Made by a program: the position numbers and the translations under genes
Shown: positions 1 through 64,000 of the stretch, in pieces
Position numbering within the stretch: the first letter of the stretch is position 1
Layout: each line of letters starts with the position of its first letter
DNA from: an uncultured Lachnospiraceae bacterium
GTDB taxonomy: Bacteria > Bacillota > Clostridia > Lachnospirales > Lachnospiraceae
Assembly (NCBI GenBank): GCA_944381745.1
Contig: CALWMI010000038.1
Location: 23,934-87,933, forward strand
Length of the DNA: 64,000 nucleotides
Reading direction: 5' to 3'
Notes under the pieces: model-generated
The model's input: the letters and a program-made list of their open reading frames with translations, nothing else
Databases searched by the model: none
Told to the model about the DNA's origin: nothing

Positions 1-62
1 CTACTATCTGAAATTCTGTATTTTCCAGGTGTGCGGCGTAAGATGAAGGCGGTAGGTGCGGC

Positions 63-1403
63 ATGACATACGAAGAGGCAAGACAATACTATGACGGGCT
101 CTCAGCCAGGGGGATTGAGCTGGGGCTGACGGCGGTGAAGAAGCTGCTGGAGCGTCTGGGCAGTCCCCAGCAGCGCCTGCGGGTGATACATATCGCCGGG
201 ACCAACGGCAAGGGATCCGTGCTGTCCTATCTGTCCGCCATCCTGCGGGAGGCGGGATACCGGACGGGAACCTACAGCTCCCCAGCTGTGTTCGGTTTCC
301 GGGAGCAGTTCCAGGCCGGCGGGCAGCCAATCGGGAGGGAGATCTTTGCCCAGCTGACCGGGGAGATCCGCCGGGAGGCAGACCGGCTGTGGCAGGAGGG
401 GACCGCTGTGACCGCTTACGAGGCGCAGACTGCGCTGGCCTTTCTCTGGTTTGCGCGCACGGGCTGTGATTACGTTGTTGTGGAGACTGGCATGGGCGGA
501 AGGCTGGACGCCACAAATGTGCTGGAGAGGGTGTGCCTGTCTGTGTTTGCCTCCATCAGCATGGACCACATGGGATTCCTGGGGGATACCTTGGAGGACA
601 TTGCCTGCCAGAAGGCAGGAATTTTAAAGGCGGGCTGCCCGGCTGTGACTGTGCGGCAGCAGCCGGAGGCTGCTGGCGTGCTGGAGGAGGCCGCCAGGCG
701 GAAGGGCTGTCCCTTGGTCACGGCAGATCTGGATAGGGCATGGGACATCCGCTATGGCCTGCAAGAGCAGATGTTTTCTTATCGGGCGCATTCCGGCAGG
801 GAATACCGGGAGCTTCGCATTCGCCAGGCAGGGACATACCAGGTGGAGAACGCGGTGCTGGCGGCGGAGGCGGCCGATATCCTCATGGATGGCGGCCTGT
901 CCATACGGGAGGAGCATATCCGCAGGGGGCTGGAGGAGAGCTTCTGGCCTGGCAGGTTCACGGTGCTGCAGGAGCATCCGGCAGTGGTGCTGGACGGCGC
1001 CCACAACGAGGCGGGGGCGCTTAGGCTGCGGGAATCGCTGGAACAGTATTTTCCCGGGAGAAAGCTCGTGTTTATCATGGGCATTTTCCGGGATAAGGAA
1101 TACGATAAAATTGCCGGCATCATGGCGCCGCTGGCCTCCGCCGTCTACACCGTGCGTCTGCCGGGCAGCAGCAGGATGCTTGAGGCGGAGGCGCTGAGGG
1201 ACGCGGTGCGGCGAGCCCTCAGAGAACGGAGGATGGAGGGAAAGGTGCCGGTGCGGGCTGCCGCCATTGCGGAGGCTGTCCGGGAGAGCCTGCACAGCGC
1301 AGGGAGAGACGGCGTGGTTGTGGCGTTCGGTTCCCTGTCCCATCTGGGCGAGCTGCGCCGCCAGTTCCTGGCAGCACAAGAAAGAGGAGAGGATATGGGT
1401 TGA
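63..1403 (+). CDS. folC: Folylpolyglutamate synthase / dihydrofolate synthase
   Basis: 446-aa ORF with IHIAGTNGKGS P-loop, VETGMGGRLDATN and LDGAHN motifs; first gene of a folate cluster. Confidence 0.95.
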   Translation: MTYEEARQYYDGLSARGIELGLTAVKKLLERLGSPQQRLRVIHIAGTNGKGSVLSYLSAILREAGYRTGTYSSPAVFGFREQFQAGGQPIGREIFAQLTGEIRREADRLWQEGTAVTAYEAQTALAFLWFARTGCDYVVVETGMGGRLDATNVLERVCLSVFASISMDHMGFLGDTLEDIACQKAGILKAGCPAVTVRQQPEAAGVLEEAARRKGCPLVTADLDRAWDIRYGLQEQMFSYRAHSGREYRELRIRQAGTYQVENAVLAAEAADILMDGGLSIREEHIRRGLEESFWPGRFTVLQEHPAVVLDGAHNEAGALRLRESLEQYFPGRKLVFIMGIFRDKEYDKIAGIMAPLASAVYTVRLPGSSRMLEAEALRDAVRRALRERRMEGKVPVRAAAIAEAVRESLHSAGRDGVVVAFGSLSHLGELRRQFLAAQERGEDMG

Positions 1404-1406
1404 GAG

Positions 1407-1970
1407 ATGGACAAGAAGAAGATTGAAGAAGGGATACGCCTGATCCTGGAGGGGATCGGGGAGGATGTCTCCCGGGAAGGGCTGGCGGAGACGCCCGCAC
1501 GGATCGCGCGGATGTATGAGGAGATTTTTGGAGGGCTGGGCGAAGATGCGGCGAGCCATCTGGGGAAAACCTTCCGCGTGGACGGAGGGGAGATGGTGAT
1601 CGAGAAGGATATTCCTTTCTACTCGATGTGCGAGCACCACCTTCTGCCATTCTATGGGAAGGCCCATATCGCCTACGTGCCGGTGGGGCGGGTGGTAGGC
1701 TTAAGCAAGCTTGCCCGGACGGTGGAGGTGTTTGCCAGAAGGCCGCAGGTCCAGGAGCGGATGACGGCGCAGATCGCGGACGCCTTGATGGAGCACTTGG
1801 AATGCGCGGGAGCCATGGTGGTGCTGGAGGCTGAGCATATGTGCATGACGATGCGCGGCGTCAGGAAGCCGGGGAGCAGGACGCTTACCTGGGCGGCTCG
1901 GGGTGCGTTCCAGGAGGACGACAGGCTGTGCCAGCGGTTCCTGATGATGGTGGGCGGCCATGGGTGCTGA
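1407..1970 (+). CDS. folE: GTP cyclohydrolase I
   Basis: [33 protein letters not shown] and HMCMTMRG motifs. Confidence 0.97.
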
Positions 1971-2538
1971 CAGGGACGGCGCCATAGGCCGCGCCATGGA
2001 CGGTATCATGGATGGTGCCATAGGCCGCGTCATGGACGGTGCTATAGGCCGCGCCATGGACCGCGCGGAGAGGGTCCGCTGCCACCCGGCGCTGCAGAGG
2101 AGCCTGGAGGCTGTCTGCAAGGCGGAGGAGGGGCGTATCTTCTGCGGGCACGGGCTGGGGCACCTGCTGGATGTGGCGCGCATCGCCTATATTTTGAATC
2201 TGGAGGAGCACCTGGGAATCCGCAGGGACGTGGTGTATGCGGCGGCCCTCCTCCACGACAGCGGCAAGGCGGAGCAGTACCGGATGGGGATTCCCCATGA
2301 GCGCACAGGGGCGGCGCTGGCCCGGGAGATCCTGGGGGAATGCGGCTATACGGCCAGCGAGCAGGAGGCCGTCGCCGCTGCCATCGGCGCCCACCGGGAC
2401 TGGGAGGCGGCCAGGCGCAGCCCGCTGGGGAGCATCCTCTACCGGGCGGACAAGCTGTCCAGGCCCTGCTTTGCCTGCCAGGCGGAGCCGGAATGTGACT
2501 GGGTCACAGACAAGAAGAACCTGCACGTGAGATACTAA
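1960..2538 (+). CDS. HD-domain phosphohydrolase inside the folate operon (true start may be ATG 2056)
   Basis: [19 protein letters not shown] and YRADK HD-superfamily motifs; overlaps folE stop; the N-terminal GAIGRAMD repeats come from 24-nt tandem duplications. Confidence 0.8.
1978..2061 (+). repeat. Three copies of a 24-nt unit (ggygcyataggccgcgycatggac) plus a 12-nt partial, each ending in ATG GAC
   Basis: Read directly; units start at 1978, 2014 and 2038. Confidence 0.9.
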
Positions 2539-2608
2539 AGACTGAGAATGGCGCCGGGGTACCAAGGCGCATTGCCCTTTGGACCCCCGGGCTGCGGAGA
2601 GAGAACGA

Positions 2609-3451
2609 ATGGTCATTGGAAATCGGGTTTACGATACAGAAAATCACACCTATGTCATGGGAATCTTGAATGTCACGCCGGATTCCTTCTCGGACGGCGG
2701 ACGCTTTGGGACGGTGGACCGGGCGCTGTACCACGCCCAGGAGATGATAGGGGAGGGGGCGGACCTTCTGGATATCGGGGGAGAGTCCACCCGCCCCGGC
2801 TGCAGCCAGGTGTCTGCGGAAGAGGAGATGGAGCGGGTTCTGCCTGTGCTGGAGCAGGTCAAGGCAGAATTTGACATACCCGTGTCCGTGGACACGTACA
2901 AGCCCGAGGTGGCTGCGGCAGCCGCTGCGGCTGGCGCGGACATGATCAACGATGTGTGGGGGCTGAAATACGACGAGGCGATGGCCGATGTCATTGCCCG
3001 GTACCAGCTGCCCTGCTGCCTGATGCACAACCGCCGGGAGGCTGTCTACTACAATTATATGAAGGATCTGTTGAACGACCTGCAGGAGAGCGTGGCCATC
3101 GCCCTCCGGCACGGGATACGCCGGGGACAGATCATCCTGGATCCGGGGATTGGATTTGGGAAGACTTACGAGCACAGCCTGGAGGCGCTGCACAGGCTGG
3201 AGCGCCTGAAGGAGCTGGGATTTCCGGTCCTCCTGGGGGCTTCCAGGAAATCCGTCATAGGGCTGACGCTGGACGTCCCGGTGGAGGAGCGGCTGGAGGG
3301 AACCCTGGCCGCTACCGTGGCGGCGGTGATGAAGGGCTGTTCCTTTGTGCGGGTACACGATGTGCGGGCAAACAAGCGGGCCGTCCGGATGGCTGAGGCT
3401 ATCGGGGCTGGACGGCGTGTGGAGGAGAAGACATGGACAGAATTAAGATAA
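2609..3451 (+). CDS. folP: Dihydropteroate synthase
   Basis: MGILNVTPDSFSDGG, DIGGESTRPG, DPGIGFGK and GASRKS motifs; start moved to ATG 2609. Confidence 0.96.
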   Translation: MVIGNRVYDTENHTYVMGILNVTPDSFSDGGRFGTVDRALYHAQEMIGEGADLLDIGGESTRPGCSQVSAEEEMERVLPVLEQVKAEFDIPVSVDTYKPEVAAAAAAAGADMINDVWGLKYDEAMADVIARYQLPCCLMHNRREAVYYNYMKDLLNDLQESVAIALRHGIRRGQIILDPGIGFGKTYEHSLEALHRLERLKELGFPVLLGASRKSVIGLTLDVPVEERLEGTLAATVAAVMKGCSFVRVHDVRANKRAVRMAEAIGAGRRVEEKTWTELR

Positions 3452-4392
3452 AGGATCTGGAGGTGTTCGGAAGGCATGGGGTCTACGAGGAGGAGAACCG
3501 CCTGGGACAGAAATTCCTGGTGAGCGCCTGCCTGTACCTGGATACCCGCAGGGCGGGGCTTAGGGACAGCCTGGAGGACTCCGTCAATTACGGGGAGGTG
3601 TGCCACCGGATCGCCGCGTTTTTTGAGGCGCGGGCCTGTAAGCTGATCGAGGCGGCGGCGGAGGCGCTGGCTTCTGAGCTTCTCCGCTCCTTTGAGGCGC
3701 TCCGGGGGCTCACCCTGGAGATCAAGAAGCCCTGGGCTCCCATCGGCCTGCCCCTGAGCTGGGTGTCCGTGGAAATTGAGCGGGGCTGGCACACGGCGTA
3801 CGTGGCGCTGGGCTCCAACATGGGAGACCGGCAGTCATACCTTGGGCAGGCGGTCAGCGGGCTGGAAGACAATCCGGATATCCGGGTGGAGCAGGTGTCT
3901 GACTGGATGGAGACGGCTCCCTACGGCGTGACTGACCAGCCAGAATTTCTCAACGGCTGCGCCAGGATTTCCACCCTGCTGGAGCCAGAGGAGCTGCTGG
4001 CATACTTGAACCAGCTGGAGCAGCAGGCAGGCCGGGAGCGGATCCGCAGATGGGGGCCGCGGACGCTGGATTTGGATATCCTGCTGTACGAGGACCGGAT
4101 TATGGAGCGGCCTGCCCTGACCATCCCTCACCGGGATATGCACAACCGGGAGTTTGTGCTGCGTCCGCTGTGCCAGATTGCCCCTGGGGTATGCCACCCG
4201 GTGCTGCACAGGACGGCGGAGCAGCTTCTCCAGTGCCTTGTGGAAAGGGCGGACAGCGGAGCAGGCTGCAAAGAGGGCAGGAATCCTGCCGGAGGGGCAA
4301 GCTGCAAAGAGGACAGAAATCCTGCCGGCGGGGAAGGCTGCAAAGAGGACAGGAATCCTGCCGGAGGGGAAGGAGAGAGGGAACATGGCTGA
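3433..4392 (+). CDS. folK: Bifunctional dihydroneopterin aldolase / HPPK (FolB-FolK fusion, SulD-like)
   Basis: N-terminal FolB (GRHGVYEEE..GQKF, IKKPWAPIG) followed by FolK (ALGSNMGDR, RWGPRTLDLDILLY, TIPH). Confidence 0.93.
   Translation: MDRIKIKDLEVFGRHGVYEEENRLGQKFLVSACLYLDTRRAGLRDSLEDSVNYGEVCHRIAAFFEARACKLIEAAAEALASELLRSFEALRGLTLEIKKPWAPIGLPLSWVSVEIERGWHTAYVALGSNMGDRQSYLGQAVSGLEDNPDIRVEQVSDWMETAPYGVTDQPEFLNGCARISTLLEPEELLAYLNQLEQQAGRERIRRWGPRTLDLDILLYEDRIMERPALTIPHRDMHNREFVLRPLCQIAPGVCHPVLHRTAEQLLQCLVERADSGAGCKEGRNPAGGASCKEDRNPAGGEGCKEDRNPAGGEGEREHG
4265..4372 (+). repeat. 3 x 36-nt tandem repeat encoding the C-terminal tail of FolBK (CKEGRNPAGG..)
   Basis: Units start at 4265, 4301 and 4337. 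Confidence 0.9.
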
Positions 4393-5515
4393 TTTGACAG
4401 AGCTGAGAGAACAGATCGACAAGATCGACAGCAGCATGGTTCGGCTGTACCAGGAGCGGATGGATATCTGCAGGGAAGTGGGAGAATATAAGCTTCAGGC
4501 CGGGAAAAAGGTGCTGGACCGGGAGCGGGAGAGGAGCAAGCTGGAGAAGCTGACCGCCATGGCGGACAATGACTTCTACCGCCACGGCATCCGGGAGCTG
4601 TTTGAGCAGATTATGTCCATGGGGCGTAAGCTGCAGTACCAACTGCTGACGGAGGCTGGCGCTATTGGGCATCTCCCGTTTATCGGCGTGGACTCCCTGG
4701 AGAAGGAGAAGGCGAGAGTCGTGTTCCAGGGAGTGGAGGGGGCCAACAGCGAGGAGGCCATGCGGGCCTATTTCGGCGGCCAGGTGAACAGCTTCCATGT
4801 GGAGACCTTCCGGGAAGCTATGGAGGCCATCGAGGAGGGGATGGCAGATTTTGCAGTGCTCCCCATCGAGAATTCCTCCGCCGGGATTGTGCGGGAGGTG
4901 TACGACCTCCTGGTGGAATTTGAGAACTTTATCGTGGGGGAGCAGGTGATCAGGATTGAGAACTGCCTGATGGGAGTCCCGGGAGCGCGGCTGGAGGATA
5001 TTGAGACGGTGTACTCCCATCCCCAGGCGCTGATGCAGGGGGAGCGCTACCTCAACGCCCACCGGCAGTGGCAGCAGATCAGCATGCCCAACACGGCTGC
5101 GGCGGCCAAGATGGTGGCCGAGAGCCGGGACAAGACGAAGGCGGCCGTGGCCAACAGCCTGGCGGCCAGGCTGTACGGGCTTAGCATCCTGGAGCCGGAG
5201 ATCTGCCCCAACGCCTCCAACTCCACCCGCTTCATCATTGTGACAAACCAGAAGATTTACCGCAAGGATGCGGATAAAATCAGCATCTGCTTCGAGCTGG
5301 TCCATGAGAGCGGCTCCCTGTACCGCGCCATGTCCCACTTTATCTACAACAACCTGAACATGTGCAAGATTGAATCGCGGCCGGTGGAGGGGCGCAACTG
5401 GGAGTACCGCTTCTTTATCGACTTTGAGGGCAACCTGAATGACAGCGCCGTGAAGAACGCCCTCCGGGGACTGCGGGACGAGACGAGGAACATGCGGATC
5501 CTTGGAAATTACTAG
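4385..5515 (+). CDS. pheA: Chorismate mutase / prephenate dehydratase
   Basis: LREQIDKID chorismate mutase N-terminus, PIENSSAG, SHPQAL, TRF and IESRP motifs; start set at ATG 4385 after a GGAGAGAGG-like RBS. Confidence 0.93.
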   Translation: MADLTELREQIDKIDSSMVRLYQERMDICREVGEYKLQAGKKVLDRERERSKLEKLTAMADNDFYRHGIRELFEQIMSMGRKLQYQLLTEAGAIGHLPFIGVDSLEKEKARVVFQGVEGANSEEAMRAYFGGQVNSFHVETFREAMEAIEEGMADFAVLPIENSSAGIVREVYDLLVEFENFIVGEQVIRIENCLMGVPGARLEDIETVYSHPQALMQGERYLNAHRQWQQISMPNTAAAAKMVAESRDKTKAAVANSLAARLYGLSILEPEICPNASNSTRFIIVTNQKIYRKDADKISICFELVHESGSLYRAMSHFIYNNLNMCKIESRPVEGRNWEYRFFIDFEGNLNDSAVKNALRGLRDETRNMRILGNY

Positions 5516-5537
5516 AGTGCAAGAGAGGAAGAGAAGG

Positions 5538-6839
5538 ATGGAAGCAATCAGCCGGTTGATTTTATACAGAGATTTTGAAGATGGGAAGATCCTGCGGGAT
5601 ATGTCATGGCTCAGGGAGCATTATCAGAGCGCCGGCTGCAGCCGGGAGGAGATCATCTCCCTCCTGTACGAGTGCGTCCACGGGCTTGTGGAGCTGGCCG
5701 GGAATTATGGGTTCGAGGGGAACCTGTGGCACAATTACCTGACCTACCTGCTGGTGAACAGCGAGAACGCCTACAGCACCGCCTGCGAGATCGTGGGGCC
5801 GGTGGAGGGCAGCATCAACCAGGCAGCCAAAAATGACTTTGCGATTTTCCAGGAGATGTTCCGCTGGGATTTGAATCAGATTGACGTCCACCTGGGGGTG
5901 GGGGGCCTGCATATCCTGGACGGGTACACGAACGTCAACGAGCACAGCAAGCTGTTCAACAAGAGGATCCGGGATGAGATCTGCGAGACGAGCCGGAAGC
6001 TGGCCGCTGCGGAGGATACCGCACAGTTCCAGGCGGTCATGACCAGCTTCTACAAGGAGTTCGGCGTGGGAAAGCTGGGGCTGCACAAGGCCTTCCGTGT
6101 GGAGCATGTAGGGGACGAGGTGCGCATCGTGCCGATCTCCCGCATCGCCCATGTGACGCTGGACGACCTGGTGGGCTATGAGATACCCAAGAAAAAGCTG
6201 ATCGAGAATACGGAGGCCTTTGTGGAGGGCAGGCCGGCCAACAACTGCCTGCTGTTCGGGGACGCCGGCACCGGCAAATCCACAAGCATCAAGGCAATCC
6301 TGAACCAGTATTACGGGCAGGGCCTGCGCATGATCGAGATCTATAAGCACCAGTTCCAGGATCTGAACAGCGTGATCGCCCAGATCAAGAACAGGAACTA
6401 CAAATTTATCATCTATATGGACGACCTCTCCTTCGAGGAATTTGAGATCGAGTACAAGTACCTGAAGGCAGTGATCGAGGGAGGCCTGGAGAAGAAGCCG
6501 GACAACGTCCTGATCTATGCCACCTCCAACCGGCGCCACCTCATCCGGGAGGAAGCCGGGGACAAGGTGGGACGGAGGGAGGACATGCACGCCTCAGACA
6601 CCGTCCAGGAAAAGCTGTCGCTGGTGGCCAGGTTCGGCGTGTCCATCTTCTTTGTGGGCCCCACGAAGAAGGAATTCTTCAACATTGTCAAGGTGCTGGC
6701 AGAGAGGAACCATATAGCGATGGAAGAGGAGGAGCTGTACCAGGAGGCAAACCGCTGGGAGATGAGCCACGGAGGCCTGTCTGGGCGCACCGCGCAGCAG
6801 TTTATAGATTATCTGCTGGGGAGAAAGACAGAAAAATAG
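5538..6839 (+). CDS. AAA+ ATPase, DUF815-like
   Basis: GDAGTGKS Walker A, IYMDDLSFEE Walker B, YATSNRRHL and GLSGRTAQQF typical of DUF815. Confidence 0.85.
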   Translation: MEAISRLILYRDFEDGKILRDMSWLREHYQSAGCSREEIISLLYECVHGLVELAGNYGFEGNLWHNYLTYLLVNSENAYSTACEIVGPVEGSINQAAKNDFAIFQEMFRWDLNQIDVHLGVGGLHILDGYTNVNEHSKLFNKRIRDEICETSRKLAAAEDTAQFQAVMTSFYKEFGVGKLGLHKAFRVEHVGDEVRIVPISRIAHVTLDDLVGYEIPKKKLIENTEAFVEGRPANNCLLFGDAGTGKSTSIKAILNQYYGQGLRMIEIYKHQFQDLNSVIAQIKNRNYKFIIYMDDLSFEEFEIEYKYLKAVIEGGLEKKPDNVLIYATSNRRHLIREEAGDKVGRREDMHASDTVQEKLSLVARFGVSIFFVGPTKKEFFNIVKVLAERNHIAMEEEELYQEANRWEMSHGGLSGRTAQQFIDYLLGRKTEK

Positions 6840-6896
6840 CTGCGCCGCCGCAGGGCTTGGGAACACCGGCGCAGGAAAAGAAAGCGAGGAGAGACT

Positions 6897-7616
6897 ATGG
6901 AGGAATTGAGAGAACTGTATGGCCAGAAACGCTACATGGAGCTTCAGAAGAAGTGCCAGGAGCAGATGGAATCCCCGGAGGCCGGGGCAGAGGTGTACGG
7001 ATACTGTGCCTGCGCGCAGGCGGCGAGGAACAACCTGTCCCGCCCCTCGCTGAAGGAAGGAACCGCCAATTTCCGGAAGGCATTCGCCAGGGGGAAGGAG
7101 GAGCAGAAGCTTCCCTATCTGGAGGAGCTGTATGCCTCGTTTACCGGGGAGGTGAAAAAGGCGCTGGCAGCCAGCGAACAGATGATAGCCAGCCTATCCC
7201 TGGACGCGGAGATCATGCTGTCCTACAGGGAATGCCTGAGCCTGGGCATCGAGGCGCTTCTGGCGGCGGCTGAGGAGGCGGAGGCGGCAGGCCTTGGCGC
7301 GGACACCGAAGAGCCCCGCAAGGAGGCGCTCCGCTATATGAGGGAGTACTGCCTGACCCGGCATTACGATGTGGATATGGGCAAAAATGTGATGCACAAG
7401 TCCGACAATATCCCCGACGAGGTGCGGGCAGAGTACGTGGCCCGGTATGACCAGCTGGTGCAGAAAATCCGGGAGAAGGATCCGGCCTTTGAGCCGGAGG
7501 AGGATATCCAGCGGGAGAGAAAGCTGCCCAGCCAGGAGCGGCAGGAGGAGCGCGCCAGGGAGGAGGCAGAGGGCAAGAAGAGAAGCCTCCTGGACAAATT
7601 TATGGATCTGTTCTGA
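6897..7616 (+). CDS. Hypothetical alpha-helical protein
   Basis: 239-aa ORF with a GAGGAG RBS and host-like codon use, co-oriented in the operon; no motif recognised. Confidence 0.75.
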   Translation: MEELRELYGQKRYMELQKKCQEQMESPEAGAEVYGYCACAQAARNNLSRPSLKEGTANFRKAFARGKEEQKLPYLEELYASFTGEVKKALAASEQMIASLSLDAEIMLSYRECLSLGIEALLAAAEEAEAAGLGADTEEPRKEALRYMREYCLTRHYDVDMGKNVMHKSDNIPDEVRAEYVARYDQLVQKIREKDPAFEPEEDIQRERKLPSQERQEERAREEAEGKKRSLLDKFMDLF

Positions 7617-7619
7617 GCC

Positions 7620-8633
7620 ATGGGAGAGCGTCAGTGGACGGCTGTCCGCTGGGAGGGCACAGACCCAGCGGAAAATTTGGCCATGGAAGAGTATGCGTTT
7701 GACCGCCTGCCGCTGGACAGGGATTATGTGATCCTGTGGCAGTACCGCCCATCCGTCATCATCGGGAAGCACCAGAATGCCCTGGAGGAGATCAACGGGG
7801 AGTACGTGAGGAGGAAGCAGCTGCCTGTCGTCCGGAGACTGTCAGGCGGCGGGGCTGTCTACCACGACCTGGGGAACTTGAATTTTACCTTTCTGGCCAG
7901 GACGCAGGGATTCTCCGGGGAGTGGGCACAGATACTGGAACCGGTGCTTGGCGCCTGCCAGGCGCTGGGCGTCCGGGCATCCCTGAGCGGGAGGAACGAC
8001 CTGACCGGCCCGGACGGCAGGAAGTTTTCCGGTAATGCCCGCTATGAGCGGGATGGGCGCCTGATGCATCACGGCACCCTTCTCATCAGCGCAGACCTGG
8101 GAGCCATGGAGGAGGCCCTGCGGGTTTCCAGGGACAAGATGCGCTCAAGGGGCGTGGCGTCGGTGCGGGCCAGGGTAGGGAACCTGCGGGAATATGCGCC
8201 GGGGATAACGGTGGAGAGCTTTCGGGAAACCCTGTTGGAGGCGCTGTCCGGGGGAAGAGAACTGGAGAGCTGCTGCTGGAGCGCGCAGGATCGGAAGGAG
8301 ATCCGCAGGCGTGCAGAGGCACGGTACCGGCGCTGGGAGTGGAATTACGGCAATTTCCCCGCGTGCAGCATGGTAAGGGAGAGACGCATAGAGGGCTGCG
8401 GCCAGGTGAAGGTGGGCTTGGAGCTTCTGGCAGGCTGCGTGACAGAGTGCCATTTCCAGGGGGATTTTCTCGGCAGCGCCCCGGTGGAGCAGCTGGAAGG
8501 GCTGCTGGAGGGCTGCCGGCTGGAGGAGGCTGCCCTGAGGAAGCGGCTGGAGCAGGTTCCGGTGGATGACTATATCCGGGGGATGGATGCCGGGCTGCTG
8601 ACAGAGCTGCTGCTTGGCGGCATTGTACAGTGA
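7620..8633 (+). CDS. lplA: Lipoate-protein ligase A
   Basis: NLAMEEY, VIIGKHQN, RRLSGGGAVYHDLGN, GRNDL, KFSGNA and HHGTLL motifs. Confidence 0.93.
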   Translation: MGERQWTAVRWEGTDPAENLAMEEYAFDRLPLDRDYVILWQYRPSVIIGKHQNALEEINGEYVRRKQLPVVRRLSGGGAVYHDLGNLNFTFLARTQGFSGEWAQILEPVLGACQALGVRASLSGRNDLTGPDGRKFSGNARYERDGRLMHHGTLLISADLGAMEEALRVSRDKMRSRGVASVRARVGNLREYAPGITVESFRETLLEALSGGRELESCCWSAQDRKEIRRRAEARYRRWEWNYGNFPACSMVRERRIEGCGQVKVGLELLAGCVTECHFQGDFLGSAPVEQLEGLLEGCRLEEAALRKRLEQVPVDDYIRGMDAGLLTELLLGGIVQ

Positions 8634-8744
8634 TTTTGTAGCAGGATAAAGTGTATAAATTTACTGAGAATATATAAATAAACAAACAATTAGCTATATT
8701 TAGACAAAATACACAATTAAATTTAAAAATTTTTGAAAATAGTA

Positions 8745-8774
8745 TTGACAAAACAGCTTTCGATGAGCTATAAT
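8745..8774 (+). promoter_or_regulatory. Strong sigma-A promoter with an AT-rich UP-like tract upstream
   Basis: TTGACA 8745-8750, 18-nt spacer, TATAAT 8769-8774; very AT-rich 8655-8744. Confidence 0.85.
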
Positions 8775-8779
8775 CAAAC

Positions 8780-10334
8780 CATCAAAAGAAGAGGAACAAG
8801 AGCAAGGCTCACGAAGGAGCCGGGAGAAGGCAGAAGACCTTAACAGAATCTTTCCGAAACCGCTTATTTAAAATGAAGGAAATTCACAATTTTCGGAAAG
8901 CTGTCTTCAGAGGACAATGTTTCAAACAAATTCTTACGAGGAAAATTTTATCTCGCTTCACAATTGATCCGGCTGATGAGAAATTACCAATAGGGTCAGA
9001 GAAGACGGATAGAATCAGAGGTAAGGATGGAAGGTGGAACATAGAAGATGGCAGACCATCCAGAATGTTCGTGAATCAGAATTTTTAAAGACAGTGATGA
9101 CGGAACAGGAGTTCAGGAGCTAAGCCAGCAGCCAATTTAAAATGATGAAAATTTAAAATACCGGGCGGATAGTTTTTACCACTTGTTCAAGGATATTCCG
9201 GTTCAGAAAATTTTGGATCGCGCGAGCCGCAGCGGAGATGTCAATCACCACAAGGACGTGCAGGTACAGAATCAGGAGCAGGAGTTTGAGAGGAAGAAGA
9301 TAAGGCTGTCAAGCCAGACAGAGATGGTATTTTGAATCAGGATTTTTAAAGACCGCTAAGCAAGGCGAGGAGAGAACCCTGGAAAGCCACCAATTTAAAA
9401 TGATGAAAATTCAGAAATTCAGGTGATATGCTTTTTGGAAATCTTGCCAAGGATATCCCATTTCAGAAAATTTTAAAGGAGACTGGAAGATTTGGTTCGA
9501 CTGACCTGGAAGAGGTCAAAGAATTATTTCAAAGGTGGAATTTAGAATCGGGAAAAGGGGTTTGAGGTGGAGGAGGAAGAAGCAGTAAGCCAGCAAGAAT
9601 ATTCGTGAATCGAGAGTTTTAAAGACGGTGATGTTGAGGAGGAGGAAGTTGCTTCAGCAGTCCGTGACGAGAAAGCGGAGGAGAAGTTAAGAGGTGAGGG
9701 AGCCTTCCGGACACTCTGAGATCCCACAGGGGATCGGGTACCGATTCTGCAAGATATGAGGTGAGTCCCATGGACAGTCAAACAGAATTATTTCTCATCA
9801 GCTACTTCGGGATGTACGGAGTAATTGATGAGGTAGAGAAAGCCAATTCGTAATACGGAGAGACTTCAGGAGAATTGTAGGGAGCATAGCAGCGAGAGTG
9901 CTGCAGAGCTACACATTCATGAATTTGAAAGATAGTTGGGAAGTCCTTCTTCGTATTGATTAAGAAGAGGAACCATACAACTGAATATAGATGATGATGA
10001 CAGGTAAAGGCACGAGGTAGATATTCTTCCAAATAGAAAAACTAAGTAAAGGAAGGTACGGACCACCGAAAACATAAGTTTATAAAATTGGAAGACTAAG
10101 CAAAGGAAGGTATAGACCACCAAGAACGTAAGTTGAACTGAGACTGAATTTTATGCCGTGGCAGGAGAGGCTGTCAGGCAAGCGAAGAAAAGGAAGTCGA
10201 AATAATTTAAGTAAAGGAAGGTATAGACCACCGGAAATATAAATTCAGCATAGAATATTTACCGGAGTGCTTAGCAAACAAGATGTCATGAATACAAATA
10301 TTAGGGGAACACCGATGAGGCGTTCCCCTTTTTT
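8780..10334 (+). ncRNA. Candidate large structured non-coding RNA (or cluster of RNAs), family not recognised
   Basis: Bounded by a promoter and a terminator; no RBS-supported long ORF; many nested stems with GU pairs; internal repeats; strong purine bias on the + strand. Confidence 0.55.
10303..10334 (+). terminator. Rho-independent terminator
   Basis: AGGGGAAC (10303-10310) / GTTCCCCT (10322-10329) stem followed by a T run. Confidence 0.85.
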
Positions 10335-10432
10335 CTTGCCTTTTCCCCAATTGTAAAATTTTGAAAATCTATAGTGTTTTTCCAGCAAACATAGTAGAAT
10401 AGAGAAAAAGTATCCGAAGAAGAGGTGGAACG

Positions 10433-11971
10433 ATGCAGATTTTGACGTTTGCCGGAATAGATATTGGCTCCTATGAAGTGGGAATGAAGATTTTTGAGCT
10501 CTCAGCCAAGAATGGAATGAAGGAGATTACTTATATCAGGCACAGGATCGAGCTGGGGAAGGACGCTTATAATACAGGGAAGATCAGCGCCCAGCGGATG
10601 AATGAGCTGTGCGGGGTGCTGGCAGGATTCGTGGATATTATGCGGGAGTACCAGGTGGACGCCTACAGGGCCTGTGTCACAAGCGCGATCCGGGAGGCCG
10701 ACAATGGCCTCTTGGTGTTGGAGAATGTGCGCGTGAGGACGGGGATTGACGTGGAGGCCCTGAGCAACTCTGAGCAGCGGTTTCTGGGATACAAGTCCAT
10801 CGCCTACCAGGGGAAGCAGTTTGAGGAGATGATCCGCAAGGGAACCGCGATCTTTGACGTGGGCGGGGGGAGTATCCAGCTGTCGCTGTTCGACAAGGAT
10901 AAGCTGGTGACCACCCAGAATATCCGGATGGGGATCCTGCGTATCCGGGAGCGTATCGCTGCGATCGAGGACCGGCCGGAGCGCCAGGCTGAGCTGGTGG
11001 AGGAGCTGGTGGACAGTGAAATTGCCTCCTTCCGCAAGCTGTACCTGAAGGACCGGGATATCAAGAGCGTCATTTTTGTGGGGGACTACATCAACTATAT
11101 CGTCAAGACATTCAGGAAGGACGGAAGCCTTGTGGTGGCCCGGGAGGAGCTCCTTGCGCAGCTGGAGGCGTACTCCCGGATGAAGCCCGAGGAGACGGCC
11201 AGAAAGCTTGGCATCCCTGCGGACAACGCCTCTCTGATTCTTCCGTCGATGATCATCTACAAGCGGCTGGTGGAGATGACCAACGCGGAGGTGATCTGGG
11301 CGCCGGGGCGGAACCTGAGCGACGGGCTGGCCTATGATTACGGGGAGAGGCATAAACTTATCAAGACCTCCCACAACTTTGAGAACGATATCCTGGCGGC
11401 GGCGAAGAACATCTCCAAGAGATATCTGTCGGACAAAGCCCACATCAACCAGGTGGATGGGCTGGGGCTGCAGATACTGGATGCGATCAGGAAGGTGAGC
11501 GGGCTGGGGCCGAGAGACCGGCTGCTGTTCAGCATCGCCGTGCAGCTGCACCAGTGCGGGAAGTATATCACCGTATCCAAGGCGGCGGAGTGCAACTATG
11601 ATATTGTGATGGCCACGGAGATTATCGGGCTGTCCCACAAGGAGAGGAACCTGGTGGCCAATATTGTGCGCTATACAACGGAGGAATTTCCCACCTACGA
11701 GAAGCTGGCGGCCACGGAGGAGATCGAGGAGGACACCTATCTGCGCATCATGAAGCTGACCGCCGTATTCCGCGCGGCAAATGCGTTGGACCGCAGCCAT
11801 AGGCAGAAGATCAAGAATATGAAGGCAGTGTTGAAGGATTACAAGCTGCAGCTGAATATCAGCGACAATGTGGATTTGACGCTGGAGAAGGACGCGCTGG
11901 ACGACAAGGGGGATTTCTTTGAGTACGTGTTTGGGATACGCCCGGTCATCCGCCAGAAGAAGAAATTCTGA
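10433..11971 (+). CDS. ppx: Exopolyphosphatase, Ppx/GppA family
   Basis: GIDIGS, TSAIREA, EQRF and FDVGGGSIQLS ASKHA motifs plus an HD-like C-terminus; adjacent to ppk1. Confidence 0.9.
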   Translation: MQILTFAGIDIGSYEVGMKIFELSAKNGMKEITYIRHRIELGKDAYNTGKISAQRMNELCGVLAGFVDIMREYQVDAYRACVTSAIREADNGLLVLENVRVRTGIDVEALSNSEQRFLGYKSIAYQGKQFEEMIRKGTAIFDVGGGSIQLSLFDKDKLVTTQNIRMGILRIRERIAAIEDRPERQAELVEELVDSEIASFRKLYLKDRDIKSVIFVGDYINYIVKTFRKDGSLVVAREELLAQLEAYSRMKPEETARKLGIPADNASLILPSMIIYKRLVEMTNAEVIWAPGRNLSDGLAYDYGERHKLIKTSHNFENDILAAAKNISKRYLSDKAHINQVDGLGLQILDAIRKVSGLGPRDRLLFSIAVQLHQCGKYITVSKAAECNYDIVMATEIIGLSHKERNLVANIVRYTTEEFPTYEKLAATEEIEEDTYLRIMKLTAVFRAANALDRSHRQKIKNMKAVLKDYKLQLNISDNVDLTLEKDALDDKGDFFEYVFGIRPVIRQKKKF

Positions 11972-12018
11972 GGCGGGGCGGGAAATTTGGCTGTAGGAGC
12001 ACAGGAGGCAAGGAGAAG

Positions 12019-14187
12019 ATGGATTTTTTGAAACCGGAATATTACAGGAACAGGGAGCTGAGCTGGATTCAGTTCAATGAGCGGGTGCTAGGAGAGGCGA
12101 GGGATAAGACCCTGCTCTTGTTTGAGAGATTGAAGTTCCTGAGCATCACGGCGTCCAACCTGGATGAATTTTTCATGATCCGGGTAGCGTCCCTCAAGGA
12201 TATGGTAAACGCGAACTATATGAAGCCGGACATTGCCGGCATGACGCCGTCTATGCAGCTGGAGGAGATCAGCGGCAAGGTGCATGAGCTTGTGGGGGTG
12301 CAGTACTCCACCCTGATCCGCTCCCTGATCCCGGCGCTTAAGCAGAACGGGCTGATTTTTGTCAGGGAGCACGAGGAGCTGGGGGAAGAGGACGCGGCGT
12401 ATGTGGACCGCTATTTTGCGGAAAATGTGTATCCGGTGCTGACGCCTATGGCGGTGGATTCCTCCAGGCCCTTCCCGTTGGTGCGCAACAAGACGCTGAA
12501 TATCGGGGCGCTGGTGAAGCGCAAGCCGGAGAAGGCGGTGGGAAAAGCGGAGGACAGCGGGAAGGAAGGGCAGAAGGATGAGGTGGAGTTTGCCACGGTG
12601 CAGGTTCCGTCCGTGCTGCCGAGAATTGTGGAGCTTCCGCCGAAGAGCGACGGGACGCGGCAGGTGATCCTGCTGGAGGAGATTATCGAGCGCAACATCG
12701 CGAAGCTGTTCCTCAACTACGATGTGATCTGTGCCCATCCCTACCGGGTGATGCGCAACGCGGATCTTACCATCGATGAGGACGAGGCGGCCGATCTCCT
12801 CAAGGAGATCCAGAAGCAGCTGAAGAAGCGGCAGTGGGGGGAGGTCATCCGCCTGGAGGTGGAGGACTCGATGGATAAGCAGCTGTTCAAAATACTCAAG
12901 AGGGAGTTCAATGTGAAGGAGAGTGAGATCTACCGGATCAACGGGCCGCTGGATTTGACCTTCCTCATGAAGCTCTACGGCCTGGAGGGCTTTGAACAGC
13001 TGAAAGCGCCGAAGCACGTGCCGGCCCCGGTTCCCCAGATGATGGGCGAGGGGAGCATTTTCCGGAAGATCCGGGGAGGGGATATTCTGCTGCACCATCC
13101 CTACCAGAGCTTCGACCCGGTGGTGGATTTTGTCCGGGAAGCTGCGAAGGATCCGCAGGTGCTGGCAATCAAGCAGACGCTGTACCGGGTGAGCGGCAAC
13201 TCGCCGATCATCGCGGCCCTGGCGCAGGCGGCCGAGAACGGCAAGCAGGTCAGCGTCCTGGTGGAGCTGAAGGCCAGATTTGACGAGGAGAACAACATTG
13301 TGTGGGCGAAGATGCTGGAGAAGGCCGGGTGCCATGTCATTTACGGCCTGGTAGGGCTCAAGACCCACAGCAAGATCACCCTGGTGGTGCGCCGGGAGGA
13401 GGACGGCATACGCCGGTACGTCCACCTGGGCACGGGAAATTATAACGACGCCACGGCCAAGCAGTATACGGACTGCGGGCTTCTCACCTGTTCCCCGGCC
13501 ATGGGGGAGGACGCCACGGCTGTGTTCAACATGCTGTCCGGCTATTCTGAGCCGCTCACCTGGAATAAGCTGGTGCTGGCGCCGATCTGGCTGCGGGACC
13601 GCTTCCTGGAGCTGATCCGCCGGGAGAGGGACAATGCCCGCGTTGGCAAACCGGCGAAGATTGTGGCAAAGATGAATTCCCTGTGCGACCAGGAGATCAT
13701 CGCCGCCCTCTACGAGGCATCGGCGGCGGGAGTGGAGATCGACCTGATTATCCGCGGGATCTGCTGCCTGAAGGTGGGGATCCCTGGAGTCAGCGAGCAT
13801 ATCCGGGTGCGCTCGATTGTGGGCAATTTCCTGGAGCATGCGCGGATTTTCTATTTCCTGAACAATGGGCAGGAGGAGCTGTACATGGGGAGCGCGGACT
13901 GGATGCCCCGCAACCTGGATAAGCGGGTGGAAATCCTCTTCCCTGTGGAGGCCAAGGGGCCGAAGGAGGAGGGAAAACACATCCTGGAGATTCAGCTGGC
14001 GGATACGCTGAAGGCGCATGTGCTGCAGAAGGACGGCCTCTATGAGAAGGTGGACCGCAGGGGCAAGGAGCCTCTGTGCGCCCAGGAGTATTTTGCCGGG
14101 GAGGCCTGGGAGATGGCTGACGCGGCGCAGGAGGAGGAGACTCTCAACGACCGGGTGTTTGTGCCGGAGGAGCCGGTGGAAGAGTGA
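12019..14187 (+). CDS. ppk1: Polyphosphate kinase 1
   Basis: NRELSWIQFNERVL, NLDEFFMIRVA, HHPYQSF, ELKARFDE, KTHSK, HLGTGNYN and SADWMPRNL motifs. Confidence 0.97.
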   Translation: MDFLKPEYYRNRELSWIQFNERVLGEARDKTLLLFERLKFLSITASNLDEFFMIRVASLKDMVNANYMKPDIAGMTPSMQLEEISGKVHELVGVQYSTLIRSLIPALKQNGLIFVREHEELGEEDAAYVDRYFAENVYPVLTPMAVDSSRPFPLVRNKTLNIGALVKRKPEKAVGKAEDSGKEGQKDEVEFATVQVPSVLPRIVELPPKSDGTRQVILLEEIIERNIAKLFLNYDVICAHPYRVMRNADLTIDEDEAADLLKEIQKQLKKRQWGEVIRLEVEDSMDKQLFKILKREFNVKESEIYRINGPLDLTFLMKLYGLEGFEQLKAPKHVPAPVPQMMGEGSIFRKIRGGDILLHHPYQSFDPVVDFVREAAKDPQVLAIKQTLYRVSGNSPIIAALAQAAENGKQVSVLVELKARFDEENNIVWAKMLEKAGCHVIYGLVGLKTHSKITLVVRREEDGIRRYVHLGTGNYNDATAKQYTDCGLLTCSPAMGEDATAVFNMLSGYSEPLTWNKLVLAPIWLRDRFLELIRRERDNARVGKPAKIVAKMNSLCDQEIIAALYEASAAGVEIDLIIRGICCLKVGIPGVSEHIRVRSIVGNFLEHARIFYFLNNGQEELYMGSADWMPRNLDKRVEILFPVEAKGPKEEGKHILEIQLADTLKAHVLQKDGLYEKVDRRGKEPLCAQEYFAGEAWEMADAAQEEETLNDRVFVPEEPVEE

Positions 14188-14286
14188 CCGCCCCTTGGAA
14201 GCGGGATATGTCACGAAGAGTGACCGCCCCTTGGAAGCGGGATATGCCATGAAGAGCGGCTGTCCCTCAGAAGCGAGATATATCAC
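14179..14286 (+). repeat. 3 x 36-nt tandem repeat spanning the ppk1 stop codon
   Basis: gaagagtgaccgccccttggaagcgggatatg.. at 14179 and 14215, with a degenerate copy at 14251. Confidence 0.9.
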
Positions 14287-14311
14287 AATGTATGAAAAAG
14301 GCCCGGGGTGC

Positions 14312-15340
14312 TTAGGCATCCCGGGTCAATAGATATTTCTCGATCACTTCCGCGAAGCCGCTGTGATTGTGGTCGGCGGCTGTGACAAAGTCTGCGGCCT
14401 CCTTGAGCCTGGGGAGGCTGTTGCTCATGGCAGCGCCGATGTGCGCGGCCTCCAGGAGGGACAGGTCGTTTTCCGAGTCGCCCACAGCCACCGTGTTCTC
14501 CGGCGGGATATTGAGGAAGAGGGCGAGGCGGCGCAGGGCGTCCCCTTTGGAGACGCCGGCCGGGATGACCTCCAGGTACTGGGGGTTGGAGAACAGGGAA
14601 TCCACCTGGCCGGGGAACATTTCCAGCACGCGGCGGCGGAAGCCTTCCAGCTTCTCATGGTCGTTGAGATCGATGAGGAGAAGCTTGGGGATCTCCGTGG
14701 TGAGATAGGCGGGGATATCATCCACAATCTTGGTAGGCATGATGTTGCGCTGGGTGTACACTTCAAATTCCGGGGTCATGGCCTCGGAGATGACATAGCC
14801 GTCCTCGTACGCCTGGAAGTGGATATGGGCCTTGCGCGCCTCGGCGGCCACAGCACGCACGCAGGAGGGGGCGAGTGTCCGGCTGTAGATGGCCCTCTCC
14901 TGGCGGCAGTCGTAGATCAGGCCGCCGTTGAAGGTGATGACATACCCTCCTTTGCGGTCAAGGCCCAGCTGCCGGGCGAAGGGCAGCGTGCTGGACAGGG
15001 CGCGCCCGGTGGTCAGGACGACGATGTGGCCAGCGTCCAGGGCTGCATGGATGGCAGCCTGGTTCTCCGGGGACACCTGCTGATGGTCGTCCAGCAGCGT
15101 CCCATCCATATCGGTGAAAAGAGCCTTGACCGGGCAGGAGCGGTAGGCGTCCCGCTCCTTCTTGAGAAGCGCCTCCAGCGCCTCGTCGCTCTGGCTGATC
15201 CACACGTCCTCCTCCTCGTCGTTGAGCCCCAGATACTGGGCGAGGGTACACGTCTCGTCGCTGAAATTCCAGCGGCTTGTATAGCGGTCGATCTCCTCGA
15301 AGGGGATCTTGCCTTCAAAAAATTGTTCTTTAAATGTCAT
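14312..15340 (-). CDS. Cof-type HAD hydrolase (subclass IIB) with an extra ~65-aa N-terminal domain
   Basis: FTDMDGTLL, LTTGR, SKG and AVGDSENDLSLL motifs; start set at ATG 15340 after a GGAGG RBS. Confidence 0.88.
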   Translation of the reverse strand: MTFKEQFFEGKIPFEEIDRYTSRWNFSDETCTLAQYLGLNDEEEDVWISQSDEALEALLKKERDAYRSCPVKALFTDMDGTLLDDHQQVSPENQAAIHAALDAGHIVVLTTGRALSSTLPFARQLGLDRKGGYVITFNGGLIYDCRQERAIYSRTLAPSCVRAVAAEARKAHIHFQAYEDGYVISEAMTPEFEVYTQRNIMPTKIVDDIPAYLTTEIPKLLLIDLNDHEKLEGFRRRVLEMFPGQVDSLFSNPQYLEVIPAGVSKGDALRRLALFLNIPPENTVAVGDSENDLSLLEAAHIGAAMSNSLPRLKEAADFVTAADHNHSGFAEVIEKYLLTRDA

Positions 15341-15430
15341 GGCGGCCTCCTGTTCTTTTGTGGGATCCTGGCAGCCGGGGAGGCGTGCCGGGATCGGTTG
15401 CTCCCCATAGTATAACAGATATTGGGGGGA

Positions 15431-15459
15431 TTGACAAATGCGGGGAAATCCCCTATACT
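15431..15459 (+). promoter_or_regulatory. sigma-A promoter of fabH
   Basis: TTGACA 15431-15436, 17-nt spacer, TATACT 15454-15459. Confidence 0.8.
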
Positions 15460-15469
15460 TTGGAAAGAT

Positions 15470-15486
15470 ACTTTGAATATCAAAAT
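15470..15486. promoter_or_regulatory. FabT-like (MarR) operator ACTTTGAATATCAAAAT
   Basis: TTTGA-N3-TCAAA palindrome; identical copy at 28750-28766 before acpP. Confidence 0.75.
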
Positions 15487-15503
15487 AAAAAGGATGGAAG
15501 GCC

Positions 15504-16481
15504 ATGAGGGCAAGAATTATCGGTACGGGGAGCGCACATCCCCGCATGCACGTGACAAACACGGAGCTGGCAGAGTTCCTGGACACCTCCGACGAGTGGA
15601 TCTCCACGAGGACCGGCATCTGCTCCAGATACATCTCCACGGGGGAGACGAACACCCAGCTCTGTGTGGAGGCGGCAAAAAAGGCGCTGGAAAGCGCGCA
15701 GATGGAGGCGGAAGAGCTGGAGCTCATCATTGTAGCTACGGTGTCACCGGACAATTATTTTCCCAACACGGGATGCCAGGTGCAGGGGCTCCTGGGGGCG
15801 AAGCGGGCGGCTGCCTTTGAGATCAACGCGGCCTGCTCGGGTTTCCTGTTCGCCCTGAATATGGCGCAGGCCTATATCCAGGCTGGCGTCTACAGCAATG
15901 CGCTGGTGATCGGCGCGGAGATTCTGTCCAAGATGATGGACTGGAAGGACAGGAGCACATGCGTGCTGTTCGGGGACGGGGCAGGAGCTGCGGTGGTGCG
16001 GGCGGAGGAGAGGGGAATGCTCTGTTTTGCCCAGCACTCGGACGGGGCGAAGGGGTCGGTGCTCTCCTGCCGGAACCGGATGATCAGTAACCATTATGTG
16101 AACCAGGAGTACCAGGCCGCAGGGGAACCGGCGGACCACACCCACATGGAGGGGCAGGAGGTGTTCCGCTTTGCCGTGCGCCGTGTGCCGGAGGTGATCG
16201 GGGAGCTCCTGGCGCAGGCACAGATGGATAAGGACGAGGTAGACTGGTATGTGCTCCACCAGGCAAATGAGCGAATCCTGCAGGCAGTGTCCAGGCGTCT
16301 GGGCATCCCGATGGAGAAATTCCCGATGAACCTGATGGAGTATGGGAACACCTCCGCAGCCAGCGTGCCGATCCTCCTGGATGAGGCGAACCGCCGCGGG
16401 CTGCTGCAAAGGGGACAGAAGGTGATTCTCTCTGGCTTCGGCGCCGGACTGACATGGGCGGGAGCGCTGCTGGAATGGTGA
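15504..16481 (+). CDS. fabH: 3-oxoacyl-ACP synthase III
   Basis: EWISTRTGI, AACSGF, VLFGDGAGA, HQAN, GNTSAAS and GFGAGLTW motifs. Confidence 0.97.
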   Translation: MRARIIGTGSAHPRMHVTNTELAEFLDTSDEWISTRTGICSRYISTGETNTQLCVEAAKKALESAQMEAEELELIIVATVSPDNYFPNTGCQVQGLLGAKRAAAFEINAACSGFLFALNMAQAYIQAGVYSNALVIGAEILSKMMDWKDRSTCVLFGDGAGAAVVRAEERGMLCFAQHSDGAKGSVLSCRNRMISNHYVNQEYQAAGEPADHTHMEGQEVFRFAVRRVPEVIGELLAQAQMDKDEVDWYVLHQANERILQAVSRRLGIPMEKFPMNLMEYGNTSAASVPILLDEANRRGLLQRGQKVILSGFGAGLTWAGALLEW

Positions 16482-16551
16482 CGCCCTGACAGGGGTATAA
16501 AATGGCCTTGCTTTCGGAAGACTAAGAAAAAAACGAAGGCGAGGTTTTTTT

Positions 16552-18018
16552 ATGTCACAGAACCAGGAGGGGCAGAGGCCGATCGGTGCGTCTCTGGAGG
16601 AAAATAAGGAGATCTGCGAACAGCTGCTGGGAATTTCCAAGAGCTTTGACCTGATCTGCCGCGATATGGAGATCGGGGGGAAGAAGAGCTGCTTTTATTT
16701 TGTGGACGGCTTTGTCAAGGACGAGGCGATGCTGAAAATTATGGATTCCCTGTACGGGATACAGGAGAAGGACATGCCGCCGGATATCGGGGGGCTTATG
16801 ACGGGCAAGCTGCCCTATGTGGAGGTGGACATCCTCACACAGTGGGAGGACATGAAGCGGAATCTCTTTTCGGGGGTGCTCTGCCTGTTTGTGGACGGGT
16901 ATGAGGGCTGCCTGGCTGTGGACTGCCGCACCTATCCGGCCAGGGGCGTGGAGGAGCCCCAGAAGGACAAGGTGCTCCGGGGTTCCCGGGACGGGTTTGT
17001 GGAGACGGTCGTCTTCAACACGGCGTTGATCCGCAGGCGGATCCGGGACACCAACCTGCGGATGGAGATGCTGAACGTGGGGCGCGCGTCCAAGACCGAT
17101 GTGGTGATGTGCTATATGGAGGGGCGGGCCAATGCCCAGCTGGTGGACAACATACGGGACCGCATCTGCAACATTGAGGTGGACGCCCTGACCATGAACC
17201 AGGAGAGCCTGGCGGAGTGCCTCTACCGGCGGAAATGGTATAACCCCTTCCCGAAATTCAAGTATACGGAGAGGCCGGACACGGCCTCGGCCTGCATCCT
17301 GGAGGGCAACATTGTCCTTCTGGTGGACACCTCCCCCTCGGCGATGGTCATACCCACGTCAATTTTCGACATTATCGAGGAGGCGGACGACTATTATTTC
17401 CCGCCGATCACCGGCACCTATTTGCGGGGGGCGCGTTTTTTTATTGCCTTTATCACCCTGTTCATGACGCCGCTCTTTCTCCTGCTGATGCAGAATCCCC
17501 AGTGGATACCGGAATGGCTGGCGTTTATCCAGATCCAGGAGACTGTCAACGTCCCCCTGATTTTTCAGTTCCTGATACTGGAGATCGCCGTGGACGGCCT
17601 GAAGCTGGCGGCCCTGAACACCCCGTCCATGCTGACCACACCCCTGAGTATCATCGCGGCGCTTGTGCTGGGGGAATTCTCGGTTAATTCCGGCTGGTTC
17701 AACAGTGAGGTCATGCTGTACATGGCCTTCGTCGCCCTGGCAAACTATACGCAGGCCAGCCTGGAGCTGGGCTATGCCCTCAAGTTCATGAGGGTCATCC
17801 TCCTGGTGGGGACTTCGCTCTTCAACCTCTGGGGATTTATCGGGGGCACGGTGCTGGTGACCCTTGCCGTCTGCATGAACAAGACGGTGGCAGGCTACAG
17901 CTATATCTATCCGCTGATCCCGTTTAAGCCGAAGGAATGCCTGCGCCGCTTTTTCCGCGTCCGCACGCCCCACACCTACAAGGACGAGGGGAGGGGCGAA
18001 GGGGGCAGCGGCTCGTGA
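16552..18018 (+). CDS. Spore germination protein, GerA/SpoVAF family
   Basis: RGSRDGFVET..FNTALIRRRIRD and TERPD motifs plus a hydrophobic C-terminal half. Confidence 0.88.
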   Translation: MSQNQEGQRPIGASLEENKEICEQLLGISKSFDLICRDMEIGGKKSCFYFVDGFVKDEAMLKIMDSLYGIQEKDMPPDIGGLMTGKLPYVEVDILTQWEDMKRNLFSGVLCLFVDGYEGCLAVDCRTYPARGVEEPQKDKVLRGSRDGFVETVVFNTALIRRRIRDTNLRMEMLNVGRASKTDVVMCYMEGRANAQLVDNIRDRICNIEVDALTMNQESLAECLYRRKWYNPFPKFKYTERPDTASACILEGNIVLLVDTSPSAMVIPTSIFDIIEEADDYYFPPITGTYLRGARFFIAFITLFMTPLFLLLMQNPQWIPEWLAFIQIQETVNVPLIFQFLILEIAVDGLKLAALNTPSMLTTPLSIIAALVLGEFSVNSGWFNSEVMLYMAFVALANYTQASLELGYALKFMRVILLVGTSLFNLWGFIGGTVLVTLAVCMNKTVAGYSYIYPLIPFKPKECLRRFFRVRTPHTYKDEGRGEGGSGS

Positions 18019-18051
18019 CGGACGGCCCCAGGGAGGGAAACATTTCGCAGC

Positions 18052-18160
18052 CTCGGGGAAAAGGGCAGGGGAAAACTCCGTACTCTCGGAGAAAAGGACA
18101 GGGGAAAACTTCGTGCTCTCGGGGAAAAGGGCAGGGAAAAACTCCACGTTTTCGGGGAAA
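18052..18160 (+). repeat. ~3.3 x 33-nt intergenic tandem repeat
   Basis: ctcggggaaaagggcaggggaaaact.. at 18052, 18085 and 18118, partial at 18151. Confidence 0.85.
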
Positions 18161-18235
18161 ATTCGCAAGGGAAACATTGCCTGTTTTGCGGGAAAATGAT
18201 ATAATCGAAAAAAACAGGAAAGGGAGTACCTGATT

Positions 18236-19105
18236 ATGAGGGATTTTGTGTTGATGACAGATAATATGGCGGATCTGCCGGACAGTTATCTGAAGGAAAA
18301 TGAAGTGGAGGAAATGTCTCTTTCATATATGCTGGATGGAATTACCTACTCGAAGGAGAATTCCCTTCCGTACCCGGAATTCTACGACAAGATGCGCAAG
18401 GGTTCTATGCCCACCACTTCCCAGGTGAATCCGGAGGAGGCGAAGGAGAAATTCCTGGAGGTGCTGGAGAAAGGGCATGACATTGTGCACATCGCGTTTT
18501 CTTCTGGTTTGAGCGGGAGCTGCAACAGCACGCGGATCGCGGCGGCGGAGATTATGGAGGAGCACCCGGAGTACAAGGTGTGTGTGGTGGATTCCCTGTG
18601 CGCTTCCCTGGGGCAGGGGCTGCTGGTGCACAAAGCAGTGCAGCTCAAGAAGCAGGGCAAGGGCATGGAGGAGATTGTGGACTGGCTGGAGAATAATAAG
18701 CTGCACCTGTGCCATGTCTTCACGGTGGACGACCTGAACCACCTCTACCGCGGCGGACGGGTGTCCAGGACTGCGGCTTTCCTTGGCACGCTGGCCAACA
18801 TCAAGCCGATGCTCCATGTGGACAACGAAGGACGCCTGATCCCCCTGTCCAAGGTGAGAGGGAGGAAAAAGTCGATCAACACGCTGGTGAGTATGATGGA
18901 GGAGCGGATCGGCTCTTACCGGGAGGAGAACGACGAGATCTTTATCAGCCACGGGGACTGCCTGGAGGATGCGGAATATCTGAAGAAGCTGATCGAAGAG
19001 AAATTCGGCATCCAGAGCTTCCTGATCGATTATGTGGGACCCACCATCGGGGCGCATTCGGGCCCGGGAACCCTGGCGCTGTTTTTCATGGGCGAGAAGC
19101 GGTAA
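18236..19105 (+). CDS. DegV family fatty-acid-binding protein
   Basis: PTTSQVN, FSSGLSGS, VDSLCASLGQG, GGRVS and IGAHSGPG motifs. Confidence 0.93.
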   Translation: MRDFVLMTDNMADLPDSYLKENEVEEMSLSYMLDGITYSKENSLPYPEFYDKMRKGSMPTTSQVNPEEAKEKFLEVLEKGHDIVHIAFSSGLSGSCNSTRIAAAEIMEEHPEYKVCVVDSLCASLGQGLLVHKAVQLKKQGKGMEEIVDWLENNKLHLCHVFTVDDLNHLYRGGRVSRTAAFLGTLANIKPMLHVDNEGRLIPLSKVRGRKKSINTLVSMMEERIGSYREENDEIFISHGDCLEDAEYLKKLIEEKFGIQSFLIDYVGPTIGAHSGPGTLALFFMGEKR

Positions 19106-19109
19106 TGAG

Positions 19110-19751
19110 ATGAAAAAGAGGCTTTTGTTTATCGGCGACAGCATCACAGACTGCGACCATTTGTGGGATTTCCAGGAGGAGGCCCTGGGAAATGGCTATG
19201 TCCGTATGATCGCAGAGTATATGGAGAAGATCAGCGGTAACTACGAGGTGATCAACTGCGGCTTTAACGGCTTCACCTCCGGGGATCTGCTCCATTACTG
19301 GCAGCGCAACGGTAAGGCGCTCAGGCCGGATGTGGTGACCGTCCTGGTGGGCGTGAATGATATCGCGGAGTATTTTGATATGGATTACCGGGGAGGGCTG
19401 TGGAGATTCTCCAACAACTACGAGCGCCTGCTGGAGAGCATTGTGGCCGAGACAGGAGCCAGGCTGGTGCTGATGGAACCCTTCGTGTTCACCAGGCCGG
19501 AATACTTGAAGGAGTGGCATGTCTACATCCGGGAGGAGATCCGCATGATCCAGGGGATGGCCAGGAAGTACCGCACCGGCTATGTGCCGCTCTACGACGG
19601 CATGATGAAGGCGCGGGCGGCTTTCGGGGAGGATGCGCTGACCGTGGACGGGATGCATCTGACGGAGAAGGGCAACGAGATCCTGGCGGCCCTGTGGACG
19701 CAGAGCACGGTGGAGAAGACGGAGGATGGCTGCCGCGTGTGCGGCGTGTGA
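19110..19751 (+). CDS. SGNH/GDSL hydrolase
   Basis: FIGDSIT, G.NG, GVND and DGMH blocks; start set at ATG 19110. Confidence 0.88.
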   Translation: MKKRLLFIGDSITDCDHLWDFQEEALGNGYVRMIAEYMEKISGNYEVINCGFNGFTSGDLLHYWQRNGKALRPDVVTVLVGVNDIAEYFDMDYRGGLWRFSNNYERLLESIVAETGARLVLMEPFVFTRPEYLKEWHVYIREEIRMIQGMARKYRTGYVPLYDGMMKARAAFGEDALTVDGMHLTEKGNEILAALWTQSTVEKTEDGCRVCGV

Positions 19752-19767
19752 CAGAGACATGAATGAT

Positions 19768-19818
19768 AGGAGGATATCCCTTGGCCATAAGGCCTGCGGG
19801 GTACCCTCCTTCTTTTTT
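19768..19818. terminator. Terminator hairpin between convergent genes
   Basis: AGGAGGATATCCC / GGGGTACCCTCCT imperfect stem followed by a T run. Confidence 0.6.
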
Positions 19819-19933
19819 GTACGGCAGGCCGGCAAGTGCCGGCGGTTCTTGCACAGGCTGGCAAGTGCCGGGCTGCGGACGGCCGCGCTTGCATAGGCAG
19901 GCATATGCCGGGCAGCGGGCGGCCTAACTCCTG

Positions 19934-20551
19934 CTATTTGCAGGAGTTGGGCTTTGCACAGTCGAAGCTGGGGTTGAAGGCGTAGAAGTTTTTCGCGTCC
20001 AGGCTGTCCTGGAGCATGCGCAGGGCTTCACCGAAACGCTGGAAGTGGACGATTTCACGCTCCCGCAGGAAGCGGATGGGATCGCAGACCTCCGGATCCT
20101 TCACAAGCCGCAGGATATTGTCGTAGGTGCTCCGGGCCTTCTGCTCCGCAGCCAGATCCTCTGTGAGGTCTGTGATGGGATCGCCCTTGGACTGGAATTC
20201 GCAGGCGTTGAACGGGATGCCGCCTGCGGCCTGGGGCCAGACGCCGGTTGTATGGTCGACATAATATTTTTCAAAGCCGGAGGCCATGACCTCCTCGGGA
20301 GTGATGCCCTTGGTGAGCTGGTAGACGATGGCGCCGATCATCTCCAGGTGGGCCAGCTCCTCTGTGCCGATATCGTTCAGAAGCCCGGCAATTTTCTTGT
20401 CCGGCATGGAATACTTCTGGGAGAGATAGCGCATGGAGGCCGCCAGCTCCCCGTCCGGCCCGCCGAACTGGCTGATGATCACCTGGGCGATCTGCGGGTT
20501 GGTCTTCGTGATGTTTACCGGGTACTGCAGGCGTTTTTCATAGTTCCACAT
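19934..20551 (-). CDS. cotJC: Spore coat manganese-catalase-like protein CotJC
   Basis: MWNYEKRLQYPV, QFGGPDGEL, DIGTEELAH and REIVHFQRF motifs. Confidence 0.93.
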   Translation of the reverse strand: MWNYEKRLQYPVNITKTNPQIAQVIISQFGGPDGELAASMRYLSQKYSMPDKKIAGLLNDIGTEELAHLEMIGAIVYQLTKGITPEEVMASGFEKYYVDHTTGVWPQAAGGIPFNACEFQSKGDPITDLTEDLAAEQKARSTYDNILRLVKDPEVCDPIRFLREREIVHFQRFGEALRMLQDSLDAKNFYAFNPSFDCAKPNSCK

Positions 20552-20552
20552 A

Positions 20553-20825
20553 TCAGCATCCTCCTTCCCACGGGAGAGGGCCTGCGCCCCAATCCCACTG
20601 TTGACGGCTGTTCTGGGAGGCGTCTCTTGTCAGGGGGTAGAAGGCTTCTGCGAAGTCCTCCATGGCCTGCCGGCGAAGGCCGGAATAGTTGGCAAAGTAG
20701 GCGAGAGCCTCCTGGTCCTGCGGATGGGTGTCCAGATAGAGGGCGGCGTCGTCCGCCGCAAAGCTTACCATATTGATCCAGTGCAGCAGGGCTGCCTTCG
20801 ATTTGTAGCGGCTGTTCGCAGTCAT
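20553..20825 (-). CDS. cotJB: Spore coat protein CotJB
   Basis: LYLDTHP.D.EAL and W.W...PLPWE motifs; start at ATG 20825. Confidence 0.88.
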   Translation of the reverse strand: MTANSRYKSKAALLHWINMVSFAADDAALYLDTHPQDQEALAYFANYSGLRRQAMEDFAEAFYPLTRDASQNSRQQWDWGAGPLPWEGGC

Positions 20826-21007
20826 AGGCGGCACCCCTTTCTGCCCAGGAAGGGCTTGTTGAGCTCCGGAAAGATGGTCCCGCACTGCAGGGCCTTATCC
20901 GGCTCGTACGTATCGGAAAAATGCTGCCACGGCACATAGGCCATGGCGACAGGATAGTCGGGGGCCGGTATCGTCCGAGACGGTGCCGGATGATAATAAT
21001 TTTGCAT
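20822..21007 (-). CDS. cotJA: Spore coat associated protein CotJA
   Basis: AMAYVPWQ and GTIFPELNKPF motifs; overlaps cotJB start. Confidence 0.88.
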   Translation of the reverse strand: MQNYYHPAPSRTIPAPDYPVAMAYVPWQHFSDTYEPDKALQCGTIFPELNKPFLGRKGCRL

Positions 21008-21140
21008 AATCGGATCCTTTCCATCATAAAAGTCAGATGATTCGATATTATATTATGTTAAGCAGTTGAAAATGTGCTATAATGGGTGCAGAGATGCCGG
21101 GGCATCCTGGGCGGCAACTGGAAGAAAGGCGGAGGACAGC

Positions 21141-22925
21141 ATGGCAGAGTGGATGAGGCGCCTGCGGGAGGGCAGCAGGAATATGGCGGGACAGCTGGGC
21201 GCGCAGCTGCTGTGCTGGATGGCGGCGCTGATTGTGCTGGAGAGGGCTGGGAGCCTGGCGGCGGAGCGCATCCTGTCCGGTATGGGCTACAGTTACCTGA
21301 CAGCGGAGAATTTTGCCGTGTTCCTGTCCAATCCGCTGACGGCGGCCCTGCTCCTGGGAGGAGGGGTTTTCCTGCTTGGCGTCCTGGAGCTGGACGCATT
21401 GATGCATGTGCAGTCGGTGCTCTATGGCAGGGCAGGGATGAAACGAGGGGCTCTGGAGACTGTGGAGGACGGCATAGACCGCTGGAAGGAGCTCTGGCGC
21501 AGGGGAGGGGCTGTGTGGCTTGCGCCGGCCGGGCTCTTCGGCATAGCCGCCGGAGGAGGCGCGGCTGTGGGCGCTGTGCGGAATATGAAACTCCTGCGGT
21601 ATGCGTTCCAGCGGGCGTGGAACGCCGGAGGCGGGCCGTGGATGGGTGTTTTGGCGTTGGCCCTGGCGGTGTTGTCGCTGTTTTCTGTCTTCGTGTTCCC
21701 AGCAGCCCTGTGCGAGAAGAAACGTGCCGGGGAGGCTTTCCGGGAAAGCTTCCGGATGGTGGGCGGGAACCTGCCCCGTGTGGCGGGGAGCCTGGCGCTG
21801 TGCTGGGTGCTGGTCTTGACGGCCTGCCTGTTACTGTATTATCTGGCCATGGGGGCGGCAGCGGCGGCGGTGTGGCTGCTGCGCCCGGCGGAGGCTGTGC
21901 TGCCCACGCTCTATCTGTTGGACGGCTATGTCCAGGCCGCAGGTTTCCTGGCGGCAGGCATTGTGGGGGCTGCGGTTCACACCCGCGCCGTCATGGCTAT
22001 GTATGCGCGGTATCGCCCGGAGGCAATGGCTGGGAGAAGGCGGAAGGCGTCAAGGGCCAGGCGGCGCGGGCGGGCAGCCTGGATCATGGCATTCCTATTT
22101 GTACTGGAGGCGGCCTACCTGTATCAGGCGGCATTCCATGCGACCCAGATCGCGGAGGATCTCTGGGGAGGTACCTATGTCACCGCCCACCGGGGAGGAG
22201 CTGCCGCAGCTCCGGAGAATACGCTGGCTGCCCTGGAGAGCGCGATAGACAACGCCTCAGATTACGCGGAGATTGATGTGCAGGAGACGAAGGACGGCGT
22301 GCTGATCCTGCTGCACGACAGCGATTTTTCCCGCACAACCGGATGGCGGGGAAAGGTGTGGGAGACAGATTACAGACAGGTGTGCGCCTTGGATGCGGGC
22401 AGCAGCTTCAGCGATGATTTCGCCGGAGAACCGGTTCCCACGCTGGAGGAGGCGCTGGAGCTGTGCCAGGGGCGGCTGGATTTGAATATTGAGCTGAAGA
22501 GCAACGGGCACAACGAAGGGATTGCGGAGAAGACCGTCGCCTTGATAGAGACGAAGGGCATGGAGGGGCAGTGCGTGATCACCTCCATGGATTACCAGTT
22601 CCTCAGGGAGGTCAAGGAGCTGAACGGAGATATCCGGACAGGCTACATTGTGACCATGGCGTATGGCCAAGTGGGAGCGCTGGAGTACGCGGATTTCCTG
22701 AGCGCCAGCAGGGACTGCGTCACGGAAGGCTTCGTGCGCCGTGCCCACAGAAGCGGCAAGGAGGTGCATGTCTGGACGGTCAATTCCCGGCGGGATATGC
22801 GCCGGATGATCGCGGCGGGTGCGGACAACCTGATTACGGACCGGCCGGGGGTAGCCCGGGAGGTGCTGGAGGAGGACGGGAGCAGCCTGGGATTCATGGA
22901 ATTGTTCGCAGCCTTGTGGGGATAA
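21141..22925 (+). CDS. Membrane-anchored glycerophosphodiester phosphodiesterase
   Basis: Multi-TM N-terminus followed by AHRG, PENT, EIDV, NIELK and WTVN GDPD motifs. Confidence 0.88.
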   Translation: MAEWMRRLREGSRNMAGQLGAQLLCWMAALIVLERAGSLAAERILSGMGYSYLTAENFAVFLSNPLTAALLLGGGVFLLGVLELDALMHVQSVLYGRAGMKRGALETVEDGIDRWKELWRRGGAVWLAPAGLFGIAAGGGAAVGAVRNMKLLRYAFQRAWNAGGGPWMGVLALALAVLSLFSVFVFPAALCEKKRAGEAFRESFRMVGGNLPRVAGSLALCWVLVLTACLLLYYLAMGAAAAAVWLLRPAEAVLPTLYLLDGYVQAAGFLAAGIVGAAVHTRAVMAMYARYRPEAMAGRRRKASRARRRGRAAWIMAFLFVLEAAYLYQAAFHATQIAEDLWGGTYVTAHRGGAAAAPENTLAALESAIDNASDYAEIDVQETKDGVLILLHDSDFSRTTGWRGKVWETDYRQVCALDAGSSFSDDFAGEPVPTLEEALELCQGRLDLNIELKSNGHNEGIAEKTVALIETKGMEGQCVITSMDYQFLREVKELNGDIRTGYIVTMAYGQVGALEYADFLSASRDCVTEGFVRRAHRSGKEVHVWTVNSRRDMRRMIAAGADNLITDRPGVAREVLEEDGSSLGFMELFAALWG

Positions 22926-23128
22926 GAGTTCGCTTGGTGTTCGCGCAGGACGCTTGGATGGCGCGCAGACGCTGTCCGGGACTCAGAAAATTTTAAGAAT
23001 TGATCGACAAATTTTAGGTTTATCTATCCTCCCGGACATGCTATAATGACCGGGAGGGCAGGCCGCAGGAAGGGAAAAAGCGAGCGGCCTGTGCGGGATG
23101 GACTTGCTGTGCAGAAAGGGGGGTGAGT

Positions 23129-24664
23129 ATGGCATTCAGACGGGGAAGACGTGCGAAGAGAAAGAGCGCGGCCAGACGCCGGGCGCTGGCAGAACGCCGG
23201 GCGCGCCGCAGGAGGCGCGCGGAAGAGGCGGCGGCCTATGAGCCGTCCAGGCGCTACGGGACAGACGGCGGCTATGACCAGCTGTCCAGGCGCTACGGAG
23301 CGGCCAGCAGCTATGTGCAGCCAGCCGGGCGTTACGGGGCGGCCAGCAGCTATGCGCAGCCAGCCGGGCGTTATGGGGCGGACGGCGGCTACAGCCAGGC
23401 GGCGTACAGGAGCCGCTATGGGCGGGACGCCCAGGAACGGTATGAAGAGCGGTACGAGGACGCTTATCCGCCCAGGAGGAGACGGCGCAGCGCCAGGCCC
23501 CGCAGGATGTTCCGCTTTTCCCTGAGCTGGAAGCGGGTGGGCGAGGGATACTGCGATTACAACCTGCTGATGGTGGTGATTTTCCTTCTGTGCTTCGGCC
23601 TGATTATGCTGTACAGCACCACCTATTATCTGAGCCAGCTGGAGTACGAGGGGGACAGCTTCCATTACTTGAAGAGGCAGGGGCTGATCAGCCTTGGCGG
23701 GCTGGCCGGCATGTATGTGGTGTCGAAGATCCCCTACCAGCTCTGGAAGAAGCTGGCATGGCTCGGGTACTGTGCGGCGGCTGTGTCGGTGATCCTTCTG
23801 CTGACCCCTCTGGGGCGGGAGAGCAACGGGGCGACGCGGTGGCTCGGGGTGACGGAGGCGATCTCCTTCCAGCCGGCCGAGCTGTGCAAGCTGGCGCTGA
23901 TTGTCTTCATCCCCTATGTGGTGACCCAGGTGGGGAGGAATGTCCGCACGCTCAAGTGTTCCCTGCTGCTCCTGACCTTGGGAGGGTTCCTCAGCGGACT
24001 CATCCTGGTGATTTCCAGGAACCTAAGCTCAGCGCTGATCCTGCTGGGCATTACCGTGGTGATCCTGTATATTGTCCATCCCAAGACTTGGCCGTTCCTA
24101 GCCGTGGGGGGCGCGGGGCTGGCCAGCGTGTGGGCGTTCATCCATTTTGTCGTCCGGAATATGGACACGAGCACCAATTACCGGCTGCGCCGGATCATTG
24201 GCTGGCTGAACCCGGAGGAGTACGCCTCCGACCTGACCTACCAGACGATGCAGGCGCTGTACGCCATCGGCAGCGGCGGGCTGTTCGGCAAGGGGCTGGG
24301 GAACAGCGCCCAGAAGATGATTCTGCCGGAGGCCCAGAACGACATGATTTTCTCGATTATCTGCGAGGAGCTGGGGATTTTCGGCGTGGCCATCGTCCTG
24401 TTCCTGTTTGCGATCTTGCTCTACCGATTGATGTTTATTGCCAGAAACGCGGCAGACCTGTACGGTTCCCTGGTGGCCACTGGGATTTTCGCCCACATCG
24501 CGATCCAGGTGATCCTGAATATCGCGGTGGTGACCAACGTGATCCCCAACACGGGAATCACCCTCCCCTTCATCAGCTACGGGGGAACCTCCATTGTTTT
24601 CCTGATGGCGGAGATGGGGCTGGCGCTGAACATATCCCGGTCAATCAAATGGAAGAAAGATTAA
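23129..24664 (+). CDS. FtsW/RodA/SpoVE-family peptidoglycan glycosyltransferase with a long low-complexity N-terminus
   Basis: NGATRW, FQPAELCK, GSGGLFGKGLG, PEAQNDMIF and TGITLPFISYGGTS motifs. Confidence 0.92.
   Translation: MAFRRGRRAKRKSAARRRALAERRARRRRRAEEAAAYEPSRRYGTDGGYDQLSRRYGAASSYVQPAGRYGAASSYAQPAGRYGADGGYSQAAYRSRYGRDAQERYEERYEDAYPPRRRRRSARPRRMFRFSLSWKRVGEGYCDYNLLMVVIFLLCFGLIMLYSTTYYLSQLEYEGDSFHYLKRQGLISLGGLAGMYVVSKIPYQLWKKLAWLGYCAAAVSVILLLTPLGRESNGATRWLGVTEAISFQPAELCKLALIVFIPYVVTQVGRNVRTLKCSLLLLTLGGFLSGLILVISRNLSSALILLGITVVILYIVHPKTWPFLAVGGAGLASVWAFIHFVVRNMDTSTNYRLRRIIGWLNPEEYASDLTYQTMQALYAIGSGGLFGKGLGNSAQKMILPEAQNDMIFSIICEELGIFGVAIVLFLFAILLYRLMFIARNAADLYGSLVATGIFAHIAIQVILNIAVVTNVIPNTGITLPFISYGGTSIVFLMAEMGLALNISRSIKWKKD
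23252..23407 (+). repeat. 4 x 39-nt (13-aa RYG..) in-frame repeat in the FtsW-family N-terminus
   Basis: RYGTDGGYDQLSR / RYGAASSYVQPAG / RYGAASSYAQPAG / RYGADGGYSQAAY. Confidence 0.9.
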
Positions 24665-24709
24665 ACCGTGTATCCCATGGGGCAGTGTCCCGGGATGGAC
24701 GGTTTTTTT
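24663..24709 (+). terminator. Rho-independent terminator after the FtsW-family gene
   Basis: AAACCGT..ATCCC / GGGAT..ACGGTTT stem followed by a T run. Confidence 0.7.
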
Positions 24710-24733
24710 CTGTCTGCCGCCCTGCGGGCGCTA

Positions 24734-24787
24734 TTGACAATTAATCGCAATTAACCTATCATAATTCTGTAAATGAGGAAAATTATC
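24734..24787 (+). promoter_or_regulatory. feoAB promoter with a downstream Fur-box-like site
   Basis: TTGACA 24734-24739, 17-nt spacer, TATCAT 24757-24762; 24769-24787 matches GATAATGATAATCATTATC at 13/19 positions. Confidence 0.6.
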
Positions 24788-24809
24788 GATAGAGAGCAGC
24801 GCTGGCTGA

Positions 24810-24899
24810 GAGAGACAGCAGAATTGGGAGAGACAGAAGAATTGGGAGAGACAGAAGAATTGAGAGAGACAGAAGAATTGAGAGAGACAGAAGAATGGA
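24810..24899 (+). repeat. 5 x 18-nt tandem repeat (gagagacagaagaattgr) upstream of and in frame with feoA
   Basis: Units start at 24810, 24828, 24846, 24864 and 24882. Confidence 0.92.
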
Positions 24900-24907
24900 G
24901 AAGAGAC

Positions 24908-25138
24908 ATGACGATCTGTGACGGCAGGATCAACGAGACGTACGAGGTGGAGCGCCTGGATATCAGGGAGGAGATTCTCCGGCGCCTGGAGGCGCTGGGC
25001 ATCAACGAGGGGACGAAGGTGACCGTCCTGAACCGGAAGAGGAACGGCGCGTGTATCATCAAGGTGAGAGGGACAAGATGGGCGGTGGGCAGGAAGATTG
25101 CCTCCGGAATTCTTGTGCGGGTGCCCGCCGATGAATAG
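24908..25138 (+). CDS. feoA: Ferrous iron transport protein A
   Basis: RRLEALGINEGTKV and IKVRGTRWAVGR FeoA pattern; precedes feoB. Confidence 0.88.
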   Translation: MTICDGRINETYEVERLDIREEILRRLEALGINEGTKVTVLNRKRNGACIIKVRGTRWAVGRKIASGILVRVPADE

Positions 25139-27125
25139 AGAGATGAAGAGAGAGCTGACGGTGGCGTTCGTGGGCAATCCCAACTGCGGGAAGACGACAC
25201 TGTTCAACGCCTTTACCGGAGCGAACCTGAAGGTGGCCAACTGGCCGGGGGTGACAGTGGAGAAGAAGGAGGGGGAGGCCAATTACAAAGGGCACCGGAT
25301 CCGTCTGATCGACCTGCCGGGCACCTACAGCCTGACCTCCTACTCCATTGAGGAGCGGGTGTCCCGGAAGTGCATCATGGAGGAGGAGGCCGACGTGATC
25401 ATCAACGTGGTGGACGCCTCCTCCCTGGAGAGGAACCTGTACCTGACCCTGCAGCTTTTGGAGATGGGCAAGCCGGTGGTGATGGCCCTGAACATGATGG
25501 ATATCGTGGAGGAGAGGGGCATGGAGATCGACCTGCACCGCCTGCCGGAGATGCTGGGCCATATCCCGGTGATCCCGGTGTCCGCCAGGAAGCGCGCGGG
25601 GCTGGACGTGCTGATGCACGCGGCAGTGCATCATTACAGCGAGGGAGCCGCGCCCTTCCATATCGACTATGGGGAGAAGCTGGAGGAGGATATCTGCGGT
25701 GTGCAAAAGCTTCTGGAGAAGGAGTATCCAGAGCTTGTCAACCCGCGCTGGCATGCCTTGAAGATCCTGGAGAACGACGGGGAGGTGCGGGAGCATTACC
25801 CTCTGCCGGACAAGGAGCGGGAGAAGAACCTGGAGATCCAGATTATCAATAAGAAATACGCCTATATTGAAGAGATTGTGGAGGAGTGCCTGTTCTACAA
25901 GAGCGAGAAGGCAGCTTCCACAGACCGGATTGACCGGCTGCTCACCCACCCGGTATGGGGAGTCCCGGTGTTCCTGTGCATCATGGCGGTGGTGTTCTTC
26001 CTCACCTTTACAGTGGGAGATGCCCTGAAAGGCGTCTTCGAGCAGGTGCTGGACATGGCGTCCTCCGGCGTGCGCATGTTCCTGACGGATATGGACGCCT
26101 CGGAGTGGCTGGTGTCCCTGGTGGTGGATGGCATTATCGCGGGCGTCGGGGGGATTCTCACCTTCCTGCCCAACATTTTCATCCTGTTCCTGGCGCTGGC
26201 CTTGCTGGAGGACAGCGGCTACATGGCCAGGGTGGCCTATGTGATGGATGGGATTATGGGCAAGGCAGGGCTGTCCGGCAAGGCTTTCCTGCCTATGGTG
26301 CTGGGTTTTGGCTGCACCGTGCCGGCGATTATGGCCACAAGGACGCTGGAGAGCCAGAGAGACCGGCTCAAGACAATTCTGGTGACGCCCTTCATGTCGT
26401 GTTCCGCCAGGCTGCCGGTCTATGTGCTGTTTTCCGAGATCTTTTTCCCGGAGTATGCGGCGCTGACCGCCTTTTCCATGTATGTGATCGGGCTTGCCGC
26501 AGCGATTGCCGTCGCCCTTATCTTCAATAAGGCAGACCGCAAAGGCTCCGACAACACGCTCCTGATCGAGCTGCCGGAGTACAAGGTTCCCAACGCCTAC
26601 ACAATCTGGATCTATGTGTGGGAGAAGGTGAAGGATTATCTTACGAAGGCGGGTACGACGATTTTTGTGGCCTCCATTTTTATCTGGTTCCTGCTGAACT
26701 ATGGGCCGGCCGGCATGGTGACGGACGTATCCCAGAGCTTCGGGGCAGCGGTGGGCCACTGGCTGGAGCCGGTGCTCTCCCTGGCTGGGCTGGGGCATTG
26801 GCAGATTGCGGTGTCCCTGCTGTCCGGCATCTCCGCCAAGGAAGTGGTGGTGTCCAGCCTGTGCGTCATGTTTGGGATCGGCAATGCCAACTCGGCGGCA
26901 GGGATGTCCGCCCTTCACGCCAACCTGGGGGCGCTGGGCTTCGGCGCGCTGAACGCCTATGCGATGATGGTGTTCTGCCTGCTGTACACGCCGTGTGTGG
27001 CCACGATTGCCACCATCCGCAAGGAGACCAACTCCATGAAGTGGACGCTGGGGATGGTGGCGTTCCAGCTGGTGTTCGCGTGGGCGGCGGCGGTGCTGGT
27101 CTTCCAGGTGGGAGGCCTGTTCTGA
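25131..27125 (+). CDS. feoB: Ferrous iron transport protein B
   Basis: GNPNCGKTT, NWPGVTVE, DLPGTYSL, NMMD, GFGCTVPA and PFMSCSARL motifs. Confidence 0.96.
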   Translation: MNREMKRELTVAFVGNPNCGKTTLFNAFTGANLKVANWPGVTVEKKEGEANYKGHRIRLIDLPGTYSLTSYSIEERVSRKCIMEEEADVIINVVDASSLERNLYLTLQLLEMGKPVVMALNMMDIVEERGMEIDLHRLPEMLGHIPVIPVSARKRAGLDVLMHAAVHHYSEGAAPFHIDYGEKLEEDICGVQKLLEKEYPELVNPRWHALKILENDGEVREHYPLPDKEREKNLEIQIINKKYAYIEEIVEECLFYKSEKAASTDRIDRLLTHPVWGVPVFLCIMAVVFFLTFTVGDALKGVFEQVLDMASSGVRMFLTDMDASEWLVSLVVDGIIAGVGGILTFLPNIFILFLALALLEDSGYMARVAYVMDGIMGKAGLSGKAFLPMVLGFGCTVPAIMATRTLESQRDRLKTILVTPFMSCSARLPVYVLFSEIFFPEYAALTAFSMYVIGLAAAIAVALIFNKADRKGSDNTLLIELPEYKVPNAYTIWIYVWEKVKDYLTKAGTTIFVASIFIWFLLNYGPAGMVTDVSQSFGAAVGHWLEPVLSLAGLGHWQIAVSLLSGISAKEVVVSSLCVMFGIGNANSAAGMSALHANLGALGFGALNAYAMMVFCLLYTPCVATIATIRKETNSMKWTLGMVAFQLVFAWAAAVLVFQVGGLF

Positions 27126-27192
27126 CGGCGCAGAGAGATGACAGTGACTTCATAAGGACAGATGCATACCCTAGAAGAGGGGTGATGTTCTT

Positions 27193-27969
27193 ATGAAGTC
27201 CTTTTTTTATGTGGGCGCGGGCCTGATGTTCCCGTTCCTGATGACAGCGGCGGGAGCGCTGGTGGTATTTTTCATAAAGATAAGGGAAGACGGGAGACTT
27301 TGGCGCCTGTTCCTGGGATTTGCCGCCGGGATTATGATGGCCGCCTCCATCTGGTCCCTCCTCCTGCCCTCCATCGATGCGGCGGGAAGCGGGAGGCTGC
27401 CCGCGTGGTTCCCGGCTGCCGGGGGCGTGGTGCTGGGCGGGGCATTCCTGCAGGGCGTGGACTGGCTGATGGCTTACACAGGTATTTTGGGCAGCGCCAA
27501 GACAGAGAGGCAGAAGGATGCTCTGCTGATACTGGCGGTGACCGTCCACAATATCCCGGAGGGGATGGCAGTGGGCCTGGCCTTTGCCATGTATATGCAG
27601 GCGGCAGGGGATGCCTCGCTGCTGGCGGCAGCCGCTGCCCTCTCCATGGGCATCGGCATCCAGAATTTCCCGGAGGGGGCGGCGGTGGCGCTTCCCCTCT
27701 ATCAGGAAAGACAGGGACGGGGCAGAGCCTTCCTGTGGGGCGCGGCGTCCGGGGCGGTGGAGCCTGCCGCCGGCCTGTTGGCCTTCGCCTTTGCCGGGGC
27801 GGTGCGCACGGTGCAGCCCTGGATGTTGGCTTTCGCGGCGGGGGCGATGCTGTACGTGGTCGTCCAGGAGCTGATCCCCCGGGCGGCGAAGGAGGGGCAG
27901 GGGATGGGAACTGCCGGTTTCCTGGCCGGTTTCCTGCTGATGATGGTGCTGGACGTGGCGCTGGGATAG
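27193..27969 (+). CDS. ZIP family (ZupT/GufA) metal transporter
   Basis: TVHNIPEGMAVG, GIGIQNFPEG and VVVQELIP motifs. Confidence 0.92.
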   Translation: MKSFFYVGAGLMFPFLMTAAGALVVFFIKIREDGRLWRLFLGFAAGIMMAASIWSLLLPSIDAAGSGRLPAWFPAAGGVVLGGAFLQGVDWLMAYTGILGSAKTERQKDALLILAVTVHNIPEGMAVGLAFAMYMQAAGDASLLAAAAALSMGIGIQNFPEGAAVALPLYQERQGRGRAFLWGAASGAVEPAAGLLAFAFAGAVRTVQPWMLAFAAGAMLYVVVQELIPRAAKEGQGMGTAGFLAGFLLMMVLDVALG

Positions 27970-28055
27970 GCACTGGGATAGGACTGGACTTGACGCAGGC
28001 CGCCGAAAGCGCCCAGGGGGCTGCCGGGAGGCCCTCCCTGGGCCACACCTGGGAT

Positions 28056-28622
28056 TTAAGCCCCTGGCGGCGCCTGGAAAATCCCGATGGCGGGAGGCGC
28101 TGCCGTGAAGCACAGGAAGGCGGCGAGCCAGAGAGCCAGCAGCAGGTAAGCTGCTGGGGCAGGGAGAGCCCGCTGCCTCTTCACCAAGGAGAAGGAGAGG
28201 AAGAAGGCGGCACAGGTGCTCACCACGAAGAGGAGAATGTCCAGGAAGGGGACGTGGCGGCCCAGGATCCCGGAGTAGGTGTAGAAAATCGCCGGGATGA
28301 GGAGAAGGCCTGCGGTGAGTCCAGCCGCCCGGGCGGCAAACAGGCCGGGATATTTCCCGCGCAGGATGTAGGCCTCCGCCGCCATATAGAGCGCCATGGG
28401 AAAATAGAGCAGCTTCATGTGCTCCCAGGTGGATTCGTTGACTGGCGCAAAATAGGCGAGAACCGGGTTTTGCCCGGAAGCGTCATAGGCAAAATGCCAG
28501 GCGCTGCCGGCCAGGCTGACAAAGAGGATGCCGGCCAGGGTGGAGCGCAGGAGAGGCTTGTAGCTGCCTTCGGCTGCGAGCCTGCGCAGAAAATGGACAT
28601 CCGGTGTGGAAGAATCGTACAT
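28056..28622 (-). CDS. Uncharacterised membrane protein (DUF6512-like)
   Basis: Several TM segments and the F.PVNESTWEH.KL motif recalled from a Firmicutes family. Confidence 0.7.
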   Translation of the reverse strand: MYDSSTPDVHFLRRLAAEGSYKPLLRSTLAGILFVSLAGSAWHFAYDASGQNPVLAYFAPVNESTWEHMKLLYFPMALYMAAEAYILRGKYPGLFAARAAGLTAGLLLIPAIFYTYSGILGRHVPFLDILLFVVSTCAAFFLSFSLVKRQRALPAPAAYLLLALWLAAFLCFTAAPPAIGIFQAPPGA

Positions 28623-28723
28623 GGAGAGCCTCCTTTTCGCGTGTTCGTGTTTTGCCGCGCCGCCTGCAGGGCCGGACGGCGGGGCGTCTGCTATATAGTA
28701 TCCCCGGATTTGGAAAAAAATGA

Positions 28724-28766
28724 TTGACAGACGGATATTTTATGTATATACTTTGAATATCAAAAT
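28724..28766 (+). promoter_or_regulatory. acpP-fab operon promoter overlapped by a FabT-like operator
   Basis: TTGACA 28724-28729, 17-nt spacer, TATACT 28747-28752; operator ACTTTGAATATCAAAAT at 28750-28766. Confidence 0.8.
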
Positions 28767-28796
28767 ATTTGTAATTCAAAACACAAGGAGATCAAG

Positions 28797-29027
28797 ATGT
28801 TAGAGAGAGTGAGAGAGATTATTGCGGAGCAGCTGAATGTGGATGCCAAGGGTATCACGGAGGAGACGTCCTTCAAGGAGGATCTGGGGGCGGACTCCCT
28901 CGATTTGTTTGAGATCGTCATGGCCTTCGAGGACGAGTACAATGTGGAGATCCCTTCGGAGGAGCTGGAGGGGCTTGCCACAGTGGGGGACGTCCTGAAT
29001 TACCTGAAGGAAAAGGGCGTAGAGTAA
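28797..29027 (+). CDS. acpP: Acyl carrier protein
   Basis: DLGADSLD phosphopantetheine attachment motif; 76 aa, acidic. Confidence 0.97.
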   Translation: MLERVREIIAEQLNVDAKGITEETSFKEDLGADSLDLFEIVMAFEDEYNVEIPSEELEGLATVGDVLNYLKEKGVE

Positions 29028-29057
29028 ATAGTGCGGGAAGAGAAGGAGGCGTCGCCG

Positions 29058-29987
29058 GTGAAGACGAGAATCACAGAGCTGTTGGGAATCCAATATCCGA
29101 TTATCCAGGGAGGGATGGCCTGGGTGGCTGACCATCATCTGGCGGCAGCCGTGTCTGAGGCTGGAGGCTTCGGCATCCTGGGCGCGGCCAATGCGCCGGC
29201 GGAGGTGGTCCGGGAGGAGATCCGCCAGGTGCGGGAGATGACGGATAAGCCCTTCGGCGTCAACATCATGCTCTTAAGCCCCCATGCCGCCGAGGTGGCG
29301 CAGATGGCCGCCGAGGAGAAGGTGAGCGCGGTGACCACTGGGGCGGGGAGCCCGGAGAAATACTTAAAGCTCTGGCAGGATGCCGGAGTCCGGGTGATCC
29401 CGGTGGTGGCCTCGGTGGCCCTGGCCCGGCGCATGGAGCGCTGCCATGTGGACGCTGTGGTGGCGGAGGGCATGGAGTCCGGCGGCCATATCGGAAGCCA
29501 GACGACAATGACCCTGGTGCCCCAGGTGGTGGACGCCGTGCAGATTCCGGTGATCGCGGCCGGAGGAATCGCGGACGGACGGGGATTTGCGGCGGCCCGG
29601 ATGCTGGGTGCAGAGGGCGTGCAGATGGGGACGGTGTTCGCAGCCTCCCGGGAGGCTGCCGTCCATGAGAACTACAAGCAGCGGATTCTGAAGGCGAAGG
29701 ATATCGACTCGGAGGTGACCGGAATGAGCCTGGGGCACCCGATCCGCTCCCTGCGCAACCGGATGACCAGAGAGTATCTGCGCATGGAGAAGGAGGGAGC
29801 CACCTTTGAGGAGCTGGAAAGCATGACCGTGGGCACGCTCCGCAAGGCAGTGGTGGAAGGCGATGTGATGGACGGCACGGTGATGGCCGGGCAGATCGCC
29901 GGTATGATCAAGGAAGAGAAGAGCTGCCGGGATATCATTGAAGGGATCATGCGGCAGGCGGAGGAACTGATGGGAAGGGCTGTCTAG
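29058..29987 (+). CDS. fabK: Enoyl-ACP reductase II
   Basis: PIIQGGMAW, EGMESGGHIG, AAGGIADGRG and MAGQIAG motifs; GTG start after AAGGAGG. Confidence 0.95.
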   Translation: MKTRITELLGIQYPIIQGGMAWVADHHLAAAVSEAGGFGILGAANAPAEVVREEIRQVREMTDKPFGVNIMLLSPHAAEVAQMAAEEKVSAVTTGAGSPEKYLKLWQDAGVRVIPVVASVALARRMERCHVDAVVAEGMESGGHIGSQTTMTLVPQVVDAVQIPVIAAGGIADGRGFAAARMLGAEGVQMGTVFAASREAAVHENYKQRILKAKDIDSEVTGMSLGHPIRSLRNRMTREYLRMEKEGATFEELESMTVGTLRKAVVEGDVMDGTVMAGQIAGMIKEEKSCRDIIEGIMRQAEELMGRAV

Positions 29988-30116
29988 GGGACAGCCGGGA
30001 CAATACAGGAGATTGGATAGGGAGAGGGTGCCGCAGCGGGCAGCCTCTCCCTATATGGAGGGCTTTCCCGGCAGCCGGACGGACGTCTGGCAAAGGGAGG
30101 GCGGATAGGAGCAGAT

Positions 30117-31049
30117 ATGGGAAAGATTGCATTTGTTTTCCCGGGCCAGGGGGCCCAGTACCTGGGGATGGGAAAAGATTTCTATGAGAGGGAAGCGGTG
30201 TGCCGGGAGGTGTTCCAGGAGGCGTCGGAGGCAGCTGGACTGGATGTGGCAAAGCTGTGCTTTGAGCAGGAGGAGAAACTCCACCAGACCGAGTACACCC
30301 AGATTGCCATGCTGGCGGTGGAGGCTGCTATCCTGGCCGCGGCGCAGGCGCGCGGGCTGCAGGCGGATGTGACAGCGGGCCTTAGCCTGGGAGAATACGG
30401 AGCCTTGATCGCCAGCGGGGCGATGAAGCCCCGGGATGCCTTCCGGGCGGTGAGAAGGAGGGGCATCCTGATGCAGGAGGCCGTGCCGGAGGGAGGAGCG
30501 ATGGCCGCCGTCCTGGGACTGGACGGGGAGACAGCGGCCCGTGTCTGTGAGGAGACGGCGGGAGCCGTGTCGGTGGCCAACTATAACTGCCCGGGGCAGA
30601 TTGTCATCACCGGGGAGCAGCAGGCGGTGGAGAGAGCGTGTGAAGGGATGCGGGAAGCTGGCGCGAAGCGCACGGTGCCGCTGAAGGTGAGCGGGCCTTT
30701 TCACTCCCCTCTGTTAGAAAAGGCTGGCCAGGAGCTGGGCCAGGTGCTGGCACAGATGGAGTTCGGCCCGATGAAGATTCCGTACCTGACCAATGTGACG
30801 GCGGACTATGTGAGGGATCCTGCGGACATCCCGGGGCTGCTTATGCGCCAGGTGGCTTCGCCGGTGCTGTGGCAGCCAAGCGTGGAGCGGATGATTGCGG
30901 ACGGGACGGATATCTTTGTGGAGATGGGGCCGGGCCGGACGCTGACAGGTTTCCTGCGCAAGATCAGCCGGGAAGCGAAGGGGTATTCGGTGGAAAAATG
31001 GGAAGATCTGGAGAAGGCGGCGGCAGCCGCCGGAAAGGAGCGGCCATGA
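30117..31049 (+). CDS. fabD: Malonyl-CoA:ACP transacylase
   Basis: FPGQGAQ, GLSLGEY, ANYNCPGQ and VSGPFHS motifs. Confidence 0.96.
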   Translation: MGKIAFVFPGQGAQYLGMGKDFYEREAVCREVFQEASEAAGLDVAKLCFEQEEKLHQTEYTQIAMLAVEAAILAAAQARGLQADVTAGLSLGEYGALIASGAMKPRDAFRAVRRRGILMQEAVPEGGAMAAVLGLDGETAARVCEETAGAVSVANYNCPGQIVITGEQQAVERACEGMREAGAKRTVPLKVSGPFHSPLLEKAGQELGQVLAQMEFGPMKIPYLTNVTADYVRDPADIPGLLMRQVASPVLWQPSVERMIADGTDIFVEMGPGRTLTGFLRKISREAKGYSVEKWEDLEKAAAAAGKERP

Positions 31050-31795
31050 GGAGATTGCTGGAGGGGAGGACAGCCCTGGTGACAGGAGCCTCCAGAGGGA
31101 TTGGCCGGGCAGTGGCGGAAGCCTTCGCCCGGGAGGGAGCCCTGGTGGCGGTGAATTACTGCGGTTCCCTGGGGAAGGCCCAGGAGACAAAGGAGCGGAT
31201 TGAAGAGCTGGGAGGCCGGGCATGGCTCTTCCAGTGCGATGTGGGGAAGGCCCAGGAGGCAGAGCAGATGGTCAAAGCGGTCATCGCAGAGCTGGGCAGG
31301 CTGGATATCCTGGTGAACAACGCGGGGGTTACCAGGGATAACCTGATCCTGCGCATGAAGGAAGAGGAGTACGACCAGGTGATGGACACCAACCTGAAGG
31401 GGGCTTTCCTGACCATCCGCGCGGCAGTCAGGCAGATGGTGAAGCAGAGATACGGCAGGATCATCAACCTGTCCTCCGTGTCCGGCCGCCTGGGAAATGC
31501 GGGGCAGAGCAACTACAGCGCCTCCAAGGCGGGCGTGATTGGCCTTACAAAGGCGGCGGCCAGGGAGCTGGCCAGCCGGGGGATAACGGTAAACGCCATC
31601 GCCCCGGGCTATATCGCCACGGACATGACGGCGGTGCTGCCGGAGAAGACGAGGGAGGCGATCACAGCCCAGATCCCGCTGGGGAGAGTGGGAATCCCTG
31701 AGGAGGTGGCGGCGGCGGCGGTTTTCCTGGCGTCGGATCTGGCCGCCTATATCACCGGGCAAGTGCTGTCTGTGGACGGCGGCATGTATATGTGA
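31046..31795 (+). CDS. fabG: 3-oxoacyl-ACP reductase
   Basis: TGASRGIG, NNAGVTRD and NYSASKAG SDR motifs; ATGA overlap with fabD. Confidence 0.96.
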   Translation: MRRLLEGRTALVTGASRGIGRAVAEAFAREGALVAVNYCGSLGKAQETKERIEELGGRAWLFQCDVGKAQEAEQMVKAVIAELGRLDILVNNAGVTRDNLILRMKEEEYDQVMDTNLKGAFLTIRAAVRQMVKQRYGRIINLSSVSGRLGNAGQSNYSASKAGVIGLTKAAARELASRGITVNAIAPGYIATDMTAVLPEKTREAITAQIPLGRVGIPEEVAAAAVFLASDLAAYITGQVLSVDGGMYM

Positions 31796-31900
31796 CAAAG
31801 ATGCGATAAAGATGTGACAAGGGTGAGGCAAGGGAGGGGGCGCTTGTGAAAAGTGCCCTGCATCCCCGCGCCAGCAGAAGGGAGACAGGAGGAAGAAGAG

Positions 31901-33136
31901 ATGAGCAGGAGAGTCGTAGTGACCGGTATGGGGGCGATCACGCCCATCGGCAGCAGTGTGGGGGAATTCTGGGAGGGCGTGAAGGAGCAGAGGATTGGCT
32001 TTGCCCCCATCACCCATTTTGACGCGTCGGAATATAAATGCAGGCTGGCCGCAGAGGTGAAGAATTTCCAGGCGAAGGACTACATGGACGCCCGGGCGGC
32101 CAGGCGGATGGAGCCTTTCTGCCAGTATGCGGTGGCGGCGGCGAAGGAAGCCCTGGAGCAGTCTGGCATCCGCATGGAGGAGGAGGATCCCTACATGGCC
32201 GGGTGCGCCGTGGGCTCCGGCGTGGGCAGCATGCAGGCGATGGAGCGGGAGCACAGGAAAATGCTGGAGAAGGGGCCGGGCCGGGTGAACCCGCTGTTCA
32301 TCCCGCTGCTGATCTCCAACATGGCGGCAGGCAACATCTCCATCCAGTTCGGCCTGAAAGGGAAGAGCATTAATGTGGTGACCGCCTGTGCCACCGGGAC
32401 CCACTGCATCGGGGAAGCCTTCCGCACGATCCAGTATGGGGATGCGGATATTATGGTGGCGGGAGGGACTGAGAGCGCCGTCACGCCCATGGGGATCAGC
32501 GGCTTTACCGCGCTGACGGCGCTGAGCAGCTGTACAGACCCCAAGCGATGTTCCCTCCCTTTTGACAAGGACCGCAGCGGTTTTGTGATGGGAGAGGGGG
32601 CGGCTGTGGTGGTGCTGGAGGAGCTGTCCCACGCCCAGGCCAGGGGAGCGAAAATCCTGGCGGAGGTGATCGGCTACGGGGCGACCAGCGATGCTTACCA
32701 CATCACCTCCCCAGCGGAGGATGGGGCAGGAGCTGCCCGGGCGATGATGAACGCCCTGAAGGACGGCGGCATTTCCCCGGAGGAGCTCACCTACATCAAC
32801 GCCCACGGCACCGGTACACATCTCAACGACCTGTTTGAGACGAGAGCGGTGAAGCTGGCCTTTGGGAGCCATGCCTATGACCTGCGGATCAACTCCACCA
32901 AGTCCATGGTGGGCCATCTGCTGGGTGCGGCGGGGGCGCTGGAGTTCATCACCTGCGTGAAGGAGATGGAGGAGGGCTATATCCATCCCACTGTGGGACT
33001 GCAGGAGACAGAAGAAGAGCTGGATCTCAACTATGTGCCGGGCAGCCCCCTGCTGGAAGAGATCCCTTACGCCCTGAGCAATTCCCTGGGCTTTGGCGGG
33101 CACAACGCAAGCCTGCTGCTAAAAAAATGGAGGTGA
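31901..33136 (+). CDS. fabF: 3-oxoacyl-ACP synthase II
   Basis: RRVVVTGMG, TACATG, NAHGTGT and SNSLGFGGHN motifs. Confidence 0.96.
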   Translation: MSRRVVVTGMGAITPIGSSVGEFWEGVKEQRIGFAPITHFDASEYKCRLAAEVKNFQAKDYMDARAARRMEPFCQYAVAAAKEALEQSGIRMEEEDPYMAGCAVGSGVGSMQAMEREHRKMLEKGPGRVNPLFIPLLISNMAAGNISIQFGLKGKSINVVTACATGTHCIGEAFRTIQYGDADIMVAGGTESAVTPMGISGFTALTALSSCTDPKRCSLPFDKDRSGFVMGEGAAVVVLEELSHAQARGAKILAEVIGYGATSDAYHITSPAEDGAGAARAMMNALKDGGISPEELTYINAHGTGTHLNDLFETRAVKLAFGSHAYDLRINSTKSMVGHLLGAAGALEFITCVKEMEEGYIHPTVGLQETEEELDLNYVPGSPLLEEIPYALSNSLGFGGHNASLLLKKWR

Positions 33137-33142
33137 CGGCGT

Positions 33143-33619
33143 ATGGAACTGGAGAGCATTATCAAGCTGATACAGACTGTGTCGGAGTCCTCTCTGACCA
33201 GTTTTACCCTGGAGGAGGGCAACATGAGGATCTCCCTCACGCGGGGAGGTACACCGGAGGTCACGGAGGAAGGCCGGCAGGTGGCAGTGCCGGAGGCGGA
33301 TGCTGGGAAGGCAAGCCGCGGGCCTATGGCCGGGACAGACGGGGAGGACAGAAGCCGTGAGGCAGAGAGGGACGCAGAGGAAGAAGGCCAGTGGGTGGCA
33401 AGCCCGCTGGTGGGAACCTTCTACGCAGCGGCCTCCCCGGAGGAGGAGCCCTATGTGCGGGTGGGCGACGCCGTGAAGAAAGGGCAGATCCTGGGCATTG
33501 TGGAGGCCATGAAGCTGATGAACGAGATCGAGAGCGAGCACGATGGGATCGTGAGGGAAATCCGCGTGGAAAACGGCCAGATGGTGGAATACGGGCAGCC
33601 CATGTTCCTGATCGGATAG
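33143..33619 (+). CDS. accB: Acetyl-CoA carboxylase biotin carboxyl carrier protein
   Basis: SPLVGTFY and EAMKLMNEI biotinylation motif. Confidence 0.95.
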   Translation: MELESIIKLIQTVSESSLTSFTLEEGNMRISLTRGGTPEVTEEGRQVAVPEADAGKASRGPMAGTDGEDRSREAERDAEEEGQWVASPLVGTFYAAASPEEEPYVRVGDAVKKGQILGIVEAMKLMNEIESEHDGIVREIRVENGQMVEYGQPMFLIG

Positions 33620-33638
33620 TAGGCTGACGGGCAGAGAC

Positions 33639-33740
33639 ACAGATAGGGAAGATGGACAGATAGGGAAGATGGACAGATAGGGAAGATGGGCGGATAAGGA
33701 AGACGGGCAGATAAGGAAGATGGACGGATAGGGAGATGGA
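33639..33740 (+). repeat. ~6 x 17-nt intergenic tandem repeat (acagatagggaagatgg)
   Basis: Units start at 33639, 33656, 33673, 33690, 33707 and 33724. Confidence 0.88.
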
Positions 33741-33783
33741 CGGAGGAATGGATAAGAAGATGGATGAAAATAAGGGTGAAAAT

Positions 33784-34236
33784 ATGGACAGACAGGCGAA
33801 CCAGCAGGTAGGACGGCTGGGCATCAAAGAGATTATGGAGATCATCCCCCACAGGCAGCCGTTCCTGCTGATTGACACGGTGGAGGAGTTGGAGCCGGGA
33901 AAGCGGGCGGTGAGCAGGAAGTGCGTCACCTACAATGAGCCGTTTTTTGCCGGACATTTTCCGGGGGAGCCGGTGATGCCGGGGGTGCTGATCATTGAGG
34001 CGATGGCGCAGACCGGCGCGGTGGCGCTTCTGAGCACAGAGAATTTCCGGGGGAGGACTGCCTACTTTGGCGGTATCCGTTCCGCGCGCTTTAAAGGGAA
34101 GGTCGTCCCGGGGGATGTGCTGGAGATGGAAGTGGAGATCGAGAAGCTGCGCGGCCCGGTGGGAATCGGAAAGGGAACCGCGAGAGTGGACGGCAAGGTC
34201 GTGGCGGTAGGAGAGCTAACCTTTGCCGTGGGCTGA
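33784..34236 (+). CDS. fabZ: 3-hydroxyacyl-ACP dehydratase
   Basis: [11 protein letters not shown] and [20 protein letters not shown] motifs; start uncertain (33736 or 33784). Confidence 0.95.
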
Positions 34237-34364
34237 GGACTGTGCGGACAGGCGCGTCCAGCGCAGGCGGATATAGGCTGCGGAGGGCGGCGCGCCTGGT
34301 GCAGGCGGATACTGACTGAGCGAGCGGCGCGTCCAGCTCAGGCAGGAAGAAGGCGGATGAAAAG

Positions 34365-35705
34365 ATGTTTCAGAAATTATTGATTGCAAACCGGGGAGAG
34401 ATTGCGGTGCGGATTATCCGGGCCTGCCGGGAGATGGGGATCCGCACGGTAGCCGTGTACTCGGAGGCAGACCGGGAGGCACTGCACACCCAGCTGGCCG
34501 ATGAGGCTGTCTGCATCGGGCCGGCGCTGGCAAAGGAGAGCTACCTGGATATGGAGCGGATTTTGAGCGCTGCGGTGGCCACCCATGCGGAGGCCATCCA
34601 CCCAGGATTTGGCTTCCTCTCGGAGAACAGCCGCTTCGCCCAGGCGTGCGGGCGCTGCGGGATTACGTTCATCGGGCCGGACGCCCGGATGATCCAGAGC
34701 ATGGGCAACAAGGCCCAGGCGAGGAAGACGATGGTGGAGGCAGGCATCCCAGTTATCCCGGGAACCAGGGAGCCGGTGCAGGATGCAGAGGAAGCCGCTG
34801 CAAGGGCAGAGGCAATCGGCTATCCGGTCATGGTCAAGGCAGCCCTGGGAGGCGGCGGCAAGGGAATGCGCACCGCCTGGACGCAGGAGGAGCTGACGGA
34901 GAAATTCCAGACGGCGCAGCTGGAGGCGAAGGCTGCCTTCGGGGGCGGGACGATGTATCTGGAAAAATATGTGCAGAGCCCGCGCCATGTGGAGGTACAG
35001 ATCTTGGCGGACCGGCATGGCCATACGCTCTATCTGGGTACCCGGGACTGCTCGGTGCAGCGCGGGCACCAGAAGGTGGTGGAGGAGGCGCCCTGTCAGG
35101 CAATCTCCCAGGAGACTGCCCGAAAAATGGGAGAGACTGCCGTGCGCGCCGCGCGGGCGGTGGGCTATGTGAACGCCGGAACAGTGGAATTCCTGGTGGA
35201 CAAGGATGAAAAGTTTTATTTTATGGAGATGAACACCCGAATCCAGGTGGAGCATCCGGTGACGGAGATGGTGACCGGGCTGGATCTGATCAAGGAGCAG
35301 ATCCGGATTGCCGCCGGGGAGAAGCTGTCCCTGTCCCAGGAGGATGTAGCCGTCGGCGGCCATGCCATCGAGTGCCGCATCAATGCCGAGGATCCGGAGC
35401 GGAAGTTCCTCCCGTGTCCGGGAACCATTTCCTACCTGTACCTGCCGGGCGGCTGCGGAGTCCGGGTGGACAGCGCCGTGTACCCGGGCTATACGGTTCC
35501 TCCGTACTACGATTCCATGCTGGTCAAGCTGATCGTCCACGGGAAAGACCGCCAGGAGGCGCTGGCCAAGATGCACAGCGCCCTGGGGGAGGTCGTCCTG
35601 GAGGGCGTGAAAACCAATGTGGATTTCCTGTACCGCATTCTGGAACACCCGGTGTTCCGAGAGGGGCAGGCAGGGACAGATTTTATTGAGAAATATCTGC
35701 AGTGA
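34365..35705 (+). CDS. accC: Biotin carboxylase
   Basis: LIANRGEIA, GGGGKGMR, EMNTRIQVEH and PYYDSM motifs. Confidence 0.96.
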   Translation: MFQKLLIANRGEIAVRIIRACREMGIRTVAVYSEADREALHTQLADEAVCIGPALAKESYLDMERILSAAVATHAEAIHPGFGFLSENSRFAQACGRCGITFIGPDARMIQSMGNKAQARKTMVEAGIPVIPGTREPVQDAEEAAARAEAIGYPVMVKAALGGGGKGMRTAWTQEELTEKFQTAQLEAKAAFGGGTMYLEKYVQSPRHVEVQILADRHGHTLYLGTRDCSVQRGHQKVVEEAPCQAISQETARKMGETAVRAARAVGYVNAGTVEFLVDKDEKFYFMEMNTRIQVEHPVTEMVTGLDLIKEQIRIAAGEKLSLSQEDVAVGGHAIECRINAEDPERKFLPCPGTISYLYLPGGCGVRVDSAVYPGYTVPPYYDSMLVKLIVHGKDRQEALAKMHSALGEVVLEGVKTNVDFLYRILEHPVFREGQAGTDFIEKYLQ

Positions 35706-35783
35706 CAGATGGCGGCGTTGGCCGGGACAGAAGGCCAGGGCCAGGAGGACAGGGCCTGACAAACTGTGACAGGAGACGAGAAT

Positions 35784-37580
35784 ATGTCAGTATTGCATTT
35801 TCGGAAGGGCAACTATATATCGCTGAGCCGGGGGGAGAGGAGGCCGAATGTGCCGGATGGGCTGTTCGTCAAATGCCCCTCCTGCCGGGAGGCACTCTAC
35901 AAGGAGGATGTGGCGGCCAACCACTACAGCTGTTATAAATGCGGGGCTTATTTCCGGGTGAGCGCCGGCAACCGGCTGCGGATGGTCGTGGACAGGAAGA
36001 GCTTCCGCGCCTGGGACGAGGAGCTTGCCCAGGAAAATCCCCTGTCCTATCCGGGCTACGAGGAGAAGCTTAGGGAGCTGAAAAGCCGCACCCACCTGCC
36101 GGAGGCGGTGGTTACGGGGAGCGCCCTGATCGGCGGTATCCCGGCGGCAGTGGGAGTGTGCGACACCCGCTTCCTCATGGGAAGCATGGGGAGGCAGGTG
36201 GGGGAGAAAATCACCCGGGCCTTTGAGCGGGCCACAGCGGAGCGAAAGCCCGTGATCCTGTTCTGCGCCTCGGGCGGCGCGCGGATGCAGGAGGGGCTGG
36301 CGTCCCTCATGCAGATGGCTAAGACCGCTGCGGCGGTTAAGCGCCACAGCGAGGCCGGGCTTCTCTATATTTCTGTGCTGACAGACCCCACCACAGGGGG
36401 CGTGACTGCAAGCTTCGCCATGCTGGGGGATGTGATCCTGGCGGAGCCGGGAGCCTTGATCGGCTTTGCCGGCCCACGGGTGATTGAGCAGACCATCGGA
36501 CAGAAGCTGCCCGAGGGCTTCCAGAGGGCGGAATTCCTGCAGGAGTGCGGCTTTGTGGACGCCATTGTCCGGCGGGAGGAGCTGAAGGAGACGCTTGTGA
36601 AGCTGCTGCGGCTTCACGGATATGGGAAGACCGATGCAGGCCAGGCAGCTCCAGGGCAGGCGGAGAAGCCGGGGAAACCGGCGGAGGATATCCGGAAGGC
36701 GGACAGCGCGGGGACGGCGGAGGACATCCGGAAGGCGGACAGCGCCTGGACGGCGGAAGCGCGCAGGGGAGGACGCCTGCCCTCCTATGAGCCGGAGCCG
36801 AGGGACGCCTGGGAGCGGGTGAAGCTGTCCCGCATGGGCAGCCGCCTCACAAGCCTGGACTATATCGGGGAGCTGTTCCAGGAGTTCCTGGAGCTTCACG
36901 GGGACAGAGGCTCGAAGGATGACGAGGCTGTGGTGGGCGGCCTGGCCTTCTTCGAGGGAAGGCCGGTGACGGTGATTGGCGTCCAGAAGGGAAAAAACAC
37001 GAAGGAGAATATCCGCAGGAACTTCGGCATGCCCTCCCCTGAGGGCTACCGCAAGGCGCTGCGGCTGATGAAGGAGGCTGAGAAGTTCGGAAGGCCGGTG
37101 ATCTGCTTCGTGGATACGCCGGGAGCCTACTGCGGCCTGGAGGCGGAAGAGCGGGGACAGGGGGAGGCCATCGCCAGGAACCTGATGGAGATGTCCGCCC
37201 TCCGGGTGCCGGTGCTGAGTATCTTCATCGGGGAGGGAGGCAGCGGGGGCGCGCTGGCGCTGGCCGTGGCCAACCAGGTGTGGATGCTGGAGAACGCCAC
37301 CTACTCGATCCTGTCGCCGGAGGGTTTTGCGTCGATTCTATGGAAGGACAGCCGCAGGGCCAGGGAGGCAGCCGGTTTCATGGGCATGACGGCGGACGCC
37401 CTCAAGAAGGCGGGCTTTGTGGAGGAGGTCATCCCGGAGTTCGGGACGGCAAAGGCAGAGACGCTCCCGGACATTGCCAAGTACCTTCGCCCAAGGCTGG
37501 CCGCGTTCCTTGCGCAGTACGGGAGCATGGAGCCGGAGGCGCTGGCAGAGCAGAGGTACGAGCGGTTCCGGAGGATGTAG
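35784..37580 (+). CDS. accD: Fused acetyl-CoA carboxyltransferase beta-alpha (AccD-AccA)
   Basis: Zn-finger C..C and SGGARMQEG (AccD), then [19 protein letters not shown] and ISPEG-like (AccA) in one ORF; the linker has a 2 x 36-nt repeat at 36681-36752. Confidence 0.93.
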
Positions 37581-37608
37581 GAAGGGGAGGCGGCATGATG
37601 TGCGGCCG

Positions 37609-37679
37609 CATCCCCGAAAAACAAGGCGGCCAATCCCTCAAAGGACTTGGCCGCCGAAGCTTAAGATTTGTTTCGGGAG
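37609..37679. terminator. Long hairpin after accDA (terminator or element end)
   Basis: GGCGGCCAA / TTGGCCGCC inner stem and CCCGAAAAACAA / TTGTTTCGGG outer arms. Confidence 0.5.
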
Positions 37680-37826
37680 TTTCATTTTTGGTGAAAATGT
37701 AATCGGGGCCTCTTTTTACAGGCCTCTTTTTATTGTAGAATTCTTGTTGATCCCATGTTACAATATATTATCTGATTCGTGAAAAAAGTGAACGCGTTTT
37801 CTTGAGGTTTTCTGGAGAAAGAGAAT

Positions 37827-38039
37827 ATGCTGAGGAACAATATTGAATTGGACGTCAAGATAAAGTGTATCGAGCAGAATAAGCCGTAGTCTAAGATTGC
37901 GGAAGAAATCGGAACGTCTGCTCCGTATGGGAGCAGGATTGTGAACAGCGGAGACAAGGTGCTGAATAAGACCTTTGTTCAGATCATGGAGTCTCTGGGG
38001 TATGATGTGGAATTGACTTATGTGAAGCGGGAGGAATAG
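37827..38039 (+). pseudogene. Small XRE-like HTH protein interrupted by an in-frame TAG at 37887-37889
   Basis: Manual translation MLRNNIELDVKIKCIEQNKP*SKIAEEIGTSAPY..NKTFVQIMESLGYDVELTYVKREE; resembles a common Clostridiales ~70-aa HTH family. Confidence 0.7.
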
Positions 38040-38130
38040 GGGAGGGCGTTTGATTTCTCTCAGCAATGACAGGAGAGTTGCTCCTGAGAAGCTCAAAACG
38101 GTAGCTAGGAAGTATAGGAGTATTTGGGAT

Positions 38131-38733
38131 ATGAAAACAGTGCTTTTACATGGATTAGGCCAGACAGCTCATGATTGGGATGCAGTAATCAACCGTGCAG
38201 CCCTCCCAGATATCGATTGTCCGGAACTGCTTGCCCTTACGAAGGAAGAATTGACATATTCCGCTGTTTTAGCGGGATTGGAAAACCGGTATGCGGATAT
38301 GGAGGAACCTTTTCGGATCTGCGGACTTTCTCTAGGGGCGATTCTCGCGCTGGACTATGCAATACGACACAGGGAAAAAGTGGATTCGCTGATTCTGATC
38401 GGCGTGCAGATAAAGGTCCCGACTCTGCTCATTGACATTCAAAATCGGCTCTTTCGCTGGATGCCAAAGAAAGTTTTTTCAGATATGGGTGTCTCAAAAG
38501 AGAATATGATCCGGCTGTCCCATTCCATGCGCTCCCTTGATTTTACGCACAGCCTGGAAGAAGTCAGATGTCCTGTAAAGATCCTGTGCGGAGAAAAAGA
38601 CAGGGCAAACCGGAAAGCCTCGAAGCAGCTTAGCAGGCTGCTGCCACAGGCAGAATTACATATGATTCCAGGCGCAGGACACGAGATTAACAAATGTGCG
38701 CCGGAGGCGGTAGCAAAGATGCTGAAGGGTTGA
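38131..38733 (+). CDS. Alpha/beta hydrolase
   Basis: LLHGLGQ, GLSLGA nucleophile elbow, GEKD and AGHE motifs; lower GC than the flanking genes. Confidence 0.85.
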   Translation: MKTVLLHGLGQTAHDWDAVINRAALPDIDCPELLALTKEELTYSAVLAGLENRYADMEEPFRICGLSLGAILALDYAIRHREKVDSLILIGVQIKVPTLLIDIQNRLFRWMPKKVFSDMGVSKENMIRLSHSMRSLDFTHSLEEVRCPVKILCGEKDRANRKASKQLSRLLPQAELHMIPGAGHEINKCAPEAVAKMLKG

Positions 38734-38763
38734 TCTGGAGAAGGCAGAGAAAATTACACAATC

Positions 38764-38814
38764 CGTGAAATCTTTTACAGCGTGAAATCTTTTACAGCGT
38801 GAAATCTTTTACGG
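38764..38814 (+). repeat. 3 x 17-nt tandem repeat (cgtgaaatcttttacag)
   Basis: Units start at 38764, 38781 and 38798. Confidence 0.92.
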
Positions 38815-38886
38815 AAATTTCTGATGGAACTTGGAAAGGGATATGCTTTTGCGGCAAGACAGCAGCACATCCACACGGAAAAGCAG
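38815..38886 (+). pseudogene. 72-bp relic of a DUF1016/YhcG (PDDEXK-like nuclease) gene
   Basis: Translates to KFLMELGKGYAFAARQQHIHTEKQ, matching the recalled family motif FL.ELG.G..F..RQ. Confidence 0.65.
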
Positions 38887-38902
38887 GAGTCAGGTGAGAG
38901 AA

Positions 38903-41464
38903 ATGGTTGACAAAATTAAGATACGGGGAGCGCGGGTGCACAATCTGAAAAATGTGGACGTGGACATTCCCCTGCACAGGATTGTGGGCATTGCAGGCGT
39001 GTCCGGTTCCGGGAAATCCTCCCTGGCGCTGGGCGTCCTCTATGCGGAGGGCTCCCGGCGCTATCTGGAGGCGCTGTCCACTTATACGAGGCGGCGTATG
39101 ACCCAGGCGGCCAAGGCGGATGTGGACGAGGTGCTGTATGTCCCGGCGGCCCTGGCTCTCCATCAGCGGCCCGGGGTACCTGGCATCCGCAGCACCTTTG
39201 GCACCGGGACGGAGCTTCTGAACAGCCTGCGGCTCATGTATTCCCGGCTGGCCTGCCACCGCTGCCCCAACGGGCATTACCTGGAGCCGTCCCTGGCTGT
39301 GGCGGCTGGGCAGGCGCTTGTCTGCCCTCAATGTGGGGAGAGCTTCTATCCGCCCTCTGCGGAGGAGCTGGCCTTCAACAGCCAGGGAGCCTGCCGCACC
39401 TGCGGCGGCACAGGGATGGTGCGCACGGTTGACTTGGACACGCTGGTACCGGATGAGTCGCTGAGCATCGACGAGGGGGCGGTGGCTCCCTGGAATTCCC
39501 TGATGTGGTCGCTGATGACGGATGTGTGCCGGGAGATGGGCGTGCGCACAGATATCCCCTTCCGGGAGCTGACAGACAGGGAGAAGGACATTGTGTACCA
39601 CGGCCCCGCAGAGAAAAAGCACATTTTTTACAAGGCGAAGAACAGCAACCAAGCGGGAGAGCTGGATTTTACCTACTACAACGCCGTCTACACGGTGGAG
39701 AACGCCCTGGCGAAGGTCAAGGACGAGAAGGGCATGAAGCGGGTGGAGAAGTTCCTGAAGGAGGGGGTATGTCCGGACTGCGGCGGCACCAGGCTGTCGG
39801 AGGCTGCAAGGGCGCCGAAGCTCTTGGGGATTTCCTTGGACGAGGCCTGCCGCATGACGCTGTCCAGCCTGACAGAGTGGGTGGGGCGCGTGCCGGAGTC
39901 GCTTCCGGAGGAGATGCGGCCGATGGCGGAGAGCATCTGCGAATCCTTCCAGACGGTGGCCAAGCGCCTGATGGATCTGGGGCTTGGCTATCTGGCTATT
40001 GACCGTGCCGCCTCCACCCTGTCCACCGGGGAGCGGCAGCGGATGCAGCTTGCCCGGGCGGTGCGCAACCGCACCACCGGCGTCCTGTACGTGCTGGACG
40101 AGCCGTCCATCGGCCTGCACCCGTCCAATATCGTGGGGCTGACCGGCGTGATGCGGGATCTGGTGGCGGATGGCAACTCGGTTCTTCTGGTGGATCATGA
40201 CACGCAGATTTTGGCGGAGGCGGACTGGCTGGTGGAGATGGGGCCAGGGGCCGGGGCGGACGGCGGGAAGGTGATTGCCCAGGGGACGGTGCCGGAGCTT
40301 GTGAAAAATAGAGATTCCCTGATCGGACCCTTCCTCGCAGGAAAAGGAAGCGCAAGGCCTGCCGGGGAGAGGCCTTCGCCTACGGTGGAGGAGCTTTCGC
40401 CCAGAGAGGAGCCTTCACCAAGGGAAAAGCCTTCACCTGGAGAGGAGCCTTCGCCCACGGTGGAGGAGCTTTTTGGGGAGGGCCGCATCCACCTGTCCAC
40501 CGGGGCTATCCACACGGTGAAGCCGCTGGAGGCGGACATTCCCAAAGGGAAGCTGACTGTGGTCACCGGCGTGTCCGGCTCCGGCAAGACGACGCTCATT
40601 CTGGAGAGTCTTGTGCCGGCTCTGGAGGCCGCTGCTGCGGGCAGGCGCCTCCCGGAGCATGTGAAGGCCGTGCAGGCGGAGAGTGTCAGCCGGGTGAAGC
40701 TCATCGACGCCACGCCCATCGGCATCAACGTCCGCTCCACCGTGGCTACCTACGCCAATGTCCACGACGAGCTGCGGAAGGTCTTCGCCCGGACAAAGGC
40801 GGCAAAGGAGCGCGGCTGGAAGGCCGGAGATTTCTCCTATAACACAGGAAGGCTGCGCTGCCCGGTGTGCGACGGGACAGGGGTGATCAGCCTGGACGTG
40901 CAGTTTTTGCCGGATGTGCAGATCGCCTGTCCCCAGTGCCGGGGCTCCCGCTATGGAAAGGAAGCGGAGACAGCCAGGTATGTGGCCAAGGATGGGGCAG
41001 CCTACTCGATGCCGGAGCTGATGGCCATGGACATCCGCCATGCGCGGGAGGCTTTGGGCGGGCTCAAGCTGGTCAGCCAGCGGCTGGAGGTGCTGGAACG
41101 GCTGGGGCTTGGCTATCTGACGCTGGGGGAGGAGACGCCCAGCCTCTCCGGCGGGGAGGCGCAGCGGCTGAAGCTGGCCAGCGAGATGGGAAGGCTCCAG
41201 TCCGACTCCGTTTTTGTCTTCGACGAGCCCACCATCGGCCTGCACCCGCTGGATGTGCAGACCTTGCTGCAGGTGTTCGAGACGCTGATCAGCAACGGGG
41301 CGACAGTGATTGTCATCGAGCACGACCTGGATGTGATCCGCCACGCCGGCTATATTATCGATATGGGACCGGGAGGAGGGGAGGAGGGCGGCCGTATCGT
41401 GGCGGCGGGAACCCCTGCGGACATCCGGCGGTGCCCAGAGAGCGCCACAGGACGGTATCTGTGA
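38903..41464 (+). CDS. uvrA: UvrA-like (class II) excinuclease ABC-family ATPase
   Basis: GARVHNLKNVD, two GxSGSGK Walker A motifs, LSTGERQR and LSGGEAQR signatures, Zn-binding cysteines; shorter than canonical UvrA1. Confidence 0.85.
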   Translation: MVDKIKIRGARVHNLKNVDVDIPLHRIVGIAGVSGSGKSSLALGVLYAEGSRRYLEALSTYTRRRMTQAAKADVDEVLYVPAALALHQRPGVPGIRSTFGTGTELLNSLRLMYSRLACHRCPNGHYLEPSLAVAAGQALVCPQCGESFYPPSAEELAFNSQGACRTCGGTGMVRTVDLDTLVPDESLSIDEGAVAPWNSLMWSLMTDVCREMGVRTDIPFRELTDREKDIVYHGPAEKKHIFYKAKNSNQAGELDFTYYNAVYTVENALAKVKDEKGMKRVEKFLKEGVCPDCGGTRLSEAARAPKLLGISLDEACRMTLSSLTEWVGRVPESLPEEMRPMAESICESFQTVAKRLMDLGLGYLAIDRAASTLSTGERQRMQLARAVRNRTTGVLYVLDEPSIGLHPSNIVGLTGVMRDLVADGNSVLLVDHDTQILAEADWLVEMGPGAGADGGKVIAQGTVPELVKNRDSLIGPFLAGKGSARPAGERPSPTVEELSPREEPSPREKPSPGEEPSPTVEELFGEGRIHLSTGAIHTVKPLEADIPKGKLTVVTGVSGSGKTTLILESLVPALEAAAAGRRLPEHVKAVQAESVSRVKLIDATPIGINVRSTVATYANVHDELRKVFARTKAAKERGWKAGDFSYNTGRLRCPVCDGTGVISLDVQFLPDVQIACPQCRGSRYGKEAETARYVAKDGAAYSMPELMAMDIRHAREALGGLKLVSQRLEVLERLGLGYLTLGEETPSLSGGEAQRLKLASEMGRLQSDSVFVFDEPTIGLHPLDVQTLLQVFETLISNGATVIVIEHDLDVIRHAGYIIDMGPGGGEEGGRIVAAGTPADIRRCPESATGRYL

Positions 41465-41500
41465 GAGGGAGAGGAGCGGTGCATCCGGGACAGGCATCCG

Positions 41501-41597
41501 CCGTCAGCGGCTGCGGATGCCGCAAATGTACCTGCCGCCAGCGGCTGCGGATGCCGCAAATGTACCTGCCGTCAGCGGTGCGGCAGCCCCCGCAAAT
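41501..41597 (+). repeat. ~3 x 34-nt intergenic tandem repeat
   Basis: ccgtcagcggctgcggatgccgcaaatgtacctg at 41501 and 41535, degenerate copy at 41569. Confidence 0.85.
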
Positions 41598-41600
41598 TAA

Positions 41601-41667
41601 AAAGGCTCTGCGTGCCTGCTTCGCGAACCATGGTAAAGCCATGATCCAGCAGTCACGCAGAGCCTTT
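41601..41667. terminator. Bidirectional terminator-like hairpin between uvrA-like and NCS2 genes
   Basis: AAAGGCTCTGCGTG / CACGCAGAGCCTTT 14-bp perfect arms. Confidence 0.7.
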
Positions 41668-41696
41668 CGGCTGCAGCCTGTCCGTCTTCTCCTATG

Positions 41697-43052
41697 TCAG
41701 ATGACGGCCAGCAGCACGAAGTTCAGAATAAAGAGGAAGGTGGCTACCCAGAGGATGGGGTGGATGCTTCCAGCCTCTTTCTTGCAGATCTTCACGATGC
41801 AGTAGGAGATGAAGCCGAAGGCAATTCCGTAGGAGATGCTGTAGCAGAGAGCCATGAACAGGCCTGCGAAGAAGGCAGGCACTGCCTCAGAAAAGTCCTC
41901 CCACTGAATCTCCTTGAAGGCGGAGGTCATCATAATGCCTACAACGACCAGGGCCGGAGCCGTGGCTGCGGACGGGATGGCGCTGACAAAGGTGGCCAGG
42001 AAGGCGCTGATGCCGAAGCAAATTGCCACGACGACACTGGTGAGGCCAGTGCGGCCGCCTGCCCCAATGCCGGAAGCACTCTCCACGAAGGTCGTGGTGT
42101 TGGAGGTTCCGAAGATGGAGCCGATGGAGGTGGCGATGGCGTCTGCGAACAGGGCCTTGTCCATTTTGGAGTGGAAGCCGGAGCTGGACTCCATGGCCTT
42201 CTCGTCCTCCGCGCTGAAGATACCGCTGCGGCGACCTGTACCGATGAAGGTGCCCAGGGTGTCAAAGGTGTCGGAGATGCTGAAGGCAAAGATGGTGACA
42301 AGCACCAGGGGAAGCTTTGCCATATCGCTGAACAGGGAGGGCAGCCCCTCTGCCGTGAAGATCGCGCAGAAGGTTGTGGGGAGCGCCGCACAAGCCTCCG
42401 AAAAGCTCACGGAATCTGCGGCAGTGGTCACACCCATGGGAATGCCCAGGAGGGCGGTGATCACAATGCCGATCAGGATCGCGCCCTTGACGTTGCAGAC
42501 CAGGAGCACGATGGTCAGCACCAGGCCAATGAGGAACAGCCAGAACACAGGCTGGTTCAGGGTGGCGATGGCCGGGACGCCGGAATCAAAGGTGATGATG
42601 CCCACGTTCAGAAGCCCTATGTAAGCGACAAACACGCCGATGCCGCCGCCGATGGCGTTCTGCAGGCTCGAGGGGATCGCCTTGATGATGGATTTGCGGA
42701 CCTTTGTCACCGTGATGAGGATGTTGAAGATCCCGCAGATAAATACCATGGACAGCGCCTGCTGCCAGGTGAAGCCCAGGCCGAAACAGACGGTGTACAC
42801 GAAAAAGGCGTTCAGCCCCATGCCGGGAGCCTGCGCATACGGTACATTGGCAAAGAGCCCCATAACCAGTGTGCCGATGATCGAAGCGATGATGGTAGCC
42901 AGGAATACGGCTCCCCATTCCATGCCAGACTGGCTTAATACGCTGGGATTGACTGCGATGATGTAAGCCATGGTAAAGAAGGTGGTCAATCCGGCCACAA
43001 CTTCAGTGGAAAAATTCGTGCCGTTCTCCTTGAGCTTAAAAAAGTTTTCCAT
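41697..43052 (-). CDS. NCS2/AzgA-family purine nucleobase permease
   Basis: EVVAGLTTFFTMAYI, APGMGLNAFF, FDTLGT and TTFVESASG..AGGRTGLT motifs. Confidence 0.93.
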   Translation of the reverse strand: MENFFKLKENGTNFSTEVVAGLTTFFTMAYIIAVNPSVLSQSGMEWGAVFLATIIASIIGTLVMGLFANVPYAQAPGMGLNAFFVYTVCFGLGFTWQQALSMVFICGIFNILITVTKVRKSIIKAIPSSLQNAIGGGIGVFVAYIGLLNVGIITFDSGVPAIATLNQPVFWLFLIGLVLTIVLLVCNVKGAILIGIVITALLGIPMGVTTAADSVSFSEACAALPTTFCAIFTAEGLPSLFSDMAKLPLVLVTIFAFSISDTFDTLGTFIGTGRRSGIFSAEDEKAMESSSGFHSKMDKALFADAIATSIGSIFGTSNTTTFVESASGIGAGGRTGLTSVVVAICFGISAFLATFVSAIPSAATAPALVVVGIMMTSAFKEIQWEDFSEAVPAFFAGLFMALCYSISYGIAFGFISYCIVKICKKEAGSIHPILWVATFLFILNFVLLAVI

Positions 43053-43241
43053 AAAGATTCTCCTCCGTTTGTAATTGTGACAGATGTTGAAATGCCCAGT
43101 TATCTGTGCCGTGTCCTATTATAGAGAGTTTTCTGTGATTTTCAATAGTTATTTTGCAATTTCTGTAGGATTTCTTTTCCTGCAGGAGTTCTATTTTCTG
43201 CAGGATTTCTTTTTCTGCAGGATTACTATTTTCCGCAGGAT

Positions 43242-44384
43242 TTATCCCAGCAGCGCCTCGGCCTTCCGCATCCGCTCCACGACCGGGACGCCGAAGGGAC
43301 AGCGCTCCTCGCAGCTGCCGCAGGCGATGCAGTCCCCTGCGTGGGCCGCGAGCGCCCCGTAATGGGCCCGCACCGTGGCGGGAACCTTCTCCTGCATCTC
43401 GGCCAGGTCATAGAGCTTGTTGACCATGGCGATGTCGATCTTCGCCGGGCAGGGCGCGCAGTGGCCGCAGTAGGTGCACTGGCCGGAATAGGCGTGATGC
43501 GGCGCGCGAGCCAGCACGCTGGCATAATCCTTCTCCTCCTGGCAGGCCGTCTCGTAGGCCACGGCGGCCATCACATGGGCGGGAGTATCGTAGCCCGCCA
43601 GGATACTGGCCACAGCCGGACGGGTCAGGGCATAGTGGATGCACTGCACCGGGGTCAGGGCCACGCCGAAGGGAGAGGCCTGGGCGGAAAACAGACGCCC
43701 GCCTGCGTAGCCCTTCATGACCGTGATGCCCACGCCCTCCCGCTCACAGAGCTGGTAGAGTTCGGCCCGCTCCGGGTCGATGCCGCCCAGGCTCTCCTCG
43801 TAGGTGTTGGCGTAGTAGGCGTTGATGTCCTCGGTGGGGGGAAGCAGGTCGAAGGCTGGATTGATGCTGAACAGGAGCATCTCAATTTCACCGGAGAGGA
43901 CGGCGAGCTTGGCCACCCGGGGATTGTGGGTGCTCAGCCCGATGTGGCGGACGGCGCCCTTTGCCTTCTGCTCCTTGACGTAGGCCAGGAATTCCCCCTC
44001 CATCACCTGGCGGAATTCCGCCTCCTCGTCTACAAAATGAATCATTCCCAGGTCGATAGAATCTGTCTGGAGACGGGCGAGCAAATCCTCGAAGGCCGCC
44101 TTCACCTTGGGCATGTCCCTTGTGCGGATGTACTGCCCGTTCTGCCAGGTGGAGCCGAAATGCCCCTGGATGATCCACTGTTCCCGCCTGCCGGCCAACG
44201 CCCTTCCGATGTTGGAACGGACGTTGGGCTCCGACATCCAGCAGTCCAGGATATTGATCCCCTGCTCCTGGCAGCAGTCGATGACTGCCTTCACCTCCCC
44301 GGCGCTGTGCCGTTCCAGCCACTCGGCTCCCAGGCCGATCTCGCTCACCATCAGGCCGGTCTTTCCCAACTCTCTGTACCGCAT
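43242..44384 (-). CDS. Aldo/keto reductase with a C-terminal 4Fe-4S dicluster
   Basis: YRELGKTGL.VSEIGLG, IGLSTH and MKGYAGG motifs; C..CGHC.PCP and C..CG.C...CP. Confidence 0.9.
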   Translation of the reverse strand: MRYRELGKTGLMVSEIGLGAEWLERHSAGEVKAVIDCCQEQGINILDCWMSEPNVRSNIGRALAGRREQWIIQGHFGSTWQNGQYIRTRDMPKVKAAFEDLLARLQTDSIDLGMIHFVDEEAEFRQVMEGEFLAYVKEQKAKGAVRHIGLSTHNPRVAKLAVLSGEIEMLLFSINPAFDLLPPTEDINAYYANTYEESLGGIDPERAELYQLCEREGVGITVMKGYAGGRLFSAQASPFGVALTPVQCIHYALTRPAVASILAGYDTPAHVMAAVAYETACQEEKDYASVLARAPHHAYSGQCTYCGHCAPCPAKIDIAMVNKLYDLAEMQEKVPATVRAHYGALAAHAGDCIACGSCEERCPFGVPVVERMRKAEALLG

Positions 44385-44504
44385 TGCAGAAACCTCCTTG
44401 TCTGTTTTTGTCTGTCTCTTTTTTCATCATACCATAAGTGTGCGCAGAACGGACAGAGAATCTGGAAGGATTTGCAAAATTCGCAAAATACCATGGCGGC
44501 GGCA

Positions 44505-44533
44505 TTGAAATTGCAGACACCGCAAGGTATACT
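44505..44533 (+). promoter_or_regulatory. sigma-A promoter pointing into the 279-bp element and amrA
   Basis: TTGAAA 44505-44510, 17-nt spacer, TATACT 44528-44533. Confidence 0.65.
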
Positions 44534-44550
44534 TTTTGTATAGAGAATGG

Positions 44551-44829
44551 ATAGCGTCGGTGTACCAAGGGACAATACGGTCAAAAATGGCTGATTTGTG
44601 TTCCTGCTGCGTTACTTTCACTCCACGTACGTCCAGTACGCGTCGTTCAAGTGCCTTGCAGGAACGCAAATCATCACATTTTTGACTCTACGACCTCAGC
44701 CCTAAGAATTTTGCCGGGTTTCCAGGCAGACGAAGGAGGCGTACTGGATGTACGCTGACTGAGGATAACGCAGAAAACCGGCAAAATTACAGGGCTGAGG
44801 CGTATTGCCCCTTGGTACACCGGCGCTAT
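44551..44829. mobile_element. 279-bp non-coding MITE/REP-like element with terminal inverted repeats and two internal hairpins
   Basis: TIR 44553-44579 versus 44801-44827 (25/27 match); hairpins at 44580-44686 and 44695-44799. Confidence 0.65.
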
Positions 44830-44920
44830 GCCTGCGCAGGCAGAAGCGGCACAGGAGGCCGATGCGGCGCGGGCGCTTTTCGGAGCGGATATTCACAGAG
44901 CCAGGCAAGGAGGGAGAGCG

Positions 44921-46309
44921 ATGTCAGTACAGGGAGCTGTCATGGTGCCGCATCCGCCCCTGATTATACCAGAGGTGGGGCGCGGGCAGGAGCAAGGGAT
45001 TTCGTCCACGGTGAAGGCTTACCGCAGGGCGATGGAGAGGCTGGCCTCCTGGAGGCCGGATACGGTGGTGGTGTTGTCCCCCCACACGGTCATGTACTTG
45101 GATTATTTCCATATTTCCCCCGGCAAAGAGGCGGAGGGGAGCTTCGCCCGGTTTGGGGCTGGGCAGGTAAAGGTGCGGGCTGTGTACGACGCGGAGTTTG
45201 CCAGGAAGCTGTCGCGGGAGGCGGAGAGGGTGAGGGTGCTGGCGGGGACGCTGGGAGAGAGGGATCCACGCCTTGACCATGGGACGATGATCCCGCTGTG
45301 GTTCCTGGATCCGTACCTGCCGGAGTACCGGGTGGTGCGGATCGGCCTGTCCGGCCTTCCCTTGACGGCGCATTACCGGCTGGGACAGTGCATCCAGAAG
45401 GCTGCCAGGGAACTGGGACGCAGGGTGGCTGTGGTGGCCAGCGGCGACCTGTCCCACAGGCTCAAGGAGGATGGCCCCTATGGATTCCAGAAGGAGGGGC
45501 CGGAATACGACCAGCGGGTGATGGAGGTTATGGGAAAAGCGGACTTTGGACAGCTGCTGGACTTTTCTGAGGGCTTCTGTGAGAAGGCGGCAGAGTGCGG
45601 GCACCGGTCGTTTGTGATTATGGCGGGGGCGCTGGACTGTCTGGATGTGGAGGCGGAGCGGCTCTCCTACGAAGGCCCTTTCGGCGTAGGCTACGGCGTC
45701 TGCGTGTACGAGGCGAAGGGGGAGAATCCCAGCAGGGATTTCCTGCGGCAGCAGGAGGAGAAGGAGGCGGCGCGCAGGAAAATCCGCAGGCTGGAGGAGG
45801 ACACCTATGTGCGCCTGGCCCGCCACACGGTGGAGCACTATATCCGCACAGGGAAAAGGCTGGAGGCGCCGGACTGGCTTCCCCAGGAGATGAAGGAGAG
45901 ACGGGCCGGGGTGTTCGTCTCGCTGAAGGAGGACGGGCAGCTGCGGGGCTGCATCGGGACGATCGCCCCGGTGAGGGAGAGCCTTGCGCAGGAGATTATC
46001 AGCAACGCAGTCAGCGCCGCCACACAGGATCCCAGGTTTTCTGCAGTGCGGGAGGATGAGCTGGACAGGCTTGTGTACAGCGTGGATGTGCTGGGGGAGC
46101 CGGAGGAGATCGCCTCCCTGGCGGAGCTGGATGTGAAGCGTTACGGGGTGATTGTGAGCCGGGGGAGCCGCAGAGGGCTGCTGCTTCCGGACTTGGAAGG
46201 GGTGGACACGGCGGAGGAGCAGGTGGCCATCGCCAAGAGGAAGGCGGGAATCCCAGCGGATGCCCAGGACGTACGCCTGGAGCGCTTCCAGGTGGTCAGG
46301 CATCTCTGA
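44921..46309 (+). CDS. amrA: AmmeMemoRadiSam system protein A (AMMECR1 domain) fused to an N-terminal LigB/Memo-like domain
   Basis: PHPPLIIPEVG, SPH, DHG and ASGDLSH (LigB-like), then GVFVSLK, LRGCIGT, DPRF and GLLLPDL (AMMECR1). Confidence 0.88.
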   Translation: MSVQGAVMVPHPPLIIPEVGRGQEQGISSTVKAYRRAMERLASWRPDTVVVLSPHTVMYLDYFHISPGKEAEGSFARFGAGQVKVRAVYDAEFARKLSREAERVRVLAGTLGERDPRLDHGTMIPLWFLDPYLPEYRVVRIGLSGLPLTAHYRLGQCIQKAARELGRRVAVVASGDLSHRLKEDGPYGFQKEGPEYDQRVMEVMGKADFGQLLDFSEGFCEKAAECGHRSFVIMAGALDCLDVEAERLSYEGPFGVGYGVCVYEAKGENPSRDFLRQQEEKEAARRKIRRLEEDTYVRLARHTVEHYIRTGKRLEAPDWLPQEMKERRAGVFVSLKEDGQLRGCIGTIAPVRESLAQEIISNAVSAATQDPRFSAVREDELDRLVYSVDVLGEPEEIASLAELDVKRYGVIVSRGSRRGLLLPDLEGVDTAEEQVAIAKRKAGIPADAQDVRLERFQVVRHL

Positions 46310-46401
46310 CGGGGAAAGCCTGGCCAGAGAAATCCTGGCGCGACGAAAAACCTAGCGCAGCGGCGCGAGGAAAGCCTGGCGTAAGGAAGGAGGGGAAGGC
46401 T

Positions 46402-47316
46402 GTGGCGGAAATGAGAGGAGATGCGGCCTGCACGGTATGTCCCCGGCACTGCAATCCGCAGGAGGGGCAGTACGGGTTCTGCGGGGCGCGCAAGAGAGAA
46501 GGCGGGCGGATGGCCTGTGCCAACTACGGGAAGGTGACGGCGCTGGCGCTGGATCCCATCGAGAAGAAGCCTCTCCGCCGTTTTTACCCGGGGAGCGCCG
46601 TCTTATCTGTGGGGAGCTTTGGCTGCAGCCTGTCCTGCCCCTTCTGCCAGAATCATGAGATTGCCATGGCGGGGAGAAGCCCTGCGGCGGGGAGAGGCTC
46701 TGGCATGGGGAGCGCTCCTGCGGCGGGGGAGGATGCTGTCCGGGTAAGGGAAGAGCCGCCCTGCCGGGATATGACGCCGGAGGAGCTGGCGGCGCTGGCT
46801 TTCCAGTACCGGGGATATGGGAATGTGGGCGTGGCCTTCACCTACAACGAGCCTTTGGTGGGCTATGAGTTTGTCCGGGACACGGCGCGGCTCGTGCACG
46901 GGCTGGGAATGAAGAACATCCTGGTGACCAACGGCTATGGGGAAGATGGGGTGCTGGAGGAGCTGCTTCCCTGGGTGGACGCCATGAACATTGATTTGAA
47001 GGGGTTTACCGATGGATATTACCGGAAGCTGGGCGGCGGCCTGGGGACGGTGAAGCGCTTTATCGAGCGGGCGGCCAAGAGCTGCCATGTGGAGCTGACG
47101 ACCCTGATCGTCCCAGGGGAGAACGATTCCACGGAGGAGATGGAGGAGGAGGCCCAGTGGATCGCGTCGCTGGATCCGGAAATCCCCCTCCATGTGACCC
47201 GCTTTTTCCCACGCTACCGGATGCGGCAGAAGGAGCCCACGGCGGTGGAGGCGGTGTACCGGCTGCGGGACGCGGCGGGGAAATACCTGAGGTATGTATA
47301 TGCGGGGAACTGCTAG
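46402..47316 (+). CDS. amrS: AmmeMemoRadiSam radical SAM enzyme
   Basis: C..CPRHC, DPIEKKPL, CSLSCPFCQN (CX3CX2C), FTYNEP, NIDLKGF and HVTRFFP motifs. Confidence 0.92.
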   Translation: MAEMRGDAACTVCPRHCNPQEGQYGFCGARKREGGRMACANYGKVTALALDPIEKKPLRRFYPGSAVLSVGSFGCSLSCPFCQNHEIAMAGRSPAAGRGSGMGSAPAAGEDAVRVREEPPCRDMTPEELAALAFQYRGYGNVGVAFTYNEPLVGYEFVRDTARLVHGLGMKNILVTNGYGEDGVLEELLPWVDAMNIDLKGFTDGYYRKLGGGLGTVKRFIERAAKSCHVELTTLIVPGENDSTEEMEEEAQWIASLDPEIPLHVTRFFPRYRMRQKEPTAVEAVYRLRDAAGKYLRYVYAGNC

Positions 47317-47360
47317 CGCCACTGTGCAGGGGACAATGCAGTCCCTTATGCACCGGCGCT
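47315..47360. repeat. ~45-bp palindrome related to the ends of the 44551 element
   Basis: agcgcc..gggac..gtccc..ggcgct. Confidence 0.6.
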
Positions 47361-47615
47361 GGCTCTTCCCTTTATAGATTATAAAGGCTGAGATTTTGGC
47401 CGCAATGAGCACGGTTTCGGAAGTGTATAATTCATAGAAAAAGGCGGAGCGTAAAATTATTTGCACCCCGGCTTTTTTCTGCATAAGCCGTTTTCATCAA
47501 AAAAGGTAAGCTGGACTCTGGATGTGCAGATTTTTGTACAGGCAGCTGTGGCATACTAGTCTTAGAAAGAGACAGACCAAGCGGTTATGGAGACAGGGAG
47601 ACGGAGGTGCCAGCG

Positions 47616-47717
47616 ATGAAGGGATATCCTACAGGGGACGGATACATGGGATTTGTGGACGGCAGGTATATGCTGTTTGCCGATGAGGCGGATTATTATG
47701 AGTATGTGAGGGGCTGA
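47616..47717 (+). CDS. 33-aa small protein MKGYPTGDGYMGFVDGRYMLFADEADYYEYVRG (not in the ORF track)
   Basis: GGAGGTG RBS at 47603-47609; resembles a recalled conserved Clostridiales small ORF pattern (GYMG.V.G.YMLFA.E.DY.EY). Confidence 0.75.
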   Translation: MKGYPTGDGYMGFVDGRYMLFADEADYYEYVRG

Positions 47718-47950
47718 GGCAGAAGCGGGGAAGGAGAGAAGAAGATGGATGGGAGGCCTATGCCGTCCGTTACAGAGAGATACAGGAGATTATAGGGGCA
47801 GGCCTTGGCAAAAGATTCTTCGGAACAAGCAGGGAGAGATTGTGTAATCGCTGATTTTGTAGTAGCATAAGAGGAGCGGGGCAGGATGTCCCCGCGCCCG
47901 GCAGGGCGGGCGGACGCCGCTGCCGCAGGACAAGCGGGAGAAGGAATCTT

Positions 47951-48937
47951 ATGGCACTGATGGATCAGAAGCTTCGCACACTCTATCTGATGGATATTTT
48001 GCTGGAGCGCACGGATGAGGCGCACCTGCTGAACGCGACGCAGCTGTGCGGTATTTTGCAGAAGGAATATGGCATCTCCACGGACCGGCGCACAATTTAT
48101 GCCGAGGTGGAGGTGCTGGAGAAGTATGGGCTGGACGTGCAGCAGAAGAAGGGGAAGGCCCCGGGCTATTACATCGGCGCCCGGACGTTCGAGCTCCCGG
48201 AGCTGAAGCTGTTGGTGGACGCTGTGCAGTCGTCCAAATTCATCACAGAGAAGAAGTCGCGGGAGCTGATCAAGAAGCTGGAGACTCTGTGCTGCCGGTC
48301 AGACGCTGCGGCTCTGTCCCAGCAGGTGGTGATTATGAACCGGCCGAAGACGGAGAATGAGACGATCTATTACAATGTGGACGATATCCACACAGCGATC
48401 TATGCAAACCGGGAGATCACCTTCCAGTATGCGGAGTGGACAGTGCAGAAGAAGCTCCGCCTGAAGAAGGGCGGGGCGAGGTATGTGGTCAGCCCTTGGG
48501 CGCTCACCTGGGACGATGAGAATTATTATTTGGTGGCCTATGACAGCCAGGCGGGCAAGATCAAGCATTACCGGGTGGATAAGATGCAGCGCATGCAGGT
48601 GCTGGAGTCTGAGCGCAAGGGGGAGGAGGCCTTCCGGGGCTTCGACCTAGCGCAGTTTTCCAAGAAGACCTTCGGGATGTATGGAGGCCGCGACGAGGAG
48701 GTGACATTCCTCTGCGCGAAGGAATTGGCAGGGGTCATGCTTGACCGGTTTGGGACGGATATCTGGATGGCTCCGGCAGATGAGAACCATTTCCGGGCAA
48801 GGGTGCTTGTGGCGGTAAGCCCCCAGTTCTTTGGCTGGGTTACCGGGATTGGCAAGGGGCTTCAAATTGAGGGGCCGGACAGGGTCAGGCAGGAGTACCG
48901 GGCGTATGTGGAGGAGATTATGCGAGAGTATGAATAG
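47951..48937 (+). CDS. WYL-domain transcriptional regulator (wHTH-WYL-WCX)
   Basis: N-terminal HTH (DRRTIY), YVVSPWALTWDDENYYLVA and KHYRVDKM WYL motifs, PQFFGWV C-terminus. Confidence 0.88.
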   Translation: MALMDQKLRTLYLMDILLERTDEAHLLNATQLCGILQKEYGISTDRRTIYAEVEVLEKYGLDVQQKKGKAPGYYIGARTFELPELKLLVDAVQSSKFITEKKSRELIKKLETLCCRSDAAALSQQVVIMNRPKTENETIYYNVDDIHTAIYANREITFQYAEWTVQKKLRLKKGGARYVVSPWALTWDDENYYLVAYDSQAGKIKHYRVDKMQRMQVLESERKGEEAFRGFDLAQFSKKTFGMYGGRDEEVTFLCAKELAGVMLDRFGTDIWMAPADENHFRARVLVAVSPQFFGWVTGIGKGLQIEGPDRVRQEYRAYVEEIMREYE

Positions 48938-49002
48938 TGCCGGCGTGCAGGGAACTTTGCCCTTTGCCGGAGGGCAGGGGAGAGACAGAGGGTAGAGAGA
49001 GG

Positions 49003-49047
49003 ATAGCACCGGTGTACAAGCGTATTGTCCCTTAGCACACCGGCGCT
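49003..49047. repeat. ~45-bp palindrome related to the ends of the 44551 element
   Basis: agcaccggtgtacaag..cttagcacaccggcgct. Confidence 0.7.
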
Positions 49048-49099
49048 GCGCAGCCAGGGAAGAAGTAGATAGGAGAAAAAGAGATAGGAGAAGCAGTCT

Positions 49100-49969
49100 A
49101 TGATATACATTGCCAGATACAGAGGATACGAGAATAACCAGCACAAGCTGGAGATCACCAAGCACAGCGTCTCCCAGGAGGAGTACGCCGCCTTCATGCA
49201 GAATTTTGCCTTTTACGGGCGGTATCACCAGTTCAGGGAGATGTGGGAGATCTGCCAGGAGGCCAGCCGCGAGCTGACGGAGTTCCTGTCCCCAGGGAAT
49301 TTGAATGGGAAGCTGCGGGAGAAGGGCGTGGACAGGGAGAAGATCCTGACGGCGGCCAACCGGCTGCTCCTGAATTACTGTACCGCCATGAAAATCCTGG
49401 TGGAGAAGATCGAGTCCTACTTAAGCCAGGAGCGACCGGCGGAGCTGGGGAAATTCCGGGAGCTGTGCGCGGGCTTTTACGACAATCATTTCCCGTACCG
49501 GTTTTTCATGCGCCTGCGGAATTATGTGATACACAACGAGATGCCTTTCACGAAGGTGGTGAGCTCTCTGGAGCGGGACTGCGGCCTGTATATGGGCAGG
49601 AGGCATCTGCTAAAGTGGACGGGCTGGAATACTGTCCGGGAGGATCTGGAGAAGATGGAGGGGGAGGATCTGGCGGTGCAGCCGCTGCTGGCGGAGGCCA
49701 ACTCCCTGCTGTATGTGATCTATCTGCAGGGTCTGTACTATCTGGCTCCCGACGTCACCAGCTCCCTCAAGAATATCCAGGCCTTTGCACAGAAATACCA
49801 GATGGGGAGATTTGACTTTGTGGGGTTTGACACGGAGGAAGATTTTAAGAATGGAAAGTGCAGGCTCTACCCTGTCCCCTGGGGCAAGCTGAGCCAGTGC
49901 ATCCAGGAGCTGAACAAGCACCCGGGTATCCGTATCGGGAACAAGGCGGATGCAGGCAAGGAGAGCTAA
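49100..49969 (+). CDS. Hypothetical protein with an RxxxxH (LRNYVIH) HEPN-like motif
   Basis: 289-aa helical ORF after a GGAG RBS; NRLLLNY..YRFFMRLRNYVIH. Confidence 0.7.
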   Translation: MIYIARYRGYENNQHKLEITKHSVSQEEYAAFMQNFAFYGRYHQFREMWEICQEASRELTEFLSPGNLNGKLREKGVDREKILTAANRLLLNYCTAMKILVEKIESYLSQERPAELGKFRELCAGFYDNHFPYRFFMRLRNYVIHNEMPFTKVVSSLERDCGLYMGRRHLLKWTGWNTVREDLEKMEGEDLAVQPLLAEANSLLYVIYLQGLYYLAPDVTSSLKNIQAFAQKYQMGRFDFVGFDTEEDFKNGKCRLYPVPWGKLSQCIQELNKHPGIRIGNKADAGKES

Positions 49970-50004
49970 AGAGGGGAAAAAGTCAGGCGGGGAGATCGTA
50001 AGGC

Positions 50005-50746
50005 ATGGCACTGTACGCTTTGGGAGATCTGCATCTGAGTTTCCAGGCCAGAAAGCCCATGGACGGGTTTGGGAAGGTGTGGAGGCACCACGAGAGGAAA
50101 ATTGAGAAATATGTGAACCAGACAGTGAAGCCGGAGGACACGCTCGTGCTCACCGGCGACCATTCCTGGGGAAGGAAGCTGGAGGAGTGCCAGGAAGACC
50201 TGGACTTTATCGGGAGGCTGCCCGGCCGCAAGATTCTGCTGCGGGGCAATCACGACATGTTTTGGGATGCGAAAAAGACCGCGCGCCTCAACGAGGCATA
50301 TGAAGGGCGGCTGTTTTTCCTGCAGAATAATTTCGCCGCGTACCAGGACTACGCCCTGGTGGGCACCAAGGGCTACACCTTTGAAGGCCCCTTCTACCTG
50401 GATGGGCGGGGGCGGATCATCGGCTGGGACGAGGAGAGGGAGGAGCAGGCCAGGAAGCTGGTGGAGCGGGAGATGCTCCGCCTGCGGGAATCCTTCCGCA
50501 TGGCGCAGCAGGCGGGATTCCGGAAGTTCCTGATGTTCCTCCACTATCCGCCGACCAATATCCTGGAGACGGACTCGCCCTTCACCCAGATTGCGGAGGA
50601 GTACGGGGCGGAGGCTGTCGTCTACTCCCACTGCCATGGGGAGCGGCGGTTCGGGGACAGCATCCGGGGGGGATTACCACGGGATCCGCTACCTGCTGGT
50701 ATCCGGGGATTACCTGAACTTCCACCCGGCGCTGGTGCTGCCGTAA
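50005..50746 (+). CDS. Calcineurin-like metallophosphoesterase, apparently frameshifted at a G7 run (50666-50672)
   Basis: GDLHLS, TGDHSW, RGNHD, LHYPP and SHCHG motifs; removing one G gives the ending IRGDYHGIRYLLVSGDYLNFHPALVLP*. Confidence 0.85.
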
Positions 50747-50868
50747 AATATCCTAGGCTGGCCGTCAGAGGGGCAGGCCAGCCACCGGAAGATCGAGCCA
50801 GCCCCAGGCGCAGGCCAGCTGTCAGGCGCCAGCCCAGCCTTCCTAGCGTAAATCCAGCCCCCGGAAGA

Positions 50869-51747
50869 TCAGGCCTGCCGCCAGAGCAGCAGGTTGTCCT
50901 CGAAATCCGCCTGGATCCGCCCGGTGTCCTTTAGCCAGGAGAGATAGGAGCGGACAGTGCTGCCCACAAGCACATACTGCTCGAAGTTCATGGCCAGGCC
51001 GTATTCCGTGAACAGCTGCTGCAGGATATTCTCAAAGCAGCGGGGCGTGGCGCACAGCGCAACGATTTTTTCGGCGATTTTCCCCACCTTGTCTATGTTG
51101 TACTGCGCCAGTTCTGAAATATCTGCCGCTGCCGCCGCATGGGCAGGGACAAATAGGTCAGCGTCAAGGTTTTTTACCATCTCCAGGGTCTTCAGGTAGG
51201 CGGCCACATCGTAGATAAAGCCGATCTGATATTTGTCCAGAGTCTCCCGGCTTGACAGGCAGTCCGCCAGGTAGACGACGTTGTCCGGCGTCCGAAAGCC
51301 CACCATGTGGAAGAAATGGCCGGGCAGGGGGATGATTGCAAAGCCCTCCGGCAGGACGTCTGGGGTCAGGCATTCCGCGTCGCTCTCCTGGGCCATCAGG
51401 AATTTGTGCCGGAGATCCTTGCACGGATAGCCGCCGTACAGGAAGGACGGCTCCAAGATGGGATCCCGGGTGAAGGCGCGCTCAATCCCCGGCGCGTAGA
51501 TTTTGCATCCCGTCTGCCCCTGCAGGTACTTGTTGCCGCCGATATGGTCTGCGTTGGAATGGGTGTTGTAGATGGCAGTCAGGTGCCAGCCGTTGGCGTC
51601 CAGTATTTGGCGCACTTTGCGCCCGGCGTCCTTGTCGTTGCCGCTGTCAATCAGGCAGACGTTGGTATCGTCCAGCTTGACAAGCCCGATTTTGGCGGGG
51701 CTTTGGATATAATAGCTGCGGTCTGTAACCGGTATCAGTTCGTACAT
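50869..51747 (-). CDS. MBL-fold metallo-hydrolase
   Basis: THSNADHIGG (HxHxDH-like), LPGH and VPAH motifs. Confidence 0.9.
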   Translation of the reverse strand: MYELIPVTDRSYYIQSPAKIGLVKLDDTNVCLIDSGNDKDAGRKVRQILDANGWHLTAIYNTHSNADHIGGNKYLQGQTGCKIYAPGIERAFTRDPILEPSFLYGGYPCKDLRHKFLMAQESDAECLTPDVLPEGFAIIPLPGHFFHMVGFRTPDNVVYLADCLSSRETLDKYQIGFIYDVAAYLKTLEMVKNLDADLFVPAHAAAAADISELAQYNIDKVGKIAEKIVALCATPRCFENILQQLFTEYGLAMNFEQYVLVGSTVRSYLSWLKDTGRIQADFEDNLLLWRQA

Positions 51748-51909
51748 TTTTTAACCTCCGTTCCTGCTGTGGGCAGCTCAGGGAAGGGATGTGCCAGCTT
51801 GTGGGCCTAAGCCTCCCGCCTCCGCTGCAATCGTCCTCCCTCGCCGTCCTTCATCTGATTATCGATTATAGTGTATGCCCGTGAAAATTACAAGGAATCC
51901 TTGGCAGAG

Positions 51910-51998
51910 GCTTTGGAATCCTGCAAATTTGGCTTATAAAAGGGCTTTCCAGAGGGCACAAGGATGCCCATGCATGCTTTGGAATCCTGCAAATTTGG
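51910..51998 (+). repeat. 23-nt direct repeat (gctttggaatcctgcaaatttgg) spaced 66 nt, just upstream of the amt promoter
   Basis: Copies at 51910-51932 and 51976-51998. Confidence 0.85.
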
Positions 51999-52000
51999 GA

Positions 52001-52029
52001 TTGACAACGAAAAAATGCCGTAGTATAAT
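52001..52029 (+). promoter_or_regulatory. Consensus sigma-A promoter of the amt-PII gene
   Basis: TTGACA 52001-52006, 17-nt spacer, TATAAT 52024-52029. Confidence 0.88.
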
Positions 52030-52042
52030 CTACCACCATAGA

Positions 52043-52175
52043 GGCAAGGGCGTCTTTGAGTGATCTCACTCGAAGGCGCCCTTTCTCGATGATTTGGCGA
52101 AGGTCAGATCGAATGGAAAAGGCAAAGGCGTCTTTTGTGTACACACGAGAGGCGCCTTTGCCTTTCTTCCTTTCC
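52043..52175 (+). promoter_or_regulatory. ANTAR-type leader: two GGC-hexaloop-GUC motifs, each overlapping a terminator-like hairpin
   Basis: Loops AAGGGC (52046-52051) and AAAGGC (52124-52129) have A1/G4; long hairpins at 52046-52083 and 52119-52165. Confidence 0.6.
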
Positions 52176-52225
52176 GCGCGGAACCAATCGAAAACCGATA
52201 TTTTTTCAGAGGGAGTGATGGTGTT

Positions 52226-53983
52226 ATGGAAATGACTATGATCGTTGACACGCTATGGGTCTTGCTTGCGGCCGTCCTGGTGTTCTTTATGAACCTCGGT
52301 TTTGCGTCCCTTGAGGCAGGTATGGCAAGGTCGAAAAACACAGTAAACATTCTGTCCAAAAACTTTATTGTTTTTGCAGTGTCTTCCCTTGGCTTCATGC
52401 TGCTTGGCTGGGGGTTGATGTTCGGCGGGGACCATCCGCTGATCGGTACGGAGCATCTGTTCATCTTGGGGGAGAGCGATTTATCGTTCTACAGTGACAC
52501 GTTGACATCCAACGTGCCGTTCTGGGGGAAATTTTTCTTCCAGCTGGTCTTCTGCGGAACCGCTGCGACCATCGTATCCGGAGCGGTGGCAGAGAGAATC
52601 AAGTACATTACCTTTATTATTTTTTCGTTTGTACTCACCCTGGTCATCTATCCCATCGTGGGCCATTGGGTCTGGGGCGGCGGATGGCTTGCCGGTCTGG
52701 GCTTTATGGACTTCGCCGGCGATACGGTCGTCCATTCCCTGGGGGGCTGGGCGGCGCTGGCAGGCGCAGTGATCTTGGGCCCGCGTATCGGGAAGTATGA
52801 CAGGGACGGAAAACCGCGGGCTATTCCCGGACACAACATGTCCCTTGCCGTGATCGGCCTGTTTGTGCTGTGGCTTGGCTGGTTCGGGTTTAACCCGGGC
52901 TCTACCATGAGTTTCCAGAACCCTTCCGATGTCATGCACATTTTGATGACCACCAATACATCTGCAATCGCGGCTGTCCTGACCTCGACGGTCACCTCGT
53001 GGATTTTCATCGGGAAACCGGATTTGGGTATGACCATCAACGGCTGCCTCGCCGGATTGGTGGCGATCACCGGCGGATGCGCCTATATCTCCATCGTGGA
53101 TTCTCTGATTATCGGTGCGGCTGCGGGAGTCCTGGTGGTGTTTGCGGTGGTATTCTTTGACCGTATTAAAGTGGATGATCCGGTAGGCGCCACATCGGTA
53201 CATCTGTGCTGCGGCGTTTTCGGCACCATTTGCGTGGGCCTGTTTGCGAAGGAAGGCGTGACCACGCTTTCCTCCCAAAACGGCCTGTTCTACGGCGGCG
53301 GTACAAAGCTGCTTGGCGTCCAGCTGCTAGGCATTGCGGCGGTGGGAGCGTTCGTCTTTGCGGCGTCGTTTGTCCTCTGGTATCTTTTGAAGCAGACCGT
53401 GGGGATTCGCGTTGCCAGAGAAGAAGAAATTGCCGGGCTGGATATCGGGGAGCATGGCAACCGCGCCTATCCGGATTTCGTGCCGTCTGTCGAGAATATT
53501 GACTATGACGGCTCTGCCGGAGGAGTGGAGCCGGAAGCTGTGGGCGATGTGCCTGTCTCGGAAGCTGTGCCTGTCTCGGAAGCTGTGCCTGTAAAGGATA
53601 CCTCTTCTGCGGCGGAGCAAGCAGTTCCCAAGATTACCAAAGTGGAGATCATCTGTAAGGAAGCCAGGCTGGAGGCTCTCAAATCAGCCATGACCGCGAT
53701 TGGCATTACCGGCATGACTGTATCCCATGTCCTGGGCTACGGCGCACAGAAGGGCAAGCCGGAGTACTATCGCGGCGCTCCGGTAGAAGCGAATCTTCTG
53801 CCCAAGGTGCAGATAGATATCGTTGTCAGCAAGGTGCCTGTCCGCAGCGTGATCGATACGGCGAAGAAAGTCCTTTATACCGGCCATATCGGGGATGGCA
53901 AGATTTTTGTCTATGATGTGGAAAATGTGGTGAAAGTCCGCACGGGGGAAGAGGGCTATGACGCCCTGCAGGACATGGAATAA
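52226..53983 (+). CDS. amtB: Ammonium transporter fused to a C-terminal P-II (GlnK/GlnB) domain
   Basis: DFAGDTVVH, WFGFNPG, DDPVGATSVH (Amt); KVEII, YRGA..NLLPKVQIDIVV and GDGKIFV (P-II); 18-nt VPVSEA repeat in the linker at 53549-53593. Confidence 0.93.
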   Translation: MEMTMIVDTLWVLLAAVLVFFMNLGFASLEAGMARSKNTVNILSKNFIVFAVSSLGFMLLGWGLMFGGDHPLIGTEHLFILGESDLSFYSDTLTSNVPFWGKFFFQLVFCGTAATIVSGAVAERIKYITFIIFSFVLTLVIYPIVGHWVWGGGWLAGLGFMDFAGDTVVHSLGGWAALAGAVILGPRIGKYDRDGKPRAIPGHNMSLAVIGLFVLWLGWFGFNPGSTMSFQNPSDVMHILMTTNTSAIAAVLTSTVTSWIFIGKPDLGMTINGCLAGLVAITGGCAYISIVDSLIIGAAAGVLVVFAVVFFDRIKVDDPVGATSVHLCCGVFGTICVGLFAKEGVTTLSSQNGLFYGGGTKLLGVQLLGIAAVGAFVFAASFVLWYLLKQTVGIRVAREEEIAGLDIGEHGNRAYPDFVPSVENIDYDGSAGGVEPEAVGDVPVSEAVPVSEAVPVKDTSSAAEQAVPKITKVEIICKEARLEALKSAMTAIGITGMTVSHVLGYGAQKGKPEYYRGAPVEANLLPKVQIDIVVSKVPVRSVIDTAKKVLYTGHIGDGKIFVYDVENVVKVRTGEEGYDALQDME

Positions 53984-54032
53984 AGCGCCGCTGGTTCGCG
54001 GCAGGTACGAAGACAGAACGGAACCTATGCTG

Positions 54033-54075
54033 GCGCTGGTGTACCGGGGGCGTACTGCCCCTTGTACACCGGTGC
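54033..54075. repeat. ~45-bp palindrome related to the ends of the 44551 element
   Basis: gcgctggtgtac..gggggc gtact gcccc..gtacaccggtgc. Confidence 0.7.
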
Positions 54076-54139
54076 GAGGCGCAGCGCAGAGAAATCCAAA
54101 ATATCTCAAGAGCAGCTGTCTGGCGCACAAAAGTTTTAG

Positions 54140-55804
<1,665 letters not shown>

Positions 55805-56029
55805 CTAGAGAAGAGAAGGATTTTGTGGGAGCGCCTAGGGAGAAACCAGGAAATAGTGAATTTTTGGAGAAAAGGTTTTTCTCAGAAACCATTTTCTGCT
55901 ATGATAAAGGAAATTGGATTTCTGTGCAGGAATAACAGGAACGGAAGGAGCCAGCTGTGCTGTGAAAGCAGGCACAGAGAGGATGGCTCCGTTTGTGGTG
56001 CATGGCAGGGAGGATAGGAGTGGGAGACA

Positions 56030-58124
56030 ATGGGAAAGCGGATGAGAATCTGGAAGTGGCTCTGTGCGTTGGCGCTGGCACTGGTATTGCTGGGAGGATA
56101 GGGAAGCACCCTGGCGGCAGCTACTGCAGAACTGGGCGGCGCAGCGGCGGAGGAAGGCCAGCCGGAGGGGAATGGCTGCCGCACAGCAGATCGTATCGGA
56201 CAATGCATCCAAATCGGACTATGAGAAGCTGAAAGCCTACAAAGACACGATATGTAATCTGACGGCATATAATGATGAGGCGGCTGATAATATCAGCACC
56301 CCTTATGGCAATCCATGGAGCTGATCTGGGTATTTGATGGTGATTCCAGCACAAACGTTGTCTGCGAGGGCTATGCGAAAGCCTTTCAGTATCTGTGTGA
56401 TTTAACTACATTTACAAATGACATCAAATGCTATACCGTCACTGGACGGATCGCGGGCGGAACCGGCGAAAACATCGGGGGCGGCCATATGTGGGACATT
56501 GTTACAATGGAAGACGGCAAGAATTATCTGGTGGATGTGACCAACTGTGATACAGGAATGGTGGGCGCGGACGATCATCTGTTTCTGGCATGTCTGACGA
56601 AAGGTGATTTATCTGGTGCGTATACTTTTTGGAGCGATAGCAATGAGATTGTGATTTATACATATTACGAAGATACCGTTTCCATGTACGGGGAAGCGCT
56701 CCTGACCCTTTCACCGGCGGATTATGCGTATTTATCTGTGACGGTCACCGGAGCCCAATCTGCTGTCACATACGGCGAAGAAGTTACTTTGATAGCCAAT
56801 GTGCCGGAAGGGGCAGCCATATAGTACCAGTGGTATCAAGATGGGGAAGGGCTGTCCGGCGCGACAGGCGCTACCTATACGGTATCGGGCTTGGATGCCA
56901 GGCCGGATACGGCGTATTCCTTCACGGTAAAGATTATGGACGGCGGCGAAGAGTATACCAGCCAGCCCTTCCAGCTGACGGTGAACAAAGCGGAACATGC
57001 AGCTGTCACAGATCAGATTTCCGTGAAGCGGGGCAACAAGATGGAATATGACCTGGCGCCCTTCCTGCCGGAGGGTTACAAGCTGGGACCCCCGTCAGCA
57101 CCGATGAATCCGGACGGGATTCTGCCCAACGGCGTGACGCGTACCGGTACTGTGGTCACCGGTACGCTGGCAAATGACAGTAAAAATGTGGGAAACTACG
57201 CAATAATCCTAGTTTCCGTGGTAGAAACGAAAAACTACAAGCATTTTGATATTGAGCTTACCGTTTATATGACGGATAAGACGCCCCAGAATCTGGCCTT
57301 CCAGGCGGGTGCGCTGGATAAAACCTATGGGGATGGAGCCTTTGTCAATCCGCTGACAGGCGCGGCAGAAGGAAGCGCTGTGACTTATACCAGCAGCGAT
57401 CCGTCAGTGGCTGTGGTGGACAATGACGGCAGCCTGCAGGTGTCCGGTATTCTGGAGGGCGATCAAGCACAGGTTTCCTTTACCTGTCCGGCTGACCGGC
57501 TGACAGGCGTTTACGTTTCCACAGAGCCGGGCGGCACGAAGGTCGCCCTGTCCTGGGCAGGGGAGCCGGTTCTCCTTGAGGGAGAGAAGGCGTCTTACTA
57601 TACGCTGCCGGCGGATGACCCCCGGGATTGGGGAGGCCAATACGGCGGTGTATGACGTGAGGCTGTGGGTGAATGTCAATGGAACCGGCTGGGTACTGGC
57701 CACAGCCGATAATTTCCCGGCGGGAGGCATCACCGTGACCCTGCCTTATCCCAACGGAACCAGCCGGGATGTCCATGATTTCTTCGTGGCCCACATGGCC
57801 ACGATGGATATCAACGGCAGGAAGGCGGGAGAGATGGAGTACCCGGCGGTGACGGAGACAGACGCAGGCATCCAGTTCAAGGTATCTTCCCTGTCGCCAG
57901 TGGCGGTGGAATGGAAGGAGACAGCTCAGACCCCTGGCACAGGCGGGGACGGCGGAAGCGGCGGCTCAGGAGGCAGCCAGGAAGCTGCCCCGGGCGCACA
58001 GGTGCAGGCTGCGGCTACCGGCGACGAAAGCCCGGTGGGAACCTATACCGCCCTGCTGGCGGCGTCCGCAGGAGTCCTTGTGCTTCTGGCCCTTCCGGCT
58101 GTCAGGAGAAGGCGGAAGGCTTGA
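56030..58124 (+). pseudogene. Decayed cell-wall-anchored transglutaminase-like surface protein
   Basis: Signal peptide with TAG at 56099; VVCEGYAKAF / GHMW / DVT catalytic-triad region; second TAG at 56822; at least three frameshifts; TGD-hydrophobic-RRRRK sortase-like tail. Confidence 0.8.
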
Positions 58125-58315
58125 GGAAAGTTCAGATTGAAAAGCAGATAGTTAACAAATAGAGGCCGCCTGCCTGACAGGCGGCGGAAAGCGGGACAGA
58201 GGAACCGAAGGGAGAGCCGGAGGGGAACTGTCCCGCTTTGTGATCTGGGAGGATTTGGGGGGGTGGGGGAGATGCTATGAGAAAGTTGCGGCAGTACCGG
58301 CGGCGGATTTCAAAG

Positions 58316-58729
58316 TTATGAGATCTGCCGCAGAAGTTCTGTGGGAGTAAGCAGCGGAAGGTCAAATTCTTCAAAATCCTTTTTATTGCGGGTAATGATA
58401 TAATCGCAGCAGATGGATTTCGCACAGGTGGCGATAAGGCAGTCCTCAAAATCCCTTGCTCCCTTTTGGAATGCCATAAGGACGTCATTGTTGGTCACGC
58501 TGCACACTTTTACGATTTCCAGCAACTTTCCAATTGCTTGATAAGCAAGTTTGGTGCTGTGGGTGTATTTCCTGACTAGGTAATAAATATCGGTTATGGA
58601 GGAAGCGGACACAAAGCCGTCAATGAGATGTCTCTCGCAAAGGCTTAAGACTTTGTAGGAATCTTCCACGAAAGGTTCTCTTTCCAGCAGAACGTCAAGG
58701 ATGATGTTGGTGTCACACATGATCTTCAT
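58316..58729 (-). CDS. PIN-domain (VapC-like) toxin
   Basis: MKIMCDTNIILD, DFEDC and IITRNKKDF acidic PIN motifs; overlaps the antitoxin 3' end. Confidence 0.88.
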   Translation of the reverse strand: MKIMCDTNIILDVLLEREPFVEDSYKVLSLCERHLIDGFVSASSITDIYYLVRKYTHSTKLAYQAIGKLLEIVKVCSVTNNDVLMAFQKGARDFEDCLIATCAKSICCDYIITRNKKDFEEFDLPLLTPTELLRQIS

Positions 58730-58940
58730 ATTTGGATAGACGCTCCTCTCGTAAAGAATCCAGGTCAATGTCGGCGGGAACCTCCTTAAGCATCCCTCGT
58801 AGGGAGTCTACAGCAGAAACCTGCGGATTTATGACCTTTGCGATCGTTTTTCCGTTGCGGGTGATAAAAATATCTTCTTTGGAAATTAGATCCAGATATT
58901 TGCCAAAATTAGTTTTGAATTCGGTTGCAGTGACAATCAT
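58713..58940 (-). CDS. Phd/YefM-family antitoxin
   Basis: ATEFKTNFGKYL..EDIFITRNGK Phd N-terminal motif. Confidence 0.88.
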   Translation of the reverse strand: MIVTATEFKTNFGKYLDLISKEDIFITRNGKTIAKVINPQVSAVDSLRGMLKEVPADIDLDSLREERLSKYEDHV

Positions 58941-58971
58941 GGATAGCGCCTCCTTTCTCTATGTTTCTTTT

Positions 58972-59010
58972 ATTATATGCGATTTGAGCGGATAAATCAA
59001 TGAAATCGCA
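58972..59010 (-). promoter_or_regulatory. TA promoter with an inverted-repeat operator
   Basis: Minus strand TTGATT-17-TATAAT (59000 to 58972); TGCGATTT (58978-58985) / AAATCGCA (59003-59010) inverted repeat. Confidence 0.7.
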
Positions 59011-59066
59011 CGAAAAAGAAGGAATTATAAGGAAAGATCGTTCGATTTTCCGCATGCCGCTGATGG

Positions 59067-59095
59067 TTGCATATCTTTGTACACCAGCGTATAAT
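59067..59095 (+). promoter_or_regulatory. Candidate jet operon promoter
   Basis: TTGCAT 59067-59072, 17-nt spacer, TATAAT 59090-59095; a second TG-n-TATAAT occurs near 59136. Confidence 0.55.
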
Positions 59096-59166
59096 TTTGT
59101 ACACCGGCGCTATGGAAATATGGAAGCTGGTTTGCTATAATGGGAGCATGTGAGGAGAGTGCAGAA

Positions 59167-60579
59167 ATGTCCTTTTTTGAAACGCTCAACGACAAATTTT
59201 TCAACCCGTTCTGCTGCAGGAACCGGGCGCTCTACTTTGCGTGCATCAGCCAGCTGATTGAGAAATCAAAGGAGATCGCCGTCCTGTATGAGACGGACGC
59301 CAGAGACACGCTGATCCTGTACCTTCAGAATTGTACCTATGCGATAGAGACGGAAAATATCGGAGAGGAGATCGCCAGCGGGAGAACCCCGCAGGAAAAC
59401 GCGTCCGCCATTCTCCGGTATTTTCGCGCGTGCGGATGGATTACGCCGCAGGAGATCGGGCGCAGCGGGGACAATATCGCGTCTGTATCAGCGTACTGCC
59501 GCAAGCTGGTTGACGCAATCCACAAGATCTTTGACGGAGACGCCAACGGCGCGATCACCAACCATATTTTTTCCATGCATGAAATACTGAAGGCCTCTTT
59601 CGGCAAGGACAGCGCCCGGGCGATACGCCCCTATCAGAATATTCTGCTTCCGCTGGTGGAGAACGAATGCGACCTGAAAAATGAACTGCTGATCCTGAAG
59701 GACAGCATCCGCGAGATCATGCGCGCGGTGATGAGGATGGCAGATGCCAACAGCTTTGGCCAGTTCCTGATGAAGGACGAGCTTCTGAACCGCTTTTTCA
59801 ACGACTATTTTTTCATCAAAAAGAGCGGCCTGATCCCTTCCTATATCTCGGAGATTGACCGGATGCTGAGAAAGCTGCGCCGCTCAGAGCTGTATGGGCG
59901 GATGGTTCAGGAATATACCAAGCTGGAAAACGCGGGCGAGGCTCAGGCGAAGGAGAAGATCGACCGGCTGTTCAACGAGCTGGACAGCTTCATCAACCTG
60001 GAATACGAGCAGGAGATGTCTTACATCGACCGGAAAATCAACAACTACTACAATCTGTACTCCACCCGGATGATGATGGTGCTGAGCGAGAATACCAACC
60101 TGGAGCACGAGCTGAACCGGGTGCTTCTGCTTTTGAAAAACCTGGACGGGGAGAACCGGGAGGAGGCGCTGGCACAGCTTTCGCAGGCGCACCGCCTGAT
60201 GAGCGTGGGATATATCGGGAGGAAGTCCTTTGAGCGGAGGAAGAAGCGCAATCCCAGCCAGAAAAATGTGGGTCTTGTCACCGAAGAATTGTCCCAGGAG
60301 GAAAGGCAGCGGCTGACGGATGAACTCCTGACGGAGACGCCGGACCGCTACAGCATGGACAACGTGCAGAAGCATTTCGACAGGATTTTAAAGGGCAGGG
60401 AGCAGGCCTCCGTGGAGGAATGCGCGGTACATACCAGGGAGGATGCCACCATGGTGGCGGCCAGCATGATCTATTCAGGCACCGCCGGTTTTCCCTACGA
60501 GGTGGAATTTTTGGGAGGCATGGTGGAGACTGAGGCGGCGGCAATCAGCAACATCAACATAAAGAGGAAGAAATCATGA
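59167..60579 (+). CDS. jetA: Wadjet JetA-like (MksF/kleisin-like) protein
   Basis: About 470 aa, helical, winged-helix-like N-terminus (YFRACGWI); first of three ATGA-coupled genes ending in an SMC-like ATPase. Confidence 0.7.
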   Translation: MSFFETLNDKFFNPFCCRNRALYFACISQLIEKSKEIAVLYETDARDTLILYLQNCTYAIETENIGEEIASGRTPQENASAILRYFRACGWITPQEIGRSGDNIASVSAYCRKLVDAIHKIFDGDANGAITNHIFSMHEILKASFGKDSARAIRPYQNILLPLVENECDLKNELLILKDSIREIMRAVMRMADANSFGQFLMKDELLNRFFNDYFFIKKSGLIPSYISEIDRMLRKLRRSELYGRMVQEYTKLENAGEAQAKEKIDRLFNELDSFINLEYEQEMSYIDRKINNYYNLYSTRMMMVLSENTNLEHELNRVLLLLKNLDGENREEALAQLSQAHRLMSVGYIGRKSFERRKKRNPSQKNVGLVTEELSQEERQRLTDELLTETPDRYSMDNVQKHFDRILKGREQASVEECAVHTREDATMVAASMIYSGTAGFPYEVEFLGGMVETEAAAISNINIKRKKS

Positions 60580-61241
60580 GTGATATCCGTTTGCAGATAG
60601 CAATCAAAGAAGAGAGCAGCCATTTGTTCAAGCGCTGTATACGAAAGCTTCTGGAGTCCACCTTCATCCTGCGGGATAGGGATGAGAAGCTGTATCAGTT
60701 TGCGTCCAGGGAATCCAACCGGCAGGACATTTCCGAATACCTGCGGATGATTGGCTTCGATGTGGTTGTGGAGGAGAAGACAGGCGTGTGCATGCTGACG
60801 GCCAGCGAGGAGGACGCGGATACTGTGGGTCTGAAGCGGGCCAACGTGGTGACCTTTTCCACGCTGCAGTATCATCTGCTGCTGGCGCTCTGGAAGGTAT
60901 ATCTGGAAAATCTCGGTTACAGCGAGGGAAATTTTGTGACAAAGGGGGATCTGATCGACAAGATCAAGTCCTATGATATCCCGCTGACCCGGGCAGAGCT
61001 CAACGCCGCCTTCCGCCTGTTCAAGAAATACAGCCTGATCAATTTCGACGACAGCGAGGAAGGCGAGGATATGAAGATCCAGCTCTACCCATCGCTGCAG
61101 TTTGGCTGGGATCTTGCGCAGTTCCGGGCTGTGGCCCAGGAGTATCTGAAAGAGGAGACAGAGGAGGCCGGGGAGCCAGAGAAAACCGGGGAGCCGGGGG
61201 AAGGGATAATCCCAGAGGAATTTGAGGAGGAAGAGGAATGA
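60576..61241 (+). CDS. jetB: Wadjet JetB-like (MksE / DUF4194-like) protein
   Basis: 221 aa, YL..IGF, LLLALWK and I.LYPSL patterns, acidic tail; located between jetA and jetC. Confidence 0.7.
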   Translation: MSDIRLQIAIKEESSHLFKRCIRKLLESTFILRDRDEKLYQFASRESNRQDISEYLRMIGFDVVVEEKTGVCMLTASEEDADTVGLKRANVVTFSTLQYHLLLALWKVYLENLGYSEGNFVTKGDLIDKIKSYDIPLTRAELNAAFRLFKKYSLINFDDSEEGEDMKIQLYPSLQFGWDLAQFRAVAQEYLKEETEEAGEPEKTGEPGEGIIPEEFEEEEE

Positions 61242-64000
61242 TCCTGTTGAAGAAGGTGCGGCTGATCAACTGGTATGGGTTTTCCAATGTGACAGCTCCC
61301 ATCGGGTTTTTCACGCTGATTGCAGGGAAGAATGGAAATGGGAAATCGGTCATGCTGGACGCGGTGAAGTATGCTGCCTACGGAGATACGGTATTCAATA
61401 AGTCTTCGGAGAGCAAAGGAAGCCGCACGCTGTCCTCCTACACGCGGGGGCTGCTGGACGCCACCGCCGGGACGTATATGCGCCCGGCAGACCAGGTGCC
61501 CAATGTGTACAGCCATATTGTGCTGGAGTATTTCGACGATGTGGAGGAGAAATCCTTTCTGCTGGGGACGGTCATCGAGACAAGCGCGGCCAACAACTGC
61601 CAGACGTACCGCTATGTGATGGACCGGACGGTGATGGAGCGGGTGGAGCACACCTACGAGGAGGACGGCGTCACCATGCCCTGCAGCGCCTCTTATCTCC
61701 AGAGGAAATACCGGCTGACGCTGATGAACCGGGAGCAGGGGCTGCCGAAATTTTTGCAGATGACCGGATTAAAGCTGGCCCTGGGGCAGCTTCCCACCTA
61801 TCTTCGCAAGCTGCGGGGGATCATGTCCTATGACCCCAACGCCAGGATCGACCGCTTCATCCGGGAAAGCGTCCTGGAGGAGCGGAACGTGGATTTCGGG
61901 AAGCTGATTGAGGCGAAGGAGAACATCGAGCGGCTGAACGAGAGCTTTGCGGTCATCCAGCAGGAACTTCAGGAGCTGGATGAGATACTGGGAGAGTACG
62001 ATGCCTGGGAGGGAGAGAGAAACCGCCTGCTGGCCGACGACATCCGTATCGTCTATAAAAAGAGAAAAGAGCTGGGCCAGGAGATCGAGCGGCAGCAGAA
62101 CGACTGGGAAGTGGCGCAGAGAAGAAAAGAGGATTTGGAGAAGGAACTGGAGGCTCTGGAGCGGAGGAAGCGGGAGATCGACGGGCAGCTGGTGCAGGCC
62201 AGGGTCAGCCTGGAGCAGCTGGACAGCACGCGGATGATCGCGGAGGAAGAGCGGAGGCTAGAGGGCTTGCAGGCGCAGAAAAAGTCGCTGATGGACGCAT
62301 GCCGGAAGCTGGAGCATTTCCAGACGGTGGTCAGCGAGCTTATGAACGAGTTCTTTGAGGAAAAGACGCCGGTGGAGGATTCGGATATCCTGGCCTCCCT
62401 CTGCGGGCGGGAGCATACGGCGGCGGAAAAGGCGGCGGCGGTGGCCAGGTTCCAGCAGAAGGTGGACGAGCGCAATGACAGGCTGGCGGCTAAGGCCGCA
62501 GAGGCCGCAAAGGAGCTGGAGGAGCTGGACAAAAGCCTGCATGCGCAGCACCAGATCGCAGAGGCGTGCAGAAAGCACCGGAATACCTTTGCCCAGATTC
62601 CCGAGTATGTGGGCCTGCGGGAGGAGATCAACCGGGAATTGGAAAAGCGGCATATCCGGTCGAGGGCGCAGTTCGCATGCGAGTATGTGATCGGATTGCG
62701 GGATGAAACATGGCGGGACGCCATCGAGGCGTTTCTAGGCCCGCGCCGGTATACGATTCTGGTGGAGCCGCAGTATTACGATATCGCGGACGATGTGCTG
62801 AACCGCTCGGAACACCGGTACGCCCACCTGTTCAACACGAAGCTCCTGATGAAGAAGAAGCTCCGTGTGGAGGAGGACTCGGCGGTACACAAGCTGGAGA
62901 TCAAAAATCCAGTGGCAAAGCAATATTTTGACTACCAGCTGGGAAGGATGCATGCGGTGGAGCTGCAGGCCGTGAAGGAATACGAGAATGCCATTTCCAG
63001 GGAAGGCCGCGTGTCCGTAGCCATGGACAGCTATTTCCTGCGCTTGGACCGGATGCGCGCCTATTATCTGGGGCAGGAGGCCTTTGAGCTGAACCGGATC
63101 CGCGCGGAGAAGGAGATTGCCAGGCTGAACGAGGAGAAGAAAGAAAAGCTGGCGAAGAAGAAGCAGGTGGAGGAGCAGAAGAGCCGCGTGAAGCAGGGGC
63201 TTGCGTTCTTCACCGAGTACAGCTATGACGCCCACCGGGAATACCAGGCCGCAGCGGAAAGCGCCCGGGCGTCCAAGGAGCAGCTCCTGCGCCTGAGGAA
63301 GGCACAGGAGGACAACCAGGAATACCTGGAGCTGAACGAGCTGGCCGCACGGCTTCGCAGCGAGCAGGACGCGGCGCAGAGCGCGTATACGGCAAAGCTT
63401 CGGGAGAAGAGCGAACAGGATGCAGCCATATCCAGATGCCGGGACAAGATCGGGGAAAAGTCTGGGGAGCTGGACAAGCAGGAGAAGCGCTACCGGGAAT
63501 ATCAGACCGAATATTATACCATCGTGCAGCGGACGGTGGAGGCCTACGAAAAATACTTGGAGAATGGAAGGAAAGGCGTGGGCGGCCTATTGGCGGAAGA
63601 GACCAGGGGCCGTATCGCCAGGAGCATTGAACAGCACAAAAGCCTGCTGATGCAGAAGCAGGCGGACTACAACGCCAAGCATGCCGGGCACATGCTGCCG
63701 AGGGGGACAGACGGCAGGGAGCGGTATGCGGGCAGAAGAGAGCGCATCTGGATGGACAACCTGCAGGAGATCCGCCAGAAGCTGGAGGAGCAGACCCGCA
63801 GGTATGAGGATATCTTTAAGAATGAGTTCGTGCTGACAATCTTGAAATCCTGCCAGCGCGCCAGGGAGGACTTAAAGCAGATCAACGGGGAGCTGGCAAA
63901 GCTGCATTTTGCAGCGGAATATCAGTTTGACGTCCACTATGTCAAGGACGGCTCCGAGTATGCAAAGGTGATCGAATACGCCCGCTACCTGGACGAGCGG
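61238..64000 (+). CDS. jetC: Wadjet JetC-like SMC/MukB-type ATPase (partial, continues past the window end; absent from the ORF track)
   Basis: Manual translation MILLKKVRLINWYGF..LIAGKNGNGKS (Walker A)..FNKSS..RTLSSYTRG followed by long coiled coil; no stop noticed before the window end. Confidence 0.85.
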   Translation, partial: MILLKKVRLINWYGFSNVTAPIGFFTLIAGKNGNGKSVMLDAVKYAAYGDTVFNKSSESKGSRTLSSYTRGLLDATAGTYMRPADQVPNVYSHIVLEYFDDVEEKSFLLGTVIETSAANNCQTYRYVMDRTVMERVEHTYEEDGVTMPCSASYLQRKYRLTLMNREQGLPKFLQMTGLKLALGQLPTYLRKLRGIMSYDPNARIDRFIRESVLEERNVDFGKLIEAKENIERLNESFAVIQQELQELDEILGEYDAWEGERNRLLADDIRIVYKKRKELGQEIERQQNDWEVAQRRKEDLEKELEALERRKREIDGQLVQARVSLEQLDSTRMIAEEERRLEGLQAQKKSLMDACRKLEHFQTVVSELMNEFFEEKTPVEDSDILASLCGREHTAAEKAAAVARFQQKVDERNDRLAAKAAEAAKELEELDKSLHAQHQIAEACRKHRNTFAQIPEYVGLREEINRELEKRHIRSRAQFACEYVIGLRDETWRDAIEAFLGPRRYTILVEPQYYDIADDVLNRSEHRYAHLFNTKLLMKKKLRVEEDSAVHKLEIKNPVAKQYFDYQLGRMHAVELQAVKEYENAISREGRVSVAMDSYFLRLDRMRAYYLGQEAFELNRIRAEKEIARLNEEKKEKLAKKKQVEEQKSRVKQGLAFFTEYSYDAHREYQAAAESARASKEQLLRLRKAQEDNQEYLELNELAARLRSEQDAAQSAYTAKLREKSEQDAAISRCRDKIGEKSGELDKQEKRYREYQTEYYTIVQRTVEAYEKYLENGRKGVGGLLAEETRGRIARSIEQHKSLLMQKQADYNAKHAGHMLPRGTDGRERYAGRRERIWMDNLQEIRQKLEEQTRRYEDIFKNEFVLTILKSCQRAREDLKQINGELAKLHFAAEYQFDVHYVKDGSEYAKVIEYARYLDER

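Follow-up and report, generated by a model that had tools for sequence, protein, structure and literature searches.

An abundant, repeat-expanded RNA of a Lachnospiraceae bacterium with a small open reading frame and Shine–Dalgarno modules that lack a start codon

The window (the whole stretch of 64,000 nucleotides of DNA analyzed here) carries an RNA gene between lplA and ppx (PF02541), the latter followed by ppk1, in a gap where no ORF of 80 or more amino acids was found on either strand (8634–10432). What kind of RNA does such a locus produce, and what might that RNA do? The earlier note had proposed a single large "ornate" RNA longer than OLE, ROOL, or GOLLD, possibly serving as a protein sponge or scaffold. 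Our analysis argues for a different, modular organization.

Borders, abundance, and surroundings of the transcript

The RNA gene is delimited by the following elements.

8640–8744, + strand: AT-rich upstream tract (UP-element-like), seen in the sequence
8745–8774, + strand: sigma-70 promoter (TTGACA, 18 nt, TATAAT)
8781–10337, + strand: transcript of ~1.55 kb, with the 5′ end placed at 8781–8794 and the 3′ end at the terminator
10303–10335 (about), + strand: intrinsic terminator with an 8-bp G+C-rich stem, an 11-nt loop, and a T-run

As the earlier note had claimed, TTGACA (8745–8750) and TATAAT (8769–8774) match the sigma-70 consensus at 12/12 positions and are separated by 18 nt, the tract at 8640–8744 upstream of them is AT-rich, and the terminator AGGGGAAC...GTTCCCCT lies at 10303–10329 and is followed by TTTTTT. 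Our terminator scan of the + strand missed 10303–10335 because the loop is 11 nt long. The promoter block AATAGTATTGACAAA...TATAATCAAATCATCAAAAG is kept in four genus members, the terminator stem covaries among them in the alignment, and a comparable A/T-rich tract is also present 5′ of the promoter at related loci.

RNA contigs from six gut metatranscriptomes bear out the proposal of a separate transcript, expressed at a high level, that extends between the predicted promoter and terminator. These contigs start at 8793, 8794, 8797, or 8802 and end at 10283, 10289, 10292, or 10313, and their depth over the ~1.5-kb span is 8 to 125×. The genes lplA, ppx, and ppk have zero depth in the same six RNA runs, and two DNA runs gave a flat depth of 3 to 4× over the whole region. 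Read-2 adapter letters adjoin positions 8793–8797 and likewise adjoin the 5′ end of tmRNA in the same run. In the three runs where tmRNA of the same genome was assembled, the RNA reached 0.2 to 1.3 times its depth, contig depth being a poor measure of expression. Promoter calling that allowed three mismatches misplaced the starts of four long RNAs of the genus, and the starts of such RNAs were taken instead from the 12/12 promoter and the RNA contigs.

These data bear on the idea that the RNA acts in cis on the downstream ppx–ppk1 operon, as a leader or an attenuator. The two share the same orientation, and the synteny with ppx is found in at least three of the four genus members. However, the terminator is strong, no RNA contig from the six metatranscriptomes extends beyond 10313 while ppx and ppk stay at zero depth, and other genera have a different, often convergent, downstream gene, all of which renders a leader function extremely unlikely.

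The GC content of the RNA locus is 36 to 48%, compared with ~60% in the flanks. A "strong A/G bias" had been reported for the transcribed strand; a purine excess does exist, but it is modest (62% versus 58% in the flanking coding strand), and the depletion of C to 15% is the clearer compositional feature. The four longest small ORFs of the gap gave no Pfam match, and a 71-aa ORF had no homolog but itself among 5.8 billion proteins; a decayed protein gene was rejected on these grounds. The claim that the gap has no RBS-supported long ORF stands for long ORFs but not for small ones, as a 27-codon small ORF (sORF) at 9770–9853 had been overlooked.

Repeats and folding

The 5′ kilobase of the RNA, about two thirds of its length, is made of tandem repeats.

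8781–9700, + strand: ~3.5 degenerate tandem repeats of ~265 nt each (repeat families D2, D3, D5, and D6)
8781–9055, 9056–9325, 9326–9589, and 9590–9700, + strand: approximate repeat units, from repeat search and local alignment

Local alignment of the units with each other gave z = 6 to 23. That the repeats are decayed copies of the sORF unit was considered and rejected (z ~1 against the sORF unit). The ~265-nt repeats are found only in the window's species (G000) and its sister (G001), while two congeners have RNA versions of 0.8 to 1.0 kb without repeats, and the homologs in other genera measure ~180 to 560 nt from promoter to terminator. The large length of the RNA is thus due to lineage-specific tandem repeats, and the 1.55-kb RNA is best explained as a lineage-specific, repeat-expanded member of a wider RNA family.

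All the stems listed in the earlier note (8806–8821, 8826–8833/8901–8908, 9720–9735, 9795–9831, 9862/9940, and GCAGC/GCTGC) are present in the sequence at these positions. Three local hairpins proved informative in comparison.

8806–8821, + strand: small hairpin GGCTC/GAGCC, 5/5 pairs
9795–9831, + strand: hairpin of 14–16 pairs within the sORF, with pairing in G000 and G001
9889–9904, + strand: small hairpin GCAGC/GCTGC, arm coordinates confirmed

The "15-bp hairpin" at 9795–9831 exists, with 14 to 16 pairs, but lies within the sORF. It has 14/16 pairs in G000 and 15/16 in G001, with all five changes keeping or gaining pairing; in the other two genus members, G002 and G003, a hand count gave complete pairing. 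In G001, a single C-G to U-A compensation maintains the hairpin at 8806–8821, and a compensatory change of the same kind is seen at 9889–9904 (GCAGT...ACTGT in G001, read by eye). In this sister, which is 80% identical, retention or compensation is limited to small local hairpins. The long nested stems decay there: S2, S3, and S6 keep 5/8, 7/10, and 4/6 pairs, respectively, and the losses are not compensated.

Could the RNA nevertheless be a single large, ornate, structured noncoding RNA exceeding OLE, ROOL, and GOLLD, that is, a scaffold or a ribozyme-like machine? The lack of a long ORF and of an Rfam match, the high abundance, the local hairpins kept or compensated in G001 (S1, S4, 9795–9831, and 9889–9904), and folding energies below those of shuffled sequences (z = −3.1 for 8781–9760, 20 shuffles; z = −3.8 for 9740–10334, 100 shuffles) are consistent with it. 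On the other hand, two thirds of the length are repeats of two species that the congeners do not have, the long-range nested stems decay uncompensated, the genus members differ freely in sequence outside the sORF, one box, the modules described below, and the terminator, and a putative coding sORF sits in the middle. The likeness to OLE, ROOL, and GOLLD therefore did not hold up, because the length comes from repeats and the homologs in congeners and other genera are shorter, and we consider an ornate RNA very unlikely.

The small ORF and the module RNA family

Downstream of the repeats lie the sORF, a conserved box, and three copies of a Shine–Dalgarno (SD) look-alike.

9758–9764, + strand: ribosome-binding site (RBS) of the sORF, GAGGTGA, 5 nt before the ATG
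9770–9853, + strand: sORF of 27 codons plus TAA, MDSQTELFLISYFGMYGVIDEVEKANS, with a conserved frame and an RBS
9977–9987, + strand: conserved box ACAACTGAATA, invariant in four genus members and unique in the genome
10042–10081, + strand: module A1, CTAAGTAAAGGAAGGTACGGACCACCGAAAACATAAGTTT, an SD look-alike without a start codon (model R1, 42 bits, E = 8e-12)
10096–10134, + strand: module A2 (R1, 36.3 bits)
10207–10245, + strand: module A3, the copy kept in all four genus members (R1, 39.1 bits)

The motif GGTGA(G/T)TCC(N)ATGG around the sORF start is kept in four genomes, and the frame is open with a conserved start in 4/4 genus members, where it would encode 27 to 37 aa. Substitutions cluster at third codon positions (e.g., 3/2/11) and include a synonymous Leu change from TTA to CTT, although the hairpin inside the sORF is a partial confounder of this pattern. 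The RBS and start resemble the "class B" start modules of other genera. A hidden Markov model of the sORF has matches in the genus only, with chance-level matches outside it, and the peptide belongs to no family in Pfam or NCBIfam. Judged from codon-position bias and the kept RBS, start, and frame, the sORF appears to be under purifying selection and is predicted to be translated, as in a dual-function sRNA; owing to this coding-type constraint, the RNA is probably not purely noncoding. Known dual-function sRNAs with sORFs are SR1/SR1P, SgrS/SgrT, and RNAIII/hld. These likewise combine a conserved small ORF with conserved noncoding parts, whereas the window RNA is far longer (1.55 kb) and its noncoding part consists of RBS look-alikes.

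The three ~40-nt modules span 10042–10245 with the consensus AAAGGAAGGUAYRGACCACC. In RNAs of the genus, the stretch from the sORF to the terminator carries one to three modules (AAAGGARGGUAYRGWCCACC), and A3 forms a near-invariant block of the genus alignment A5, the best-conserved block in the genus. Within its own genome, the module motif occurs at this locus only. The SD modules are also the widely conserved part of the RNA, the one kept outside the genus: model R1 finds them in 185/401 genera of Lachnospiraceae and in 10 of ~290 other Clostridia genomes, with matches in five other Clostridia families. We assigned a locus to the family when at least one AGGUAYRGWCC module (R1, E below 1e-5) lay in a stand-alone unit with a strong sigma-70 promoter, a purine-rich body, and an intrinsic terminator. 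By its three R1 matches, promoter, terminator, and 62% purine, the window RNA is a member.

At ~30 loci in other genera, the family units consist of an UP-like tract, TTGACA-17-TATAAT, a purine-rich body, and a terminator. The window RNA carries the ACTGAATA box common to the family, and AACTGAATA recurs in family RNAs of other genera (L006, L019, and L042). In most other genera, the first module lies at +20 to +60 from the transcript start, and mini-ORFs of 2 to 9 codons often adjoin the terminator; a 3′ SD plus AUG/AUU mini-ORF ends at the terminator stem in at least 10 genera. The nucleotide sequence of these mini-ORFs is kept, but the peptide is not (AUU for AUG, early stops). The window RNA has no mini-ORF module before its terminator, and its sole SD plus AUG unit is the sORF, 450 nt upstream. 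Minigenes, or start-stop sites, are ORFs of two to a few codons that capture ribosomes. The relatives in other genera are alike in having such short ORFs behind strong SDs, often a few nucleotides from the terminator stem, while the window RNA differs by its 27-codon ORF and three modules without a start codon.

Neighbor genes and their orientation vary between genera, so the RNA gene stands alone. A conserved gene neighborhood was considered and rejected, nothing being kept beyond local synteny. A flanking-ORF comparison placed an aspartate kinase upstream of the module RNA in three genera, two of the three being confirmed by Pfam. Type III toxin–antitoxin systems comprise tandem repeats of ~36 to 45 nt, a terminator, and then a ToxN/AbiQ-type toxin gene. 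A ToxI-like system was rejected for the window RNA, as the downstream gene is ppx and then ppk1, and neighbors vary among genera.

The earlier note had recognized no known RNA class, and the Rfam searches, which included OLE, ROOL, GOLLD, HEARO, and raiA, agree. Rfam 15 at the gathering score gave no match in the 64-kb window, a search of 8500–10500 at E up to 10 returned only chance-level snoRNA and miRNA matches of 20 bits or less, and 13 related loci gave no credible match. The five named RNAs are likewise large, abundant, nonribosomal, and found in Firmicutes or metagenomes; the window RNA, however, has neither a covariance-model match (E up to 10) nor a conserved long-range architecture. 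No described equivalent of the module RNA family was found in the literature searched. The SD-module RNA family is undescribed and absent from Rfam.

The breadth of the family also weighs on the reading that the transcript is a plain mRNA for the 27–37-aa LISYFG peptide with a long leader and trailer, the modules being stability elements or relics and the peptide having the sole function. The sORF with its RBS, conserved frame, and coding-type substitutions fits this reading, as does its position in G002 and G003, 60 to 90 nt from the transcript start, as for an ordinary small gene. However, the sORF is limited to one genus, whereas ~185 genera without such an ORF have RNAs with these modules, this type of promoter and terminator layout, and the ACTGAATA box; the mini-ORFs of the relatives keep their nucleotides rather than their 2–9-codon peptides; and the last module is the best-conserved block within the genus. 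A plain peptide mRNA is thus possible, if doubtful.

Pairing of the modules with 16S rRNA and possible roles

The AAAGGA(A)GGU part of the module is complementary to ACCUCCUUU in the 16S 3′ tail, the sequence of which was confirmed in four complete genomes, one of them a congener. The predicted duplex of A1 with the tail has an energy of −11.9 kcal/mol, while the family median is −15.7 kcal/mol, with GGAGG copies being stronger. The module's own fold is predicted at −2.6 kcal/mol versus −12 to −16 (up to −20.6) kcal/mol with the 16S tail. The window copies read GGAAGG with one bulged A, and a "super-SD" was rejected for them: −11.9 kcal/mol is in the range of ordinary genes, compared with a median of −12.1 kcal/mol for a generous control that was deliberately lenient. 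No ATG, GTG, or TTG was seen in the ACCACCGAAAAC stretch after the module SD. Two conserved structures were also considered and rejected. For a module hairpin, RNAalifold found two G-C pairs only, and the third pair of GGU/ACC is broken in ~10/60 copies (W = U) without compensation; for an outer CUAAG/CUUAAG stem, cognate flanks did not pair better than noncognate ones (p = 0.09). SD pairing explains not all of the conservation of the spacer UAYRGWCC and CCACC, and a protein could read these letters.

Which protein might do so? A CsrA sponge, raised weakly in the earlier note, is refuted for the genus. CsrA (PF02599) is absent from 4/4 genus genomes (G000–G003, with G002 complete) and from 9/12 module-bearing genomes, and Hfq (PF17209) is absent from 12/12 genomes, positive controls being found in both cases; with both genes absent, neither protein is the partner. 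The note's count of about 60 GGA trinucleotides, modestly above composition, was accurate (61 versus 49 ± 6 expected, z = 1.8), and GGA is not conserved in the module loops, where the letters AYRG/AYAA vary. The CsrB/RsmZ sponges are likewise abundant stand-alone RNAs with many short SD-like copies whose number varies by lineage, but they present GGA in a hairpin loop, which the module motif does not, and the genus has no csrA. A sponge or decoy of CsrB/RsmZ-like design for some other protein, one that would read AGGUAYRGWCC(ACC) as a mimic of a target start, could account for near-identical repeated modules in an abundant RNA, for their predicted, mostly single-stranded state, and for spacer and CCACC letters kept beyond the needs of SD pairing. 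Nevertheless, no candidate protein was found, no further copies of the motif that could mark target mRNAs were found in the own genome, and no neighbor gene is conserved, making such a sponge unlikely.

The reading we favor, to which we give about an even chance, is that of a modular, dual-function, stand-alone abundant RNA, in which an sORF is combined with start-less modules that would dock 30S subunits in a STAB-SD-like manner. The strong promoter yields an abundant, stand-alone ~1.55-kb RNA, modular rather than a single big fold, and the sORF would be translated from a start region of the family's "SD + AUG" type. The modules would pair with the single-stranded 16S 3′ tail (GGAUCACCUCCUUUCU) and dock 30S subunits that are unable to initiate. 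By analogy with STAB-SD, the docked 30S may protect the transcript against decay of the RNase J/Y type, leading to its high abundance. At such levels, docking might also sequester 30S subunits, a putative effect in trans.

At STAB-SD elements, 30S subunits are bound without initiation and RNase J1 is blocked (PMC4113751), and the strong SD of the Bacillus subtilis hbs mRNA is a precedent for stabilization of this type (PMC5737220). Like the modules, STAB-SD elements (Bacillus thuringiensis cry3A; Firmicutes) are noninitiating SDs complementary to the 16S 3′ end. However, a STAB-SD occurs once, in the leader of an mRNA for a protein, whereas the modules are repeated, with a conserved spacer and CCACC, in stand-alone RNAs. 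Moreover, the 5′ position of STAB-SD is matched in most other genera but not in the window RNA, the modules of which lie 3′ of the sORF, ~1.26 to 1.44 kb from the 5′ end, a position from which they cannot keep a 5′ exonuclease off the 1.2 kb upstream.

A bolder extension, which we regard as rather doubtful, is that the module RNAs, with the 1.55-kb RNA as a giant version, form a class of abundant ribosome-docking RNAs across Clostridia that hold free 30S subunits at the 16S 3′ tail by their extended SD modules, with the mini-ORFs or the sORF coupling the fate of the RNA to translation, and so set the initiation-competent pool. If true, bacteria without CsrA and Hfq would thereby have a ribosome sponge, or parking device, made of RNA.

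The RNA is among the most abundant nonribosomal transcripts of its bacterium, within about five-fold of tmRNA. The RNA biology of Lachnospiraceae, dominant anaerobes of the gut, is almost unstudied, and a 2026 review of commensal sRNAs leaves them unmentioned; yet nearly half of their genera carry a module RNA family that Rfam lacks. Such loci are likely misread as "giant ncRNAs" or left without annotation, and the R1 alignment offers a seed for a family model. In addition, the genus-specific peptide of 27 to 37 aa is a new small-protein candidate. As the family-defining element is an RBS without a gene, whether stand-alone RNAs dock 30S subunits becomes a testable question, and such docking might serve RNA stability or the control of translation capacity.

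An abundant transcript between lplA and ppx-ppk1

The 1.8 kb separating lplA from ppx-ppk1 contain no ORF of at least 80 aa on either strand, and their GC content is 36–48%, compared with about 60% in the flanks.

Features of the locus (window coordinates unless marked)
7620-8633: lplA (LplA-B_cat)
8745 and 8769: promoter, TTGACA and TATAAT, 18 nt apart
8781-10337 (predicted ends), + strand: the transcript, here the window RNA
9758-9764: ribosome-binding site (RBS), GAGGTGA
9770-9853: small ORF (sORF), product MDSQTELFLISYFGMYGVIDEVEKANS
10042-10081, 10096-10134, 10207-10245: module copies 1, 2 and 3
10303-10329 plus T-run: intrinsic terminator
10433-11971: ppx (Ppx-GppA)
12019-14187: ppk1 (PP_kinase)
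C38:15903-16247 (L063 1501-1848), minus strand: tmRNA gene, control and abundance yardstick (aragorn and Rfam, RF00023, 166.8 bits)

An earlier note, made from the sequence alone, proposed a large ornate non-coding RNA at 8745-10334. Its promoter matches the consensus at 12/12 positions with an AT-rich tract upstream, its terminator is clear by eye (the automatic + strand scan skipped it because the loop is 11 nt), and all of its stems were found where they had been placed. The claim that no long ORF with an RBS is present stands at the 80-aa threshold, but a 27-codon sORF preceded by GAGGTGA lies inside the RNA. The supposed strong A/G bias is reduced to a slight purine excess (62% versus 58% in the flanking coding strand), C depletion, down to 15%, being the clearer feature, while the hand count of about 60 GGA trinucleotides agrees with our 61 (49 ± 6 expected). 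In the Rfam search that the note suggested, no family in the 64-kb window reached its gathering score, and relaxing the threshold to E = 10 over 8500-10500 gave nothing above chance level.

Of 24 listed public runs, the majority contain this stretch almost completely, and these holders are mostly chicken or other gut metatranscriptomes. In six RNA runs, contigs begin at 8793, 8794, 8797, or 8802 and end at 10283, 10289, 10292, or 10313 with a k-mer depth of 8–125, and lplA, ppx, and ppk are not covered at all (depth 0); in one further RNA run, the contig spans 8705-10237 and begins upstream of the promoter. Two DNA runs show even depth (4.2 and 3.1) over all 5.5 kb, and the RNA depth pattern is therefore no assembly artefact. 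Illumina read-2 adapter letters precede the contig at 8793-8797 in three runs, and adapter letters follow it at 10289 in one run. In the same run, the tmRNA of this genome, which has the tag AEDNHLAIAA and maps some 8 kb before the window, is also preceded by the read-2 adapter, which meets it about 7 nt inside its true 5' end. We infer from this pattern that the RNA is on the + strand and begins a few nucleotides before 8793, at about 8781, where the -10 box predicts the start. Relative to its own tmRNA, the depth of the window RNA ranges from 0.2× (runs X3 and X11) to 1.3× (X7); in X20, where the tmRNA is without assembly, it reaches 125. Contig depth is a rough measure, and it places the window RNA among the abundant stable RNAs of the cell, in line with the high expression claimed for it.

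Conserved parts within the genus

The window RNA is single-copy in its own genome (G000). Among 60 relatives, one genome of the same genus, G001, holds a full-length homologue (80% identical), and G002 (complete) and G003 have a unit of only about 0.8–1.0 kb in the same place, upstream of ppx. The four-way alignment reveals a conserved promoter block, the sORF, an 11-nt box ACAACTGAATA (9977-9987), a ~40-nt module in one to three copies, and a terminator whose stem covaries; the remaining sequence diverges freely. In the window RNA, degenerate tandem repeats of ~265 nt, about 3.5 units in all (unit against unit, z = 6–23), make up the first 0.95 kb. These repeats are found only in G000 and G001, so the large size is a recent expansion. 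Each repeat unit contains a highly conserved block CCAATTTAAAATGATGAAAATT (9127-9158 and 9385-9416) that includes a C-box-like AUGAUGA, and further blocks read TGAATCAGRATTTTTAAAGAC and CAAGGATATYCC..TTCAGAAAATTT; the blocks are conserved in G001 too. In G001 (L002, reverse-complement ~3090-3220), ppx does not begin directly after the homologous terminator, which is followed by a G+C-rich, apparently structured stretch GTGGTGAAAGTCCAAAAGGGGCGTAGTTGCCGACGAACCCCACAGCG... up to the contig end.

Folding energies fall below those of shuffles (z = -3.1 and -3.8), and G001 retains or compensates the small hairpins at 8806-8821, 9720-9735, 9795-9831, and 9889-9904. In that genome, 2–3 pairs are lost without compensation from each of the long nested stems (8826/8908, 8850/8900, and 9862/9945), and the 5' kilobase is missing from congeners, which argues against the single large structured RNA first envisaged. 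The evidence speaks for local elements and repeats strung together, with no conserved large architecture.

The sORF keeps its RBS, ATG, and open frame of 27–37 codons in 4/4 genus members, with the invariant core L-ISYFG-Y-V-DE. Substitutions fall mostly at third codon positions (e.g. 3/2/11 and 4/1/10), and a Leu codon changes synonymously from TTA to CTT, from which we infer that the sORF is probably translated. It belongs to no family in Pfam or NCBIfam, and its profile found nothing convincing in 400 other genera. The 15-bp hairpin at 9795-9831 sits within the sORF; its pairing is well kept (14–16 of 16 pairs, all G001 changes keeping or gaining pairing), and the region is probably not purely non-coding as supposed. 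Coding and structural constraints probably coexist here.

A two-class module across Lachnospiraceae

The three window modules, which read nCUAAGnAAAGGAAGGUAYRGACCACCRRAAAYNUAAGUU, are the only part of the window RNA conserved beyond the genus, and in its own genome the motif occurs nowhere outside this locus. A sequence-only model built from 21 copies (R1, alignment A2) matches the module in 185 of 401 Lachnospiraceae genera, at 1–8 copies per genome; outside this family, 10 of about 290 Clostridia genomes match, and they represent five families. Sixty aligned copies (A4) fall into two classes: class A, AGGUAYRGWCC-ACC-RRAAAC-UAAGUU, without a start codon, and class B, AGGUAYRGWCC-N(A/U)UGG, followed by a 2–9-codon ORF.

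In other genera, the family RNAs are units of 180–560 nt. They have an UP-like tract, a promoter close to consensus, and a leader rich in A; next come a class A module, 20–60 nt from the start, then a purine-rich body that varies, and often a class B module whose stop codon is no more than a few nucleotides from the terminator stem. Neighbouring genes and orientation vary between genera, indicating independent genes, and Rfam gave no credible match at 13 related loci. Mini-ORF nucleotides are conserved even with AUU for AUG or an early stop, which points to selection on the RNA and not on the peptide.

In at least 10 genera, the stop codon of the last mini-ORF with SD and AUG/AUU lies either in the 5' arm of the terminator hairpin or no more than about 8 nt away from it (loci L003, L004, L022, L025-L028, L037, L059, and L062); a ribosome terminating there would thus be positioned on the terminator stem. 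These mini-ORFs have 5–9 codons (e.g. MDNVV, MDEIV, MIEESK, and MLDIKSEQK), and the stem itself, GGGTATCGA...TCGATACCC, is conserved and covaries across genera. At L017, L034, L039, L041, and L042, class B often reads CCAUUGG instead of CCAAUGG (AUU for AUG), and the next letters, AUAGUUUAG, stay conserved; UCCAWUGGA in class B modules is a 9-nt palindrome. Local synteny occurs in subsets of genera, with no universal neighbour among the loci compared. An aspartate-kinase gene (AA_kinase and ACT) lies upstream in three genera (Pfam-confirmed at L021 and L042, by sequence similarity only at L022), and in two genera the downstream neighbour is a convergent radical-SAM gene (L029, Pfam-confirmed; L034, sequence similarity only). 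Runs X6, X7, X13, and X20 contain contigs of other organisms that share only a 34–40-nt module (window 10048-10081) at depths of 240–1900, deeper than the tmRNA of the window genome; one continues as GATTTACCAGATTTTTTAAGAAAGAGGTAA, which matches the L023/L040 type of family RNA.

Possible 30S docking and relation to known RNAs

The module has no conserved fold: RNAalifold retains two G-C pairs only, and the MFE of a single copy is about -2.6 kcal/mol. A GGU/ACC hairpin loses its third pair in W = U copies without compensation, and the cognate flanking stem is no better than swapped flanks (p = 0.09). AAAGGA(A)GGU complements ACCUCCUUU in the 3' tail of 16S rRNA, and in RNAduplex the pairing is lengthened by module GWCC, which pairs with GG(A)UC in that tail. 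The predicted duplex has -11.9 kcal/mol for the window copies and elsewhere a family median of -15.7, down to -20.6 kcal/mol. The tail GGAUCACCUCCUUUCU was confirmed in 4–6 copies in each of four complete genomes, one of them in this genus. CsrA is found in none of the 4/4 genus genomes and is missing from 9/12 module carriers, and Hfq is missing from 12/12; the 30S subunit is the one partner present in every carrier. STAB-SD is the established precedent, an SD that does not initiate but binds 30S, thereby blocking RNase J1 (PMC4113751; hbs, PMC5737220).

Together, the complementarity, the absence of CsrA and Hfq, and this precedent favour 30S docking, to which we give an even chance: the modules would pair with the 16S tail, the docked 30S would stabilise the RNA, and subunits might be tied up in turn. 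Counting against docking, the window modules have only ordinary SD strength and are placed towards the 3' end of the RNA instead of its 5' end. Alternatively, the conserved module spacer and CCACC may be read by a protein.

The window RNA is closest to STAB-SD in mechanism, to CsrB-type multi-motif sponges in design, and to dual-function sORF-bearing sRNAs in gene type, while its relatives recall minigenes and start-stop sites; none of these is a family that includes it. Literature searches found such RNAs nowhere described, and both Lachnospiraceae and Clostridia go unmentioned in a 2026 review of sRNAs from gut commensals. We rate the locus as a real and interesting finding, other than the one first proposed: a new, widespread, modular RNA family, of which the window locus is an unusually large, sORF-bearing member.
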